This document shows, one piece after another, positions 1-64,000 of a stretch of DNA of 64,000 bases. Both the position numbers and the translations under genes were made by a program. Source of the stretch: Mantamonas sphyraenae STR306 (lineage: Eukaryota > Protista > CRuMs); NCBI GenBank assembly GCA_026936335.1, contig JAPMXV010000050.1, positions 1 to 64,000 of the forward strand, read 5' to 3'. Below the pieces are notes generated by a model. That model was not told the DNA's origin. It saw only the letters and a list, made by a program, of their open reading frames with translations, and ran no database searches. Positions within the stretch are counted from its first letter, which is position 1; each line of letters begins with the position of its first letter.

Positions 1-220
1 CCTAACCCTAACCCTAACCCTAACCCTAACCCTAACCCTAACCCTAACCCTAACCCTAACCCTAACCCTAACCCTAACCCTAACCCTAACCCTAACCCTA
101 ACCCTAACCCTAACCCTAACCCTAACCCTAACCCTAACCCTAACCCTAACCCTAACCCCTAACATTAACCCTAACCCTAACCCTAACCCTAACCCTAACC
201 CTAACCCTATCCTAACTCTA
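1..220. repeat. Telomeric (CCCTAA)n / (TTAGGG)n array, degenerate at the inner edge
   Basis: Perfect CCCTAA repeats to ~156, then variants (CCCCTAA, CATTAA, CCCTAT, CTCTA) before unique sequence. Confidence 0.98.
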
Positions 221-481
221 TATGGTGTATATGTGTGGTGAGACCGGTCTAGGTTGTGTGAGTTGTGCTTGTGTTAGCTGGCGGGGTGGCTGAGTTGGGT
301 GGTGACATGGGGCAGTGGGCATTGGGTGGGAGTGGAAATGTCGCTTGTGAGTGGCCGTAGTCCTGCAACGCCGCGCAGTCAGCACTGCCCATCCGCCTTC
401 AACCAAAACATCACCAACACCCACAACACCCTCCACCTGTCCAACACAATCCACATACACTCCAGTACCACCACCACCACC

Positions 482-3400
482 ATGGACAACGACTACTCAA
501 GCACTCCGAAGCAACAACACACACCCAACACCTACCCAGCGTGCGTTCTGCCTTCCACTCCGTTTTCTGACCGCCCGGCTTCTCCCGCTTCCACGCCTCC
601 TCCATGCCTCTGTCGCCTCCTTGCACCTCTCCCTTGCATCTTCACTTCCCCATCACCACCGTTGCTGCCTTCTCCGCTCTTCTCCAATCCCCTCTCCCCT
701 GTCACTGCCCTCCTCGTTGCCATTTTCCCCGTCTGCCAATCTCCTCCGTTTTTCCCTCCCTGCTCGTTCCAGCCTCCCTTCACCCCTGCTTCTGCTCTGA
801 CGGCGTCCATTCCGCCTTCCGCTCACCGTTCCCACACCGCCCTCACCCTCTCCGTCTCCCCACAGCTACGGGTACTTGGTGCCCCCCATGGTCGCCCAGC
901 CGTTTCCGAACATGCAGATGCCCGCCTCTGGCGTACAAAACCAGTACCAGCACCCACAGCCACCCATCATCTGGGTCCCTGTCAACACCTACTCTCAGCA
1001 GCACCACGCATATGCTCATCAGGGCCACCCATACTACGCCTACCCTCCTCCGCCGCCTCCTCAGCCGCGACAAACCGCCCAGATGCACTTCGCTCAGCCT
1101 CCGTTTCACCGTCCGCCTGCTCAACCCACCACAAACCACAACCGCGTCCCCAAACGCATCAGCCCTGCCTTTGTTGGCATCACACGGACCACATCCACCA
1201 CCACATCGTCGTCCTCCTCCCACCAGGTCACACGGCAGACTGGAGACAGCGACGACGACGACGCAGACCAAGACACACACACACATGACACCGGCGACGT
1301 GGAGGACCTGATGTTCCTGAACTTTGGCCACCGTGAACCACGGTCAATCACCAGCAACTCAGAGTGGATGACCAGCTCAGGGATGGAGGCGTATGAAGAA
1401 GACGGCGAGGCAAAGGACTCAACCCAGCAGCACGTGGACGACGAGTTGGAAACTCAGGGTCCACTCAGCTCTGCAGACACCGGTGATGCCATGGATGAGG
1501 AGTACATGCCGCAAGACGAGAGCGACGACGACGCAGACGACACGGAGCAGGAGGACACGGACGAATGGCAGCCGAGACGCACAGGAAGAGGCCGCACACG
1601 ACGACATAGAGGCCACATTAGTCGTCGTACTGGTCCACAAATGATGAAAAGCAGCAAACAGCGCAGGCTCAGGATCACGGCTGGCAGTGGCACAGAGACA
1701 GGAACGTCGAGCACACGGGCAAGGAGGGCCAAGAACGGAGACAACGGCGCACGGAAGAACGCGTGCGATGACAAGACGAACAAGTTGCCAGATGGTGTTG
1801 TGCGCATAGGGTGGTCGATGAACTGGCGAAAGAGCGAGCGCATGCACAGCAACAAGAAGGAGCACACGGCTCTGCTGAACCACATGCACACCCTGGCCAA
1901 CGAGCATCCCATCGACAACATCCCCGACATCATGACCCTGCAGGCGCGTGTTGTGGTCTGCCATGGCACACTGAAAACGCTTGTCCGACAGATTCAGCTC
2001 GCTCTGGGTAACATTCCCCTCTCCCAGGGCGACATGGCCCTCTGCCTCACCCTTCTCGGTCACGACATTGATCAACAGGAATGCAGCCATTCCATCCTCC
2101 AGGCTGGTCTGGCCATGGGTGTGACAAAGGCTGGGTTGAAGGTGTGCTGGATGGAGGAGCCACACGACCACGGCGACCCCAACTACGCCCTCCTCCACCT
2201 GCTCATGACAGAGATGGACATACTTGGCGACAGGCCCCATCCCACCACCTGGAAGGAGCACGGGCAGACCCAGCTGTGGCTGCAGAAAGCACGACGCCCT
2301 GCTGACAGCAACAGCGACCCACACTGGACACAATGCGACTACGACCACCACCTCACCACCACCACCAAGTTGAGCAAGTGGCATCCTGAGTCTGTGCGCA
2401 GTGGCTGGAACAAAGGTCCCAGCGACGAGCGTGGCAGCTGCACGGCGCGGGAGTTCCAGAATCTGCTGGCACACATGAAGGCACGCGCAGCCAATCACCC
2501 ACGCCACCAGTACGCACACGAGGAACAGGCACTGCGTGAGCTGATCAACAATGGTAGCCAGCTGTCCCTTGTGCGACACATCATCCTGGCGCTGGGCAAC
2601 GTTGGCGTGCCACCTGTCGACCTGGCCTTCTTTGTCCGCCTCCTCAGGCCACGCTCCACCTACAAGCATCTGCAAGGTGCCTTCAGCGCCACCCTCACCC
2701 GCGGCGTCACCTCCCTCTCCCTCAAGATCGCCTGGCTCGACAACCCCCAACCCAGCGACGCCACACTGCACACCCTCCTCCTCACCCTCATCGACCGCAT
2801 CACACCCCACATCACCACCCGCCCCACCACCATCGACGCCGTGAACGCCCTCGACATCCCCGAGCTTGTTCTTCCCGAGCCCACCGAGGAGGAGATGCTG
2901 GCCGTGGAGGATGGACTGCCAGATGGTGTTGTGCGCAGAGGCTGGACGTTTTGGCGCAAGAGCGAGCGCATGCACAGCAACAAGAAGGAGCACACGGCAC
3001 TGCTGAACCACATGCACACTCTGGCCAACGAGCATCCCATCGACAACATCCCTGACCCCATGACCCTGCAGGCGCGTGTTGTGGTCTGCCATGGCACCCT
3101 GTTGACGCTGGTCAGACAGATTCAGCTCGCTCTGGGCAACATTCCACTCTCCCAGGGCGACATGGCCCTCTTCCTCACCCTTCTCGGCCGCGAGATGGAT
3201 CAACCGGCGTGCAGTGCTGCCATCCTCCACGCTGGTCTGGCCATGGGTGTGACAAAGGCTGGGTTGAAGGTGTGCTGGCTGGAGGAGCCACACGACCATG
3301 GCGACCCCAACTACGCCCTCCTCCACCTCCTCCTGACAGAGATTGACACTCTCGGCGACAGGCCCCATCCCACCACCTGGAAGGAGCACAAGCAGACCCA

Positions 3401-4070
3401 GCTGCGGCTGCAGGAAGCAAGACGCCCTGCTCACAACGACAGCGACCCACACTGGACACAATGCGACTACGACCACCACCTCACCACCACCACGGTGGAC
3501 AAGTGGCATCCTGAGTCTGTGCGCAGTGGCTGGAGCAAGTCCCGGGGTGACGCGACCGACGAGCGTGGCAGCTGCACGGCGCGGGAGTTCCAGACGCTGC
3601 TGGCACACATGAAGACACGCGCAGCCAAGCACCATCGCCATCAGCACTCACACGAGTACCAGTCACTGCGTGAGCTGATCAACAACGGCAACCTGATGTC
3701 TCTGGTGCGACACATCATCCTGGCGCTGGGCAACATTGGCGTGCCGCCTGTCGACCTGGCCTTCTTTGTCCGTCTCCTCAGGCCACGCCTCACCTACAAT
3801 CATGTAAAAGGTGCCATCAGCCACACCGTCACCCGCGGCGTCACCTCCCTCTCCCTCAAGATCGCCTGGCTTGACACCCCCAAACCCAGCGACACCACAC
3901 TTCACACCCTCCTCCACACCCTCATCGACCGCATCACACCCCACATCACCACCCGTCCCACCACCCCCGCACTCGTCAACACCTACCCCATCCCCTCCTT
4001 CACCCTCCCCAAGCGCAAAGACCCTTCCTCCTCCTCCTCCTCCTCTTCCAAACGCCAACGCATCGAATGA
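482..4070 (+). CDS. Subtelomeric hypothetical protein with P/Q-rich and acidic N-terminus and a duplicated ~370-aa C-terminal module
   Basis: ATG at 482; intron 541-865 (GTGCGT...CACAG) joins in frame to ORF 876-4070; basic NLS-like stretches (RRTGRGRTRRHR, KRK...KRQR). Confidence 0.75.
1785..3965 (+). repeat. Intragenic tandem duplication, period ~1131 bp (copies start 1785 and 2916)
   Basis: Both copies read LPDGVVR.GW...WRKSERMHSNKKEHTALLNHMHTLANEHPIDNIPD...RITPHITTRPTT with near-identical DNA. Confidence 0.95.
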
Positions 4071-4645
4071 ACCCCCCCCCCCTCCCCCCCTGATGATGGG
4101 GTGATGGAGGTGGACACCCGCACCCGAACCCAGCGCCACTGCGTCCAAATGATTCCGGTGCTGCTGACGCCTACGCGTATGCGCCCAAAAGACCCTAAAG
4201 AGGTGGTGTCTGCGCTACGTGAGATTGCCACGCACGTGCAAACGCGTGAGTTCCGCACTACCGAGGGCACCGGATGGGGTATGAGCACACAACGACGTGC
4301 GGACGAAGAAAGTGGAGGAGTTTGACATCAGCGGCGGCGTGTGTGTGTGGGTTCCTGATCCGAGATCATCATTGTTGTTTTTGCCGATAACCCTCGCGTG
4401 CCTCATTGAAGTCATTCCCAGCGAAATCAACCGTTGGGAAAACCCCGTCAAGGAGCCGGAGCACGGAATTGTGGACACCAGGCTGCTGGCCGTCGTGCAG
4501 GTCCCACCCAAAACCGACACGGTATCCATTGCCAAGCATCAGAGTGTGCAAAAGCAGTGGCTTCGTTGCGTGCTATGAAGGGGAAACGAGTATCTTCCTG
4601 ACCACGCCCTGCCCACCCAACAAAAACGCGGCTCGCCTGCTTGTC

Positions 4646-5713
4646 ATGTCCACTGCCTCCGCCCCACCTCTCGTCCTGGACATCGGCACACACACCACCC
4701 GCGTCAACCTCGCTTCCGAGACGGAGCCTCATGCCTTTCCCACGGCCCTGGCCGTCAGCGACTCGGGCGAGATTTCCATCGGCCACGACGCCCTCAACAA
4801 CACAACGGCCACCCAGTACACGGTTGTCGACGGCACCACATACGACACCAACCAGTTGTCCACCTTCATCAGCCACATCTGTGCTCAGCTCCTGCAGGTC
4901 GACCCCAGCGAGCACCCTCTCCTCTTTGTCGTCTCCCCTCTCGTCTCCACCGACACCAAGGACACGCTCACCGACATCCTCCTCAACACCCTGTCCTTTC
5001 CATCTCTCTACCTCGCCGACGCCGCCCTGCTCAGCCTGTTTGCTGCTGGCCGGACCGACGGGCTCGTCCTCCTCTCTGGCGCCGTCCACACTGTCGCCGT
5101 GCCCATCCACGATGCCAAAGTCATACCCGACGGTGTACGCAGCATGGAACTCGCCGGCCGTGCCCTCACCGCGCAAATGCAAGCCCTCCTCGCGCCAAAC
5201 TTTCCAGGCGTCGACCTCGACGTCGCCCAGCTGCTCAAAGAGCACCGTGCGTACGTTTCCATGGACCCATACGCCGAAGAGAAGCAGCAGGACGACTCTC
5301 TGGAGTCCACATACAGCTACGATGGCGGTGACGTGATCGCTCTCACCACCGAGCGCTTCCAATGCCCCGAGACCCTTTTCCAGCCCTCTCGTCTCGGATA
5401 CGAGGTCGACAGCATCCACCTGATGATCAACAACGCCATCAACGCCTGCGATGCCGACCTGCGCGACACGCTGTGGCAAAGTGTCGTTCTCGCCGGCGCC
5501 TCCACCCTCTTCCCTGAATTGCCCGAGCGCCTTTTCCAAGAGCTCGTGCGTTTCCTCCCTTCTGGTGAGACTCCCAAGGTCATCGCCCCCCCGGAGCGCG
5601 CCAACTCTCCCTGGATCGGTGGCCAAATCTTTGCAAACCTCAAAGACCACGACGACGAAGCCGCCGCCTTCTTCATCGCAACACAAGACGGTGGAAAGTC
5701 ATCATCTTCATAA
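4646..5713 (+). CDS. Divergent actin-related protein
   Basis: Actin-like motifs LVLDIG, DPSEHPLL, LSLFAAGRTDGLV, ELAGRALT, ERFQCPETLFQPS, CDADLRDTL, VIAPPER, WIGG. Confidence 0.9.
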   Translation: MSTASAPPLVLDIGTHTTRVNLASETEPHAFPTALAVSDSGEISIGHDALNNTTATQYTVVDGTTYDTNQLSTFISHICAQLLQVDPSEHPLLFVVSPLVSTDTKDTLTDILLNTLSFPSLYLADAALLSLFAAGRTDGLVLLSGAVHTVAVPIHDAKVIPDGVRSMELAGRALTAQMQALLAPNFPGVDLDVAQLLKEHRAYVSMDPYAEEKQQDDSLESTYSYDGGDVIALTTERFQCPETLFQPSRLGYEVDSIHLMINNAINACDADLRDTLWQSVVLAGASTLFPELPERLFQELVRFLPSGETPKVIAPPERANSPWIGGQIFANLKDHDDEAAAFFIATQDGGKSSSS

Positions 5714-5748
5714 ACATTTGTACAAAATCACACCCTCAGCATCAGCAA

Positions 5749-6564
5749 CTACTGCAGCAGCAGCAGCATTCGCAGCAAATCCCTGCCAACTCCCGCATCC
5801 AACTCGTTCGCGTCCGCCCCGCCCTCCACCAACACCGTCATCATGTCCACGTCATCTCTTGTCACTGCCATCATCAATGCTGTCTGACCACCGTTGGTCC
5901 GAGGGGAACAATCCGCTCCAGCGGCCAGCAGCAACCTCGCAATCTCCACATTCCCGTTCACAACTGCCAGACACAGCGCGGTCCATCCGTTTGACGTCTG
6001 CATATTCACATCCGCGCCGTACGCCAGCAAAATCTCCACCATCTCCACTTTCCCGCTCGACGAGGCCTGCATCAACGCTGTGCGGCCATCCTCCTCCTGA
6101 ATGTTCGCGGCTGCCCCTCCCTCCAGCAGTGCCACCACCGTCCTCACCGGCGCAGAACCAGCCGTTGCAACAAGAACAGGTGTATCCCACGTGTCCATCT
6201 CCTGATCCACGTCCACACCGGCCGCAGACAAATACTCGACAACTCGCCAGTGTCCATTTCCCGCTGCATGCCCCATGGCACCTTGCAACTCCGCCCCAGC
6301 CTCTACAAGCACTTTGACCACGTCCAGTGCAGCTAAATGCGCGGCCACAACCACCGCAGTCGATCCGTTCGCTGTTGTGGCCTCCAAATCGGCTCCTGCG
6401 TCCACCAACAACTTTGCGGTCCTCGCCTTGTTTCTACTCGCCGCAAACAGCAGTGCCGTCCACCCGTGCTCATACTTGGCATTCACATCCACCTCTTTCA
6501 ACAGTTCCCGCGCATCCTCCACGTCGTCAGCCCCCACGGCTGCCCAAAACGCGCTGCTCGTCAT
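5749..6564 (-). CDS. Ankyrin repeat protein
   Basis: Repeated GWTALLFAA / GRTALMQAS / GWTALCLAV ... LL..GAD motifs; ATG at 6564. Confidence 0.9.
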   Translation of the reverse strand: MTSSAFWAAVGADDVEDARELLKEVDVNAKYEHGWTALLFAASRNKARTAKLLVDAGADLEATTANGSTAVVVAAHLAALDVVKVLVEAGAELQGAMGHAAGNGHWRVVEYLSAAGVDVDQEMDTWDTPVLVATAGSAPVRTVVALLEGGAAANIQEEDGRTALMQASSSGKVEMVEILLAYGADVNMQTSNGWTALCLAVVNGNVEIARLLLAAGADCSPRTNGGQTALMMAVTRDDVDMMTVLVEGGADANELDAGVGRDLLRMLLLLQ

Positions 6565-6605
6565 CCCTTGGCCCAACCAACGCAAAACCTCACAAATCTC
6601 GCACA

Positions 6606-9600
6606 ATGAAACGCACACACCCCCTCCTACTCCCCCTCCTCCTCCTCCTCCTCTTTTCCCTCTCCACACCTACACACGCTTCGCTCATCGACTGCCACGA
6701 GCTCCCGCTCCTCCCAGCCGCCCTCCAAACAGCGCCCCTCACACACTACACCTGGAACACATCCTCCCTCACGCACACAACCACCATCACCGTGTCAACG
6801 TCCTCCTCCCTCACGCTCGTCATCCCTGCGCAACCCTCTGGCCTCTCTGTCGCAAACGCCTCCTCCTCAACCGCGTACACGACCTTTCTCACCACAACGC
6901 TCACCGCAAACACTCCATTCGACATCCACTGGTCCGTGGCCGCTTCTTGGCAACCTGAAGACTGTGCATCCATCTTCATCCGCCTCACATTAAGCGCCGA
7001 CGTGACAAGTTCGCAATGCACACAAGCCACCACCCTCCCCACCACTCTCCTGTACGCTTCCCCCCCCCCCCTTTCCCACCAGCCCATCCCCCTCCCCCTC
7101 AACTAACCCCACCGCTCCCGCCCCCCTCCCCATTCAGCACCAATCTCGACAAAGCACTCGAAGGAAAGACCTCCTTTTCAGACTCGGCCACCGACCTGGC
7201 CCTCCACACCGCATCCAACCTCCTACTGCACACCTTCACCCTCCCACCCACGGCCACGGGCAACAAAATCTGGGAGGCCCGCCTCGCTCTCGGTGCCTCG
7301 GCCCCGAATGCCCTCCTGGTGCTCCAAGATGGCGCCTCGCAGACGCTCTCTTGCGACCCTGCCTCACAAGACACCATATGTTCCGTCTCCCAGGCCCTGC
7401 AATCTGACCAATACGTCATCTCTCGCATCCTCGCCTCGGGCACCTACTCGCTGTTCCTCCACTCCCCCACAAGCTGCACTGCGTACTCCCTGCAGCTCCG
7501 CCTGCGCCCCATCGACGGACCCGTCCGCAAAGACATGCGATGTGCTACTCGTGCCATGCCCCTTCCAAGTACATTTCACCTTCCGGGCCTCCTTGACAAG
7601 CAGGGCCGCCTCACCTTCCATGAGCGCGTCCTCGCACCAGTGTCGACCGCCCAACGCGTCTCCATCAACCTTGCGCAACCCGCATACCTACGTTTGGCCT
7701 ACCAAAGCGACATCGGCCACATTGCTGTTTCGGTCACCTGCGACACTGTCAACTACGCCCAGCTCCCGCCCGCACCCGCCAACGCAACCTTTCTCCTCCT
7801 TCCCAAATCCTCCTGTTCCATCTCCTTCTCCTTCACCCCAGGCACAGACCTCGGTGAATGTGCAGCCTTCACCCTCGCCGTCTCCGTTGCGCCTCGCGAT
7901 CTCGCACTGCCGTACGCAGACGCCTGCGACCAATCTCCCGTCACCCCTGACTTTAGCCAACTCGTCCACGACCTGGGATCAGGAGCTGACCCGTCCTTTT
8001 CCTCCCGTCCCGACCATCCCTACCAAGGCACTCAGTGGTCTCTCACACTCGCCCCAACCAAGCCAACCCGCCTCCGCATCGCGCTTCGCGCACACTTTCT
8101 TTCTTCCGCCGCCATCCTGCAAATACGTCCGCAAGGGAAACCATGGTGGACACATGCCTCCCTCACCCCGTATGGTTGTCTCCTCGACACCGTTCTGTCT
8201 CCCTCCACTCGGTATGACCTCCGCCTCCTCCCGCTCGCGCCCCGTCCTCCCTTCTGCGTCCGCTACACTCTCTCCATCGATGCGATGGCCCCGCATGCCG
8301 CCCCTCCTTGTACAGCCATTCCTCTTCCGAACTCCTTTGCCTCTCCCGGTCTCCTTGACCAGGCAGGCAACCTCCCTGTCCACATCACACAACCTGTCGT
8401 CGCACGCCAACAGCCCTTTGTCTTCACCCTCACCACCCCCATGGTCATCCGCCTCCAGGCCACCCTCAAGCCGGGACAATCTCTATTCCTTGCCAACGGC
8501 GACGGTACCCTTATTCGCATGGACGAACTCTCCCAGGCCCCAATCGAGGCATCCACCATCCTCCAACCAAGCGATTACTCCTTCTCTCTCCTCGGGACAT
8601 CAAGTGACTCCACCTCATGCTCTCCCATCCCGCTCCAGCTCTCCCTAATCCCTCTGTCCGACCGTCCAACCGCCACCGGCTGCGTCAAATCCAACCACCC
8701 GCCGATCTCCCTTTTCGATGACTACCAACTTCCCTTCTTCTCTTACGCCTCCTACTACTTCTCTCAGTCCTCCCTGCCGCGCAATCGCTTCGCAACCTCG
8801 CTTCCACTTACCATCAAGCAAGACTTTGTCCGCATTCGTGCAGAGGCAAGCTTTGATTTCCCCTGGATGGCCGTTGGCATCGACATTGCCCCCACAGGCT
8901 CCACCACAGGAAACGCCATCAACAGTCTCCAAGCCTCCAACAGGGAGTGGATTGGCCCTGTCGTCCTCGCACGCGGCTCCTACGTCCTTCGCGTGCAAGA
9001 GCGCACAAACGTCCACGCAGATTCCAGACATTGCTCCCTCTACACCCTCAAGATTGAGATGGAAGAGCTCCTGTCATCTCCAGCAGACGCGCCCCATGTT
9101 CTGGACGCGTGCCCTGCCGCCCGCTTGCCCTCAACCCTCGACCCCTGGATCTCCCATGCCCTCCGTCCGATCCGCATATCCCAAACGCCTCACAACACAC
9201 TCATCCGCGTCCTGCAGAACTCAGACTTTCGTCTTCGCCTCCTCCCGCAGCCACAAACCGCTGGCAAAGTGGCTCTCATCTCATCCACAGACAACTCCGT
9301 CGTCGCCTCTGCCACTCTCTCCCCCTCCGACGATGCCTCCCTCTTCCACACCCTCCTGCCGGGGAACTACCACCTGCGCCTTGCGCTCGCCAACACAGAC
9401 GGCAGCGACGGATGCAAAGCCGTCGCTGCTGAATTTGCTCTCGGCCAGTCACGACCCACACCCTGCACAGACGACTCTTCTGTGACCCCCCTTCCCGACT
9501 CAACACCCGCCCTTCCTGTGGGAGAGCTGTGGACCGGCATCCTGCGTGGCCAGACCTGGACGGGCACCGTTCCCGCGCTCCCAGACGCACGTTTCGTCCA

Positions 9601-11830
9601 CATCTGGCTCTCCTACGACTTTCTCCGCGCCCCCACCACCGTCACTATCCTTCAGCAAGGAGAGACCGCACCCGTGCACCCGCCTGCATTTGCCTACGCA
9701 CGCTGGATGCGCCACCAACTCCGTCCAAACATTCCCGCCACCATCACCGTGCAACGTACTCCGCCTCTCGCCTGCAACGACTCTTCCATACACATCCTCA
9801 TCTCCGACGCCCAAGATGCCGTGTGGCACGAGCAACACGCAGGAACCCTCCCGGAGCCCTCCACCTGCCCACACGCGGCCTCTCTCCCGGCGACCCTCAC
9901 CGAAGGCACACGGCACACATGGGACGCTCTCACCGTCCCTGCGGACCTCCATGAGCACGAAACCGATTCCACCCACCTCCTCATCCGCAACACCTCTCTA
10001 CTCCACCTCCAGACCTCTGCCCCGGCCGATCTCGAGCTCTACACAGGCACAGACGGCAACCGCACCCTTTCGCGCCTCATTTCTGTTTCCACACGCTCTG
10101 TCCTTGTTGCCATCTCCACAAATGCCACCCTTGTGCTCCGCTACGCTCCCACCGCCACTCCCTGCGCCTCGTTTTGGGCAGACCTCGCCCTCACCTCCGC
10201 CCACGCCTGTGCCACCACACCTCCTCCAGGCGACAGCGTCCCGTCTGCCCAAGATGCAACTCACCTCGCGTGGGTCCTCGACGCTCTCGTCATCGCAAAC
10301 ACGACTTCTCGTTCCTGGACCACACGCATCACCGTGCCATCCAACGCCTCCCTCAGCGCCGCTGCTGGCGGTGCACCCTTCGTTTCCTTTTCCATGGACC
10401 TCTCCATCGTTGCCGTGCCCGACAACACGCTCGTTGCCGCCTCCGTGGTCACCCACCTGCCCGCCGCAAACACCACCCGTGCAGAAATCCTCGACGTACA
10501 GCTGTTTGCCGGCCAGTACGACCTCACCCTAACCATCGACACGCCTCTTCCAACCATCTGCGCTTCACGAATCTGGTACCAGGCCATCGCGCACCCGCTC
10601 CTCCCAGCCGTCGTCCGACAGGTCGTCCCGTCTTCTGGCCTGGCCATGGATCCGACTCGCCCTCTCCGCATCGAGATTTGGGGCAGAGATCCTGCACGCA
10701 CGTACCTCCTCAACAACAACCTGGCCCCTTCCTCGCGCTCCGCAGATATGTTTGGCAAGCGCATCGTCCTCACCTGGCTCCCATCCCTCCTTGCCTACAA
10801 CGCACGCTACGTCCTCGATGTCGACGGAACCCCACACATCTACCAAATGGCAGACTGCGGCTGCCATGGCCACGGCGACTGCCTCGCAAACGGCACCTGC
10901 CGCTGCTACGACGGCTACGACGGCTCAGGCTGCCTCGACTGCGCTTCGGGCTACATCCCAGCCCATGGACTCTGCAGCCCCGCGCGACCTTGCAATTGCC
11001 ACGCACGCGGTGACTGTGACCCCCTCTCGGGCACCTGCCTCAACTGCACACACCCGTATTCGGGGCCCCAGTGCACAGACTGCATCAAAGGCTTTGATCT
11101 CCTCGCAAACGGCTCCTGTGTTCCTGTCGTCCCGGTCAACAAAAGCCTCATCATCTGCAACGCACGTGGCACCTACCGTGACTCGACATGCCACTGCTTC
11201 CCTCCGTGGGGCGGTCCCCACTGCAAAAACTGCGCCCCGGGCTTCCTCCCCATCCTCTCTCCTTCCGGCATGCAGTGCACTCCCTCCTGCCAGGGTCGCT
11301 GCGGCCCAAACGGCGACTGTGACCTTGACCTCAACATCTGCGAGTGCCACGCGCGTTTCACTGGCCCTGCCTGCGACGCATGCACCCATCCCTGGGTGCT
11401 CCTCCCCAATTGCACTGGCGACCCTCCCACCGCCTCGCAGCCCTCCCAGTACCCGTGGGACATCTCCTGGACCCCAGAACGCCGCCTTGCAGTTGGCCTC
11501 ACCGTCGGCATCGTCATCTTTGTCTCCACCATCCTCTGCTGCTGGCGCCGCATCAAGGCCTTCCTCCTCGGACGCGACTCGGGCTATGTGCCCGTCTTTG
11601 AGCTTGACGACGTTGGTCAGCTGCGCAATCTAAAGCGCCGAGTCGTCGAGCGTGACGACGATCTGGAGGCGCTCACCGCTCCCCGTTCCCGCACCACAGA
11701 CTCCCACGCCGACGACGACACCGCCGACGACGATGACAACGACGAACTCAACGCTCTCGTGCAGCAGGACAGTGCAGTCGACGATGTCATTGCCGCCCTC
11801 GAAGGCGAACTCGACGCAACCCTCGCCTGA
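6606..11830 (+). CDS. Large type I membrane protein with C-terminal EGF/laminin-EGF-like repeats
   Basis: Signal peptide MKRTHPLLLPLLLLLLFSLSTPTHA; intron 7052-7137 (GTACGC, ACTAAC branch, CAG) joins in frame to ORF 7016-11830; Cys-rich repeats (CHGHGDC...CRCYDGYDGSGC); TM helix LAVGLTVGIVIFVSTILCCW; acidic tail. Confidence 0.88.
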
Positions 11831-11851
11831 GCCAATTAAACCCACACTCCC

Positions 11852-12993
11852 ATGGACACCACCGTTGCACAGCCTCCGGCTAAAGACGTCGAGCGCAACA
11901 GCGTTGTCCTTCTCGACTTTGACCAGGACGACCAGTCCCTGGACCCGCGTACGTTTTCAGGAGCCGAGCGGCCCCTTTTTTTCTCCTTGTCCCACTCCCG
12001 CTCACCACAGCCCTCCCCCCGCCTCCAGTTGTCCATGTCGGTGCTGAAAACGACCTTATCGACCAAATGGAAGAAGACTTTGACATGCGCATCAACCTCC
12101 TGGCCGGGAAAAAGTACGACAAGTGGCGCCGCCGCCGCGACCATCTGCAGTGGGTCCTCGGCCTCGGCAACGTCGCCTTCACCGCCTACTGCGTCGCCGG
12201 CCTTCCTCTCGTCATGCCATGGTTCTACGTCGTCAAGTTTGTCGTCCTCATGGTCATCCGCTGCAAAGTTTTCTTTGCCAAGAATTTCCACTACTTCCTT
12301 GCCGACTTTTGCTACTATGCCAACACCCTCCTGGTCGTCCTCATTGTCTTTCAGATCCACTCGGCCCATCTCTTTATCGTGATCTTTGCTCTGGCCAACG
12401 GTCCCCTCGCGTGGGCGGTCGTGGTCTATCGCAATTCCCTTGTCCTCCACAACCTGGACAAACTCACCTCCTGCCTCATCCACATCACCCCGCCCATCGT
12501 CACCTTTACCATGCGCTGGCACGCACACGACCCGGCCTATGCAGTCTGCGAGAACGCCGCATGCACCATCGGCTACGAGTGGACCACCCTTGTGCCCCTG
12601 GGTGCCTTTGTCGCCCATCAAATCTGCTACCTCATCCTTGTGCAGCTTCTCCCTCACAAGCGACTCCGCGAAGACAAGACCATCCTCACCTCCTACCGCT
12701 ACCTCATGAGTGACAAGCGCAGCCTGGTGTACAAACTCGTCACCTGTGCTGGAAACAATCGCAACCTTCGTGTCCTCATGTTTGGCGTCGTCCAGGCCAC
12801 CGGCGCCCTGATCTTTCTCCTCCCCACATGGCTGTTCTACAACTACTACGTTGCCCACCTCATCTTTCTGCTCTACATCCTCACGACTGCTGCCTACAAC
12901 GGCGCCTCCTTCTACTTCCGTGTTTTTGTCCGCCAGCATGCCGAAGAAGCCCTTGCCGAGATGAACAAGAAGAAGCAGAAGCAAAAGCAGTGA
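11852..12993 (+). CDS. GPC1: Glycerophosphocholine acyltransferase (Gpc1/GPCAT, DUF2838 family)
   Basis: Motifs HYFLADFCYYAN and NGPLAWAVVVYRNSLVLHNLDKLTSCLIHITP; multiple TM helices; intron 11949-12028 gives in-frame join. Confidence 0.85.
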
Positions 12994-13083
12994 AAAATGA
13001 ACAACCCCAACCCGAATCCCAACCCCGCTCTCCCCCCCCCAACCCAACCCAACCCCCCTTGCAACCCCCCCCCCCTTGCCACC

Positions 13084-16000
13084 ATGTCCTTCAACGGCCG
13101 CTCCTCCTCCCGCTCCGTCAACATGAGCGGCAACAAAGGCCGCAAGGGACGCAAGGCCCCAGCCACCCGTGACCAAATCCTTGCCAACGCAGAAGCCCGC
13201 AGAAAGCAACAGGATCTCGAGCGCCATCAAACCGTGTTTGCGCTCAAGATCCAGGCCTGGTACCGCACCTACTCCGCAGGCATCAGCGCCCGCCGCTCCA
13301 TTCTCGCTCTCCTCGATGCCCACCTTGCCGACATGGCCATCGAGATGCTCCCAGACGACATGGCCTCCTCCTCTTCCTCCTCCTCCTCCAACACCCCGTC
13401 CCTCAAAGACCTACACGCGCTCCTCCTCTCTCCCTCCGTCTCCTTCTCCGCGTCTGTTCCCTCTGCAGGCTCCGTCCTCCATCTCATCCGCCTCTTCCTC
13501 CTCGCCGTTCCTCCGGCCAGCCTCCTCAACCCGCCACCTCCGGCCTCCCGTGCATACCTGTCCTTCACAGACAACCTCCAGCGCTTTGCCTGCGTCCTCA
13601 AGGTCCTCATTGCCTCTCTGGAATCCAAGGACAAGATCCGCAACTATGCTGTCCTCCTCCTCGCAGAGCCCATCGTGCCCAGCTGGACCTGGCAAACACG
13701 CCGCCTCCTCACCCTCGCCACCTCTCTCCTCCTCGACACAGACACCATCCTCTTTGAGACCACTCACCGCTGGGCACTCCTTGCTCTTATGACTCTTACC
13801 AACTCTTCCCTCTGGGCCTTCCGCGGTCACAAGAAGCAGCCCATCAAGCTGCTCCTTCGCGACCACGCCACACAGCTCCTCCACTACGTTTCCTACGCCA
13901 CTCCTGGCCTTTTTCCCGCCATGCGCTCCACGCTTCTCTCCCTCCTCATCCACCGCGTCGACACAGGCCCTCTCAAGCAGGGTCACCGCCTCCTGGCCGA
14001 CATTGCCGTCTCCCTCTCCCTCCGCGCCCTGCAAGCAGAAAACACACATCTCGACGACTGCATTCCATCCGCCCTTGTCTCTCCGTTCTACCAACTCCTC
14101 GACCGCAGCCCTGCCCGCCTCTTTATCCTCTTTATCGCCACCGTGCCCAATCTCAACCACCTCTGCACCCCTTCTGGCCTCGCCGCCATTGTTAACCACG
14201 CTTCCGACGACGCCACCCCCTGGCTGCGCATTCTCCAGGAGCTTGTTTACGAGCTCAAGGGTGCCAATTCCACCCTCCACAACTCCCTCCTCCTGCCCCA
14301 CCTTGCCTTTGACCCCGAGGCCGTCCTCCAAACAGACACAGACACCTACGACCGCATCTCTCTCGCCCCGTGGCTTCTTGGCAACCTCATCCACCTCTGG
14401 TCCCTCAGCGACCACTCCCCGATCGATGACAGTGCAGAGGCAGACGCCACAGACACCTTTTGGTTCCTCGAATCCGTCCGCACCCTCCTCACCTACCTCC
14501 CCGACACCCTCCTCTCCGACAAGAGCATCTATCCCCCCATATTTACAGACCTCCTTGCCGAACTTGCCACCCAGATGACGTCCCTCTGGAAGCCCCGCGC
14601 CGCAAACCTCCTCTTTGCCTTTTTCGACTCCATGGACATGCAGTCCACCTCCGACAGCATTTCCATCGACGACTCCTCCTCCTCCTCTTCCTCCTCCTCC
14701 TCCTCCTCCACCACCACCACCACCACCACCACCAACCCCTCCTCCTCCTCCTCCTCCTCCTCCTCCAAATTCGCCTCCTTCCTCAAACGACTCCGCCGAT
14801 CCACCTCCACCACCTCCACCATCACCACCACCACCACCTCCTCCTCCTCCCCATCCCCTTCCTACATAACCATCCCAGAAGACGTCGTCCAGGCTTGCGA
14901 AATCTTCACACTTCTGGCCTCCATCGGCGCCTCTTTCCGCCAAAGCGTCCTCTCCTTCCTCGCCTTTGGCACAAACCTCGTCCCTGCCTTGTGGCAGCTC
15001 ATCAAGCAAACCCAAGACTACGAGCACTGCACCTCCTACCTCGTCGCAGACCTCGACGCCCCGGTCTCCGTCTTTGACGTCGCCCCGCACGCCTCCATTC
15101 CTGTCGTCACTCTCTTTGCCTCCCTCTACGCCCACCAGCTCTATCTCCTCAACGACTACGAAGTCTTTGAGCAGCAGGTGCCCTTCCCCCTCGACGAAGC
15201 CGCACGGATTGCCTCCTTCATGAACCTCCTCCTCTTTCGCTGCTGTGCCGCACAGGGCCAGCACTCTGTACACCACCATGCCCCGCCCGCCTCCCTCGTC
15301 CGTGCCGTAAAGTCATGTCTCGCCCAGCTTTATGCCCGCGACAACCGTCATCCCTTTTGCGACGACAACACCTGGCTCTACCCTGCTCGCCTCCTCGACA
15401 CGCAGGCCTACATCGACGCCGCCCTCACACGCAACCAGTACACCTGGTTCCTCAGCCTCGTCCAGACCATGCCCCACGTCATCGACTTTCACGACCGCGT
15501 CAAGATGCTCCGCTCAAATCTCGCCCAGGTGCACGCCCAGTATGGCGCCCATCCGTCCGACTTTGTCGTCCGCCGCTCACGCCTCGTCGAAGACACCATC
15601 GACCAGACAAACGCCCTCTCAAGCAGCATCCGCGGCCGCATCCGCGTCGTTTTCATCGACACCTTTGGCAACCGCGAGGAGGGCATCGATGCTGGCGGTC
15701 TCATGAAGGAATGGCTCGAAACCGTCGTTGAAGAAACCTTCAATCCCACCTTTGGCCTCTTTGCCACCAACGACACGGGCAAGCTCTATCCCTCCACCCT
15801 CAGCAAGGTCATCCACGGCGACGAGCACATCCGACTCTTCCGCTTTGTTGGCATGATGCTTGCAAAGGCCATCTACGAAGGCATTGTCGTCGAGCTCCCG
15901 TTGGCCGGGTTCTTCCTCGACCGCCTCCTTGGCAAGAGCAGCAGCGTCGAGGAGCTCCAGACCCTCGACAAGGACATGTACAAAGGCCTCCAGCTCGTCA

Positions 16001-16740
16001 AGTCCTTCAAGGGCGACATGGACGACCTCTGCCTCACCTTCTCCGTCATGGAAGACAATCTGGGCGACCCCTACATCGTCGATCTCATCCCGCACGGCCG
16101 CGACGTCGACGTCACCCACGCAAACAAGATCGAGTACGTCCACCGCGTCGCCGACTACTACCTCAACACGCGCATCAAGCGCCAAACAGACGCCTTTGTC
16201 CAGGGCTTCCGCTACTGCATGAACGACGAGTGGATGGCCCTCTTCAACCGTGACATCGAGCTTCAGCGCCTCATCAGTGGCGACGCCTCCCAGATGGACA
16301 TCGACGACCTCGCTGCCCACACCGTCTACGACGGTTGCTCTCCCCACGATCCCGTCGTCCAATGGTTCTGGCAGGCCGTCGCCGACATGGACGGCAACCA
16401 GCGCCGCAAGATGCTAAAGTTTGTCACCAGCGTCAGCAACGCCCCCATTGGCGGCTTCAAGTTTCTCGAGCCCGCCTTTCGCATCCGCGTCGTCGATGTT
16501 GGCAGCAACGAGCGCAGCAGCAGCGGAAGCAGCAGCAGCAGCAGCGCCAGTAGCAGTGGCGGCGGCTTCCGCAGTTTCCTCGGCGGTCTCAAACACCAAG
16601 TATCCGGCGACATCGACCGCATCCCCAGCGCCTCTACCTGCTTCAACCTTCTCAAACTCCCTCGCTACAAACACAAGTCCACCCTCGTGGAAAAGCTGGA
16701 CCTCGCCATCAACAGCAACGCTGGCTTCGACCTCGCGTGA
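13084..16740 (+). CDS. HECT E3 ubiquitin ligase, UBE3B/UBE3C (Hul5)-like
   Basis: N-terminal IQ motif (ALKIQAWYR); HECT motifs EEGIDAGGLMKEW, MLKFVTS and catalytic RIPSASTCFNLLKLP; an alternative upstream ATG lies at 12997. Confidence 0.92.
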   Translation: MSFNGRSSSRSVNMSGNKGRKGRKAPATRDQILANAEARRKQQDLERHQTVFALKIQAWYRTYSAGISARRSILALLDAHLADMAIEMLPDDMASSSSSSSSNTPSLKDLHALLLSPSVSFSASVPSAGSVLHLIRLFLLAVPPASLLNPPPPASRAYLSFTDNLQRFACVLKVLIASLESKDKIRNYAVLLLAEPIVPSWTWQTRRLLTLATSLLLDTDTILFETTHRWALLALMTLTNSSLWAFRGHKKQPIKLLLRDHATQLLHYVSYATPGLFPAMRSTLLSLLIHRVDTGPLKQGHRLLADIAVSLSLRALQAENTHLDDCIPSALVSPFYQLLDRSPARLFILFIATVPNLNHLCTPSGLAAIVNHASDDATPWLRILQELVYELKGANSTLHNSLLLPHLAFDPEAVLQTDTDTYDRISLAPWLLGNLIHLWSLSDHSPIDDSAEADATDTFWFLESVRTLLTYLPDTLLSDKSIYPPIFTDLLAELATQMTSLWKPRAANLLFAFFDSMDMQSTSDSISIDDSSSSSSSSSSSSTTTTTTTTNPSSSSSSSSSKFASFLKRLRRSTSTTSTITTTTTSSSSPSPSYITIPEDVVQACEIFTLLASIGASFRQSVLSFLAFGTNLVPALWQLIKQTQDYEHCTSYLVADLDAPVSVFDVAPHASIPVVTLFASLYAHQLYLLNDYEVFEQQVPFPLDEAARIASFMNLLLFRCCAAQGQHSVHHHAPPASLVRAVKSCLAQLYARDNRHPFCDDNTWLYPARLLDTQAYIDAALTRNQYTWFLSLVQTMPHVIDFHDRVKMLRSNLAQVHAQYGAHPSDFVVRRSRLVEDTIDQTNALSSSIRGRIRVVFIDTFGNREEGIDAGGLMKEWLETVVEETFNPTFGLFATNDTGKLYPSTLSKVIHGDEHIRLFRFVGMMLAKAIYEGIVVELPLAGFFLDRLLGKSSSVEELQTLDKDMYKGLQLVKSFKGDMDDLCLTFSVMEDNLGDPYIVDLIPHGRDVDVTHANKIEYVHRVADYYLNTRIKRQTDAFVQGFRYCMNDEWMALFNRDIELQRLISGDASQMDIDDLAAHTVYDGCSPHDPVVQWFWQAVADMDGNQRRKMLKFVTSVSNAPIGGFKFLEPAFRIRVVDVGSNERSSSGSSSSSSASSSGGGFRSFLGGLKHQVSGDIDRIPSASTCFNLLKLPRYKHKSTLVEKLDLAINSNAGFDLA

Positions 16741-16785
16741 TCGCTCGCTCTGGCCCAAACTAAACCAATTTCCCCGTTTCCCTCC

Positions 16786-18104
16786 ATGTCCATCACCGAG
16801 CTCATGGCTGCGGTGCGTGGCAACAACACCGATCTTGTGGCCGAGGTGCTCAAGACCAGCAAGGAGGTCACCATAGACTCCCGGCACCCCGAGCTCAACT
16901 TTGCCACTCCGTTGCACGAGGCCTCCCGCCTGGGCTACGCAGACATGGTGCAGTACCTGCTGGACCACGACGCAGACCCAAACATGCGCGACATTACCGG
17001 CCAGACTCCCCTCCTCGAGGCCGCCCTGTGGGGCCACGAACCCGTCGTTGACCTTCTCCTCCGCAACGGCGCAAACAAGGACGCCACAAACAAGATTGGC
17101 CAGAGCGCCGTCATGCGTGCCGTCCTCTTTGAGCACCAGGACGTCATCAAACGCCTCATTGCCGCCAAATGCAACCTGGACCAAGCCAACCGCTGGGGAG
17201 AAACGGTTCTTCACAAGGCGGCCGAAGCCGGCGACCGCGACCTGTGTCAGCTGCTCCTCGAGAGTGGCGCCGACGTCCTGAAAAAGAACAACGTCGAAGA
17301 GACTGCCTACGAGCTTGCTTTTTCCAAGGGGCACATCGAAGTCACCGCCCTGCTCAGTCAGCACACCGTCAACCGGATGCGCGAGATGAAAGAGGCCAAA
17401 CAAAAGGCCCGCACCCTCGAGGAGCAGCAGGAGCTCGAGGAGCTGCAAGAGGACGAGGACGACGAGGGCGTCGATCTCGAAGAGCAGCAGCGTGTCGCCG
17501 ATCTCAAGGCCAAACTCAAGGCGCAGCGTGCCAAAGGTGCCTCCTCCTCTTCAGCCTCCGACAGCTCACCCTCCACCTCCCAAACCATTGTCAAGCGTGA
17601 ACGCGGCGCACGCGGCCGCAAACGCGTCGTCGTCAACCCGGACGCAGGTTCAGGCAGCCGCAGCGGCAGCGAGAGCGAAGGCGAAGCCTCCTCCTCCTCT
17701 GCCGCCTCCTCATCCTCCACCACCCCCTCCATCCGTCGCCGCCAGCGGCCCCAGCCAGCCTCATCCACTCCTTCACCGTCAACCACCACCTCATCCAAAC
17801 CCAAGCAAGACACCGATTCCGGAGCTGGTGTCGGTGCCGCCTCCACACCCACCATCCGCCGCCGCGAACGCCCTTCCCGAGCCAACACCACCACCACTAC
17901 CACCTCATCATCATCCTCATCCTCATCCCCCTCCCCTCCTCTTCCCCCTCCCCCTCTGCTTCAACCACAACCCCCACCATCAAACGCCGCGAACGCCCAG
18001 CCCGAACAACCCCAGCCCCATCTGCATCTGCAGACAACGACAACAACGACTCTCCTGCACCTCTCATCCGAAGGAGAGAACGGCCCACACGAAGAAACCG
18101 ATGA
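16786..18104 (+). CDS. Ankyrin repeat protein with coiled coil and S/T-rich tail bearing (I)RRRERP repeats; apparent 1-nt frameshift near 17935
   Basis: TPLHEAS, GQTPLLEAA and GETVLHKAA ankyrin motifs; the RRRERP motif series continues in the -1 frame to TGA at 18102-18104. Confidence 0.8.
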
Positions 18105-18144
18105 CAGCGAATGCAAACAATGTCCATTCCTCACCCTCACCCCC

Positions 18145-20566
18145 TCACACCGAAAACAGCCCACTCGCAAGAAGCAGATTCCTGGCACTAAACCGAACCG
18201 AGTACACATGCGTCTGCTTGGTGTACAACACCTTGAGACAACTGTCCTGCGACCCAGCCGTCGACCCGCCAAACGACTTGCTCGAAGCCATGCTGGCACT
18301 GCTTGCCGAGCGGCGCAGACTGCTGCTCGACGACGAGCTGCTCGACGACGACGTCGCTGCCGTCAGACCCAAGTCTCCCACGCTCATCCCGCGTGCTCCT
18401 GTGGCATTCCACAGCCGCACGGTGCAGTCGTCCGATCCAGACGCGAGCACGCTCCCTTCCTTGCTAAAGTCCAGCGACCACACAGCCCCGTTGTGTCCTC
18501 GCAGCGTCTTCAGCCGCTTTCCTGTGCTAATGTCAAACAACACAATGTCGTTGTCTGCGCCACCCGTTGCCAGACACCGTCCGTCGGGCGAAAACGCCAT
18601 CGAGTACACCGTCGAGTGCGTGGTAAAGATCCGCACGCAGTGGCCGCTGCTCACATCCCAAAGCCGCACGCTCTTGTCCGACGAGCCCGTCGCCACATAG
18701 TTGCTGTTTGGATGGAAGCGCACGCAGTCCACGTCCGCCAGATGGCCCGCAAACACACGCAGCGGAAACACGTGGTCCGTGCTCCACAGCCGCGCCGTCC
18801 GGTCGTGTGACGCACTCGCAAAGTAGTATCCAAACGGCGAAAAGTCCACGTCCCACACCGGAAAGTTGTGGCCCTTGTACGTCACCAGGTTGCTGCGAGA
18901 TTCCATGTCCCACAGCCGCACCGTGCTGTCTTCGCTCCCGCTCAACAAGAACCGTTGGTCCGGCGAAAACTTCAGCGAATACACAGGCCCACTGTGACCC
19001 ACCAGCTTCTGCACGCCGCCTTCCTGCTTGTACGACTTGCGCTTCAGCGACACGCTGCTCGAGCTGCTTTGGCTCCCGTTCCCGTTCTCGTCGCCTCCCT
19101 CCAGCTCCATGCTCTTTTCGCTCACACCTTCCTCGCTGACCTCGTCCTCTGTGCTCTTCTGCGACGCCTCCAGGTCGTCCATGTCCCACAGTCGGATCAC
19201 GCTGTTGCTGAACCCGCCCGCCACCATGCTTCCGTCGCCCGACATTTCCACCGTGTTCAGCGAGTTGGTGCTGTTGAAAAACGTAAACATGCAGCACGAC
19301 GGCAGGTTGCTGCTGCTCAGCTTCACCCTCTGCCGCAGATCGTCCAGATTCCGCACCTCCATCTCGTCCGAAAGCCGCGGGATCCGAATCGACGACTTGG
19401 AGTACATCGCCTGCTTGCTCGACCCTGCCCCGTCGCTCGACCCGCTCCCGTCCCCATCCTCTCCCTCCTTCTTCCGCTTCTTGTTGGCCGCCTGCTCCAG
19501 CTCCCGGTAGACTACGTGTGTGTGTGTGTGTGTGTGTGTGCATCATCCCCGTGCGTCAGCTCCGCCCGTTCCTCCCATCCTCCTCCTCCCTCTCTCCCGA
19601 CAACCTACTCTTCTTCAGCTCCCGCCTCCCAGAGTCGCTCCAGTACACCTCCTCCGGCAACACTCCCCAGTGCACTGCCTCTTCTTCCATCCGAGACTCG
19701 TCCTGAGTGTGTCCGCCGCCCTGCTGTGTCAGCCTGTCGTCCCGCTTCCCCTCTTGCCCCGCCAAAAATGCGGAAAACCCACCTGCGCCGTCGCGCCCGT
19801 AATCACGTTCACAAAGTCCTTTTCCTCTTCTGCGTCCTCGTCGTCTCCGTACTTTGGGATGCGTGTAAACACCTGGATGTTCACATACTGGTTCAGGATG
19901 CTGAGCAGCAACATGTAACCCTGCTCTTGCAGAAATGTGATCAGCAGTTCGAACGAGTACGAGCTCATGTTCACGTTGAACTTGTTTGTGCGGAACAGAT
20001 GGCACACTGCGTTCTCAGACACCAGGTCTGTCGTCTTTACTCCCTCCAGCTGCTGGATTTCGCTCTGTGTAAAGAAAAACGCGGTGTCAACGGTGTCAAT
20101 GCGCCGCCCCTGCGCCACCCCGCTTCCCCCGTCGGCTCTGGATATCCCGCTCCTGCACCCAACCTACCGCATGCCGATGCTGGTGCATCTTTCTGTGCTT
20201 CTTCAGAAACTGCTGTGCCTCCTTGTGTCGCTTCTTTGTCACCAGATCCAGGTAGCAGTGCACAAACAACGGGTACAACACCGCAAACAGCTCGTTCTTG
20301 TACATATCCAACGACGACTCCATCCAGTTTTTCAAATGAGTGTACGCGTCGTCATATCGCTTCGGGTCCTTCAACTCATCCGGGTTGTAAAACTGGATGT
20401 AGTTCACAATCGTCCCGCTCAAGTCCAGCTGCCGTGCGATCGACCTGTCCATGCTGTTGCCCTTGCTCTCGTCCTTCAGTGCCTTTTCTGCAGATGTGTA
20501 CCCTCTCTTTTTCAGGTACGCAATCACAATCTTGTCCAAATCGCTATCGTAGAGCGTCGTGGTCAT
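18145..20566 (-). CDS. TAF5: TFIID subunit 5 (LisH, NTD2, WD40 repeats)
   Basis: IAYLKKRGY; YKNELFAVLYPLFVHCYLDLV; LPSCCMFTF; WD40s GHSGPVY, YKGHNFPVWDV, FAGHLADVDCVRFHPNSNYVATGSSD; introns 20167-20110, 19782-19703, 19608-19512. Confidence 0.95.
19516..19540. repeat. (GT)n microsatellite in a TAF5 intron
   Basis: gtgtgtgt... run. Confidence 0.85.
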
Positions 20567-20618
20567 GCTGGTCGGGCTGCTCCCGCCTGCGCGCCGCACC
20601 CCAACCACACCTCCACTG

Positions 20619-23205
20619 ATGACCACCTCCATCAAACAACAACTCTACGACGTCCGCCAATCTCGCTTGGCGCAAGACCAAGACTCCAAGCCTCCACCTC
20701 CTCCTCCTCCTCCTCCTCCTCCTACTCCTCCTCCTCAAGCCAGCCATCCTCCACCACCGCACACAACTCCACCACCTCCGCCGCCCTCTCCAAAGCACAT
20801 ATCTACCTCTGCTACGACTGGGCTGCAGACAGCAGTCACAGGGAACCCTTCCACGTCTACCTCCAAGGCGAGCCCGTCCTCTTTGACACGAAAAAGGTCC
20901 AACAACAACTCCACACCTCCTTCCGCCTCTCCTCTCTTTACGTCCGCCGTCACGTCCTCCTCACCGTTGCAGACAACCTTCTCCACGCACGCAACACCGC
21001 CATCTTCCTTGTGGACGACACACGCAGCGAGGGCAAGTCCCTCGTTTACGAGGCAGTTGAGGAGCTCATCCAGCGCCCCTTTGTGTTCTCCTATTCCCCC
21101 CAGACCACCAACCGCACCCTCTCCTACACCTCGTACCAAGGCGGCATTGAAGCTACCACCATCGACATCACTGTCCTCGGCCACGATGGCTCTCCGGCCT
21201 CCTCCACAATCACCATTGTCCGGCTTCAACCTGACGACGGGCGTACCACAAAGCCCCTCGAGTCCACCGGTGACACCGCCCAGCTCTACCTCATCGTCGC
21301 CCTTCTTGCTCCCGGACGCATCTACAACGACACCCCGCCCTCCTTCGGAACGCTGCTCGCAGACCTCGACCACTACTTTCCCAACCTTTCTTTCCTCACC
21401 CTCGCCGTCGCCAACCCCCAGAAATCCAACTCCCCGCACCTCTCTTCCCCTGTCCCCTTTACAAACCGCGTTCTCTCGGACCGAATGATCCTCCGCCGCA
21501 CCCGCGTTGCCGCCGCCTCGTCGACCAAACTCTACAGCACCCGCACCTCCACCACTTTATCAACCTCATCAACCTCCTCCCCCTCCTCCTCCTCCTCATC
21601 CACAACCACCTCCTCTTCCTCCTCCCCCACACCCCCCTCCACAATCCTAACCAAGGACACCCGCGTCGCAACTTTCCTCGTCATCGACGACAATCCACCA
21701 GAAGACCACACTTCCAACTCCATGTACCTCACCTCTCCATCTCACATCCTCTCGGCCTCGACAAGTCTGCCACCACGGGCAACCTCTACGAATTCGACCA
21801 CATCGCCAACACAACCGACCGCGACGCACTCATCTTCCCGCCCCTTGCCACGGAAATTCACTCCTGGATGCAAACAAACGAGTCCCTCCTCGTCCTCGTC
21901 TACGGCCACGACAACTCATGCGACCTCCTCTCCAAACACGACGCTCCCGTACGCGCCTGGCTCGACTCCCAGGCAACCATCACCCCGCGCTGCGAGGTTT
22001 TCAACTACGACAGGCTCTCTCTCCTCGAAGCTTCGTCCCACAACGCCACTGCCGTCTCCCCGCAACAGCTTTCAAACGTCCTCGCCACTGCCAACGCAAA
22101 GCTCGACCGCATCCCGTCTGAAGAGCGTGCCCTTGCCGTCGTCGCCTGGATTTTCGCCACACAGGACAACGACGACAATGCACACACCCTCATCCTCCTC
22201 CAATGTCCCTGGCAGTGCACCCTCGACGGCAAGCGCGTTTCCGTCTCCAAGGACTACCTCCGCTTCCAAAACACCATCCTCCAGAACTTCTGGTTCCTCC
22301 TACGCATGCGTGCCATGCGCAAGTTCAACAAAAACGAGCTGCGCAACCTCTCTCGACAGGGCAAACTCGCTCGCCTCGTCATCGATACTCTCGGAGTCGA
22401 CTGTCCCCTGCTGTTCCTCGCAAACACCCACCGCGCCGTCGTCTCCTCCCACGAAAATCTCCTCTACATGCTCCAGATCACATCTTCCATGCGTGCATAC
22501 CTTGGCGCCTCGCGTGGTGTGAGCCAAGCCGTGTGGGACTCTGTACAAACGCAAGAGGATCAGGAGCTCCATCAACCGCACCAAAGCTCCGACGACCCGC
22601 AAACTGCCTCCTCTGCCAGCTCCTCCCTCGATCTCCTTTCATTTAATCAGAAGCTTGCAGACGTCGAGCATGCCATCAGCGTCATCCAGCACCACGACAA
22701 CCACCACGCCGAACACGACGCTCTTCTCAAACACAACACCTCCGCCCTTGTCGCCGCCCAGCAGGCCGCCGAACAGCTCCGTGCAGACAACCCCCACTTC
22801 CTCGAGGTCGCCCCCGTCATGCACGACAGCGAAGCCGCAATCTTTGTCAACGACGGCTCCTGCGCCTGGATCGCCTTTGCTGACAGCCCCATGCAGCCCT
22901 GGCAGCCATGCTGGATGGCCATCGGCCTCCTTGATCTTTTTGGTGACGTCCAGGAGCAGCACGTGTCCTTTGTCCAGCGCAACGGAGCCATTGTGCAGCA
23001 CGCCACCCTCACCCTTTCCTACACCAACGACTCCCTTTCCCTCGCTGCGACAGGGCCTTGCTCCCTTGCCGTCTCCATCTTTGGCGACGACGAGCATGTG
23101 CAACTCGACTCCACTGCCCCGCCCCTGCGCATGGACCACATCCGTCTCGACACCCTCGATCCCGAGCATGCCCTGTGTTTTCTCTGGACCGCAAATCAAG
23201 ATTGA
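20619..23205 (+). CDS. Hypothetical protein with degenerate kinesin-motor-like region; two apparent frameshifts (~20690 and ~21735)
   Basis: Protein-like text moves across three frames. YEFDHI...IFPPL...LLVLVYG and GKLARLVIDTLGVDCPLLFLANT...ENLLYMLQI resemble kinesin motifs. Confidence 0.5.
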
Positions 23206-23241
23206 CTCCATTCATGCTGCTCGCTCCATCCCCGTCCCTCT

Positions 23242-24103
23242 TCACATAAACCCGTCAAAGTCTCCGCCTGCGTTAAAGTCGTCCTCTCCATAGTCGTCCA
23301 TCGCCGACGCCGCTACCCGCACATTCGCCTTCTTCTTCTTTGTGCGCTTCTTCTTCGGGCCCTTCTCCTCCTTGATTTTGTTGTTGTACAGCACGTTCAA
23401 CGACGCCTGCACGTCTTTCACCTCGTCCGAACGCATCTCGTTGCACGCCTCCTTCAGCAGCTCCTTCAGCAGCTTCTGAAAGTGCTTGCTTCCTTCGTAG
23501 TCCTGCAGCTTCTTGCCCACCTTGCTCCCCAGCTCCACAAACTCGCTCTCCGTCGTCGGCTCTCCAAACGTAAAGTCTGCGCCGTCCACAGGCACCGCTG
23601 TATCCATGTGCCCGCGTGTCCGTACGTCGCCCCACGCACGTGTCAGCATGCGCCAAGCCATTCCCGGAAAACCCAACTCCGGCCCCTTCCCAACACCACA
23701 CACACTTACGCGACGTGTCCACAAAGCCCGAAAACAGGTCTTTCGACAATTCAATGTCCGCCTCCTCCACTGCCCGCTGTGCGTTCTTGCGTGCCGCTCC
23801 AGGGTCTGCCTCAGCCTCCTCTCGCGCCTGCTTTTCCATCTCGCGCATTTTGCGTTCCTTCTCTTCCTTCTCCTTGGCCAGCTGCTTCAGCGTCTTCTTC
23901 TTCTTCGGCTTGGCATACGTCTTCACACTCCCCTCCTGCTTCCCAGCACCTGCCGACGGGCCCTTGGCCTTCTCTCCCTCCTCCCCCTCTTCATCCGACA
24001 CATCCCACTCGTCCGGAACGTCCTCGTCGTCCCCTCCGGCTTCCTCGTCTTCCCAGGTGGCCGGAATTTCGTCCTCATCGGAAAAGTCGTCCCAAGCGCT
24101 CAT
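23242..24103 (-). CDS. EIF3J: Eukaryotic translation initiation factor 3 subunit J
   Basis: Acidic N-terminus WEDEE...DVPDEWD; EEADIELSKDLFSG; SLNVLYNNKIKEEK; C-terminal DDF...DFDGFM; intron 23709-23598. Confidence 0.9.
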
Positions 24104-24169
24104 CTTGCTTCGAATTCAACAATGCCTGCCCTCGCGCGCTTCCGCGTTTTTCATTTCTCCATCCTCCCC

Positions 24170-25541
24170 TCACTTCCGCTTCGCCAGCGGATCCCTCACA
24201 TGTGCATCGATCAGCCGATCCGTAAATGCAAACCGTGTGATGGCAGACACAGCCCAGCTCACCACCAGCGCCAGAGCCAGATACTGCACCCACGCAAACT
24301 TCAGCGTTTCAATCACCCCCGGCCGGTACACAATCAGCTGCGGCGGAATACGCAGCACTCCCTGCACACGCATGCTCCCAGCCGGTCCGGGTTGCCACAA
24401 CGTCTGCAGGTTCGTCACCTGCGTCGTCTCTGTGAGCGTGCGTAAAGACAACCCCGAGCGTTGTTGTTCTCGTTAGCCATGACCCCATTTTGGCCCCGCT
24501 CCCTCGTTTCCCCACCCTCACCCGTGGCTATCCCTGCACCCTTCACCCTTGCCCACTCACCATTCCGCTGCTGCGCATTGAACAACAGCTTGCCCAGGTC
24601 CAGATCTCGGATGTTCGTCACGTTCTTCTCCTCAAACAAGGGCGAATTGTACACGGTGCGCACGCCCAACGCAGGCAATGCCGATTTCTGTGGAATCCCG
24701 CCACGTTCGTCATTGTCACAGCCCCCTCTGTGCGTCAGCACCGTGCTTTTCCTCAAACCCTGCAACCGTTTCGCGCCATCTCTCTTCCCCTACCTGCTTC
24801 AACTCCAGCTGCCCATCAAACGAGAGCGTCCCGCCACCCGTCACCGATCCTGCGTTCATGCTCACCATCGACTTCATCGTCATGCGCAAACGCGACTGTG
24901 TGCCCGCCCTGTGTCAGCCTGCGTGCACCCTTCCCTGCAAATTGGCGCGCGTTCAAACCCACCTGCAGCGAATACTCCAGGAACAGCACCAGCTGCACGT
25001 CCTGGATCCGCTCTTGGGCTTTCAGGCCCACAAAATCCACCTGGAACCACAGCTCGTCGTTCAATGTGTCCTCATTCATGTCCACTGTCCAAGACTACGC
25101 CGCTCACCGCCACACAACCCGCCACGCGGAGTCAGCTTCCCTGCCTGCGCACATCCAACCCCCAGCGTCCCCTCAACCCCGTCTTCCTTCCCTTTCCCTC
25201 ATTCCCTCATCCCCTCGTCCCCTCACCTTCATTGTCGCCTCAATGCTCTGCTCGGCAAACAAAGTGTTCAGATGCCCACTTGTGCTCCACAGCCGCGTCG
25301 ACCCCTCCAGCGACGATCCGGACACCAAGGCCAGCGCTTGGTGAGTGAACGCCACCTGTGCTTGCTCCTCGTATGTGCTGTGCTTCATCCAGAACCCGTT
25401 GCTAAAGTACGCCACAAAGTATGGCACCAACACCAACACCACCACCATGGCCACCCGAAAGCACCACGCCATGCTGCACCGACTGTGCACAAAGTACTCT
25501 CGCTCCACCGGCACCGAGTACACCTTGATTGGTCGGCCCAT
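24170..25541 (-). CDS. TMEM231: Ciliary transition-zone protein TMEM231 (multi-exon)
   Basis: N-terminal PYFVAYFSNGFWMKHSTYEEQ; FDGQLELKQ; C-terminal YRPGVIETLKFAWVQYLAL; several introns. Confidence 0.88.
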
Positions 25542-25620
25542 CACACAGAAAACAAGTGAGAATCAGTTTGCCTGCCACCGCGCTCCATTGTCTCATCCTG
25601 CTCACCCTGTCCTTCACGCT

Positions 25621-27189
25621 TCACGCCATCGTGTCTCGCATCGCCCCCTGCGCCTGGCGCAGTCGCCGCATCGCAACTGCCACCAGAATCGAGTTCATGA
25701 ACGCCGCAATCGGAAACAGAAACGTCAGCATGCAGTCCGACACATACACCGGGTGGATCCCCGTCTGTCCTGCTGAAAAGTACGAGTTGAAATTGGCAAT
25801 AAACACAAGCATGGACACCACACCCAGCACGAGCGAAAGCAGAATCAATCCAAGGTAGCCCGTCCACTGCGACACGATGCGCGTAATCAGCGTCGTCACT
25901 CGCTTGTGTTTCTGTTGGTACTGGTACCCCACCAGTGTCGACCCCACATCCACAGAGTGCGGAGTGTCTGTGGCCGGCGAGTCCACAGACGTCGCTCGGC
26001 TACGCGCTGCCGGTGATCCATCGCGCGGCGACACGTCAAAATCCGACGGCAGCGATGGGTACGTTGACGAGTCTACCACGTAGCTGCCTCGGCTACGCCG
26101 CCGCGACCTGTACGACGGCGCCATCTTCTCTGCCACCTGACACACAGCCTCCGAGACAAACACAGCCGTGAACGACACGTGGAAAAACACCCCAATTGTG
26201 TACACGTCTGTGATGCGTGTGCTCAGCCACACCAGGTCGATGTCCGTCAAGTTCAACGCAGCCAACCCCGGCAGCTCCACAACCCCGAGCCCTCGCAGCA
26301 GATCCAACAGCGACAGACCCACCCATGTCACGCACACTCCAATAATAAACACCACGTCCGCGTACAAAGACATGTTTGTGCTCTTGATCAACCGGTCCAC
26401 CTCCTCTTGGTTCCTGAACAGCGTCAGCAGCGACAATACGTCCCGCGACGACGAAAAGTACAGCGAAGCAAACGTGTAGCATGCAATGGCAATGCCCCAC
26501 GCCACTCCAATGGTCATGTGCACAGGGTTCAGGCCCCCCGGGAACATGTAGCTCGTTTGCTGCGTCCGAAGCACAATGCATGCTACATCCAGCACAAAGA
26601 TCATAAGCGCCAGCGTCTGCAGTAGGTTTTGCCTCAGGCTGTCCCGCCCCGTGTGCAGCGACCGGTCAAACCCGTAGAAGGACAGAACGCGCGAAAGAAA
26701 TGGAAAGCGCTGCAGTGGATTTGCGTCGCTGAACGAGTGCCTGTGACCAGCTGTGCTCGAGCTCTTCACCGTACCTACAAACCACACCCACCATGTCCGT
26801 GTTAGCTCATCCCTCATCTGCCCACACACGGCCCCCCTTTCTTTCCTTCCACGCCGTATACCACACGAAAATGCCGGGCAAACTCGTCTCGGGAGCCGTT
26901 TTTCCTTTTTCTCGCGTCCCGACACACCCCCGCAGCGCGGACTTTGAAAACCCCACTCACCGTTGTCGCTGATGTAGCTGTTGTGGCTCGCCCGTTTCAT
27001 TTGACGTTTCGGGATGTCCAAGTGCATCGGTGTGGGCGCCGGCAGTGTCCCGCTTCCCTCTTTTCTCGACGACCCAGAGCCAGCCGTGTTTTCCTCTGGA
27101 CCGGCATTCGACGTCGACACCGTCATGGACGTCACGTGCGACAGCCCCCCCCCTTGATCCTCCACCTGATTATACTCCATCTCCGCCAT
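25621..27189 (-). CDS. Multi-pass (about 6 TM) membrane protein of unknown function
   Basis: Six hydrophobic helices in the ORF 25621-28074 frame; probable start MAEMEY; probable intron at ~26960-26770. Confidence 0.65.
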   Translation of the reverse strand: MAEMEYNQVEDQGGGLSHVTSMTVSTSNAGPEENTAGSGSSRKEGSGTLPAPTPMHLDIPKRQMKRASHNSYISDNGEWGFQSPRCGGVSGREKKEKRLPRRVCPAFSCGIRRGRKERGAVCGQMRDELTRTWWVWFVGTVKSSSTAGHRHSFSDANPLQRFPFLSRVLSFYGFDRSLHTGRDSLRQNLLQTLALMIFVLDVACIVLRTQQTSYMFPGGLNPVHMTIGVAWGIAIACYTFASLYFSSSRDVLSLLTLFRNQEEVDRLIKSTNMSLYADVVFIIGVCVTWVGLSLLDLLRGLGVVELPGLAALNLTDIDLVWLSTRITDVYTIGVFFHVSFTAVFVSEAVCQVAEKMAPSYRSRRRSRGSYVVDSSTYPSLPSDFDVSPRDGSPAARSRATSVDSPATDTPHSVDVGSTLVGYQYQQKHKRVTTLITRIVSQWTGYLGLILLSLVLGVVSMLVFIANFNSYFSAGQTGIHPVYVSDCMLTFLFPIAAFMNSILVAVAMRRLRQAQGAMRDTMA

Positions 27190-27354
27190 CTCGGCTGATC
27201 CTGGCAACATGGACACCTGCGTCTTCCCGCCAGAATGAGAAACGTTGCGTGTGCAGCGGCAGCGCGTGTCCTCAGCCACACAAAACTCGTTCTTCCCAAC
27301 AAAACCCCCGGCTTTTCGCCAACCAGATACACTCCCAAGAATCCCGAGTGCACC

Positions 27355-28876
27355 ATGGCCGTCACTTCCTTGCAAATCTTTGCCGCACTCAAGGTCACTC
27401 TGACCATCCTGTACTCCCTGATGGCCTTTGTGGCTCTTGCGCAACTGTACCGTCTCAACAACTCGGGCTCGCTTCGCTGGACCATCCAGAAGCACCTGCA
27501 TCTGCTCATCACTCTCACCTGCATCACTCGCATTGTCCTCTTTTCCCTGCCCACGGCCGCTTACATCAGCATGCCTGTATACTGCCTCTTCCTCCTCGAC
27601 ATCCTCCCCACCCTCCTCTACTTTGCGGTCTTCTCCCTCGTCGCCATCAACTGGGTCGAGGTCGTCATCAGCCTGAAAAACTCGGTGCGCAACCTCCACG
27701 TTCAGTTTATGCGCATCAACTTTGTCATCAACGTTGTCCTCTGGTGCATCGCCGCCTTTCTCCTTGCCCTCGCTGCTCTCCTCGAGCTCAAGTACTCCTT
27801 CCTCACCTTTTGGTTCGAGGGCATCTTCATCGGCGCCATTGCCTTTGCCTCTGCCTTCACCTTTGCCTACTACGGTCTCAAGCTCCGCACCATCCTCCAG
27901 CAGTTCCCGCTCAAGGTCGCCACCCAGTTCTTCTCCCGAGTACGTTCGCCTTGCCCGCTTTGCACACGTCTCTCCACTGCACCCGCCGTTCCTTTCCCTC
28001 CATTTCCCCGTTCCCAGATCCCTGTCCATCCCTTCTGCGCTTCCTACCCGTCCCGCCGGACCCAGCAAGGCCACAAGGCCTCAGAGCGACAAAGAGAAAA
28101 GGCTGACGCCAAACTTTGCACCATTCTCCCTCTCTTCCCGCACCCTGCTCGGCTCCCTTTGGCCTTGCCCAACTCTGCAGCTCAACACAAACGCCATCAT
28201 CTGGACGTGCAGCTTCATCATCCACGCCCTGTACATCCTCGTGATCAACATGGTCCTCCGCGTCCTGCGCGCCTCCAAGAGCCTCACCTTTTCCACCTTT
28301 CTTTGGATCTGGGGTGCCTACTTTGTCGTTGCCGAGCTCATTCCGCAGGCGTTGCTCCTGCGACTCATCAGCAACATCCCCGAGGACGCCATCAACCGAC
28401 GTACCATCAACAGCTCGTCTGCCGCCACAGAGATCGATTCTTCTGCCGACGCTTCTGTGCGTGCCAAGCACTCGGCCGACACCACCGCCAACGCAGCCCC
28501 GGCCACAAAGACTGTCCTTGATGACGACGACTCGGTGCTCATCCACAAGAACGAGCGCGAAAACGCCTGGTGGGACCGCAACGGTGGCGAAAAGGACGAC
28601 TCGCTCCTCCTCCACACAAACGCCCACTCCTGGCTCACCGACGACGCCCCTTATGACGACGGCGACGTCGACGAGGAAGAGTGGCGTGAACGCCGCCAGC
28701 TCGTCAAGGACGCCTATGCCGTGGAAACGGGCAAGGCAGACCCAACCACCATGTCCTTGGCCTACGGCAACCAGACCAGCTTCGGCGAGTCCTTCCGTAG
28801 CTTCCGTCACTCGCTCCGTGCCGCCTCGGCTGCTCTGGAAAGCGCGTCTGCTGACGATTCCGAAGTGGAACTGTGA
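27355..28876 (+). CDS. Seven-TM protein, THH1/TOM1/TOM3 (DUF1084)/GPR137-like
   Basis: ALAQLYR...WTIQKHLHLL, LPTLLYFAVFSLVAINW, FAYYGLKL, YFVVAELIP; intron 27940-28180 gives in-frame join. Confidence 0.75.
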
Positions 28877-28927
28877 GAACGCAGGCAACACAAAAAAACC
28901 TGCCCACCTCTCCTTCCCATCCCCGCC

Positions 28928-30265
28928 ATGGAAAAGTTGCAAACAGTGGCCAAGCAGGCACAGGAGATGCGAGAGCACGTTTCCCGCGTGCTGGAGCTCA
29001 TGAACCAGGGCAACCCACAGGAGTGGAAGCCCATCTTGGAACACTTTCAGATGCTCACGGGACGCACGGCACGCGTGCACAGAGAACTGCACCACGACGC
29101 CGCCCTGCACCATGTCGTTGCCGTGCCCCACCAATTTGAACCCATGCATGTGGAACACAGTCAGTTGCCTGCAGCGCAACACACCTGTGCTTGCGTTCCT
29201 CCTCCGCGCACCTTGTCTCTCACACCGAGTCTCACACGCCCACACGCACCAGTCCCAGAGCTCATTCGCACCAAAACCCTTCCCGAGATGGACGCCGAGG
29301 ACAATGAGGCGTTGAGGGAGTATGAACAGGTGCTACAGCCGCAGGAAGAACGACACCACGCAGTCGCGGTTCAAGAAGTCACACGCATCGCACACGCCTA
29401 CAACAAAGCTGTGCGTGGCATCAATCTGCGTCAGCTGCGCGAGCAGCCCGCCTACAAGAAACTCGTGGACGAGTACAAGAGCAAGCAGAGTCGTCTCATT
29501 GAGGACAAGTTCCGTGTGACCCACCCTCAGCATGGTCTCAGCATGGGCAGCCTTCAAACCGCGCCCCTGCACGAACGCATCGACGCCCTGTTTACCAGCA
29601 TCTCTTCCGGCACGGGACTCGCACCCAGCCAGCCTCCACAGCGCCGACCGCGCAAGCGCAAGCGTCGCCGTGCGGAGCTGAGCAGCGTTGCAAGCTCAAC
29701 CTCCTCCTCCTCCTCCTCCTCCTCTTCTTCCACGTCCTCCAGCAGCAGCAGCGGCAACAACAGCTCATCCTCTTCAGCCACAGCCTCGTCGAGCTCCGCC
29801 CCTGTAAACACAGATCCCCACGAGCTGATGAGAGAGGCCCTTCAGACAAAGGGGGCGTTGATGCACAAGCTGGACCGAAAGCAGCAGATGACCGTCAAGC
29901 TGCTGCTCACTGACGAGGTTGTGAAGAAAAAGGTGGCCCAGACCGACGTTGTGCCAGCCATCATCGGCTTGCTTGAGTGGCCCCGCTTGGTCATCCTGTA
30001 TTGCGTCCGTACCAATCAGCCCTGCACGTCCCAGGCCGTCATCAACAACGGCCGCATCACCGTCCACGAGCTCACCCACGCCACTGCGGACCTCCTTGTC
30101 GACAAGAACCTCAACGAAAAGTCCCTACCGATGCTCTTTGACAACAACACCACCTTTATTGCCGCCGTCCACAACCAGAGAAACATCAGGACCCAGCAGC
30201 GTTCTGTTGCACACACAGGCCAGAACCAAGCCCAGAGCGACGCCAAGCGCCAACGTGTCGAGTGA
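28928..30265 (+). CDS. MED8: Mediator subunit 8-like with C-terminal extension
   Basis: WKPILEHFQML, HVVAVP and VPELIRTKTLPEM; intron 29160-29252. Confidence 0.7.
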   Translation: MEKLQTVAKQAQEMREHVSRVLELMNQGNPQEWKPILEHFQMLTGRTARVHRELHHDAALHHVVAVPHQFEPMHVEHSQLPAAQHTCACVPPPRTLSLTPSLTRPHAPVPELIRTKTLPEMDAEDNEALREYEQVLQPQEERHHAVAVQEVTRIAHAYNKAVRGINLRQLREQPAYKKLVDEYKSKQSRLIEDKFRVTHPQHGLSMGSLQTAPLHERIDALFTSISSGTGLAPSQPPQRRPRKRKRRRAELSSVASSTSSSSSSSSSSTSSSSSSGNNSSSSSATASSSSAPVNTDPHELMREALQTKGALMHKLDRKQQMTVKLLLTDEVVKKKVAQTDVVPAIIGLLEWPRLVILYCVRTNQPCTSQAVINNGRITVHELTHATADLLVDKNLNEKSLPMLFDNNTTFIAAVHNQRNIRTQQRSVAHTGQNQAQSDAKRQRVE

Positions 30266-30330
30266 TCCAAAATGGACTGTACATTTTCCCTTCTTCTCCT
30301 CCCTTCGCCTCCATCTCCCGCAACCAAATC

Positions 30331-33300
30331 ATGAGCAAGGTCCTCGTGCGCCGCAAAGCTGCAGACGCCTCCACCGCCCAGGAGGATGCACAGGCGGGAA
30401 GCAGCTCGCCGTCTTCGCCCATGCGCAAGTATGTGGTGGCCAAGAAGCAAGGTAAGGCCCAGGGGAAAGCCGATGTGCACCCGTGGTGAGGGTGTCGCTG
30501 GTCCAGCGACGTTTGCCCCATCATCCAACGGCTACTCCTCACACGTGCCCACAGAGACCCCACGCAGCGTAGGCACGCCCATGTCTCTACTTACGGCGTC
30601 GCCCAGAGATCGCAGGCCACGCACAAAGGACAACTCGGGCAAGCTGGTCACACACACCGTACTGGGCGACGCCGAAGAATACCGCGAGTTGGCCAAGCGC
30701 CGTCAACAGCAGCAGATGTCCTTCCACGCCCTGCACAACCCACAGGCCTTTGCCAAACAGCAAGCACGCGAGAAGGAACAACGTCGTAGCTCCTCGTTCA
30801 AAGACATGCACACCATGGACGCCCAGAAGCCGCCTCCCCTCGATCTCCAGGTTCGTGCCCAATCCCCACCCCGGCCTTCCGCGGCCTGCACCACCCACCC
30901 CAGCCACCCTGACCCGCAAACGCACGCACGACCATTGCACGCAGAACATACAATCATATCAGACACGCGCACAGGAGGGACGTGCCATGCGCAAGCAGCT
31001 GGAGACTCTGGCCAGTGCTAGGCAACAGGAGAAGCACAAGCAGAAGAAGGAGCTGGCATCCATGCACATCTTTGAACGCATGATGAACACCAAAGACGAA
31101 CGTGCCCTGCGCAACTGGGAGCGCCGCAAGCGTGAGTGGGCCGCCATGGAGGCTCGGTTGGCACGCAAGCTGGGCAAGAGTGTCGACGAACTCATTGTTG
31201 CTCGCACCGACGAGTTTCGCAGCATTATGGAGGAGCGTGAGCTGGTGCAGCGTGCAATTCCGCTCGTGGAACAGGCACCCAGCAATTCCTGGAGTGTGGT
31301 GGCAAACAGCAGCGGCATCGAGGCGCAGGTGTACACCGACGACCTGACGCCCATGACAACCGTGGGCAAACCCCGCCATTTCAAAAAGGAGGTCCAGGAA
31401 CTGGCCATGAGTAGCCACGGAGCCACACTGGCGGGTGAGCTCAGCACCAACAACCGCGCACGGCAGTGGAAGGACTCGCCGTACCTGGCACGCAGGCAGA
31501 AGCAGCTGGCCAAGGCCACCAACATGCTGCTCAAGCACAGGCCCGACTTTGACGAGCTGGAAGTGATTGGCCACGCCGTCTTGCCATCCACCATGGACGA
31601 TGCCATGGCCAGAAGCATGGCCGAATACGATGATCACGACGATGATGAAGACCATGACGAGGAAACCTACGCGTACGACGACGACGACGACGACGCAGAC
31701 GATGGAGACGACGCAGCAGAGGGCGAGTACTACGATGCAGACGAACAGTATGACTTGATGCAAGAGGAGGAGTGGGTATACGAACACCAGCAGGAGGAGG
31801 AGGACGGCCAACCGGTGCAAGGTCCATCCCTGCACATGTGGATGCACGACGTTCTGTTTGCCTCGCCAGTCAACGAAACCGCCACCGAAGAGGTGCGTGT
31901 GCGCAACACAGGCACCACTGCCCTTTACTACCGCTGGGTCAGTGTGGACAAGGACGCCAAGCTGCCCACTCGCTCTTCGGGCGAAGGACGCTTCTTCCAG
32001 GCCGACAACAAGGGCGTCATCCTCCCCGACGCCGACCACAGCTTCTACTTTGCCTTTTCCAGCGCCAGCCCCGGCCGATTTGCCCAGCAGTGGCGCCTGG
32101 AGACTGTACCCGAGCTTCCCGGAGGTGCCCCTGTGGTCACACTCAAGGGAGTGGCCAAGAAACAGGACACCCTGGCCCAAGACAGGGCCCAGGTGGAGGC
32201 TCTGCTCGAGAGCCAGGCCATGGAGCACGCATGCACCCAGGTTGTCATGGATATTGTGGATCTGGTGCCCAGCCTTGCGCAATCACGCGCTCCGCAAGGC
32301 CCGCCTGTCGACGTCAACGAGGAACTCTTTGTGGCTCAGAACGCACACCTCAATCTTCACTACTCGCCCGAACTGTTTGCCGAGTTTCAGGCGTTGGAAG
32401 CAGACGTGCTGGCGCTGCTGGAGGGCGTCCAAAGCGACGCCGAAGCAGAGGAGGAGCGCACCTGGGCTGGCTCCGTCGCTGCCCTCCACGACCTCGTCCT
32501 TGCTGTGCCCCGTACGCTGGAACAGCAGCGTGCACAGCTCATGCAACGCTTGGAGGATCTGATCGCACGATCGTCTGCTGCACCTGTGCGTCCCGCTGCC
32601 TCTCTTCTCTACTACATCGGCTACGACCTCCTCACCTCCCTCGCCGAACGGATCCACGACGCAAGCGTCGACGAGCACGCACGCATGTCTCTGGAACCGA
32701 CTCCGTTCCTGGATCCCGTCCAGGTGGCTGCGCAGGCCGAAGCGGCAGCTCAGGCTGCCGCAAACGCCGCGGCGGCGAAAAAGGGCCGCAAGAAGGCCAA
32801 AAAGGAAGCCGCTGCCGCCGCCATGGCTGCTACCCAGAGCCAGGATGGACAGGCATCGCTGGAGCAGGTGTTGGAAGAGCGCAAAGCCTGGAGCAAGGAC
32901 AGGCTGCAGGCTGAGGCTGTGTGCCGCACACGCATCGAGGACAGCGTCCGTGCCATGCTTGTCGAGACTCTGGACACCTTTGAGGCTTTGTGTGCCTCCG
33001 CAGATACCATCTCCCAACACATGGCACTGGGCCACGTCGACGCTGCAATGGTGGACGCAGCTCAACTCACCTCGCCCACCAAATCTAAAAAGCTAACCTC
33101 TACCTCCAGCGCGGGCCAATCGTCATCTGCAGACCTGGACGAGGCTGTCGACGAAGCAGACTCCTTTGTGCTCGACACAGGTGACGATTTTGTGGTGGAG
33201 GACGTTGTGGAGGAACCGCTGGTACTGCTGGCCAGGGAAGCCGAAGAGGCAGAGCAAGCCAACAGGGACGCAGCCTCAGCCCATCCCTCAGCCGCTTCTG

Positions 33301-33491
33301 TGGCCAGCAGCGGACGCAAAGCGCGTGCCATGACTCCCAACAAAGGAGGCCGCAAGAGTGCACGCAGCAGTGGCAACGGCAACGAACGCTCCGCATCGCC
33401 GCGTTCCACCGCGCGTGGCAAGAGCCGCGCTTCCTCACGTGCCACCTCTCGTCGTGGCAAGCACACAAGCCGAGGCGGCGCCGCCTCATGA
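30331..33491 (+). CDS. MYCBPAP: MYCBP-associated protein-like (axonemal, MSP/ASH-like domain)
   Basis: HTVLGDAEEY; ERALRNWERRKREW; VRNTGTTALYYRW; GVILPD...FAFSSASPGRFAQQWRLETVPEL; introns 30452-30506 and 30851-30944. Confidence 0.75.
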
Positions 33492-33552
33492 TCAACCAAC
33501 AAAGAGCACTTGCAATCCCAAAGTTCATTGGACTGGATTTCCCTGGCCACGC

Positions 33553-35185
33553 TCACTTGTCGGCAAGCTCGGCCAGAATCACCGAATGCTGGCCGCCGGC
33601 AGCCACCTCAAAGACGCAACGTGCGCCCAAGTGGTTGCCCGACACAGGCAAGGGCTCGGTCTCGTCGTCATCGTCACCCGAAGCAAGCTGGTGGCTCATG
33701 CCGTTGCCCCACGTCCACACCGTGCCCTTGTCGTCCAGGGCCATGCAGTGCGATCCGCCAGAGGCAATCTTGCGGATGGGCCTATTGTTGAAGCCCTTGA
33801 CCTGTGTAAACGTGTGCCTCTCGTTCGTGTCGCCCTGGCCCAGCTGGCCATAGTCGCCACGTCCCACCGTAAACACGCGGCCGTCCGCAGTCAGCGCCAT
33901 GCTGTGGTGCTCGCTCACGCCCAACTGTGCCACGTCGTTGCCATTCAAAGACTCCACCTCCAAAGGCACCTCAATTTGCGTGTCTTCTTCACTCTCGGGC
34001 TTGCGTCCACATTGGCCGTAGTTGTTCAGGCCACACGCAAAGACCACCGCCTCCTCTTCCTCTGCGTCGCTGCTGCTGCTGCTACTCGTGCCCTTGCGCT
34101 TGTTCATCGCCCCCTTGGCCACCACCATCGTCCCGTACCCTCCTGCGTACACCTGCACGGCCTTCAGCAGCTTGCGCTTGCGCTTCAGACGCAGCGGCGC
34201 CGGAGTCAGCCCTTTCTTCAGGTGCCGCGTCAGGATCCTGCGACCCAGCTGGCCCTGCTCGCCAGATCCCCATCCGTACACGTGGCCATCCTCTGTCAGA
34301 GCCAGCACATGGTTCGACCCGCTTGCAATCGACTTTACACGCTTCTTGTCCACATTGATCTTGACAGGCCGCTCCTGCACAAACACCTCCTCCGAGAAGC
34401 CCATGATGCCGTCTGCAGACTGTGTGCCTCTCTGTGTCAGCATGTCTGCCCTCCCTTTGCGTCGTCCGCACTCGCTGTCTGCTGCCGCTGCTGAAGAGCA
34501 CGGCAACGGATCTCCAAAACTGTCACACTTACTCGGAACGTGCCCCAGCTGTACACGTCGCCCTTGGCAGTGAGTGCAGTGCTCACCGAGTCCCCCAATG
34601 CCACTTGCACCACTTCCTCCTCATCCAGGCCTTCCACAGCCCCCGGCACGTAGGCGTCGCCCTTGCGGCCCAACGCCGCCTGGTCGTTGCAGCCCCACGA
34701 ATACAGCTGCATGACGCGTGCCTTCTGTGTCAGTGCACCCGCTTCGTCTCCCGCTTTGCCCTTCTCTCCTGCATCTTCCCCGTCGTGACACCCCCCACGA
34801 GCCTTGCCGGAAAGCGAGCGCCGACTGGATTTTGCGCGCCACAACACACTCACCTTTCCGCTCTTGCTCAGCGCCATGGTGTGCACACCACCAGCTGCCA
34901 CGTCGATGATCTCCTTGTCCTTGAGCTCCTGAGTGCCGGGGACGCCATGTCGGCATGTGCTTGTGTCAGTGACGTTGCCTACAGCCCCTTGTGCACCGCG
35001 GCCCAACGCATTGGACGAAATCCGCACGAAAAACACGCCTACGGCCCTCCGTGCACCCTTACATTCAACGGTGTGGGCTTCTTGCGCTCCCACGTGTCCT
35101 CACCCAGACCCAACTGGCCCAGCTCTCCGCCACCGTTCGTCATCACCAGCCCAACAGGGCGATTTGCATTGCTCTTTCCGCTCAT
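33553..35185 (-). CDS. RCC1: Regulator of chromosome condensation RCC1 (Ran GEF), multi-exon
   Basis: GGGELGQLGLGED..ERKKP; VAAGGVHTMAL; WGCNDQAALGR; GDVYSWGTFR; WGSGEQGQLGR; GLNNYGQCG; AAGGQHS. Confidence 0.85.
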
Positions 35186-35245
35186 CGTCGTTTCGTCTTT
35201 TGCGCTGGCTGCCACGTCGCCACCTTTCTCTTCCCCCCCCCCCCG

Positions 35246-37020
35246 TTACAGTGCAACGTGGTACGGCTCATACGTCCCTCCAAGGCCCTTGTCTTTGTCC
35301 CGTGGCGTCATGGTGCGCGTGGTCAGGTCAAAACGAGCGCTGTGCAATCCGTCGCCCTGCAGACGCCGCATCTTCAGCTCCATCGCCTTGATGTAGCCTG
35401 ACGGTTCTGGTTTCGGATCGCTGGGCAGCGGGAGCACACGTTTGCCTGTGGAAAACTCATGGTCTTTGTCCTGCGGATGGAACGTGGAATCCCACCTCGG
35501 CTTGCCCTTCAGAGCCTCCTTTTCCCGCTTCCGCTCCTCTGCCTCCAGCGCCTCCTTCGGACGCAGGTCTGCTCCCACTGTAAACACTTCCAGTTTGCGC
35601 GATGGGATGTGTCGTACCCAATGTGGCTTCCCTGGCGGTGTCTTTTTGTCCTGGAAGCTCGCTTCGTGCTCCGGCGGCTCCCACGGCCCGCTGTTCATCT
35701 CTGCACGCTCCCTCCCCGCACGCAGCTGCATGTCTAGCCTCGATTCCGAGCCAAACCATGTCCTGAACGCCTTCTTCTCCTCCTTCTTCGGCGACTCCAA
35801 CCCGCCTGTCTTTTCGCGTGCAATCCTCTCCAGCAGCGCCGGACGCTTGCCAAAGCCCGTGAAATGCAACGCCTTGATCCGTGCGTTAAATTCCTTTTCT
35901 GTCTCTTTGATCAGATCCAACGACGACCCTCCTGCTCCTTCACCGGTCTCCGACGACGCACGCGCCGCAAGCTCCCGCGCCTGCATGCGCAGCTCAGACT
36001 GTGTCTGCTGTGTCTTGCAGAACCCATCGTACACTTTACGTGTCTGGAAGCCCATCCGTGTCGTTCCCTGCATCTCCTGCTCCTCCTGCTTCTCTTCCTC
36101 CTGCTCCTCCTCCTCTTGTTCCTCGTCCACACTCTGCAGGTACGACGTGCGGCCAAACCGAGCCGAGGGCAGCTGGATAGCTGCATTCAAAGTGCTGCTT
36201 CCGATGCTGCTTGCTGCACTGCTGCTCCGACCTCGTGTCGTGGTTGTGTTGCGTCGACGCGGGGACAGAGTTGCCAGAGCGTTGATCTTGTGCTCTGTGT
36301 GCAGATGATGGTCACCTGTGCCTGTGGTGCTGTTCTTCACCTCCGTTTGCGTCCCTTCCGTCTGATTGTGCAGTCGTACTGTGCCCAACAGCCGAGCACG
36401 TCGCGTCTTGTCCCCTGGGTTCGGCAGCACAGCCTTCTCCGCTTTCTCTGCACGCGCCAGCTGCTCACGCATGTACCGTGGCAGCTTCACATTCTCCCTG
36501 CCCAGCAACACCTGCATCAGATCCACCCACACCAGCGTGTGCTTCTTCATGTCCACGTCCCGATCCCGCTTCGACCACCTGTGCACACACCCTCACGACC
36601 GTTAGCCCTCCCTTTCCCGTCCACACGCCCGCAACCCGCTCACACCTCTCCACACTCCACCTACCGTGGCACCACAGCACTGCGCAGCTCTGCCGGGCTC
36701 AGGAACCCGTCCTTGTCGTAGTCTGCCTCTTGAACCATCGCCTCCAGCAGCGCGTACGGGAATCGCTGCGTCATTCGTTTGCCCTTCACAACCTCCCACA
36801 GCTCGTCCACAGACACTTCGTCGTCAAAATCCACGTCTACACGCTTCACAAATGCCTCCAGTGCCTCTGGGTTCAGCAACACCGTCGTCGGCTCCCCACG
36901 CGTGCCCTTTGTGCGCCGCATCAGGCCTGGGTTCTTGTGCAGCACCACAGACGACACGGTGCTCACGTGCGACACGCGGCTCGATGCCCTACGCGTCGCT
37001 CCTTCCTCACGCCCGCTCAT
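35246..37020 (-). CDS. EF-hand protein with long charged C-terminal region
   Basis: Two EF loops DVDFDDEVSVDE and DYDKDGFLSPAE; intron at ~36665-36580 links to ORF 35246-36586. Confidence 0.7.
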
Positions 37021-37386
37021 CCTTTGCCTTTGCCTTGGCATCCCTTGCGCCGATGCGCCCAGAGCGAAGTGAGTTTCAACCACAGCAGCACAGTCCTCAT
37101 CCTCCCTTGCTGACCCGCATCCGTCCTCCCTCTTCTCCCGGCCTTCCAGAGCTCATTTTTCTCTTAGAAATTTCTCGTGGTTGGCACCAGATCCCCGGAT
37201 CTGGAGGCAGCCCTCTTCCTTTCAAAATCACCAAATTCCACCGGCCCACATGCCGGCCTCAAAAGAAAACGAGCGATGGCGCCACACACATGCACCCTCC
37301 CGTCTTGCCGCTGTGCTACAGCCATTGAATAAACCTACAACCTTGCTCTCCCATGTCTCCTTTGTGCGCCCGTGCACCCAATCCTC

Positions 37387-38223
37387 ATGTCCAGCAGCGA
37401 AAACAACGCCGGTGTCGTGAAGCAGGGTGCCGAAGGCGTGCGTTGTGGTGTTTTTGTTTCCTCGCCCTCTCCCCTCTCTATTCCCCGTGGCCTGGTTGCT
37501 TCGCCACTCACCTTGTCTCCACCCGCGTCCTCGCAGCGCCTCTATGCAGGCACCTTTCTCGGAAAGGATGTCATGGTCAAGGAGCGCTTCCGCAAGGCCT
37601 ACCGGCTGAAGGAACTCGACGACAAGATCACCGAACGCCGCCTCGTCTGGGAGGCCCGCTACATGGTCCGTTGCCGCTCCCTGGGCATCGATGCGCCCAC
37701 CGTCCTCTTTGTGGACAAGAAGAACGCCAAATTGTACATGGAAAAGGTGGATGGCGACACCACCAAGGCCTTTTTCTATGCCCACCAGGACGACGCCGGA
37801 GACTACGACGACTACGCCCTCACCCTGTGCAATCACATCGGCCGCCAGGTCGCAGCCCTCCACAACGAATCCCTCGTCCACGGCGACCTCACCACCTCCA
37901 ATATGATGCTCCGTGCGGACAACGTCGTGCCACCGGCGGATTCAGACCCAATTGTCTCCGACGACCAACCCACCGCAGAGGACTGGTGCCCCAGCCTCGT
38001 TTTCATCGACTTTGGCCTCTCTGTCCACTCTGGCTCTGCCGAGGACAAGGCCGTCGACCTCTATGTCCTTGAGCGTGCCTTTGCCTCCACACACTCCAAG
38101 TCCAAAGTCCTCGTGGCCGCACTCCTCAAGGCCTACTTTGATGCCTGCCTCGACTCCTCCGCCGTCTCGGAACGCCTCAAGGATGTCCGTGCGCGAGGAC
38201 GCAAGCGCACCATGGTTGGATGA
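37387..38223 (+). CDS. BUD32: KEOPS complex kinase Bud32/TP53RK (PRPK)
   Basis: KQGAEG; KERFRKAYR; HGDLTTSN; FIDFGLS; [14 protein letters not shown]; C-terminal RGRKRTMVG; intron 37438-37536. Confidence 0.95.
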
Positions 38224-38278
38224 GCAAATGCAAACCACGATCGCCCGCTCCGACACAAACCTTTCTTTGTCGCTTCCC

Positions 38279-40847
38279 ATGTCGTCGTCCTCCTCGTCTT
38301 CCTCTGCCTCCTCTGCGGCAGCGGACCAGGAGACCATCATCATCGGCGCCTCCCGCAAACGCAAGTATACCGAGGTGCAGCTCGACCAGGAGAACAAACT
38401 GGAGATCCGTCCGCTTGGTGCAGGCCAAGAGGTCGGCCGCTCTTGCGTCGTCCTCAAGTTCAAGGGCAAAACAATCATGTTTGACTGCGGCGTCCACCCG
38501 GGTCTTTCGGGCATCAACGCCCTCCCCTATTTTGACGAGATTGAACCGTCCGAGATCGACCTCCTCCTCATCACCCATTTCCATCTCGACCACTGCGCCG
38601 GTGTCCCCTACCTGCTCGAGCGTGTCAGTTGTCATCTCTCCGTCCCGTGCCCTCACCCTCCCTTTCTGCCTCATTCCTCATGGCCCCTTCCCGTGCCACG
38701 TCGACACCTGGCTCCCGAGCTGCGCATTTTCCGCGGCGCCTGTGGCCACCCGCATACACCACGCGCCCCGTCCTCTTTGCCGTCCATGTCCTCCATACAC
38801 TGTGTGTACACCGCTCACGCGTCCTCGTGGCCCTTCCCCTGTGCTGCCATGTCCTTTCGGCGCTCTTTGTTTCCCAACACCCTGCCCAACCCGCAGACCG
38901 ACGGCTTTGACGCGCCCGTGTACATGACCCATCCGACGCGCGCCATCTTCAAGATGCTCCTCACAGACTATGTTCGCGTCAGGTGAGTGCAGCCCACAGC
39001 GAGTGCCCACACCATGTCTCCCCTGTGCATCGAGGGTCGCATTTCGCTGACGTGACGCTCTCTTCCCCCGCAGCAATTCCTCCCTGTACGACGAGAATGA
39101 CGTCGTGCGCGCAAACGAAAAGATCCAAACGATCAACTTTCACCAGCAGCTGGAACACAAAGGCGTCAAGTTCACCTGCTTCAACGCTGGCCATGTGCTC
39201 GGCGCAGCCATGTTCCAGATTGAAATTGCCGGCGTCAAGATCCTGTACACAGGCGACTTTTCCTGCGAAGAGGACCGTCACCTTATGCCTGCCGAGATTC
39301 CTCCCACCAAGCCCGACGTGGCCATCATCGAGTCCACCTACGGCGTACAGTGCCACGAACCGCGTGCCGAGCGTGAGAAGCGCTTCACAGGCGCTGTCTA
39401 CAAGACGGTGCGCCAGGGCGGACGCTGTCTCATTCCAGTGTTTGCTCTGGGACGTGCACAGGAACTCCTGCTCATTTTGGATGAGTTTTGGGAGGCCCAC
39501 CCGGAGATTCAGCATGTGCCTGTGTTTTACGCCTCCAGCATTGCCAAGAAGTGCATGACGATCTACCAGACCTATGTCAACATGATGAACGAACGCATCC
39601 GCAAGCAGATTGCGGTGAATAATCCATTCAAGTTCAAACACATCAGCAACTTGAAGAGCATCGACGACTTTGCCGACCAGGGTCCGTCCGTCGTCATGGC
39701 CTCGCCAGGCATGCTTCAGTCGGGCCTGTCGCGCGAGCTGTTTGAGCTGTGGTGTCCATACAGCAAAAACACCTGCCTGCTGCCCGGCTACTGTGTGGAT
39801 GGCACGCTGGCAAAACACATCATGAACGAGCCCAACCAGATCACCACACAGGCCGGTGACACCATCGACCTCAAGATGGATGTGCAGTACATCTCCTTCA
39901 GTGCCCACACAGACTTTGACGGCACACGCGCCTTTCTCGAGGCACTGCGTCCGCCACACATTGTGCTGGTGCACGGCGAGGCCAACGAAATGGAGCGTCT
40001 CAAAAGCAAGTTGGAGGAGATCTACGAGGAAGAGGGGCGCGAATCGGTGTTGTATTCGCCACGCAACTGCCATGCCGTCGAATTGATGTTTCAGGGTGAG
40101 AAGCGGGCCAAAACGGTGGGCACGCTTGCGGCCAAACCGCCGAAGCAAGGCGCGCGGCTCAGCGGCGTGCTTGTGCAAAAGGACTACAAGTACACGTTGA
40201 TCAGCACCGAGGAGCTGCAGCAATACACCAAGCTCAAGGTGACCAGCGTGCGCCAGAAGCAGCGCGTGCCCTTTACGCAGGAGCTGGACATGCTGCAGTG
40301 GCATCTGGGCAACCTGTACGCCGAGGTGGACATGCACAAGGACGGCTCGGGCATTAGCATCTTTGACGTGGTGCACCTCAAGGCCAACTCGGAAGGCACC
40401 GAGTTGGAAATGAGCTGGTATGCCAACGACGTGCACGACATGCTGGCCGACGCCGTGTTGGCCGTCATCCTCCAGTTGGAAGCAGACCCGGACAGCATGA
40501 TGGAGGTGTTTGAGCAGGAAACGCAGGCCTCCATCTCCACAGACGTGACCATGTACAACATGCTGCGCCTTCTGCGCGGCCAGTTTGCACGTGTGGACAT
40601 GAACCTAAAGGCGCGCACGCTGGACGTCAGCGGCGGCGACGGAGGCGGCGTCACTGTCACTGTCGGCCAATATCATGCAGAAATCACCGAGAGCAGCGAC
40701 GAGGAGCTGGCCAAGCGCGTCGCCGCCACCCTGGCTCACGCCAACGTTGTACTCTACCCGCTGCAGCGCACTTCGGGCCGTGCAGGCGACAACGACGACG
40801 ATGATGAGGTTGAACAAGTGGCTGTTGATGACGACGACGACGCGCCA

Positions 40848-40895
<48 letters not shown>

Positions 40896-41033
40896 GACGG
40901 GGCGGCAGCCAAACAAGAACTGGAAGTGGAGTCGGGTTCTGCATCCTCCTCTTCCTCCTCCTCCTCCTCCTCCGGTCGCAAGAAGGAAGAGCTGGTCATC
41001 AAAGAGGAAGACATCATGAACATCGAATCGTGA
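38279..41033 (+). CDS. CPSF3: Cleavage and polyadenylation specificity factor 73 kDa subunit (Ysh1)
   Basis: [12 protein letters not shown]; THFHLDH; [10 protein letters not shown]; YTGDFS.EEDRHL; [12 protein letters not shown]; SFSAH; LVHGE; introns 38624-38896 and 38983-39073. Confidence 0.96.
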
Positions 41034-41318
41034 AAATGCAGCAACGGTGAACAGTGTGGTTGCGAAAAGGTTTTTGATTCGTCTTTGCGCATTCCTTCTC
41101 CAGGATCTTCCCCATCTCCACAATTTTGCCCACACACCCCATCCGCCTCGTGAGTGGCAATACATCCACAGCAGACACACGCGTGCACGCTGCGAGACAC
41201 ACCCACGCCAGAGCCTGGGAGCCGGCCAGCCTTGCCAAACCAAAACCAAGGCTGGCGGCGTAGTTGCGTTGATTGTTTTGTTGCAGCCTCTGTGCGTGTA
41301 ATGTGCTGTGACAGGAGC

Positions 41319-41343
41319 CGTGTGTGTGTGTGTGTGTGTGTGT
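41319..41343. repeat. (GT)n microsatellite
   Basis: Intergenic gtgtgt... run. Confidence 0.85.
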
Positions 41344-41813
41344 TTGTCGGCCATAGAGGCGTTGTGTGTGTGTGGATCGTCAGAGCCGGGCAAGTAGAGA
41401 CTGGTGGTGTTGTCGATCTTCCTCCCTCGTCGTGACTGGGTGTCGAGCGTCGGTTCGCCTAAATGCAGTAAAGCCCCTCCTCACTCCGTTGTTCCTTGCA
41501 AAAAGTCCTCCTTGGTTGGGTTCCCCACCGTGCAAAAGCCACGCGCGAGACGTGACGAGACGCAGATGGAAACAGCCCATGCTCCACAGCACGCCCGTGC
41601 ATGGGTGTCACATTGCCACACACGTGGCACCCAGGTTTCACCTGGGCACACGCGAGAGCAGACACTCAGCAGCGCGGTGGAGAGGGTGGTCCTCTGGCCG
41701 CCGCGTATCGTGCAGCTGGCCAGCAGGGTGGGAAACGACGTCGGCAGCGCCAAGTGCCGGCCGTGTGTGCTGTGTACTCGACACATCACACACACGGGCC
41801 ACATTCACCCTGT

Positions 41814-44800
41814 TTAGGGCTTCTTGGGCGCCGGCTTCTTCGGGGCGGGCTTGCCCTCGTTGCCACAGGTGTGGCACTTCATCATCTTGTGCAGCTTGTT
41901 CCAGCGCTTCTGGAAGAGCGAGATCTGGCGGGAAGCGGCCCAGATGTGGCGGCGGATGCGCTTGGTGATGCGATCCACCTTGGTCTCCTTCTTGGCGGCA
42001 ATCTCACGCAGGTACTTGGCAAACGACTTGCTCATGTAGGCGAGGTAGCGCGACTGGTACACGGAGCGCTTGCAGGCCAGGGGCAGGTGGTTGAGCACGC
42101 GACGCAGGCAAGAGCGCTGCGGCGCAGGGGTCTTCCAGTAGCAACGCGAGTAGATGCGCGGCGCGGGCAGGTGGATGCCAGCCACGACGCCGCAGCGGCC
42201 CTTGCGCACGCACGGCAGACGGCTGCGCTTGAGACGCAGACGGCGACGCAGAAGAGCCATCTTGCGCAGGAGCACACGGAGCTTGAGGGTGCTCTGCTTC
42301 TTGAACATGCGCATGCGACGCAGGTCCTTGAGGGTCTTGAGGCGCTTCTGGTTGCAGGGCAGCTGTCGGCGACGCACGTAGGCGCGCCACAGCTTGGCCT
42401 TGAGGGACTTGAACTTGCCCTGCATGGCCTTGCGTGCCTGGCCGCTCATGCGAGCAATGAGCACGCGGTAAGCGCGCAGGTGGCTCTTCATGCGGTCGAT
42501 CTTGACACAGTAGTTGGCGTGCTTCTTGAAGCAGCGGCTGGTCTTCTTGCGACGCTGCAGCAGATGGCGCTTGGCCAGCTTCAGGGCACGCAGACGGCGA
42601 CGCAGTCGCTTGAGCGTGTTCTTCTTGCTGGCGTTGGCAGCACGCTTGGCGGCAGCCACGGCACGCGCAGACTTGCGCTTGGCCAGCGTCTTCTTGACAC
42701 GGCGGCTCTCCTCGTCGCTGTCAAACAGACGCGCCTTGGTGATGGAAGCCTTGGCCTGGCAGGCGCTGAGCGATTCGCGCAGGGTCTGCAGCGAATCCTT
42801 GTAGTTCTCGGCCAGGATGACAAAGCGGTCGCCACGGAAGAAGCGCTTCTTGTGCTTCTGACCACAACGAGCGCGTGCGTGGTGCATGCGACGGTTCCAC
42901 ATGCGCTTGGCCATGGCGCGGTCCAGCTTGCGCAGGCGGTTGTACTTGTTGCGAGCCTGGCGCGTCTTGCGGGCCAGGTTGAAGCGAGCGCGACCCTTGG
43001 CGTGGTTGCGCTTGTACAGCAGCGTGTGGAAGGTGTTGAGGGCAGCGGTGAGCTGGCGGGTGACCCAGTCGTGGCGCCACTTGTTGTACTCCACCACCGA
43101 GCACTGGTACAGCTTCTTGGCGTTGGCGTGCTTGGCAAACTGCTTGAAGCACTTGTGACGGTTCACACGACGCGGCTTGTACTCCAGCATCTTGATGATG
43201 CGGTTGCCACCCTTGCGCAGGTACTTGGCATCGCGGCGGCGCTTGGCCAGCTGGCGCTTCCTGGCCGCAATGACCATGGCCGGTGTCAGCTCGCCCGCAG
43301 GCAGGCCAGGGATCGGCGACTCGCGGTGCTCCGTCGGGTTCTTCTTGCGAAGGATGCGGCGCAGCTTGCGACGCACCGCACGCTGGGCACGCGCCTTGCG
43401 GCCACGCGGGCGACGGCGACGACGACGGCGGCGGTTCTTGCGACCCTTGCGACCCTTGCGACCCTTGCGACCCTTGCGGATGGCACGGCGCAGACGGCGC
43501 TTGGCACGACGCACCACACGCTTGCCCAGCGTCTTGCGGGCACGACGGATGACACGGCGCACGCGACGGCCGATGCGCACGCGGACACGACGGACAGGGC
43601 GGCGCAGAACCTTGCGGGCCTTGCGCACGTGGCGACGTCCCTTGCGCACCGCCTTGCGGACAAAGCGGATGGCACGGCGGAAGCGCTTACCGAAGCGGAT
43701 CTTGCGACGCAGCTTGCGCACCAGGCGACGAGCCACGTTGCGACGACGCACACGCAGGCGCAGCTTGCGCACCTTGCGCACCAGGCGCAGGGCACGAGCG
43801 AAGCGCATACGACGACGCACCACACGGCGGGCCTTGCGGACAACCTTGCGGACGAAGCGGCCACGACGACGCACCACACGGCGGGCCTTGCGGACAACCT
43901 TGCGGACGAAGCGACCACGACGACGCACCACACGGCGGGCCTTGCGGACAACCTTGCGGACGAAGCGACCACGACGACGCACCACACGGCGGGCCTTGCG
44001 GACAACCTTGCGGACGAAGCGGCGACGCACCACACGACGCAGGATCGGGCGACGGCGCACCACACGACGCACACGGCGGACCACACGACGCAGGATCGGG
44101 CGACGACGCACCACACGACGCACACGGCGGACCACACGACGCACACGACGCACACGGCGGCGAACGCGGCGGAAGATGCGACGGAAACGACGGCGGAAAC
44201 GCTTCTCCTCGTCGTACACATCGATGCTCTCGGGCTCATCGGCCTCCTCGTCGCTCTCGATGTCATCGGTGTCACGCACAGTGCGCTTGCAGTTGTTGTA
44301 CGAGCGCTTGTAGGCCAGATGCCACTCGCGCGCAATGTCGCGCTTGTTGCGAGCGTTCTTGGCCTGGTAGCGGCGGATGCTGGCAGCCACACGCTTGCAG
44401 GCGGCGGTCTGACGGGCATGGGCCTGCTGCAGGTTGTGACGCAGGTTGTGCAGGCGCAGAGTGATCTGGCCCACCTTTTCGTCACCGGCAGCGTTGCGGG
44501 AAGCAATCCACTTTTGCACCTTGGCCAGACGTGCCATGGTGCCCTTGATCATGGCTGCCACGCTGGCGCAGTTGCGACGGTTGCTGTCGCGCTTGCACTT
44601 GAGGGCAGCACGCTTGGCCAGCAGGCTGCGCTTCACCTTTTGCAGTTCGCGGCGTGCACGAACCATCTTGTCCCATTGTGTGGCCTCCTTCTTGCTCAGC
44701 TTCTGCCCGTTCCTGGCTCCGCTGATCTGCTTCTTGCAGCGCACACGCAGTGCTGTCAGGCGCTTCCACACGGCACGTGCACGGTTGCGCAGCGTGCGGC

Positions 44801-47800
44801 GGCGGCGAGCCACCGACGACGAGCACTTGTTCTTGCGCGTGGTCAGGCAGCTGATGGCACGGCGCTTCTCCAGCAGGGCGCGGCGCTGGGCCACCAGACG
44901 CTCCTCACGGGCGGCACACGTGCGGCGCAGACGCTCCACGCGGCCGTTGGATGCCAGGCGACGCTCCAGAGCAGCACGCTGGGCCTTGAGGCGACGCACC
45001 GTCTTGTGCACCTCACTCTGCGAGTGGCGGTTGAGCTTGTCGGCAAACAGAGCCTTCCACGACTCGTTGTACTTCTTGCATGCCACCTTGCGCTTGGCCA
45101 CGAGGCGCTTGCGCAGGTTGGCCAGACGCTTGAGCATGGCAGCCAGGCGACCGTAGTACAGCTTCCAGTCGTACTCGCGCACGCAGTGCTTCTTCATCAT
45201 CACCTTGTACTTGCAGCGGCGGCAACCCATGCCGATGTACTGGCGGTGGATGCGACGGAACAGATACAGCGAGGATCGCAGCAGGAACACGGCGTACTTG
45301 TGCGTGGTACCACAGCGGATCTGCTGGCCATACTTGTCCAGCAGCACCTTGGTCGTGCGGTACACCTTGTACACCTGCTGACGGATCAGCTTCATAAACT
45401 CGCAGATGCGCTGCGGGCGGTAGGTAGCCTCCATCGCCGTCTCCTTCTTGCGCTGGCGGTTCCACCAGCGGTCTGTGCGCTGCATGCAACGCTTCACGCC
45501 ACGGCGGAACTTGGTGGCGGTCGTGTCCATCCACAGGCCACGGCGCGGCTTCCAGTTGCACGGGAAGTGCTTCTTGCCACGGCTCAGCACCAGACGCAGG
45601 TTCTTGGGCAGAGTCTTCTTGGCACCCGGGCGCTTCGTGCACGCCGTAGCGAACCAACGGCGCCAGATCAGAGTGCGGCTGACCACAAAGCGGGCCCAGC
45701 TGTTGCGGAGCTGGCACCACACGCGCGCCACACCGCCACGCTTCTTGCACTGCACACGCTTCAGAGCCGCAGAGCGACGCAGCAGGCGTGCCAGGGCGGC
45801 CTGGTTGTTGCGCATACGGCGCATGTTGCGCAAAAAGACGCGCTTCCACACACCCAGCTGACGCGTCACCTTGACGATGAAGCGGCGCATCTGGGACATG
45901 GTGCGACGACGCAAGGCGCGACGACGGATGCAGTTGTAGTAACGGCAGCCAGCCAGGTGCTTCTTGTGCAGGTAGCGCTTGTAGCAGAACGAGGCAATGC
46001 TCTTGCCGGCCATCTTGCGGTAAGCACGAGCCTTGCGCAGGCAGCTGGCGTGGCGAGCACGACGCTGACGGATGCGCTGGATGGCCTCACGCAGCAGGCC
46101 CTGGTAGCCGTCGTACACGCAGTTGTAGTAGCGCACGTACAGGCGCTGGTGGGCGCATGCCTTCTTGACACGAGCACGGCGACCGGCGTTCTTGATGCGA
46201 GCCAGGATCTGGTTGGCACGCACCAGCCACACCTTGCTGTTGCCACGGTTGCCGATGCCACGCGAGCAGATGCCCACAGCACCGGTGGCCAGGTTCTCCG
46301 GAGCATACACGTACACGTTGTAGTAGCCGGCAGTGTGGCGCTTGTTGCGGCCACTGCCAACGTACACGTACTGCAGGGTGACGCGGATGCCACCGCCCAG
46401 CTTCAGAGTCTTGTTGCCACGGTTGCCCTTACGCACCATGCGCAGGTGGGCCGGACCCGAGTAGCGGCCGTGCTGGTTGTAACGCGCGGTGCGACCACGG
46501 CGGGTGCGCACAATCACCTCCGAGTTGAGGCCACGGTTGCCCCAGGCGCGGCCGTAGCGCACATGAGTCTGCACAGTGACACCACCGGCCTTGAACAGAG
46601 TCATCACGCCCGTCTTGCCGTAGATGTCAAACGAGCGGCCAAAGAACGAGCGGTAGTGCGGGTCGCCCGTGGCACGGCACGTGAGGATACGTGCACGCGG
46701 CAGCGGCTTGCGGCGAGCCACGCGGCGCTTGCGACGGCGCTGCAGGGCCAGCTGACCACGCACCTGGTTGCGGATGCACAGCAGATAACGCCTGCTGTGG
46801 ACGCCACCACGGCGGCCACGGCCGTATCGATGACGGCAGTACTTGACAATCGTGTTGCGTGCACGGCCATGCACCTGACGCAGCAGCTTGGCCACTGCGC
46901 GTGCGTTGCGTGCACGTGCGGCACGGCGGCGAAGGACCACCTTGCGAGCAATGGCGGCCAGGCGACCTCCGGCGTCGGCGATGCAGTCGTAGTAGCGAGC
47001 AGCCACACGGATGTGGCGGCAGGTGCGCTTGGCAACACGACGACGCTTGGCAGGCATCTTGGCCAGCAGACGGCCGGCCTTGACACGCCACGAGCGGTCG
47101 TTGCCCTTGCGGCCCATGCCGGATGTGCACAGACCAGTGCCCTGGAATGCCACACGCTCGCGCGTGGTCACCGTCACGTTGTAGTAGCCGTGGCCACGCG
47201 ACTTGCCATACCAGATGTTGATGCGCACGCGACGGCCAGCAGCCCACAGCGTCAGCTTGCGCGAACGCAGGCGACGAGCAGTGGCGGTGATGCGACCGTT
47301 GGTGGCAAAGGTGGCGGTGTGCTTGCCATGGCGCACAATCACGGCGCGGTTGAGGCCACGGCGACCGTGCCAGCGCATGTAACCCACACGCGTGATGATC
47401 TTGAGACCACGCACGGCAAACAGCACCAGGCTGCCCGTCTTGTTGTACACGTCAAAGCGACGTCCAAAGAACGAGCGGTAGTGCGGGTCGCCCGAAGACG
47501 TGCACGTCACCATGCGCGACTTCTTCACACGACGGGCCTTGGCCACACGGCGACGGATGCATGCCAGGTAGCGGGCACCCTGCGTGCGACGGTAGCGCTT
47601 GCGGCACAGACGCACAATGCCACTGCGGGTGCGTGCAGGCACGTGGCGCAGCAGCGAAGCAATCTGCTTGGCACGGCGTGCGCGCAGAGCCTTGGCACGG
47701 CGGCGTGCGGCCAACAGAGCCTTGCGCATGCCGTGGGCCGCGTCAAACAGACAGTCGTAGCGGCGGGCGGCGTTGTTGCGGTGGCGGCGACAGGCGCGGA

Positions 47801-50800
47801 CGATGCGACGGCGCTGGGCGCGGTTGCGGATCGACGCCACGACGGCGGCGGCCTTGCGCTTCCAGTAGGCGGCGTTGGCCACACGGTGACCAATGCCACT
47901 GGTGCAGTCGCCCTGGGCGCGAGTGGCCACGTCACCACGCGTGTTGACATACACGTTGTAGTAGCCCTTGGCGTATCCACGGCGGTTCTCCCACTGGTAG
48001 CGGGTGTCCACGCGCACCTTGCGTCCGTCCTTGGTGCGCACAGTGAGCACCTTGCGGAAGGAGCGGCGGCCCTGGCGGCGGATGCCACCGCAGAAGCCAC
48101 CAAAGCCTCGGCACTCGCCGAAGCGGCCAAAGGTGACGGTGCGACCCTGGACGCGAACCTGCACGTGGGTGATCACCGAGTTGGTGCCACGACCGTGGCT
48201 GTAAGCCAGGTGCGTGCGCACAAGCACACCCGACACACTCAGCAGCGTGCGCCACTTGCGGTTCACGCGGTAAATGTTAAAGGTGCGGCCCCAGAAGGAG
48301 CGGTAGTGCGGGTCGCCCGTGGCGCGGCAAGCCATGTTGCGCTTCAGGTGCTTCGGTGCAGGCACGGGCTTCTTCACGCGGCGCACATACGAACGCACAC
48401 ACAGGAAGTAGCGCGAGGCATGCAGGCGGCCCTTGCGAGTGTAGCGCACACGGCAGTACTTGGCGGCCTTGGCGCGGTGGGCGCGCGAGAGGCGACGCAG
48501 CCATGCGGCAGCGGCCTGCAGCGCACGGCGACGGCGGTTGCGACGTGCAGCAATCTGGCGCTTGGCAGCCGACTTGAGTCCCTCCATGTAGTCGTAGAGG
48601 CAGTTGTAGCGGCGAGCCTTGGTGCTCTGGCGCTTGCACACGCGCAGGGCACGGGCACGCTGGCCACGGCCCATCTTGCGCAGCACGGCGGCGGCGCGGA
48701 AGGCCCAGATGCGGTCGTTGGCACCGGCACCACGGCCAGAGGCACACAGACCGGAAGACTGGAGCGCCACGTCGTTGCGAGAGTACACGTAGACGTTGTA
48801 GTAGCCTGTGGTGTGGTTGCGGTTCCTGCCACGTCCGACGTGGTTGTACTGCAACAGCACGCGCACGTGACGTCCACGCACGGTGAAGTTGAGGGTGCGG
48901 CTGCCGCGACCACGGCGGGTGGTCAGACGGTAGGCCTTGGGGCCAGCGTAGCCGCCGTTCTGGTTGTACGTAGCCTTGCGGCCGGCCCAGACGATCTCCA
49001 CGCGGGAGTTGAGGCCACGGTTGCGCCAGGCGCGGCCGTAGCGAACAATGGTGTCCACACGCAGGGCGCCGTACTTGAACAGCGTCATGCGGCCCGTCTT
49101 TCCGTAGATGTCAAAGCGACGGCCGTGGAAGGAACGGTAGTGCGGGTCGCCTGTGGAGGCACACGTCACACGCTTGCTCAGGTGACGCGGCGTACGCTTG
49201 GCCAGCACACGCTTGACCGCAGCACGCACACACAAAAAGTAGCGGTGGGCCTTGCGGGCCAGCGGGTAGCTGCGGCCACACGAGCGCACAATGGCGCCAC
49301 GTGCACGCGCAGGCAGCTTGCGCAGCCAGGCGTTGGCAGCACGGCGCTTGGCAGCCACAAGGTGGCGGCGACGACGAGCAGCTGCAGCCGCAGCCTTGCG
49401 CATGCGGTGCAGATAGTCGTAGAGGCAGTTGTAGCGACGTGCAGCGTTGCCCTGACGGCGGCAGGCACGCACAGCGGCGTTGCGCTTGCGGCGCGGGGTG
49501 CGACGCAGCAGGTTGTTCACCTTGCGCTTCCAGTACGGCTCGTTGCCGCGATGACCCTGCGACACCGAGCAGGCACCCGAGGCCTGCACAGCCACCTGCG
49601 TGCGCGTGTAGATGTGCACGTTGTAGTAGCCGTTGGTGAAGTGGCGGTTGCGTCGTGCAGCCTTACCAGAGCGCACACGCACGTACTGCAAGTTGACCTG
49701 CACGCGATGGCCACGCGCCGTAAAGACCAGGCTGCGAGAGCCACGGCCGCGACGCACAGTCATGCGGTAGGCACGGTTGCCGCTGTAGCCACCGTTGTGG
49801 TTGTACAGCGCCACGCGGCGGCCGTTGCGCACAATGGTCACGCGCGAGTTGAGGCCGCGGTTGCGCCAGGCATGGCCGTAGCGAAGGTGGGTCTTCACCA
49901 CCAGTCCGCCAAAGTTGAACAGGGTCACGTTGCCCTGCTTGCCGTAAATGTCGTAACGGCGGCCGAAAAAGGTGCGGTAGTGCGGATCACCTGTGGAGGC
50001 GCACGTCACACGGCGGCTCAGGTTACCCGGGGCCACGTTGCGCTTGCGCACCTGCACAGCCACCTGCGCACGCACGCAGCGGTAATACTGAGTCGGGTTG
50101 CCACGCTTGCGGTTGCACACGCGAGCCACGGCACGACGGCCGGCGGCGTTGAGCTTGCGCAGCTGTGCAGTGGCCAGGCCAAACATGCGCTTGCGAAGGG
50201 CAGCGGCACGGCGGGCATGGAAGCCACGCACGTGCGAGCGAACGCACAGGTAGATGCGGTGGCCACGACCGCGGTAGCGACGACGGCACACGTTCATGTA
50301 CGAGCGACGCTGGCGAGCAGGCACACGACGCAGCAGCACCGACGCCTTGCGGGTCCACACGGCGTTGGCCTTGCGCTGGCGTGCCAGACGGGCAATGGCC
50401 GCGCGGCGCATGCCGTGCGATGCGTCGTACACGCAGTTGTAGAAGCGTGCGTTGTTGCCGCTGCGGCAGCGGCGCTTCAGGTAGCGACGCTGGTGGGCAG
50501 GCAGCTTGCTCAGGATGCGGTTGGCATGCGAGCGCCAGTAGCGTGCGTTGGCCACACGTCCAGCGCCACGGCCACAGTCGCCCGTGGCAGCCACACCGGC
50601 GGCGGCGCGAGCGCTCACCGACACGTTGTAGTAGGCACGCACAAAGCGACGGTTGCCGCCGTTGCTCACGCGGTGGCACGACAGACCCAGGCGCACCTGC
50701 TCACCCGTGTGGGTGCGGAAAGTGCGCTTGCGGCAGCCGGCTCCGCTGCAGCGGCAGTTGTTGTTCCAGTAAGCCACCTGGCGACCGTTCTCCTTGATCT

Positions 50801-52531
50801 GAACACGTGCGTTCAGGCCTCGGTTGCGCCAGTGGCGGCCGTACTGCACGTACGTGCGCACCTGCACACCCGAAAACGAGTACAGCGTACGCCAGCCCTG
50901 GAAGCCGTAGATGTCAAAGCGACGTCCAAAGAACGAGCGGTAGTGCGGATCACCGCCGCTTGAGCATGTCATGCGACGGCGCAGGCTACGCGGCACCGCA
51001 TCAGCCTCCTCGTCCGCCTCCTCGTCTTGCAGCATGCCACGACGACGACGGCGGCGGCGAATACGGCGACCACCACGGCGGCCACCTCGGCGGCCACGAC
51101 GACGACGACGACGCGGCACGGTGATGCAGCGACGGCGTGTCAGCCAGAAGCGCCAGCTAGCCTGCTTGCGCTTGAAGAAGCGCGTAAAGTCTGCGGCGCG
51201 AGCCTTCTGCCAGCGCTTGTACAGACGGCGCACATAGGCAATGGTCTGCTTGCGGTTCTGCGACAGCTTGCACATGCTTGCAGACTTGGCACATGCCTTG
51301 CCGGCGTTCAGGTCCGACGACAGCTGTGCGTTGTGTTGCGCACGCAGTTCAGCCCACGTCGGCACGCTCACCGCAGAGCGGCTGCGATCGAACGAGCGAT
51401 AGCAGAACTTGGGTCCGCGGAAGCGCTTGAGGATGGCACGCTCCTGCGCGGCCTCGATGCGTGCCTGCTTGCGGAACTTGAGCATGATGTTGGCCACATC
51501 GTTGAACGAATACTGCAGCAGTCGCTTCTGCGTGTAGCGGAAGCATCGCGCGAACCGGTTCTTGTACAGCTGGTTGCTGCGCGCAGCAGGAAGCTTGTCG
51601 CTGAACTTCATCAGCACACGTCTGTTTGTCGCAAAGCCCCAAACGCGCCGCGCCGCACGGAAAACCACAGCGTTTTTTCCCAACCGCAAACAAACGCCAA
51701 AACATCGGCCCCACGCACATGTCCCCAATCCGTGTCAGCCTCCACACACATCTCTACGCCTGCGCCTCCTCGCCACCTTCCTGCACATCTCCTCCTCAAC
51801 CCGCGGCCGCCCTCATGCCGCCGCCTGCGCAGCCTCAACACTCCTTCGGCACGATGCTCCCGCTCCTCGCCGGAAATGCACGCCCCCCGTTTTTCCAACC
51901 TACCGCTTGCTCAGGGGCTCCACAAACAGCTTCTTGCATGTCTTTGACGGCTGCGTGATCTGTTCGTCGTCAAGGACCTGTGCGTATCCACACGTGTCAG
52001 CCTCCTGCCTTGTACGACCGCCGCGAGCTCGCCGCAACTCTACGATTTCCCTCTTCCCTTCTTTTCGCCCTTGCGCCCCTGCGCCGCCCACCTACCTCCT
52101 GCAGCGAGCCATACGGCGCCGAAGAGTCCTCGACAGCCTCGTCGGAGCTCGAGGCGTCCTCCACATCGGTAGAGCTGTGTGTGTGTGTGCCGTCCTCCCT
52201 CGTGTCAGCCCTCTGCCGTTCCATCCAAGAGGGAACGTAGCCTTTTTCACTCACCTTGCCAATTCCTCCGTGTCCTCCACAGACATGCCCATTACGGGCG
52301 TCGTGTCCATGGCATCCACCTGTGTGTGTCCCGTGTCAGCTACGCCTCCCTGCCGCCCTTCCGCCCGCTGCGTCCGGCCCTCGCGAAAAACAAGCCTGGT
52401 GTTTTTTCGCCCCGCCCGCGATTATCGTGCCCCTCCGCTCTCGCCCCGCGCGTCCCACGCCCGCTTTCACAACTCACAAAGCTGGCGGCTCCGACCAAAA
52501 AGAGCAGCAGAATAAGAATTCCGTGTTTCAT
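41814..52531 (-). CDS. Giant (~3359 aa) secreted Arg/Lys-rich protein with six GDPH-containing VWD/C8-like repeats and polybasic repeat blocks
   Basis: Exons 52531-52478, 52319-52255, 52174-52096, 51977-51904 and 51621-41814 join in frame with GT-AG introns; signal peptide MKHGILILLLFLVGAASFVDA; six C..(T/S/G)GDPHYR(S/T)F.GR repeats; strong codon bias. Confidence 0.85.
43808..44160 (-). repeat. Coding tandem repeats: 54-bp unit (GRFVRKVVRKARRVVRRR) about x4 and 51-bp unit (RPILRRVVRRVRRVVRR) about x2
   Basis: Repeated cgacgacgcaccacacggcgggccttgcggacaaccttgcggacgaagcg and aggatcgggcgacg units. Confidence 0.9.
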
Positions 52532-52755
52532 CTGTGCTTGCGTCTCTGAAAACAGGTTGGCGAGTCTCAAACTGAATTGGGTGTTGCGTCTTTTCTTCTT
52601 TTGTTGCAATACCACACGTTTGTCCGGGTTTGATTGCTCCAATCGAAAAGAGTTTGAGAAGGTGATGAAACGAGGTTTGGTTTGGTTTGGGGTTGCCGCG
52701 AGGCAGAGATGAGTTTTTTGGTTGGCGTCTTCCGCGCAGCTGCCGCGACGGCCCT

Positions 52756-53628
52756 TCACACTTCCCCGTTTGCCCCCGCCTCCTCCACCTCCATCTCGTT
52801 TCCACTCTCCGGCTCGCCGCTCTCCTCCCTTTTGTCCTCCTCTTGCGGTTCCGCCTCCTCTCGCTTGTCCTCTTCCGTGCTCCCCGCCGCCTGTGCAGCC
52901 TCCACGTCTCCTCCGTCCTCCGCGTGTTCCCCTTCCGCCTGCTCCTCTGTGATCTCCTCCGCCGCGGCCTTGCTGTTTGCACTTTCCACTTCCATGGCCG
53001 AGTCGCCTGCAGCCACTCGCTCAGCCTCGGCCTCGCTCTCTGCGCGGATCTGCTCACGAGCTGCCTCGATTTCCGCTTCGATCTCCAGGAACAGTTCTTC
53101 GTCCACGTCGTCAATGAAGCTCTTGCGCAGCTTGGCCATTTTAGCTTCCAGTCGAGCCTGCCGAGCCGCCTCGCGCGCTGCCTCCTTCTCCTTCAGGTGG
53201 AACACATCGTCGTATTGCTGCACAAAGATCATGTATGTGTCCTCTCCGTACCGCTTGTACCAGCTCTTGTAGTTGTGTTCAAAGTTAAAGTACCCTCCAA
53301 ACCGGTGCACAAACTCGCCTACAACAGCGGCCATCGGCGTCACCGGCACCCGTTGCGCACATGGAACGGATCCGTAAGCACCTCGCGCACAAACATGCAC
53401 AACTCGCTCGGCAGCAGCTCCGCCTCTGGATGGCTCTTCATGTACAGTACCATCAGATCCATCACCCATTGTGTCCCCGAGCTTGTCCCTTCCCCCTCCG
53501 CCGCCGCCGTCCCGTTGCTTGCCGCTGTTCCCACAGAACTCACCGACCCAGCACGTGTCCGTGTGCTCCCTTGTGCCCCTTGTGTCTGCGATGCCAATAC
53601 GTCACCTCCGTTGCTGCTGCTGCTGCTA

Positions 53629-53659
<31 letters not shown>

Positions 53660-54965
53660 GGGTGGTTGTACCAGTACTGGACGCGTTTGCGGCCAATTCG
53701 CTGTCGTTCTCCTCCATGGCATCCACCTCCACCGCCCCCTTTGTTTCCTCACTGTCCTTTTGCACGAGTGTGTCGTCGCCATCGCCCCCCTCCTCCTCCT
53801 CCGACACTTCCGACATAGATTCAGAGGCAGCCTCTTCTCCGTCGTCGTCGGTGGTCATCAGGTCGTGGTCCTCATACACATCCTCCAGGGCGTCCAACTG
53901 CAGGAGTTGCGCCTGGAATGCAAGCTCCTCCGCTGGCTTGCCGTGTGTCTCCCGTAGCGTGTCCATCAGCTCCCTCACCACGCGCGCCTGCTCCTTCAAC
54001 ACCTCGTACAGGTCGCACAGCTCGTTCACCTCCGCTTTGAGCTGCTGCACATTGATTTCCCCCAGCATTTCCGTCTCGTCTGTAAGCAGTGTCTCCTTGG
54101 CGTCCACCCGTTGCACCTCTTCGCGAGCCTGCAGCAGTTTGCCCTCCACCTCGACCGCCATTTTGTCGCACGCCGCAAAGTGCTTGTCCAGCAGATTGAC
54201 CATACGCCGCAGATGGCGCAAGTCTTCAGTTTGGAATGTGGCATACCGGCCGATAAAGTGCAGGATGTGCTCCAGCTTCGTCAGCGTCAGATGCCCTTCC
54301 CAGTCCGCCGGTATCCGCTCCCTGTCCTCGTCTGTGATCTTGCGCCGCACCGTGTCATTCAACTCACGCACCATCATGCGATACTTGGCGCGTGTCTTCT
54401 TCAGAGGGTCGTACTGCTCCACCTTCTTGTCTGCCGCAACCTTCTTTTTCATCATCATCGGCGGCGGCGGTGGCGCTGCTGCCCGACGCGGCGCTGGTGC
54501 AGGTGGGGCGTTCGAGGCCATCACCTTTTTGGACGCCCCATTTGTGTCTCCACTTTCCTCCACATCCATGCTTGTGCCCACGTCTCCCAACGCCGCAGCG
54601 GCTTCTCGCGCACGCCGCTCCGCTTCCTGCTGCAAACTCCTCTTCTGCTGCTCCTCCTTGTGCCGTTCCAGCCTGATCCGTTCCAGCCGCGCCGCCAGGT
54701 CTCCGATTTTGCCTTTGCTGCTGCTCTCCTCTTTGGGCTCGCTCGCTGTCTTCTGCGACGGCGTCTCCTGCGCCTCGCCGCTCGTCTCTTCTTGCCTGTC
54801 CTGCACTGTGAATTCTGCCTTGTCTTCCTCCTCCTCCTCCTCCACCTTGGCCCTCTTGTCGTCCTGTTTCAGTTCCTCCTCGCTCTCAGACTCGACGATG
54901 CGCATGCCGTCCACTGCCGACGTATGCTCGCTGGACGATTCTTCGATTTCGTCTCGCTTGCTCAT
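52756..54965 (-). CDS. Acidic coiled-coil hypothetical protein; apparent 1-nt frameshift at ~53350
   Basis: ORF 53340-54965 and ORF 52756-53469 join seamlessly (...HVRNG-VPVTPMAAVVGEF...) if one G is added to a GGG run. Confidence 0.65.
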
Positions 54966-55146
54966 GCCTCACCTCTCCCTTGGCGCTGTCTGCGCCACCC
55001 AAAGCTCTCCCAGTACGTGCCAGCCCACGCCTCCACGCCGTCTTTGCCCACGCCTGCGTCACACGCACTCACTCACACGCACACGTACACCTCGTTTGCC
55101 GTCTGCCACACACACTGCACCTCCACCTGGCCTTGCGCAGCTAGCA

Positions 55147-58100
55147 ATGTCGGCGGAATCCATTCTTGCCCTCCTCGACGAGTCTGAGCAAGAGCTCAAG
55201 GTCTATGCCCTGCGCAAGATCAACGACATCGTCGATGTCTCCTGGGCCGAGGTGGCCGACTATGTCGACGACATGTATGTTTTGCCGTCCGTGGCAGACC
55301 CTCCTGCTTCTGCCTTTGCCTCCCTCGTCCCCCTTTCCGGCCCTCTCGTCACTGTCGATCCCGCTGACCCGTCCCGTCTCCGCCGCTATGGCCTCTTCCC
55401 ATCCCCGTTCGCCTGTCACCGCAGTGGTGCACTGTCCGAAGACTCGGATTTCCAGCACAACAAGCTGGCTGCCCTCGTTGCTGCCAAGGTCTGTGCCCGT
55501 TTTCAGGCTCCCCGCGCGCGCGCCAACCACCGCGCGTCCGATTCCGGCAGCTCCGCTCACACCCCCTGTGCTCACACGCCGTCCACTTACGTCCGCAGGT
55601 CTATTACCATCTCGGTGCATACAACGAGGCCTGCTCCTACGCCCTCCTTGCGGGCGACCAGTTTGACGTCACGGAGCGCTCCCAGTTTGTCGAGACGGTG
55701 ATCTGTGCGTTGTGCCAATTCCTCCCGCGTTTCCGTCGCCTCGCCCACCTCCCGCCTCCACACCGTCCTCTCCACACCCACATGTGCCCGCCATCCTCCT
55801 GCATACGTCATCGTGCTCCTCCCTTGCCCATTCCACGCCTCGGAAATGCCCAGACACACGCCGTGGCGCCCCCGTTCCAGTCTCGGCCGAACGCCGCCAA
55901 AAACCGAGCGCGTGGAGAATGCCATCCGCAGCAGCCGGCCCTTTCGACGCTCCCCGCTTGCCATCATCACACGCTGACACAACGTCCTCCCACTCCCTAA
56001 CATTGTCCATTCGCACTCCGCGCACCCGGCATCCTTGCGCAGCCAACTGCATCGACTCGTACATCGAGAAGCAGGTGGAAAATGCCGAAGCTGCGCTGCG
56101 CCACAAGCTGCTCGAGGAACAGGGCGACGAGCCGCCGCGTGAACTCGTGCTTGCAGAAATCGACCCCAACCTCGAGCAGGTGGTGGAACGCATGTTCCAG
56201 CGCTGTTTCGACGACGGAGAGTTCAAGCAGCCCATCGGCATTGCCCTTGAGGCACGCCGTTTGGACATTCTGGAAAAGGCCATTGCCCTCGCAGGCGAAG
56301 CCAGCGGAGACGCACAGGCCACCGTCTCCGAGTACCTGTCGTACACATACACCCTGTGTGTCACCAACGTCGTCGGCTCCCGAGAGTTTCGCCAAAGCAT
56401 CATGCGCTACCTTGTGCGCAAGTACCAGAGTCTCGAGGTGCCCGACTACGTCAACATGTGCCAGTGCCTCGTCTACCTCGACGACCCGTCCACCGTTGCC
56501 TCCACCCTCGTTTCCCTCCTCAAGAGTGGCTCCGAGGGCGACGAGCTCCTCGCCTACCAGATCGCCTTTGATTTGTGCGACACAGCAACCCAGAAATTCA
56601 CCATCAGCATCCGCGAAAACCTGCCTTCGCCCGCTGCCAGCAGCAGCAGCAGCAACAGCAGCAACAGCGAAGGTGATGACGCCCAGCAGGAGGACACAGA
56701 CAACGCCGAGTTTGCCGCTCGTCTCAAGAAGCTAGACATGATCCTGCAGGGCGAGACCTCGATCAATCTCTACCTCTCCTTCCTGTGCCGCAACAACAAC
56801 ACGGACATCCGCATCATGAACAACACCAAGGACGCACTCGAGGTGAAGAACTCGGTGCTCAACCTGGCCGCCATCTTGTGCAACGGCATCATGCACAGCG
56901 GCACCACCGTGGACACTTTTCTGCGCAAGAACATGCAGTGGCTGTCTCGCTGCAAGAAGTGGGCCCAGTTCTCCGCCGTAGCCTCGCTGGGCATCATCCA
57001 CTATGGCCACATGAGCGAAGGCCAAAAGGTGCTCCAGCCATACCTGCCCGGAGGCGCCAACACGGGCGGACCTGGCTCCCCGTACAGTGAGGGCGGCTCT
57101 CTGTACGCCGTGGGCCTCATGCACGCCAACCATAGCCGTCCGGACACCATCGACTACATGTGCACGCAGCTGCAGGCTGCCGCGGGACGCGAGCCCGTCA
57201 TCCACGGCGCCTGCCTGGGCCTCGGCGCAGCCGCCATGGCCACAGGCAACCAGGGTGTGGTCAACCAGCTGCGTGATATCCTGCACAGCAACGACGCAGT
57301 GGCGGGCGAGGCCGCAGCCCTGGCCATCGGTTTGGTCATGGTGGGCACAGCCGACGAGCTCACCCTGAACGACTTTCTGGGCACCGCACACAACACCGAG
57401 CACGAAAAGATCATCCGCGCCATCGGCATGGCCTTTGCCATGATCAACTACGGCCGTGAGGAGGAGGCCGACGTGATGATCGAGCAGCTCAGCAGCGACA
57501 AGGACCCCCTGCTGCGCTTTGGAGGCATGTACACCATTGCCATGGCGTACTGCGGCACACGCAACAACAAGGCCCTCCGCAAGCTGCTGCACTTTGCCGT
57601 CAGCGATGTCAACGACGACGTGCGCCGCGCCGCCGTTACAGCCATCGGCTTCTTGCTCTTCCGCGAGCCCCAAATGTGCCCCAAATTTGTGTCGCTGTTG
57701 GCCAAGTCGTACAACCCGCACGTGCGCCACGGCGCAGCCACCGCACTGGGCATTGCTTGCGCAGGCACAGGCCTCAAGGAGGCGCTGGACATTCTGGAGC
57801 AGCTCACCGAAGACCAGAGCGACTTTGTGCGCCAGGGCGCACTCATCTCCATGGCCATGATCCTGATGCAGCAGAACGAGAAGCAGGAGCCGCGCGTGAA
57901 AAAGGTGCGCGAGATGTACGCCTCGATCATCGCCAACAAGCGCGAGCCAACCATGGCCAAGCTGGGTGCCATTCTGGCCACAGGCATCATCGATGCAGGC
58001 GGACGCAACGTGACCATCAGTCTGCTCACACGCACGGGCCACAAGAACATGGAAGCCATTGTCGGCCTGGCCCTATTCACCCAATTCTGGTACTGGTATC

Positions 58101-58831
58101 CGCTCACGCACTTTATCAGCATGGCCTTTTCGCCCACCGCGCTCATTGGCTTGAACAAAGACCTGCAGGTGCCCAAGATGGAGTTTACCTCCAACGCCGC
58201 ACCCTCCATGTTTGCGTACCCGGAGCCCATCAAGGCACCGGAGAACAACAAGAAGGAAAAGAAGGGCAAAGCCGTGCTGAGCTTCACAAACAAGGCACGC
58301 AATCAGGACGGCTCACTGGCGTCTGCAAACACCCTGCGCAACGCCCTGACCGAGGAGGAGGAGCCCAAGGACGACGACAAGACAAGCGCAGCCGGTGACA
58401 AGACCGACGCCATGGAGGAGGACGGCGTGGGTCCCACCGCAACTTCAGGCGCTGACGCAGACAAAGGAAAAGACAAGGCCGACGAGGAGAACGGCGAGGA
58501 CGACAAGGAGCAGGCAAACCAGGCGCAGGAGCAGGAGCCCCAGTTTGAGGTGCTGAACAACCCGTCGCGCGTTACCGTCAGCCAGCGCTCGGTGGTGCAA
58601 TTTAACGAAGGCCGCTACGAGCCGGCCGTGGAGGGATATGTGTTTGGCATCACCATGCTGCAGGACAACACCCCCGAGGAAAAAGTGGAGCTGGCAGATA
58701 TTGTCCTGGTCAAGGCCAATGGTGGCTCCAGCAGCAGCTCCAGCGGAAGTGCAGCTGCAGACGCCATGGAAGAGGATGAGGGCGAGGAGCCGCCGCCTCC
58801 CGAAGACTTTGACTACCCTGCCGCGTCGTGA
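55147..58831 (+). CDS. RPN2: 26S proteasome regulatory subunit Rpn2/PSMD1
   Basis: ILALLDE..ELKVYAL; SKV-like AAKVYYHLG; HSGTTVDTFLR; PC repeats HGACLGLG; AVSDVNDDVRRAAV; FWYWYPL; introns 55275-55424, 55489-55598, 55705-56042. Confidence 0.97.
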
Positions 58832-59122
58832 GCTCAGAGAAATGGACGAGAATTCAACCCCTCGCTTCTTTGTCGCATGCATGGTTGCCCATGCATGCAA
58901 AGGGGAGATGTGCATATGATGCATGCGACCTCCGGACAAGCGTGTCCCGCGTTTGCGACACGAAAACGGGGGGAAAGGCGTCGGAACCCGGCGAATTCGG
59001 GAAGCCAATTCACTCTTCCTTGGAAATGAAAAGGGATGCTGCGTCCGCCACGCCGGCTCACCCAACCAAACCAACCAAAAAGTCAAGCAACACTCGTATC
59101 ATCGAGGTCCAAAGAGAACATC

Positions 59123-60238
59123 ATGGACAAGTTTGACTACCTGCTTCTTGTGCACGAGCTGCGGAAGGAAAAGGGCAAAGTTGCTCAGCAAGCTTTGGAC
59201 CGAATGCCGTCGGAAGAGTCACTGCAGGAGGTGGTGGACATGTTCAAAGCCAAGACGTCGTACAAGCGCCAGCCATGTGGCAAGTGCGGGATGGACAATG
59301 TGCGTGTGTGCGATTTCGGCGAACGGTGTCTGCTTGGAGAGGAGTGCCTCTGGCACCATTGCGAGCTCTGCGTCATCTGTGAGCAAGAGGTTCACGTGGA
59401 CCACGTGGGGTACGGCGTGGAGGGATGTGAGCATCGCATGTGCCGTCGATGTGTCCTGATGGATCTGGACGGCATGCTTCGACAGAGCATTTTTCCACTC
59501 AAGTGCCGCATGTGCAAGGCCGAGGGCCACGAGGTGGAGATCCCTACTCTCCGTGCACAGCAAATTCTGGATGAAGAGGAAGACGCGGACACGCAGAAAC
59601 GATTGACGGCGCTCGAGAGGAGTTTCCTTGGATGGCACCCATGCATTGCACCCAATTGCACGGGTGCCTGCGATCCCAATGACATCGATGACGACGACAC
59701 CAAGTGTACATGCAGCGATTGCGGGTTTGAGTGGTGCCACGAGTGCCAGGTGCAGTGGATGGAGGAGATCGAGGTCGAGGTCGAGGTTGAGGCTGAGGCT
59801 GAGGCTGAGGCTGAGGCTGAGGCTGAGGCTGAGGCTGAGGCTGAGGCTGAGGCTGAGGCTGAGGTTGAGGCTGAGGCTGAGGCTGAGGCTGAGGCGGATG
59901 CTGAGGCTGAGGCTGAGACTCAGGCCGAAGAGACTCAGGTCGAAGAAGCTCAGGTCGCACAGCCAGCTGTGCAAACCGTGGTCGAGCTACGGGAAACGGA
60001 GCACAACTGTACAGAGTTCCAGGCTCGAAAGGGTGATCGACTGCTCGATGAGCTCATTTCCGAGTATGGGTGGCGAAAGTGTGGCGTTTGCGGCTACGCC
60101 ATCGAGAAAACTGAAGGATGCAACCACGTGGCGTGCCGATGTGGTCACCACATCTGCTTCAAGTGCGGCGAGGTCTTTGACGAGTCCAACGCATGCTACA
60201 CACACATGGACGAGGAGCACGGAGGACACAGCACATGA
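59123..60238 (+). CDS. RBR (RING1-IBR-RING2) E3 ubiquitin ligase
   Basis: RING1 CVIC...CEHRMCRRC...CRMC; IBR CIAPNC...CSDCGFEWCHEC...HNC; RING2 KCGVC..IEKTEGCNHVACRCGHHICFKC. Confidence 0.9.
   Translation: MDKFDYLLLVHELRKEKGKVAQQALDRMPSEESLQEVVDMFKAKTSYKRQPCGKCGMDNVRVCDFGERCLLGEECLWHHCELCVICEQEVHVDHVGYGVEGCEHRMCRRCVLMDLDGMLRQSIFPLKCRMCKAEGHEVEIPTLRAQQILDEEEDADTQKRLTALERSFLGWHPCIAPNCTGACDPNDIDDDDTKCTCSDCGFEWCHECQVQWMEEIEVEVEVEAEAEAEAEAEAEAEAEAEAEAEAEVEAEAEAEAEADAEAEAETQAEETQVEEAQVAQPAVQTVVELRETEHNCTEFQARKGDRLLDELISEYGWRKCGVCGYAIEKTEGCNHVACRCGHHICFKCGEVFDESNACYTHMDEEHGGHST
59771..59917 (+). repeat. (GAGGCT)n hexamer microsatellite encoding (EA)n
   Basis: About 24 GAGGCT/GAGGTC/GAGGTT units. 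Confidence 0.95.
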
Positions 60239-60312
60239 TTCGAGCGTGAAAATGAACGCCGCTCAGATCCACCAAACAACATTGTTGCCGCCCCGCTTCA
60301 TTCATCAACACC

Positions 60313-60907
60313 TCACCTCCCTCCGATACTCCCAGTACGGCTTTTGCCACTGTTGCTTCTCTTCTGCATGGTCGTGAACGACCGCTGGACCTTTGTCGTC
60401 AACACCTCCTCATCCTCCTCACCATCGTCCTCCTCTCCTCCTTCCCGATCGAACGACGACCTGCGCTGCGATGTGCTCCTTTTGGCCCCCGTGTTCCTCT
60501 CTTCGCGTCCATCCAGCGCCCCACGCCGGGTCCGCGTCGTTGTGCTTGTGCTTGTGCTTGTCGCACCCGTGCTTTTGGTTCCCTGCCTCGACGCACACAC
60601 CTTTTTGTGTGCCTTCCACGCATCCAGTTGGCATTCCTGCGAGCAGTAGCCATCCTGCATGCACCCGGAACACAGCTGGAATTCGTAGGGCGTCTTTTCA
60701 ACCTTTGCACATCCGCTATTCCCACACTCCCGCAGCTGCACCGATCCCACACCACGCCCTGTCGCCTGTTTCTCCTTCTCCTCCTGCGTCTCCTTCTTGC
60801 CCTCCTTCTTGCCCTCCTTCTTACTGTCCTTCTTCTTTTTCTTAGAGAACAACCCAAAGCGCTTCTTTCCGTCGTCATCGTCACCATCGCCTCCACCACT
60901 GCCACCA

Positions 60908-60938
<31 letters not shown>

Positions 60939-63900
60939 TGCTGCTGCTTCTGCTGCCTGAAAGCGCACTCCCTCCTTCCTTGCTGTTCCGTCCTTCCTCC
61001 TCCTTCAGAGCCTCGTCCAAATTCAACCCGCGCAACACATTGCTCATCGACAGACGCCAGTTGTTGGACTTGCCCTTGCTCGGCGTTTCCTTGGTCCCCG
61101 CTGTTCCACTGCCGTTCGAGCCTGCGGCAGGCGCCAGTCCGGGCATGTCACCGCTGTCGTTGGCGGTGTTGGTGGAAGACTTGCTGGCCATGGCCGCACG
61201 TGCTGCCTCGTTGTACTCGTCGCCTTCCAGCGGGGTGCTGGCCACCACCACAGTGTATCCGTTGCCTGCACTCACGTGTTCCACACCCTTGCCCTCAAAC
61301 TCTGTGTACAACCGCGGAACGCGGTCGTACTCGTCGCTGCTGGACATCCGTGCGCCCCACACATACACAGATCCCGCATCTGTGAGAAGCACCATGTGTT
61401 CGTCGCCACAGCTAAACGCACGCACTTTGTGACCTCCAAATTGTTCGCTGTTCATGCTCACAAGGGCGTCCGGTGCCTTTGCCCCAAACGGACGCATTGC
61501 CCCGCGCCCAAACACGTGCACCGCCCCGCTGGCGTCCAGCACCGCCGTGTACATTGTCCCGCAGTCGATTTGCACCACACCACCGGGGATGTGCTCCAGC
61601 TTGCATGGCTCGTGAACCACAAGGGCGTCCGTCTCCAGACCCAAAGCATGGTCGACGTTCTCACCCCACACAAACACGTCGCCATCACTGCTCAATGCAG
61701 CCATGTGTGTCAATCCGGCTGCCACTTGCACCACGTGCACCTTGTCCGAGGCCAGCCTGGGCACGGCCACGGGCAGACCCATCAACGGACCTCCATCCTC
61801 GTCGCCATCCATGCCACCACGGCACGCCTTTGCCAACTCGGCATTCTCCTTCACCTGAGCCGGGGAGTACCCAAGGGCACCTTTGCCCCAAGTAAACACG
61901 GCGCCCGTGTTGGTGCATGCGACGGCGTGGGACCCTGCGGCTGCAATGTCCGTCACCTTTTCGCTCACCAGAGCGTGGACCAGACGTGGAAGACTCACGC
62001 TACGGTTGCCACGCTGTTTGGTGCCGTGATCCAGACCCAGCTGCATGCAGATGTTCATGCCCCATCCAAACACGTCGCCCTCGGCGGTGAGGGCAAGCGA
62101 AAAGTCGGGACCAGCGGCCACCTTGAGCACCGACTTGTCGTGCATCAGAGCCAGCTGCTTGGGCACCGTCTGATCACGTTTGGAACCGTGGCCTAGGGCG
62201 CCTGTGAAGCCCACGCCGACGCTCAGGAGCTTGCCAAACTCGGTGACAAAGAGGGTGTGCGAGTGCCCACAGCCCACGTGCATGACATTGCGACCCTCCA
62301 GATTGTGTACGGCACTGGGGCTGCGATGGTTGCGCGTGCTTCCTGTTCCCAGCTGGTACTGCAGACCGCGGCCCCAGCTGTAACAATAATTGGGTTCCAC
62401 GGTGTCGTCGTCCGCCACGCTTGCGTTCAGACTCATCGAGCCACTCGATGACACATAAATGGACCGTGAGCGCCCCGATCCTCCACGCACGCGACCCATC
62501 ATGTGCAAGGTGCCCTTTCGCGACGCCAACGACGGCGATGCGAGCGGAGATCCTTGCTTGTCCTCCAGGGTGACACTCAGACTTGTGCCGCTGCTGCTTC
62601 CTGTGCCACTGCCACTGCTGGACGTGGACCCTGTGGACGACGCCGAGTCCAGACCAGACTCTGCCCCATGGATCTTGCTCATGTTGCTCACCAGAACGGC
62701 CAGCGTGTCCAGGGTCTCCTTGGACAGCGCGTTGGCACGGCACATCTTGTTCACAAACTGCCGGGTGTAGGACTCGCTCAGACCCAAACTCAGCATGTTG
62801 AACGCATAGTTGCCCAGCAGCTCAAACACCACTGACTCTTGGTTGGCCAGGATCGATTCCAAACCGCCTTCGTCCTCTCCTTCCGAACTGCTGCTGCTGC
62901 TGTTGCTGCGTGCGTTTTCTTCGGCCCGTTTCTTGTCCTCCACAAAAGCAGTGGTCCAATACTTGTCTTGGGCCCAGATGGGTGCGGTGCGCAGACGCTG
63001 TTGCAGGAGCTCATGCGATCCAGAGTCAGTGAGGCGGTAGTAGCGTCCGATGACGTCCATCAGCACGCGCGCATTGGTGTACTCGTTCTCATGGCTGATG
63101 TGGTGCAGACAGGTATGCAGCACCGTCAGCAGCTGGTCGAAGCAGCCGTCGCTGAGGATAGACGATGTCGCATCGGCCAACGACAGCTCCTCCACCAGCC
63201 GCGTTCTTCCCGTTTCGTACTCCACCATTTCGCCAAGCTGCTGTTGCTCCTCTTTGTCCAACTCTGTGCCTCCCAGCAACCGGCTGGCACACTCGACAAT
63301 AAACGTGCCTGACGCATCCAACTGCACAATCGATCCGTGTCGTGCACGAACGCCGCCGTGGCTGAGTGCAGAGCTGGGGGACGCCACGTCGTCATCATCG
63401 GCCCCATCTCCCCTGTCTCTCATCACCAGAGCTTCCAGCGCCGCTGTGTCCACATCCGCCATCACTGCACCCAGTGTGTCCTCGTCCGCCAAGGCCTCGT
63501 GGTCAAACGTGCCATCCCACACGCCCTGCCGGCCGTTCTCCGGACGTTCCTCAGGTGACCATGCAGATGCCTGTCTGTACCCATACACATACGCTGATCC
63601 TGCACTGTCTCCAGGCTGGGCGCAGTGGCGAAGGTAAAAGGCGTGCAGGCCAAGCAGCAGGTCGTCGCGCAGATCGTCGAGGTGCGGTGGGGCCGTGGAA
63701 ACGTGCACGGGAAACGGATGGGTGAAGCGCAGAAGGGAGGCAGTAGGCATGAGAGAGGCCATGAGATAGCCAAATGGGGACAGGGTGGCTTCCACGGCAT
63801 GCAAGTAGGTGGCAAACACGGTTCGCATGCCCTCCAGGTGCTCGGTGACAAAGGAGGCAAAGGCCTGTGTTTGCAGCACCATGTGCAGAAAGTCCGGGTC

Positions 63901-64000
63901 GTCGCTGGTGGCTCCGTAGGGGGACCGCTTGAGAAAAGTACTCTTGTTGAAGGAAATAATGGGCACTGCAGCGCTCTGCAGGATGATCAAGTGACGGCGA
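60313..64000 (-). CDS. DENN-domain protein with SBF2-like region, RCC1-like repeats and MYND zinc finger (5' part outside the window)
   Basis: dDENN-like FNKSTFLK...DFLHMVLQTQAFASFV; LRTAPIWAQDKYW; RCC1 repeats (WGRGLQYQLG, CGHSHT, AAGPDFS); MYND CGNSGC...CSGC...YCSQECQLDAWKAHKKVC. Confidence 0.85.

What the first reader, a model, noticed from the sequence alone, without database searches (positions are those of the whole stretch)
41814..52531. Giant secreted, hyper-cationic polyprotein with six GDPH (autocleavage) VWD/C8-like modules
Seen in sequence: four short exons supply a signal peptide and an acidic pro-piece to a 9.8-kb exon. Six ~280-aa repeats (GDPH near 50950, 49985, 49145, 48310, 47485, 46660) each start C-x3-GDPHYR(S/T)F.GR.(F/Y)(D/N)(I/V)Y. 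Each continues through a YYNV.V strand and a G.C motif, then Cys-bearing helices (R.Y(N/D)C..D). Asp/Glu are rare and Arg/Lys dominate; long basic coiled-coil-like segments follow. Established knowledge: GDPH at the start of a VWD domain followed by C8 is the pattern of FCGBP, gel-forming mucins, tectorin and zonadhesin. The Asp-Pro bond self-cleaves, and the resulting anhydride has been proposed to cross-link covalently. Inference: this protist makes a self-processing, possibly polymerising, strongly polycationic secreted scaffold. Possible roles are an extrusome or adhesive, a bacteria-trapping net, or a cyst or coat matrix. I do not know of an equivalent described protein.
Basis: partly seen in the sequence, partly recalled or inferred. 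Interest (0 to 1): 0.92.

Follow-up and report, generated by a model that had tools for sequence, protein, structure and literature searches.

The report
Giant polycationic secreted VWD-repeat protein
A tiny gliding marine flagellate has a family of huge, extremely positively charged secreted proteins built from mucus-protein-like (VWD) domains; they probably act as an electrostatic glue or bacteria-binding material, and no description of them was found.

Summary
The gene is real. A five-exon model gives 3,359 aa with a signal peptide, net charge about +840 and six GDPH repeats. Each repeat has a predicted VWD fold (Z about 11 to MUC2/VWF; HMM hit to FCGBP, E 5e-19).

1. The helical part is not C8 but a 2-Cys, roughly 50-aa module that also repeats on its own.
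2. Every repeat keeps the cysteine pair that tethers the GDPH fragments in FCGBP, so self-cleavage should nick the chain, not release modules.
3. Anhydride cross-linking was looked for and not found in FCGBP.

Real fragmentation is more likely at acidic spacers beside polybasic sites, one of which precedes a strongly amphipathic Arg/Val tract. At least six related genes lie in this genome, two relatives are in the M. plastica transcriptome, and smaller cationic GDPH-VWD proteins occur in Naegleria. Best reading: an abundant electrostatic adhesive or bacteria-binding matrix (0.45). Main rival: an antibacterial precursor (0.3). The scan noted sister genes elsewhere in this genome. No RNA run was listed.

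The parts
52478..52531 (-). Exon 1: signal peptide (18 codons, hydrophobic core)
   Evidence: mean hydropathy 3.3 over 11 aa; judged by hydropathy only, no SignalP
52255..52319 (-). Exon 2: end of signal peptide and start of the acidic pro-piece (6 D/E, no K/R)
52096..52174 (-). Exon 3: acidic pro-piece (8 D/E), ends in LQE
51904..51977 (-). Exon 4: end of the acidic piece, switch to basic
41814..51621 (-). Exon 5 (9,808 nt): the rest of the protein and the TAA stop
   Evidence: phase-2 junction matches exon 4; AG-free zone upstream
51036..51620 (-). N-terminal basic region ending in a poly-Arg/Gly tract
50997..51032 (-). Acidic spacer 1 (LQDEE...), between polybasic runs; candidate processing site
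50013..50975 (-). Repeat 1: GDPH-VWD (Gly at 50954) plus three 2-Cys helical modules
49173..50012 (-). Repeat 2: GDPH-VWD (49991) plus two helical modules
48339..49172 (-). Repeat 3: GDPH-VWD (49151) plus two helical modules
47514..48338 (-). Repeat 4: GDPH-VWD (48317) plus two helical modules
46689..47513 (-). Repeat 5: GDPH-VWD (47492) plus two helical modules
45849..46688 (-). Repeat 6: GDPH-VWD (46667) plus one clear and one divergent helical module
45210..45422 (-). First half (helices 1-2, ends in CxxC) of a Mantamonas-specific four-helix bundle
44286..45173 (-). Long basic, probably helical segment; Cys spacing is near mirror-symmetric (residue sums 4586-4590), suggesting a disulfide-stapled hairpin rod
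   Evidence: helicity and pairing are inferred, not modelled
44199..44279 (-). Acidic spacer 2, ending in EEKR
43326..44204 (-). Arg/Val/Lys tract (56% K+R, no D/E); internally repeated and strongly amphipathic at 100 degrees
   Evidence: mean hydrophobic moment 0.68 vs 0.34 +/- 0.03 shuffled, z 10.4
42141..43313 (-). C-terminal basic region with one stand-alone helical module (about 43071-43232) and acidic spacer 3 (42705-42725)
41862..42113 (-). Second half (helices 3-4, ends in CxxC) of the four-helix bundle, about 1,000 aa after the first half
41601..50963 (+). Antisense 3,120-codon open frame: a by-product of codon bias, not a gene
   Evidence: the gene has 0 TTA, 0 CTA and 1 TCA codons; repeats vary most at third positions of the minus frame

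Best explanation
A highly expressed secreted precursor of about 396 kDa that forms a polycationic adhesive or binding material outside a gliding bacterivorous flagellate. Shown in sequence or by model: signal peptide, acidic pro-piece, six VWD domains each followed by 2-Cys helical modules, basic rods, an Arg/Val amphipathic tract and a split four-helix bundle. Inferred from FCGBP/RGM biochemistry: each VWD nicks itself at Asp-Pro in the secretory pathway and stays whole through the beta1-to-G.C disulfide, which stabilises the fold rather than releasing parts. Inferred: a kexin/furin-like protease cuts at the polybasic/acidic spacers; the cargo is packed with some polyanion, since its own acidic residues offset only about 14% of the positive ones; on release it binds anionic surfaces (substrate, biofilm, bacterial envelopes) multivalently, for gliding attachment or prey capture.
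For: VWD fold. GDPH and beta1 Cys in 38/38 copies and the partner Cys in 95%, at 39% mean identity. Tethering and stabilisation in FCGBP: PMC8267560, PMC10880436. Codon bias extreme against other long frames of the window (AAG 261/261, A3 2.6% vs 8-22%) and shared by paralogues. Signal-peptide-like first exons in six related genes. Relatives transcribed in M. plastica. Two P-domain convertase loci in the genome. GDPH proteins localise to diatom adhesive trails (bioRxiv 2023.03.06.531300). Mantamonas glides on surfaces and eats bacteria (PMC10492846). No transmembrane segment.
Against: No expression, localisation or cleavage data for this gene. No ultrastructure of Mantamonas is published (PMC12133344). 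The Arg/Val tract and the acidic-then-basic layout fit antimicrobial precursors at least as well. Cleavage sites cannot be picked from sequence (46 furin-like motifs). The Gln that assists cleavage in FCGBP D10 is Tyr here and the Asp seven residues after the scissile Asp is lost, so cleavage efficiency is uncertain. Sea-water ionic strength would screen simple charge attraction.
Confidence: 0.45

Rival explanations
1. Antibacterial or lytic precursor: the acidic pieces act like defensin pro-pieces, proteases free amphipathic cationic peptides (above all the Arg/Val tract) and cationic modules into food vacuoles or onto prey, and the VWD array is a carrier or agglutinin.
For: Arg/Val tract amphipathicity z 10.4, directly after an acidic spacer ending in KR. 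Acidic spacers recur next to polybasic runs in paralogues. Unchecked scan notes list many other acidic/cationic secreted genes in this genome. The host is a voracious bacterivore.
Against: Half of the protein is folded, disulfide-tethered VWD repeats whose average amphipathicity is no more than shuffled (z 1.2). No family or fold match to saposin-like or other lytic proteins for the parts tested. The acidic pieces are far too small to neutralise the charge.
Confidence: 0.3
2. One reading: the Asp-anhydride left by GDPH cleavage reacts with lysines or sugars, so six sites per chain cross-link a coat, cyst wall or extrusome lattice.
For: GDPH is invariant. The protein is rich in Lys (261) as potential acceptors. 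ITIH3 shows such chemistry exists (PMC8267560). The mature chain has an odd Cys count (85), so one intermolecular disulfide is possible.
Against: In the closest tested case, FCGBP, the anhydride was hydrolysed and no partner was found (PMC8267560). Repeat cysteines are all in even sets, leaving none for mucin-type polymerisation. No coat or cyst evidence was found for Mantamonas.
Confidence: 0.13
3. Intracellular polycation (protamine-like nucleic-acid binder or pellicle protein), or a mis-modelled or unexpressed gene.
For: Arg-rich tracts resemble protamines. No RNA run was listed. Several paralogues show frame breaks with no GCTGACA branch motif near them.
Against: Signal-peptide exons here and in six related genes, conserved Cys pairs, an extracellular fold, an unbroken 3,268-codon exon, and transcribed relatives in M. 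plastica, one with its own signal peptide.
Confidence: 0.05

Closest known systems
FCGBP (IgG Fc-binding protein)
   Same: Secreted giant with many tandem GDPH-VWD domains and the beta1 tether disulfide; the best solved-structure sequence hit (8rde, E 4.6e-19).
   Different: No C8, TIL or FCGBP_N domain. Each VWD has net charge +18 to +25 against about -4 to +6 in FCGBP-like domains. The Asp at +7 (42/42 in FCGBP-like repeats) is lost and Gln/Met at +14 is Tyr. Has acidic spacers, Arg tracts and helical rods.
Gel-forming mucins and VWF (D assemblies)
   Same: VWD fold (MUC2 D3 Z 11.3, rmsd 2.6 A over 119 residues); helices follow the VWD where C8 sits.
   Different: No PTS region (Ser+Thr 8.3%), no C8/TIL/E or cystine knot, and no spare Cys in the repeats.
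Repulsive guidance molecules (RGM_C: GDPH-VWD plus short 2-Cys helical hairpin)
   Same: GDPH-VWD outside a D assembly (RGMB Z 10.7), followed by a C...Y..C..D hairpin; related protist proteins match RGM_C positions 178-235 (P0009, E 7.7e-6).
   Different: RGMs are single-domain GPI-anchored ligands. The window's modules do not match RGM_C directly (weak) and are repeated independently.
Diatom GDPH-domain adhesive-trail proteins (e.g. Ac629)
   Same: Secreted GDPH proteins of a gliding protist, located in adhesive trails (bioRxiv 2023.03.06.531300).
   Different: The diatom trail proteins are described as PTS-rich. Homology beyond the GDPH-VWD core was not tested; only a weak Atlas lead to a diatom VWFD cluster (0.87).
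Uncharacterised Naegleria/Percolomonas and metatranscriptome GDPH-VWD proteins (XP_002671385.1, XP_044566319.1 and others)
   Same: Signal peptide, one or two GDPH-VWD domains with a 2-Cys hairpin, and in Naegleria long Lys/Arg/Ala tails.
   Different: Much smaller, VWD domains near neutral, separate branch in a quick tree; no paper in the library names the Naegleria accessions.

Membership tests
VWD domain superfamily | beta-sandwich VWD fold of about 140-160 aa | tested here: met
   AF2 pLDDT 81; 27 Foldseek hits with E<=0.001, nearly all mucin/VWF; VIA Z 10-11
VWD domain superfamily | Pfam PF00094 above the gathering cut-off | tested here: inconclusive
   21.3 bits vs 22.9 for the long exon; the M. 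plastica relative P0001 passes at 24.8
GDPH-cleaved VWD proteins | GDPH between strands 1 and 2 with Asp and His intact | tested here: met
   6/6 in the window, 38/38 in Mantamonas
GDPH-cleaved VWD proteins | actual Asp-Pro cleavage | not testable with these tools
   needs expression or N-terminomics
GDPH-cleaved VWD proteins | beta1 Cys and G.C Cys tether pair | tested here: met
   both Cys present in 6/6 and aligned with the FCGBP pair; the bond itself is inferred
FCGBP | VWD-C8-TIL units | tested here: not met
   2-Cys helical modules; no C8 or TIL hit
FCGBP | FCGBP_N domain | tested here: not met
   no Pfam hit at the N-terminus of the long exon
Gel-forming mucins | PTS domain and three N-terminal D assemblies | tested here: not met
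   Ser+Thr 8.3%, Pro 1.8%
Canonical Ca-binding VWD | Asp of the TFDG motif and the acidic loop after GLC | tested here: not met
   0/6 in the window vs 42/42 (Asp) in FCGBP-like repeats; that these bind calcium is from my own knowledge
RGM family | RGM_N plus RGM_C and a GPI anchor | tested here: not met
   no RGM hit for window repeats; the C-terminus is basic, not hydrophobic
Antimicrobial-peptide polyprotein | signal peptide, anionic pro-piece, convertase sites, amphipathic cationic units | tested here: inconclusive
   layout and amphipathicity met for one 293-aa tract only; activity untested

The most novel reading that the evidence does not exclude
Mantamonas has an undescribed secretory system: granule-stored giant polycations assembled from self-nicking, probably calcium-free VWD domains, a mobile 2-Cys helical module and amphipathic Arg tracts, released as a coacervate-like glue or net for gliding or for catching and killing bacteria, with possible anhydride cross-linking; a charge-based counterpart of mucus in a lineage sister to Amorphea.
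Probability: 0.3. Interest if true: 0.8.

Novelty: new variant of a known kind. Interest (0 to 1): 0.57.

Why it matters
Tandem GDPH-VWD giants were treated as an animal mucus design, and a survey saw protist VWDs only without C8/TIL (PMC4948705). This is an independent multi-VWD expansion in a CRuMs flagellate that uses extreme positive charge instead of O-glycan tracts. It supplies concrete candidates for the unknown adhesion or prey-capture machinery of gliding nanoflagellates. It also gives a natural test of why GDPH is conserved, which is still open (PMC10880436): 38 divergent copies keep it while most lose the neighbouring Asp and Gln. A folded, secretable, disulfide-held polycation could also interest adhesive and antimicrobial materials work.

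Tried and rejected
No RNA run was listed, so no reads were laid. Word-index homologue searches with the repeat profile, the bundle domain and the rod region found nothing new; the full HMMER scan did. The Atlas gave no hit for the bundle, and its fold matches only generic four-helix bundles. The plus-strand 3,120-codon frame was rejected as a gene. C8 was rejected as the helical module. Non-standard genetic codes are not needed. A resemblance of the Arg/Val tract to engineered lytic-base-unit peptides is from memory only; the paper was not held and a text search was blank. The tree is the quick version only. Paralogues with frame breaks were left in pieces.
Full report
OBSERVATION. The minus strand carries a stop-free frame of 3,306 codons, 51734-41817, between ordinary nuclear genes (CPSF73 and RPN2). 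Four short upstream exons have GT-AG ends and GCTGAC branch motifs. Their lengths (54, 65, 79 and 74 nt) put the 9,808-nt last exon in frame, giving 3,359 aa. The fourth intron's branch motif lies 112 nt before the acceptor with no AG in between. Exon 1 encodes a hydrophobic leader and exons 2-4 hold 18 acidic residues. The long exon has 967 Lys+Arg against 114 Asp+Glu and no transmembrane stretch, so the mature net charge is about +840. No RNA run was listed, so splicing is predicted, not observed.

ORGANISM. The assembly has 25,061,354 bases in 78 contigs, matching the Mantamonas sphyraenae assembly (25.06 Mb, 78 contigs; PMC10492846). The two best outside hits come from the M. plastica transcriptome. 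The identification rests on these two matches. Mantamonads are marine gliding bacterivores, and no ultrastructure was available as of 2025 (PMC12133344).

THE REPEAT. A profile of the six repeats hits mouse FCGBP (E 4.6e-19) and aligns both the Cys before GDPH and the G.C Cys with FCGBP's. The AlphaFold model of repeat 1 (pLDDT 81) has a beta domain at residues 1-140 that matches VWD domains of MUC2, VWF, MUC5 and RGMB (Z 10-11, rmsd 2.4-2.9 A over about 120 residues). Over 38 Mantamonas copies at 39% mean identity, GDPH and the preceding Cys are invariant and the partner Cys is in 95%. The copies were extracted by that motif, but the profile search of the genome showed no GDPH-less VWD copy. 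In FCGBP this Cys pair keeps the cleaved first strand attached, the anhydride was found hydrolysed, and cleavage raises protease resistance (PMC8267560; PMC10880436). So GDPH probably nicks each domain without releasing anything. Two positions differ from FCGBP-like repeats: the Asp seven residues after the scissile Asp (42/42 there, 0/6 here) and Gln/Met at +14, which is Tyr here. From my own knowledge the first is a calcium ligand. The second only partly affects cleavage in FCGBP D10.

THE HELICAL MODULE. What follows each VWD is not C8. It is a roughly 50-aa helical module with two Cys (C...Y..C), present 13 times in this protein and about 18 times in tandem in a gene on contig C2 that has no GDPH. 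Pfam C8 does not match. The equivalent hairpin in a related protist protein matches the end of RGM_C, so the module may be a reduced C8/RGM-type hairpin that became mobile. Direct profile support for that link is weak.

THE REST. A Cys-bearing domain shared with two paralogues on the same contig and with M. plastica P0001 is predicted as a four-helix bundle (pLDDT 89 for the P0001 version) with only generic matches and no other relatives. In the window gene its halves are about 1,000 aa apart. Between them lie a basic segment with near mirror-symmetric Cys spacing, an acidic spacer ending in EEKR, a 293-aa Arg/Val/Lys tract with very high helical amphipathicity (z 10.4), and further basic sequence. 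One paralogue has an acidic insert at the same split point. Acidic spacers, often starting with (V/L)QD after a basic run, recur through the family, and the genome has two P-domain convertase loci. These spacers, not GDPH, are the likelier true cut sites; that is inference.

FAMILY. Related genes lie at C50:71-84 kb, C50:124-134 kb, C43, C6, C59 and C2, each with a signal-peptide-like first exon. C60 has two more GDPH motifs that I could not fetch. All share extreme codon bias, the usual mark of high expression. That bias also explains the long antisense frame: the gene has almost no TTA, CTA or TCA codons, and repeats diverge most at third positions of the minus frame (0.47 vs 0.54 and 0.57). 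Outside Mantamonas, secreted GDPH-VWD proteins with basic tails occur in Naegleria gruberi and N. fowleri, a GDPH-VWD relative occurs in Percolomonas, and cationic ones occur in AT-rich, partly poly(A)-tailed contigs of unnamed organisms. A quick tree groups the Mantamonas cationic repeats with a few of the unnamed sequences (SH-aLRT 97), apart from animal FCGBP-like and Naegleria domains (the careful search did not finish).

MECHANISM. Most likely (0.45): an abundant secreted polycationic adhesive or binding matrix; VWDs self-nick and stay tethered, spacers are cut by a convertase, and the product binds anionic surfaces or bacteria. GDPH proteins in diatom adhesive trails are a precedent (bioRxiv 2023.03.06.531300). 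Rival (0.3): a precursor of antibacterial amphipathic peptides for food vacuoles or prey; the two roles could coexist. Covalent anhydride polymer: 0.13. Intracellular protein or artefact: 0.05. No step of function is shown; only anatomy, fold, conservation and transcription of relatives are.

VERDICT. Not a member of the FCGBP, mucin or RGM families, but built on their GDPH-VWD chemistry. It is a new variant with an unusual charge, a new mobile module and a lineage-level expansion. I found no description in the searchable literature. The scan had flagged sister genes in this genome; those notes are not independent evidence. Interest 0.57.

Noticed in passing
G000:C2:163006-172820 (L042, L043), minus strand: About 3,000-aa secreted cationic gene with about 18 tandem 2-Cys helical modules, Arg/Ala and GRK tracts, and no GDPH-VWD.
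   Followed up: partly
G000:C43:30775-38439 (L036, L037): The paralogue's first GDPH-VWD in this frame is interrupted by a roughly 150-aa insert of Arg/Ala plus two acidic blocks before its YYNV strand; the gene also ends in a canonical VWD that keeps the TFDG Asp.
   Followed up: partly
G000:C50 near 81050 and 82900-83400; C6 near 32400, 30500 and 28300; C43 near 38500: Paralogues show frame breaks with no GCTGACA branch motif nearby: assembly errors in repeats or decaying copies. Left unjoined.
   Followed up: partly
G000:C50:77051-79016: Three repeats of the C50 paralogue are almost identical in protein sequence, pointing to recent tandem amplification or conversion.
   Followed up: no
G000:C60:228759-230045; C31:393314-396120; C57:25544-31357: Further GDPH or VWD loci. 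C57 is not cationic. C60 and C31 were not fetched.
   Followed up: no
L053 (JGI 3300032540) 1-1105: Poly(A) AT-rich transcript with acidic N-region, cationic helices and GDPH-VWD; two in-frame TAA inside the acidic region hint at a TAA=Gln code, so the design may occur in another protist lineage.
   Followed up: no
P0033 (XP_002671385.1), P0068 (XP_044566319.1): Naegleria gruberi and N. fowleri have uncharacterised secreted GDPH-VWD proteins with long Lys/Arg/Ala tails; no paper in the library names them.
   Followed up: partly
window 37910-41030 (+) and 55712-58828 (+): Neighbours are CPSF73 and proteasome subunit RPN2: ordinary housekeeping context.
   Followed up: yes
window 51622-51903: Intron 4 has its branch motif 112 nt from the acceptor, against 15-29 nt in the other three introns, with an AG-free zone between.
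   Followed up: yes

What the first reader, a model, noticed from the sequence alone, without database searches (positions are those of the whole stretch)
43337..44275. Acidic spacer-EEKR followed by tandem amphipathic Arg/Val peptides: antimicrobial-peptide-precursor layout inside the giant protein
Seen in sequence: the acidic stretch DTDDIESDEEADEPESIDVYDEEKR is followed directly by FRRRFRRIFRRVRRRVRRVRRVVRRVRRVVRRR, then repeats of (G)RFVRKVVRKARRVVRRR. The block runs about 290 aa without an acidic residue, with hydrophobic residues every 3-4 positions. Established knowledge: an acidic pro-piece ending in E-K-R before the mature peptide is the layout of frog skin AMP precursors (brevinin/temporin/dermaseptin). 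From memory, RRVVRRVRRVVRR matches the start of the engineered lytic peptide LBU2 (WLBU2 family), and KRFRRRFRRIF resembles cathelicidin BMAP-27 (KRFRKKFKKLF). Inference: kexin/furin-type processing could release natural membrane-lytic peptides for prey killing or defence, arising by convergence. A polyanion-condensing, protamine-like role is the alternative.
Basis: partly seen in the sequence, partly recalled or inferred. Interest (0 to 1): 0.85.

Follow-up and report, generated by a model that had tools for sequence, protein, structure and literature searches.

The report
Arg/Val helix cassette in cationic glue-like protein
The stretch is real and encodes a 290-residue, strongly positive, membrane-seeking helical arm inside a giant secreted mucin-domain protein of the bacteria-eating flagellate Mantamonas; it is more likely a tethered gripper for negatively charged surfaces than a frog-style precursor cut into small antimicrobial peptides, and none of this has been tested experimentally.

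Summary
**Observation:** confirmed, on the minus strand. Residues 2486-2800 of a 3304-aa ORF (41814-51728) hold a 23-aa acidic patch ending EEKR. A 291-aa acid-free Arg/Val/Lys tract follows, with strong helical amphipathicity (z about 10 against shuffles).

**Organism:** Mantamonas sphyraenae, by assembly statistics and nearest homologues.

**Whole protein:** hyper-cationic (net about +860). It has six GDPH VWD/C8 modules and probably a signal-peptide exon.

**The tract is a distinct cassette.** It differs from the ordinary K/R spacers of the paralogues. The layout is: acidic patch, then an aromatic-RRR-x-F-RR junction, then Arg/Val helix segments kinked by Pro/Gly. This cassette recurs:
- in about ten other loci of this genome, including a lipase ORF;
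- twice in a M. plastica transcript.

Here it was enlarged by very recent 54-bp and 51-bp tandem duplications.

**Against frog-type or kexin-released peptides:**
- EKR is not conserved among cassette copies.
- There are no spacers between units.
- There are 84 dibasic sites in 290 aa.
- The acidic patch (-14) cannot mask +164.

**Best reading:** a tethered arm that binds polyanions or membranes, carried on a sticky cationic polymer. Lytic activity stays possible but untested.

Other follow-ups of this scan noted the same family and cassette on other DNA of this genome.

The parts
52469..52531 (-). Candidate signal-peptide exon (M-K-H-G + hydrophobic core + small residues), separated from the main ORF by an unconfirmed intron
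   Evidence: Three-frame reading upstream of the ORF. Similar exons lie upstream of paralogues on C43, C6 and C50c. M. plastica homologue P0002 carries a signal peptide in its transcript. Splice junctions not confirmed, because no RNA run was available.
41814..51728 (-). Main ORF, 3304 aa: 21.5% Arg, 7.9% Lys, 3.5% Asp+Glu, net charge about +860, no hydrophobic anchor
50991..51134 (-). N-terminal poly-Arg run followed by a basic-to-acidic junction (R-run, G-M-L-Q-D-E-E-A-D). It resembles the R-run/G-R-V-Q-D/acidic junctions of the paralogues.
45765..50990 (-). Six tandem VWD + C8-like modules of 275-321 aa, each with C-x3-GDPHY (potential Asp-Pro autocleavage site)
   Evidence: Alignments with invariant C, G, D, P, H, Y, W. 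AF2 pLDDT 87. Foldseek top hits are MUC2, MUC5AC and VWF D assemblies, FCGBP and RGM. Paralogue C43 has Pfam VWD at E = 7e-18.
44205..44273 (-). Acidic patch, aa 2486-2508, 14 D/E of 23, net -14
44172..44204 (-). Junction motif K-R-F-R-R-R-F-R-R-I-F (aa 2509-2519). Related junctions occur in C43 (Q-R-F-C-R-R-F-R-R) and in P0155 (F-W-R-R-R-S-F-R-R and F-W-R-R-R-R-F-R-V).
43329..44198 (-). Cationic amphipathic tract, aa 2511-2800: 56% K+R, 18% Val; helix-length segments of about 17-18 aa separated by Pro or Gly
   Evidence: The analogous tract of P0155 is modelled as a long helix, pLDDT 80-91.
43809..44021 (-). 54-bp in-frame tandem repeat, 3.9 copies, 99% identical (the 18-aa G-R-F-V-R-K... units)
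44029..44143 (-). 51-bp in-frame tandem repeat, 2.3 copies, 98% identical (the P-I-L-R-R-V-V-R-R... units)
43437..43478 (-). 9-bp microsatellite encoding (G-R-K)n; the same microsatellite occurs at loci on C2, C51 and C6
41814..43328 (-). C-terminal 504 aa, K/R-rich (31%) but not amphipathic (z about 2), ending in a K-P-A-P-K-K-P repeat

Best explanation
The stretch encodes one copy of a Mantamonas-specific cassette. The cassette is a short acidic patch, then an aromatic/Arg junction, then a chain of Arg/Val amphipathic helix segments kinked by Pro or Gly. Here it sits in the C-terminal third of a secreted, hyper-cationic VWD/C8 (mucin-type) polyprotein, and very recent in-frame tandem duplication has enlarged it to 290 residues.

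Most likely it works while still attached to the large protein, or to a large fragment left by GD/PH self-cleavage. It would be unfolded in water. On meeting a polyanionic, partly hydrophobic surface (a bacterial envelope or membrane, or an anionic substratum or glycocalyx) it would fold into helices that lie with the Val stripe in the interface and the Arg face on the anionic groups. The polymer-forming VWD/C8 modules would then make a sticky cationic mesh for prey capture and/or surface adhesion, possibly with permeabilisation of the prey.

Shown: the sequence features, the fold of the modules, the recurrence of the cassette, and the recent duplication. Inferred: secretion, helix formation on surfaces, the binding targets, and the absence of excision into small peptides.
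For: **Amphipathicity is specific to this tract.**
- Tract: z = 9.9.
- K/R-rich tracts of paralogues: C50b z = 1.4, C43 z = 3.3, C50c z = 1.4-5.0 across three tracts.
- Rest of this protein: z of 2.1 or less.

**The acid-plus-tract unit recurs.**
- As a protein match that includes the acidic patch, it hits 12 further places in the own genome, on C69 (twice), C24, C46, C37, C18, C54, C49, C47, C15, C5 and C32.
- It occurs twice in M. plastica transcript P0155, which has a signal peptide and no VWD. There the tracts score z = 8.4-9.2 and one is modelled as a helix at pLDDT 80-91.
- The C32 copy lies about 80 bp from a Lipase_3 match inside the same 990-aa open frame. The cassette is therefore grafted onto unrelated secreted proteins.

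**Context is a polymer-type secreted protein.**
- VWD/C8 fold.
- Candidate signal-peptide exons here and in paralogues.
- Whole-protein net charge +860.

**Naegleria proteins pair the same parts.** Secreted VWD proteins of N. gruberi and N. fowleri also combine a signal peptide, a GDPH VWD and a long cationic amphipathic helical tail.

**A proven analogue exists.** Flatworm Mlig-ap1 combines more than 3,600 aa of extreme K/R regions with VWD-C8-TIL. It is an RNAi-validated secreted adhesive whose function is blocked by heparin (PMC6410801).

**The chemistry binds membranes.** Arg/Val-only helices of 24 residues bind and kill bacteria (PMC7357155).

**The organism fits.** Mantamonas glides on surfaces and is a voracious bacterivore (PMC10492846).
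Against: - There is no expression, localisation or activity data for this gene. No RNA run was served, and the intron and signal-peptide join are unconfirmed.
- Pure electrostatic glue would not need helical amphipathicity, and a pure membrane warhead would not need a +860 VWD polymer, so the combined reading is an inference.
- The acidic patch is far too small to mask the tract here (-14 against +164). In P0155 the two are roughly balanced (-24/+38 and -52/+63). The copy in this gene may therefore work differently from the other copies.
- The DNA-identical repeat units show that part of the length is evolutionarily brand new and may be neutral.
- Proprotein-convertase P-domains exist in the genome, so processing cannot be excluded.
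Confidence: 0.45

Rival explanations
1. Antimicrobial-peptide polyprotein precursor. Kexin/furin-type convertases cut after E-K-R and at the R-R-R/G or R-R-R/P boundaries, releasing helical lytic peptides of about 17-18 residues that kill prey or competitors.
For: - Segments of 17-18 aa bounded by tribasic runs plus Gly or Pro.
- Very high hydrophobic moments for single units, 0.89-1.03.
- The same chemistry as LBU2, which is bactericidal at 24 residues.
- A BMAP-27-like start.
- Convertase P-domains in the genome.
- An acidic patch ending in KR.
Against: - 84 dibasic and 16 R-x-[KR]-R sites in 290 aa. The longest dibasic-free piece is 10 aa, so no site is privileged.
- There are no acidic or other spacers between units.
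- EKR is not conserved in other cassette copies.
- The unit identity is DNA-level slippage, not conservation.
- The tract lies 2,500 residues inside a 3,304-residue protein, with 504 more residues after it.
- No Brevenin or cathelin domain.
- The same cassette sits inside a lipase ORF, where excision would cut the enzyme apart.
Confidence: 0.15
2. A polyanion-condensing or packaging element (protamine-like or coacervate-like). The tract and the acidic patches drive condensation of the protein with polyphosphate, sulfated glycans or acidic partner proteins inside secretory vesicles, or pure electrostatic cohesion of a glue, with no role at membranes.
For: - Extreme charge density (56% K+R).
- A whole family of hyper-cationic VWD paralogues with alternating acidic patches.
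- VWD/C8 proteins of animals are packed in granules as ordered assemblies (structures).
- Mlig-ap1 cohesion is electrostatic and heparin-sensitive.
Against: - It does not explain why this tract, unlike the other K/R spacers of the family, keeps a strict 100-degree Val/Phe/Ile stripe.
- It does not explain why the same cassette is attached to a lipase and to non-VWD proteins.
Confidence: 0.2
3. A functionally neutral low-complexity expansion. Replication slippage in a gene that tolerates any basic sequence produced the tract, and the periodicity is a by-product of repeating one short unit.
For: - Four units identical at DNA level, 54-bp and 51-bp arrays at 98-99% identity, and a 9-bp microsatellite.
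- A low-depth contig of run X4 skips 214 bp across the 54-bp array, a possible length variant or assembly collapse.
Against: - The non-repeated half (aa 2641-2800) is also amphipathic, z = 5.8.
- All periods are multiples of 3.
- The cassette with its junction motif is kept in other genes and in another species.
Confidence: 0.12
4. Not a real coding feature: the true gene is the 3120-aa plus-strand ORF (41601-50963), or the region is an assembly artefact.
For: - A 9.3-kb stop-free frame exists on the plus strand, the direction of most neighbouring genes.
Against: - The minus frame gives six modules with conserved Cys, Gly, Trp and GDPH, and a confident VWD/C8 fold.
- It has transcribed homologues in M. 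plastica.
- The plus frame is Ala/Thr/His/Leu-rich low complexity, as expected for the antisense of CGN/AAG-rich codons.
- Short-read contigs agree with the assembly.
Confidence: 0.02

Closest known systems
Mlig-ap1, temporary-adhesion protein of the flatworm Macrostomum lignano (PMC6410801)
   Same: A giant secreted protein that combines a VWD-C8 assembly with thousands of residues of extreme Lys/Arg content. It acts electrostatically on anionic partners, in an organism that attaches to and moves over surfaces.
   Different: - No sequence homology shown.
- Mlig-ap1's K/R regions are not reported to be amphipathic helices.
- Mlig-ap1 also has lectin, TIL and EGF modules.
- Here even the VWD modules are cationic, there are six of them with GDPH, and the organism is a unicellular CRuMs flagellate.
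Engineered Arg/Val helical antimicrobial peptides (LBU2; WLBU2 family) (PMC7357155)
   Same: Two-letter Arg/Val chemistry arranged as an idealised cationic amphipathic helix. Hydrophobic moment of single units is 0.9-1.0.
   Different: - Those are free, designed 24-mers.
- This is a 290-residue natural tract inside a 390-kDa protein.
- Exact sequence identity could not be verified.
- Activity untested.
Frog-skin preprodermaseptin/brevinin-type precursors and cathelicidin BMAP-27
   Same: An acidic stretch ending in K-R before a cationic amphipathic helix. The first 11 residues follow the BMAP-27 pattern.
   Different: - No homology: no Brevenin or cathelin domain.
- The acidic patch is internal, not behind the signal peptide.
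- There is no single short mature peptide.
- KR is not conserved among cassette copies.
FCGBP, MUC2, MUC5AC and VWF D assemblies (GDPH-bearing VWD domains)
   Same: VWD + C8-like fold, tandem repetition, and C-x3-GDPH, the site of autocatalytic Asp-Pro cleavage with fragments held by disulfides (abstracts of PMC8267560 and PMC10880436).
   Different: - Animal proteins are near-neutral or acidic and glycosylated.
- They have no TIL here, no mucin PTS domains, and carry no Arg/Val helix tracts.
Uncharacterised Naegleria VWFD proteins (N. fowleri KAF0981606.1, N. gruberi XP_002671385.1)
   Same: Signal peptide + GDPH VWD + C8-like part + long cationic amphipathic helical tail, with hydrophobic moment 0.81-0.87 over 36 aa.
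   Different: - Tails are Lys/Arg/Ala-rich, not Arg/Val.
- No acidic cap seen.
- Much smaller proteins (533-926 aa).
- Function unknown.

Membership tests
Frog-skin AMP precursors (preprodermaseptin / Brevenin, PF03032) | Conserved signal peptide directly followed by an acidic propiece | tested here: not met
   The acidic patch is at aa 2486-2508 of the ORF, about 2,480 residues after the start. Pfam finds only VWD in the whole ORF.
Frog-skin AMP precursors (preprodermaseptin / Brevenin, PF03032) | Propiece ends in a Lys-Arg processing site | tested here: inconclusive
   E-E-K-R is present in this copy. Other copies of the cassette lack it: D-F-W-R-R-R twice in P0155 and E-D-Q-R-F in C43. No cleavage data.
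Frog-skin AMP precursors (preprodermaseptin / Brevenin, PF03032) | One short mature peptide (about 10-50 aa) at the C-terminus | tested here: not met
   A 290-aa tract followed by 504 more residues.
Multi-copy AMP polyproteins (apidaecin / magainin / Baramicin type; from general knowledge) | Repeated mature peptides separated by spacers that carry the only processing sites | tested here: not met
   No spacers. 84 dibasic sites in 290 aa; longest dibasic-free piece 10 aa.
Cathelicidins | N-terminal cathelin-like domain before the cationic peptide | tested here: not met
   No cathelin domain in the Pfam scan. Only an 11-residue pattern resemblance to BMAP-27.
VWD domain proteins (PF00094) with GDPH | VWD beta-sandwich fold plus a C8-like helical Cys-rich part | tested here: met
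   AF2 pLDDT 87. Foldseek E = 2.5e-7 to MUC2 and MUC5AC D assemblies, probability 1.00. The profile search retrieves FCGBP and tectorin-type proteins. Pfam VWD is significant in paralogue C43 but sub-threshold here, 21 bits against a cut-off of 22.9.
VWD domain proteins (PF00094) with GDPH | Asp-Pro autocleavage at GDPH | not testable with these tools
   The motif C-x3-G-D-P-H-Y is invariant in all six modules. Cleavage itself needs protein chemistry.
Mantamonas acid-capped cationic amphipathic-helix cassette (defined here) | Acidic patch, then an aromatic/Arg junction (F or W, R-R-R, x, F, R-R), then an Arg/Val-rich tract with helical periodicity and Pro/Gly kinks | tested here: met
   Junction comparison. 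Periodicity z = 9.9 here and 8.4-9.2 in P0155. Protein-level matches that start within the acidic patch at 12 further places in the own genome. DNA identity of 65-76% to the C18, C54, C46, C51 and C69 copies.
Mlig-ap1-like cationic VWD adhesives | Secreted giant protein with VWD-C8 plus very long K/R regions | tested here: met
   Architecture compared with the description in PMC6410801. This is an analogy of layout only. Homology was not tested and adhesion is not testable here.
Protamines / sperm nuclear basic proteins | Small nuclear DNA-condensing proteins without a signal peptide | tested here: not met
   A 390-kDa protein with extracellular-type VWD modules and a candidate signal-peptide exon.

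The most novel reading that the evidence does not exclude
Mantamonas owns a modular, genetically portable warhead: an acid-capped Arg/Val amphipathic helix that is a natural counterpart of the de novo designed LBU peptides. It grafts this warhead onto unrelated secreted proteins (cationic VWD glue, lipases, beta-rich scaffolds) to aim them at, and breach, bacterial prey envelopes. This would be an undescribed class of protist antibacterial or prey-handling effector. In this gene it would be multimerised into a 16-segment array on a polymer.
Probability: 0.25. Interest if true: 0.8.

Novelty: new variant of a known kind. Interest (0 to 1): 0.55.

Why it matters
How small bacterivorous flagellates catch, hold and kill prey is almost unknown at the molecular level. 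CRuMs is a deep eukaryotic branch with one genome.

A secreted polymer that unites mucin-type VWD/C8 modules with an extreme polycation and an AMP-like helix array would link two fields: underwater bioadhesion (flatworm Mlig-ap1) and cationic antimicrobial peptides.

The finding also gives concrete, cheap experiments: peptides, heparin or polyphosphate competition, and footprint proteomics.

If the cassette is a reusable targeting or lytic module, it is a natural design principle that peptide engineers reached independently. If not, the finding is still a clear example of a lineage-specific hyper-cationic secretome family.

Tried and rejected
- **Plus-strand reading of the coordinates:** gave Gly/Asp/His low complexity.
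- **Rfam and tRNA scans of the window:** nothing.
- **Pfam on the whole ORF:** only a sub-threshold VWD start. Pfam on P0155: nothing.
- **Homologue search with aa 2300-3304:** one weak hit, P0155, which proved to be the key lead.
- **Homologue search with P0155 residues 200-800:** returned only itself.
- **BLASTP of the tract against the P0155 tail:** nothing, because composition adjustment removes such sequence. I used motif and periodicity analysis instead.
- **ESM Atlas on the beta-rich domain of P0155:** only unnamed clusters at 0.88-0.91, not informative.
- **Single-sequence AF2 of P0155:200-800:** poor (pLDDT 44) except for the cationic helix.
- **Sequencing runs:** none is on record as RNA, so expression and splicing of this gene could not be checked. 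Four runs of one study hold the DNA. Which, if any, is the published RNA run could not be told.
- **Fetching cassette loci on C69, C18, C54 and C46:** Those copies are known only from match tables.
- **Exact LBU2 sequence:** not found in held papers.
- **Spliced model:** the joined protein (signal-peptide exon + possible acidic mini-exon at about 52120-52167 + main ORF) was not built or searched. Exons were read separately by reference.
Full report
**1. What is at the coordinates**

Read on the plus strand, the interval gives Gly/Asp/His low complexity.

- The acidic stretch is aa 2486-2508 (window 44205-44273), with 14 D/E of 23, and is followed by K-R.
- From aa 2509 there is an acid-free run of 291 residues, down to window 43332.
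- Over aa 2509-2800 there are 165 K+R and one D/E, net +164.
- A run that long occurs in 0.15% of shuffles of the whole protein.
- The 'hydrophobic every 3-4' impression holds up. The mean helical hydrophobic moment is 0.676 against 0.346 for shuffles (z = 9.2-9.9), with the maximum at 100-105 degrees per residue.
- Pro or Gly interrupts the tract about every 17-18 residues.

At DNA level the repeats are in-frame minisatellites:

| Period | Copies | Identity |
|---|---|---|
| 54 bp | 3.9 | 99% |
| 51 bp | 2.3 | 98% |
| 9 bp, (G-R-K)n | 4.7 | 100% |

The four 18-aa units differ only in their last codon. Short-read contigs from four runs of one study match the flanks and pieces of the tract without differences, and break inside the repeats.

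**2. Whose gene, and is the frame real**

- The neighbours are eukaryotic: HECT, ankyrin, MYCBPAP, RPN2 and laminin-EGF.
- The assembly has 25,061,354 bases in 78 contigs. This equals the published FALCON assembly of Mantamonas sphyraenae: 25.06 Mb, 78 contigs, 59% GC (PMC10492846).
- The nearest homologues are Trinity transcripts of Mantamonas plastica.

The minus frame is the real one.
- It contains six tandem modules of 275-321 aa with invariant C-x3-G-D-P-H-Y and conserved Cys, Gly, Trp, Tyr and Asn.
- A module folds with pLDDT 87 into a beta-sandwich plus a helical Cys-rich part.
- Its best structural matches are the D assemblies of MUC2, MUC5AC, VWF and FCGBP, and RGM.
- The 3120-aa plus-strand frame is the antisense shadow of a CGN/AAG-rich gene.

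**3. The whole protein**

It is 21.5% Arg and 7.9% Lys but only 3.5% Asp+Glu, giving net about +860 and about 390 kDa, with no hydrophobic anchor. Every 100-residue block is strongly positive except the one holding the acidic patch.

A plausible signal-peptide exon lies at 52469-52531(-). Similar exons, followed by acidic sequence, lie upstream of the paralogues on C43 and C6. M. plastica homologue P0002 shows signal peptide + acidic region + basic VWD modules in one transcript.

Secretion is therefore inferred, not shown. No run on record as RNA was available. I did not build or search the spliced protein.

**4. The family**

Module searches of the own genome find hyper-cationic paralogues:
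- two more on this contig (71-84 kb and 125-134 kb);
- one each on C43, C6 and C59.

A charge-neutral Kelch+VWD relative lies on C57. C43 has a bona fide Pfam VWD, E = 7e-18.

A profile of 16 modules retrieves 350 proteins. Of the 150 best hits, 37 are strongly cationic. These include uncharacterised proteins of Naegleria gruberi, N. fowleri and Willaertia magna. Two Naegleria proteins have signal peptide + GDPH VWD + a long cationic amphipathic helical tail.

**5. The tract is a distinct cassette, not just more of the family's K/R spacer**

| Region | z for helical amphipathicity |
|---|---|
| This tract | 9.9 |
| Its non-repeated half, aa 2641-2800 | 5.8 |
| C50b K/R tract | 1.4 |
| C43 K/R tract | 3.3 |
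| C50c K/R tracts (three) | 1.4-5.0 |
| Rest of this protein | 2.1 or less |

A search with the C-terminal third found one weak hit, P0155. P0155 is a 1586-aa M. plastica transcript with a signal peptide and no VWD. It shows the same layout twice: a long acidic patch, then D-F-W-R-R-R-x-F-R, then (V-R-R-V-V-R-R)n with Pro kinks. Its tracts score z = 8.4-9.2 and one is modelled as a helix at pLDDT 80-91.

The junction here (K-R-F-R-R-R-F-R-R) and one in C43 (Q-R-F-C-R-R-F-R-R) are variants of that motif.

Searching the own genome with the window's acidic patch plus tract gives 12 further places: C69 twice, C24, C46, C37, C18, C54, C49, C47, C15, C5 and C32. Most lie in or next to loci that also match P0155.
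- The C32 copy lies about 80 bp from a Lipase_3 match in the same 990-aa open frame.
- DNA identity to the C18, C54, C46, C51 and C69 copies is 65-76%.

**6. How it most likely works**

The cassette looks like a reusable arm for anionic, partly hydrophobic surfaces. Arg/Val peptides of this design bind and disrupt bacterial membranes at 24 residues (PMC7357155).

Here the arm sits on a polymer-type VWD/C8 protein that is itself a polycation. The experimentally validated flatworm adhesive Mlig-ap1 has the same combination: VWD-C8 plus more than 3,600 aa of extreme K/R, heparin-sensitive (PMC6410801). Mantamonas glides on surfaces and eats bacteria voraciously.

I therefore favour a tethered gripper on a sticky cationic mesh, for prey capture and/or adhesion, possibly permeabilising prey (confidence 0.45).

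GD/PH self-cleavage, known for FCGBP and mucins (abstracts), could leave the tract on a large C-terminal fragment. That is inference.

**7. Why not a frog-type or kexin-released AMP precursor**

- The acidic patch is internal, not behind the signal peptide.
- E-K-R is not conserved among cassette copies.
- There are no spacers between units.
- There are 84 dibasic and 16 R-x-[KR]-R sites in 290 aa, and the longest dibasic-free piece is 10 aa, so no cut is privileged.
- The unit identity is slippage, not conservation.
- The patch (-14) cannot mask +164. In P0155 patch and tract are roughly balanced: -24/+38 and -52/+63.
- No Brevenin or cathelin domain.
- A copy sits inside a lipase frame.

- Convertase P-domains exist in the genome.
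- The BMAP-27 string is correct.
- Single units have very high moments.

The exact LBU2 match could not be verified. I give this rival 0.15. A pure polyanion-condensing or cohesive role gets 0.2, neutral expansion 0.12, and artefact 0.02.

**8. Novelty and verdict**

I found no paper describing these proteins. The Naegleria relatives are annotated only as predicted or VWFD-domain proteins.

Other follow-ups of this scan noted the same VWD family and the same cassette elsewhere in this genome. I used those notes as leads only, and tested the recurrence and the lipase association myself.

This is a new variant of known kinds: cationic VWD adhesives and cationic amphipathic helices. It has an unusual, lineage-specific modular cassette. 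Function is untested.

Noticed in passing
window 41601-50963 (+): A 3120-aa stop-free frame runs antisense to the giant gene, codon-aligned with it. It is Ala/Thr/His/Leu-rich low complexity and is best explained by the extreme codon usage of the sense strand.
   Followed up: partly
window 52687-55701 and 55712-58831 (+): The proteasome subunit RPN2 is split over two adjacent open frames: RPN2_N positions 2-61 in the first and 102-296 in the second. This indicates a short intron or a frameshift at about 55,700.
   Followed up: no
P0124 (Naegleria fowleri KAF0981606.1), P0031 (N. gruberi XP_002671385.1), P0143 (Willaertia magna): Heterolobosean amoeboflagellates have uncharacterised cationic GDPH-VWD proteins. 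The two Naegleria proteins I read carry a signal peptide and very long cationic amphipathic helical tails, an architecture parallel to the Mantamonas proteins.
   Followed up: partly
L046 (G000:C43) ORF aa 560-660; L045 (C50c) aa 1310-1320 and 2010-2020; window aa 226-240: A recurring basic-to-acidic junction, R-run then G-R-(R)-V-Q-D then an acidic patch (G-M-L-Q-D-E-E in the window). In C43 a 100-aa acidic insertion with an internal Q-R-F-C-R-R-F-R-R sits inside a VWD module, just before its G-Y-Y-N-V-Y-V strand.
   Followed up: partly
L048 (G000:C57:25544-31357, +): A charge-neutral 1938-aa relative with Kelch repeats, two VWD domains and a MUC4-type C8-3 domain. It is a possible 'normal' ancestor type of the cationic family.
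   Followed up: partly
window 43865-44080, run X4: One low-depth contig (4.9x) skips 214 bp across the 54-bp array. This is either a collapsed assembly of the repeat or a shorter allele.
   Followed up: no
G000:C2:167702-167868, C51:569823-570419, C6:28013-28221: The 9-bp (G-R-K)n-type microsatellite of the tract (window 43437-43478) recurs at 80-100% identity at several other loci, one just downstream of the C6 paralogue.
   Followed up: no
window 1-40000 versus 42000-50000: GC skew is strongly negative (-0.2 to -0.4) over the plus-strand genes but near zero over the giant minus-strand gene, whose GC content is also higher (0.64-0.66 against about 0.60).
   Followed up: no
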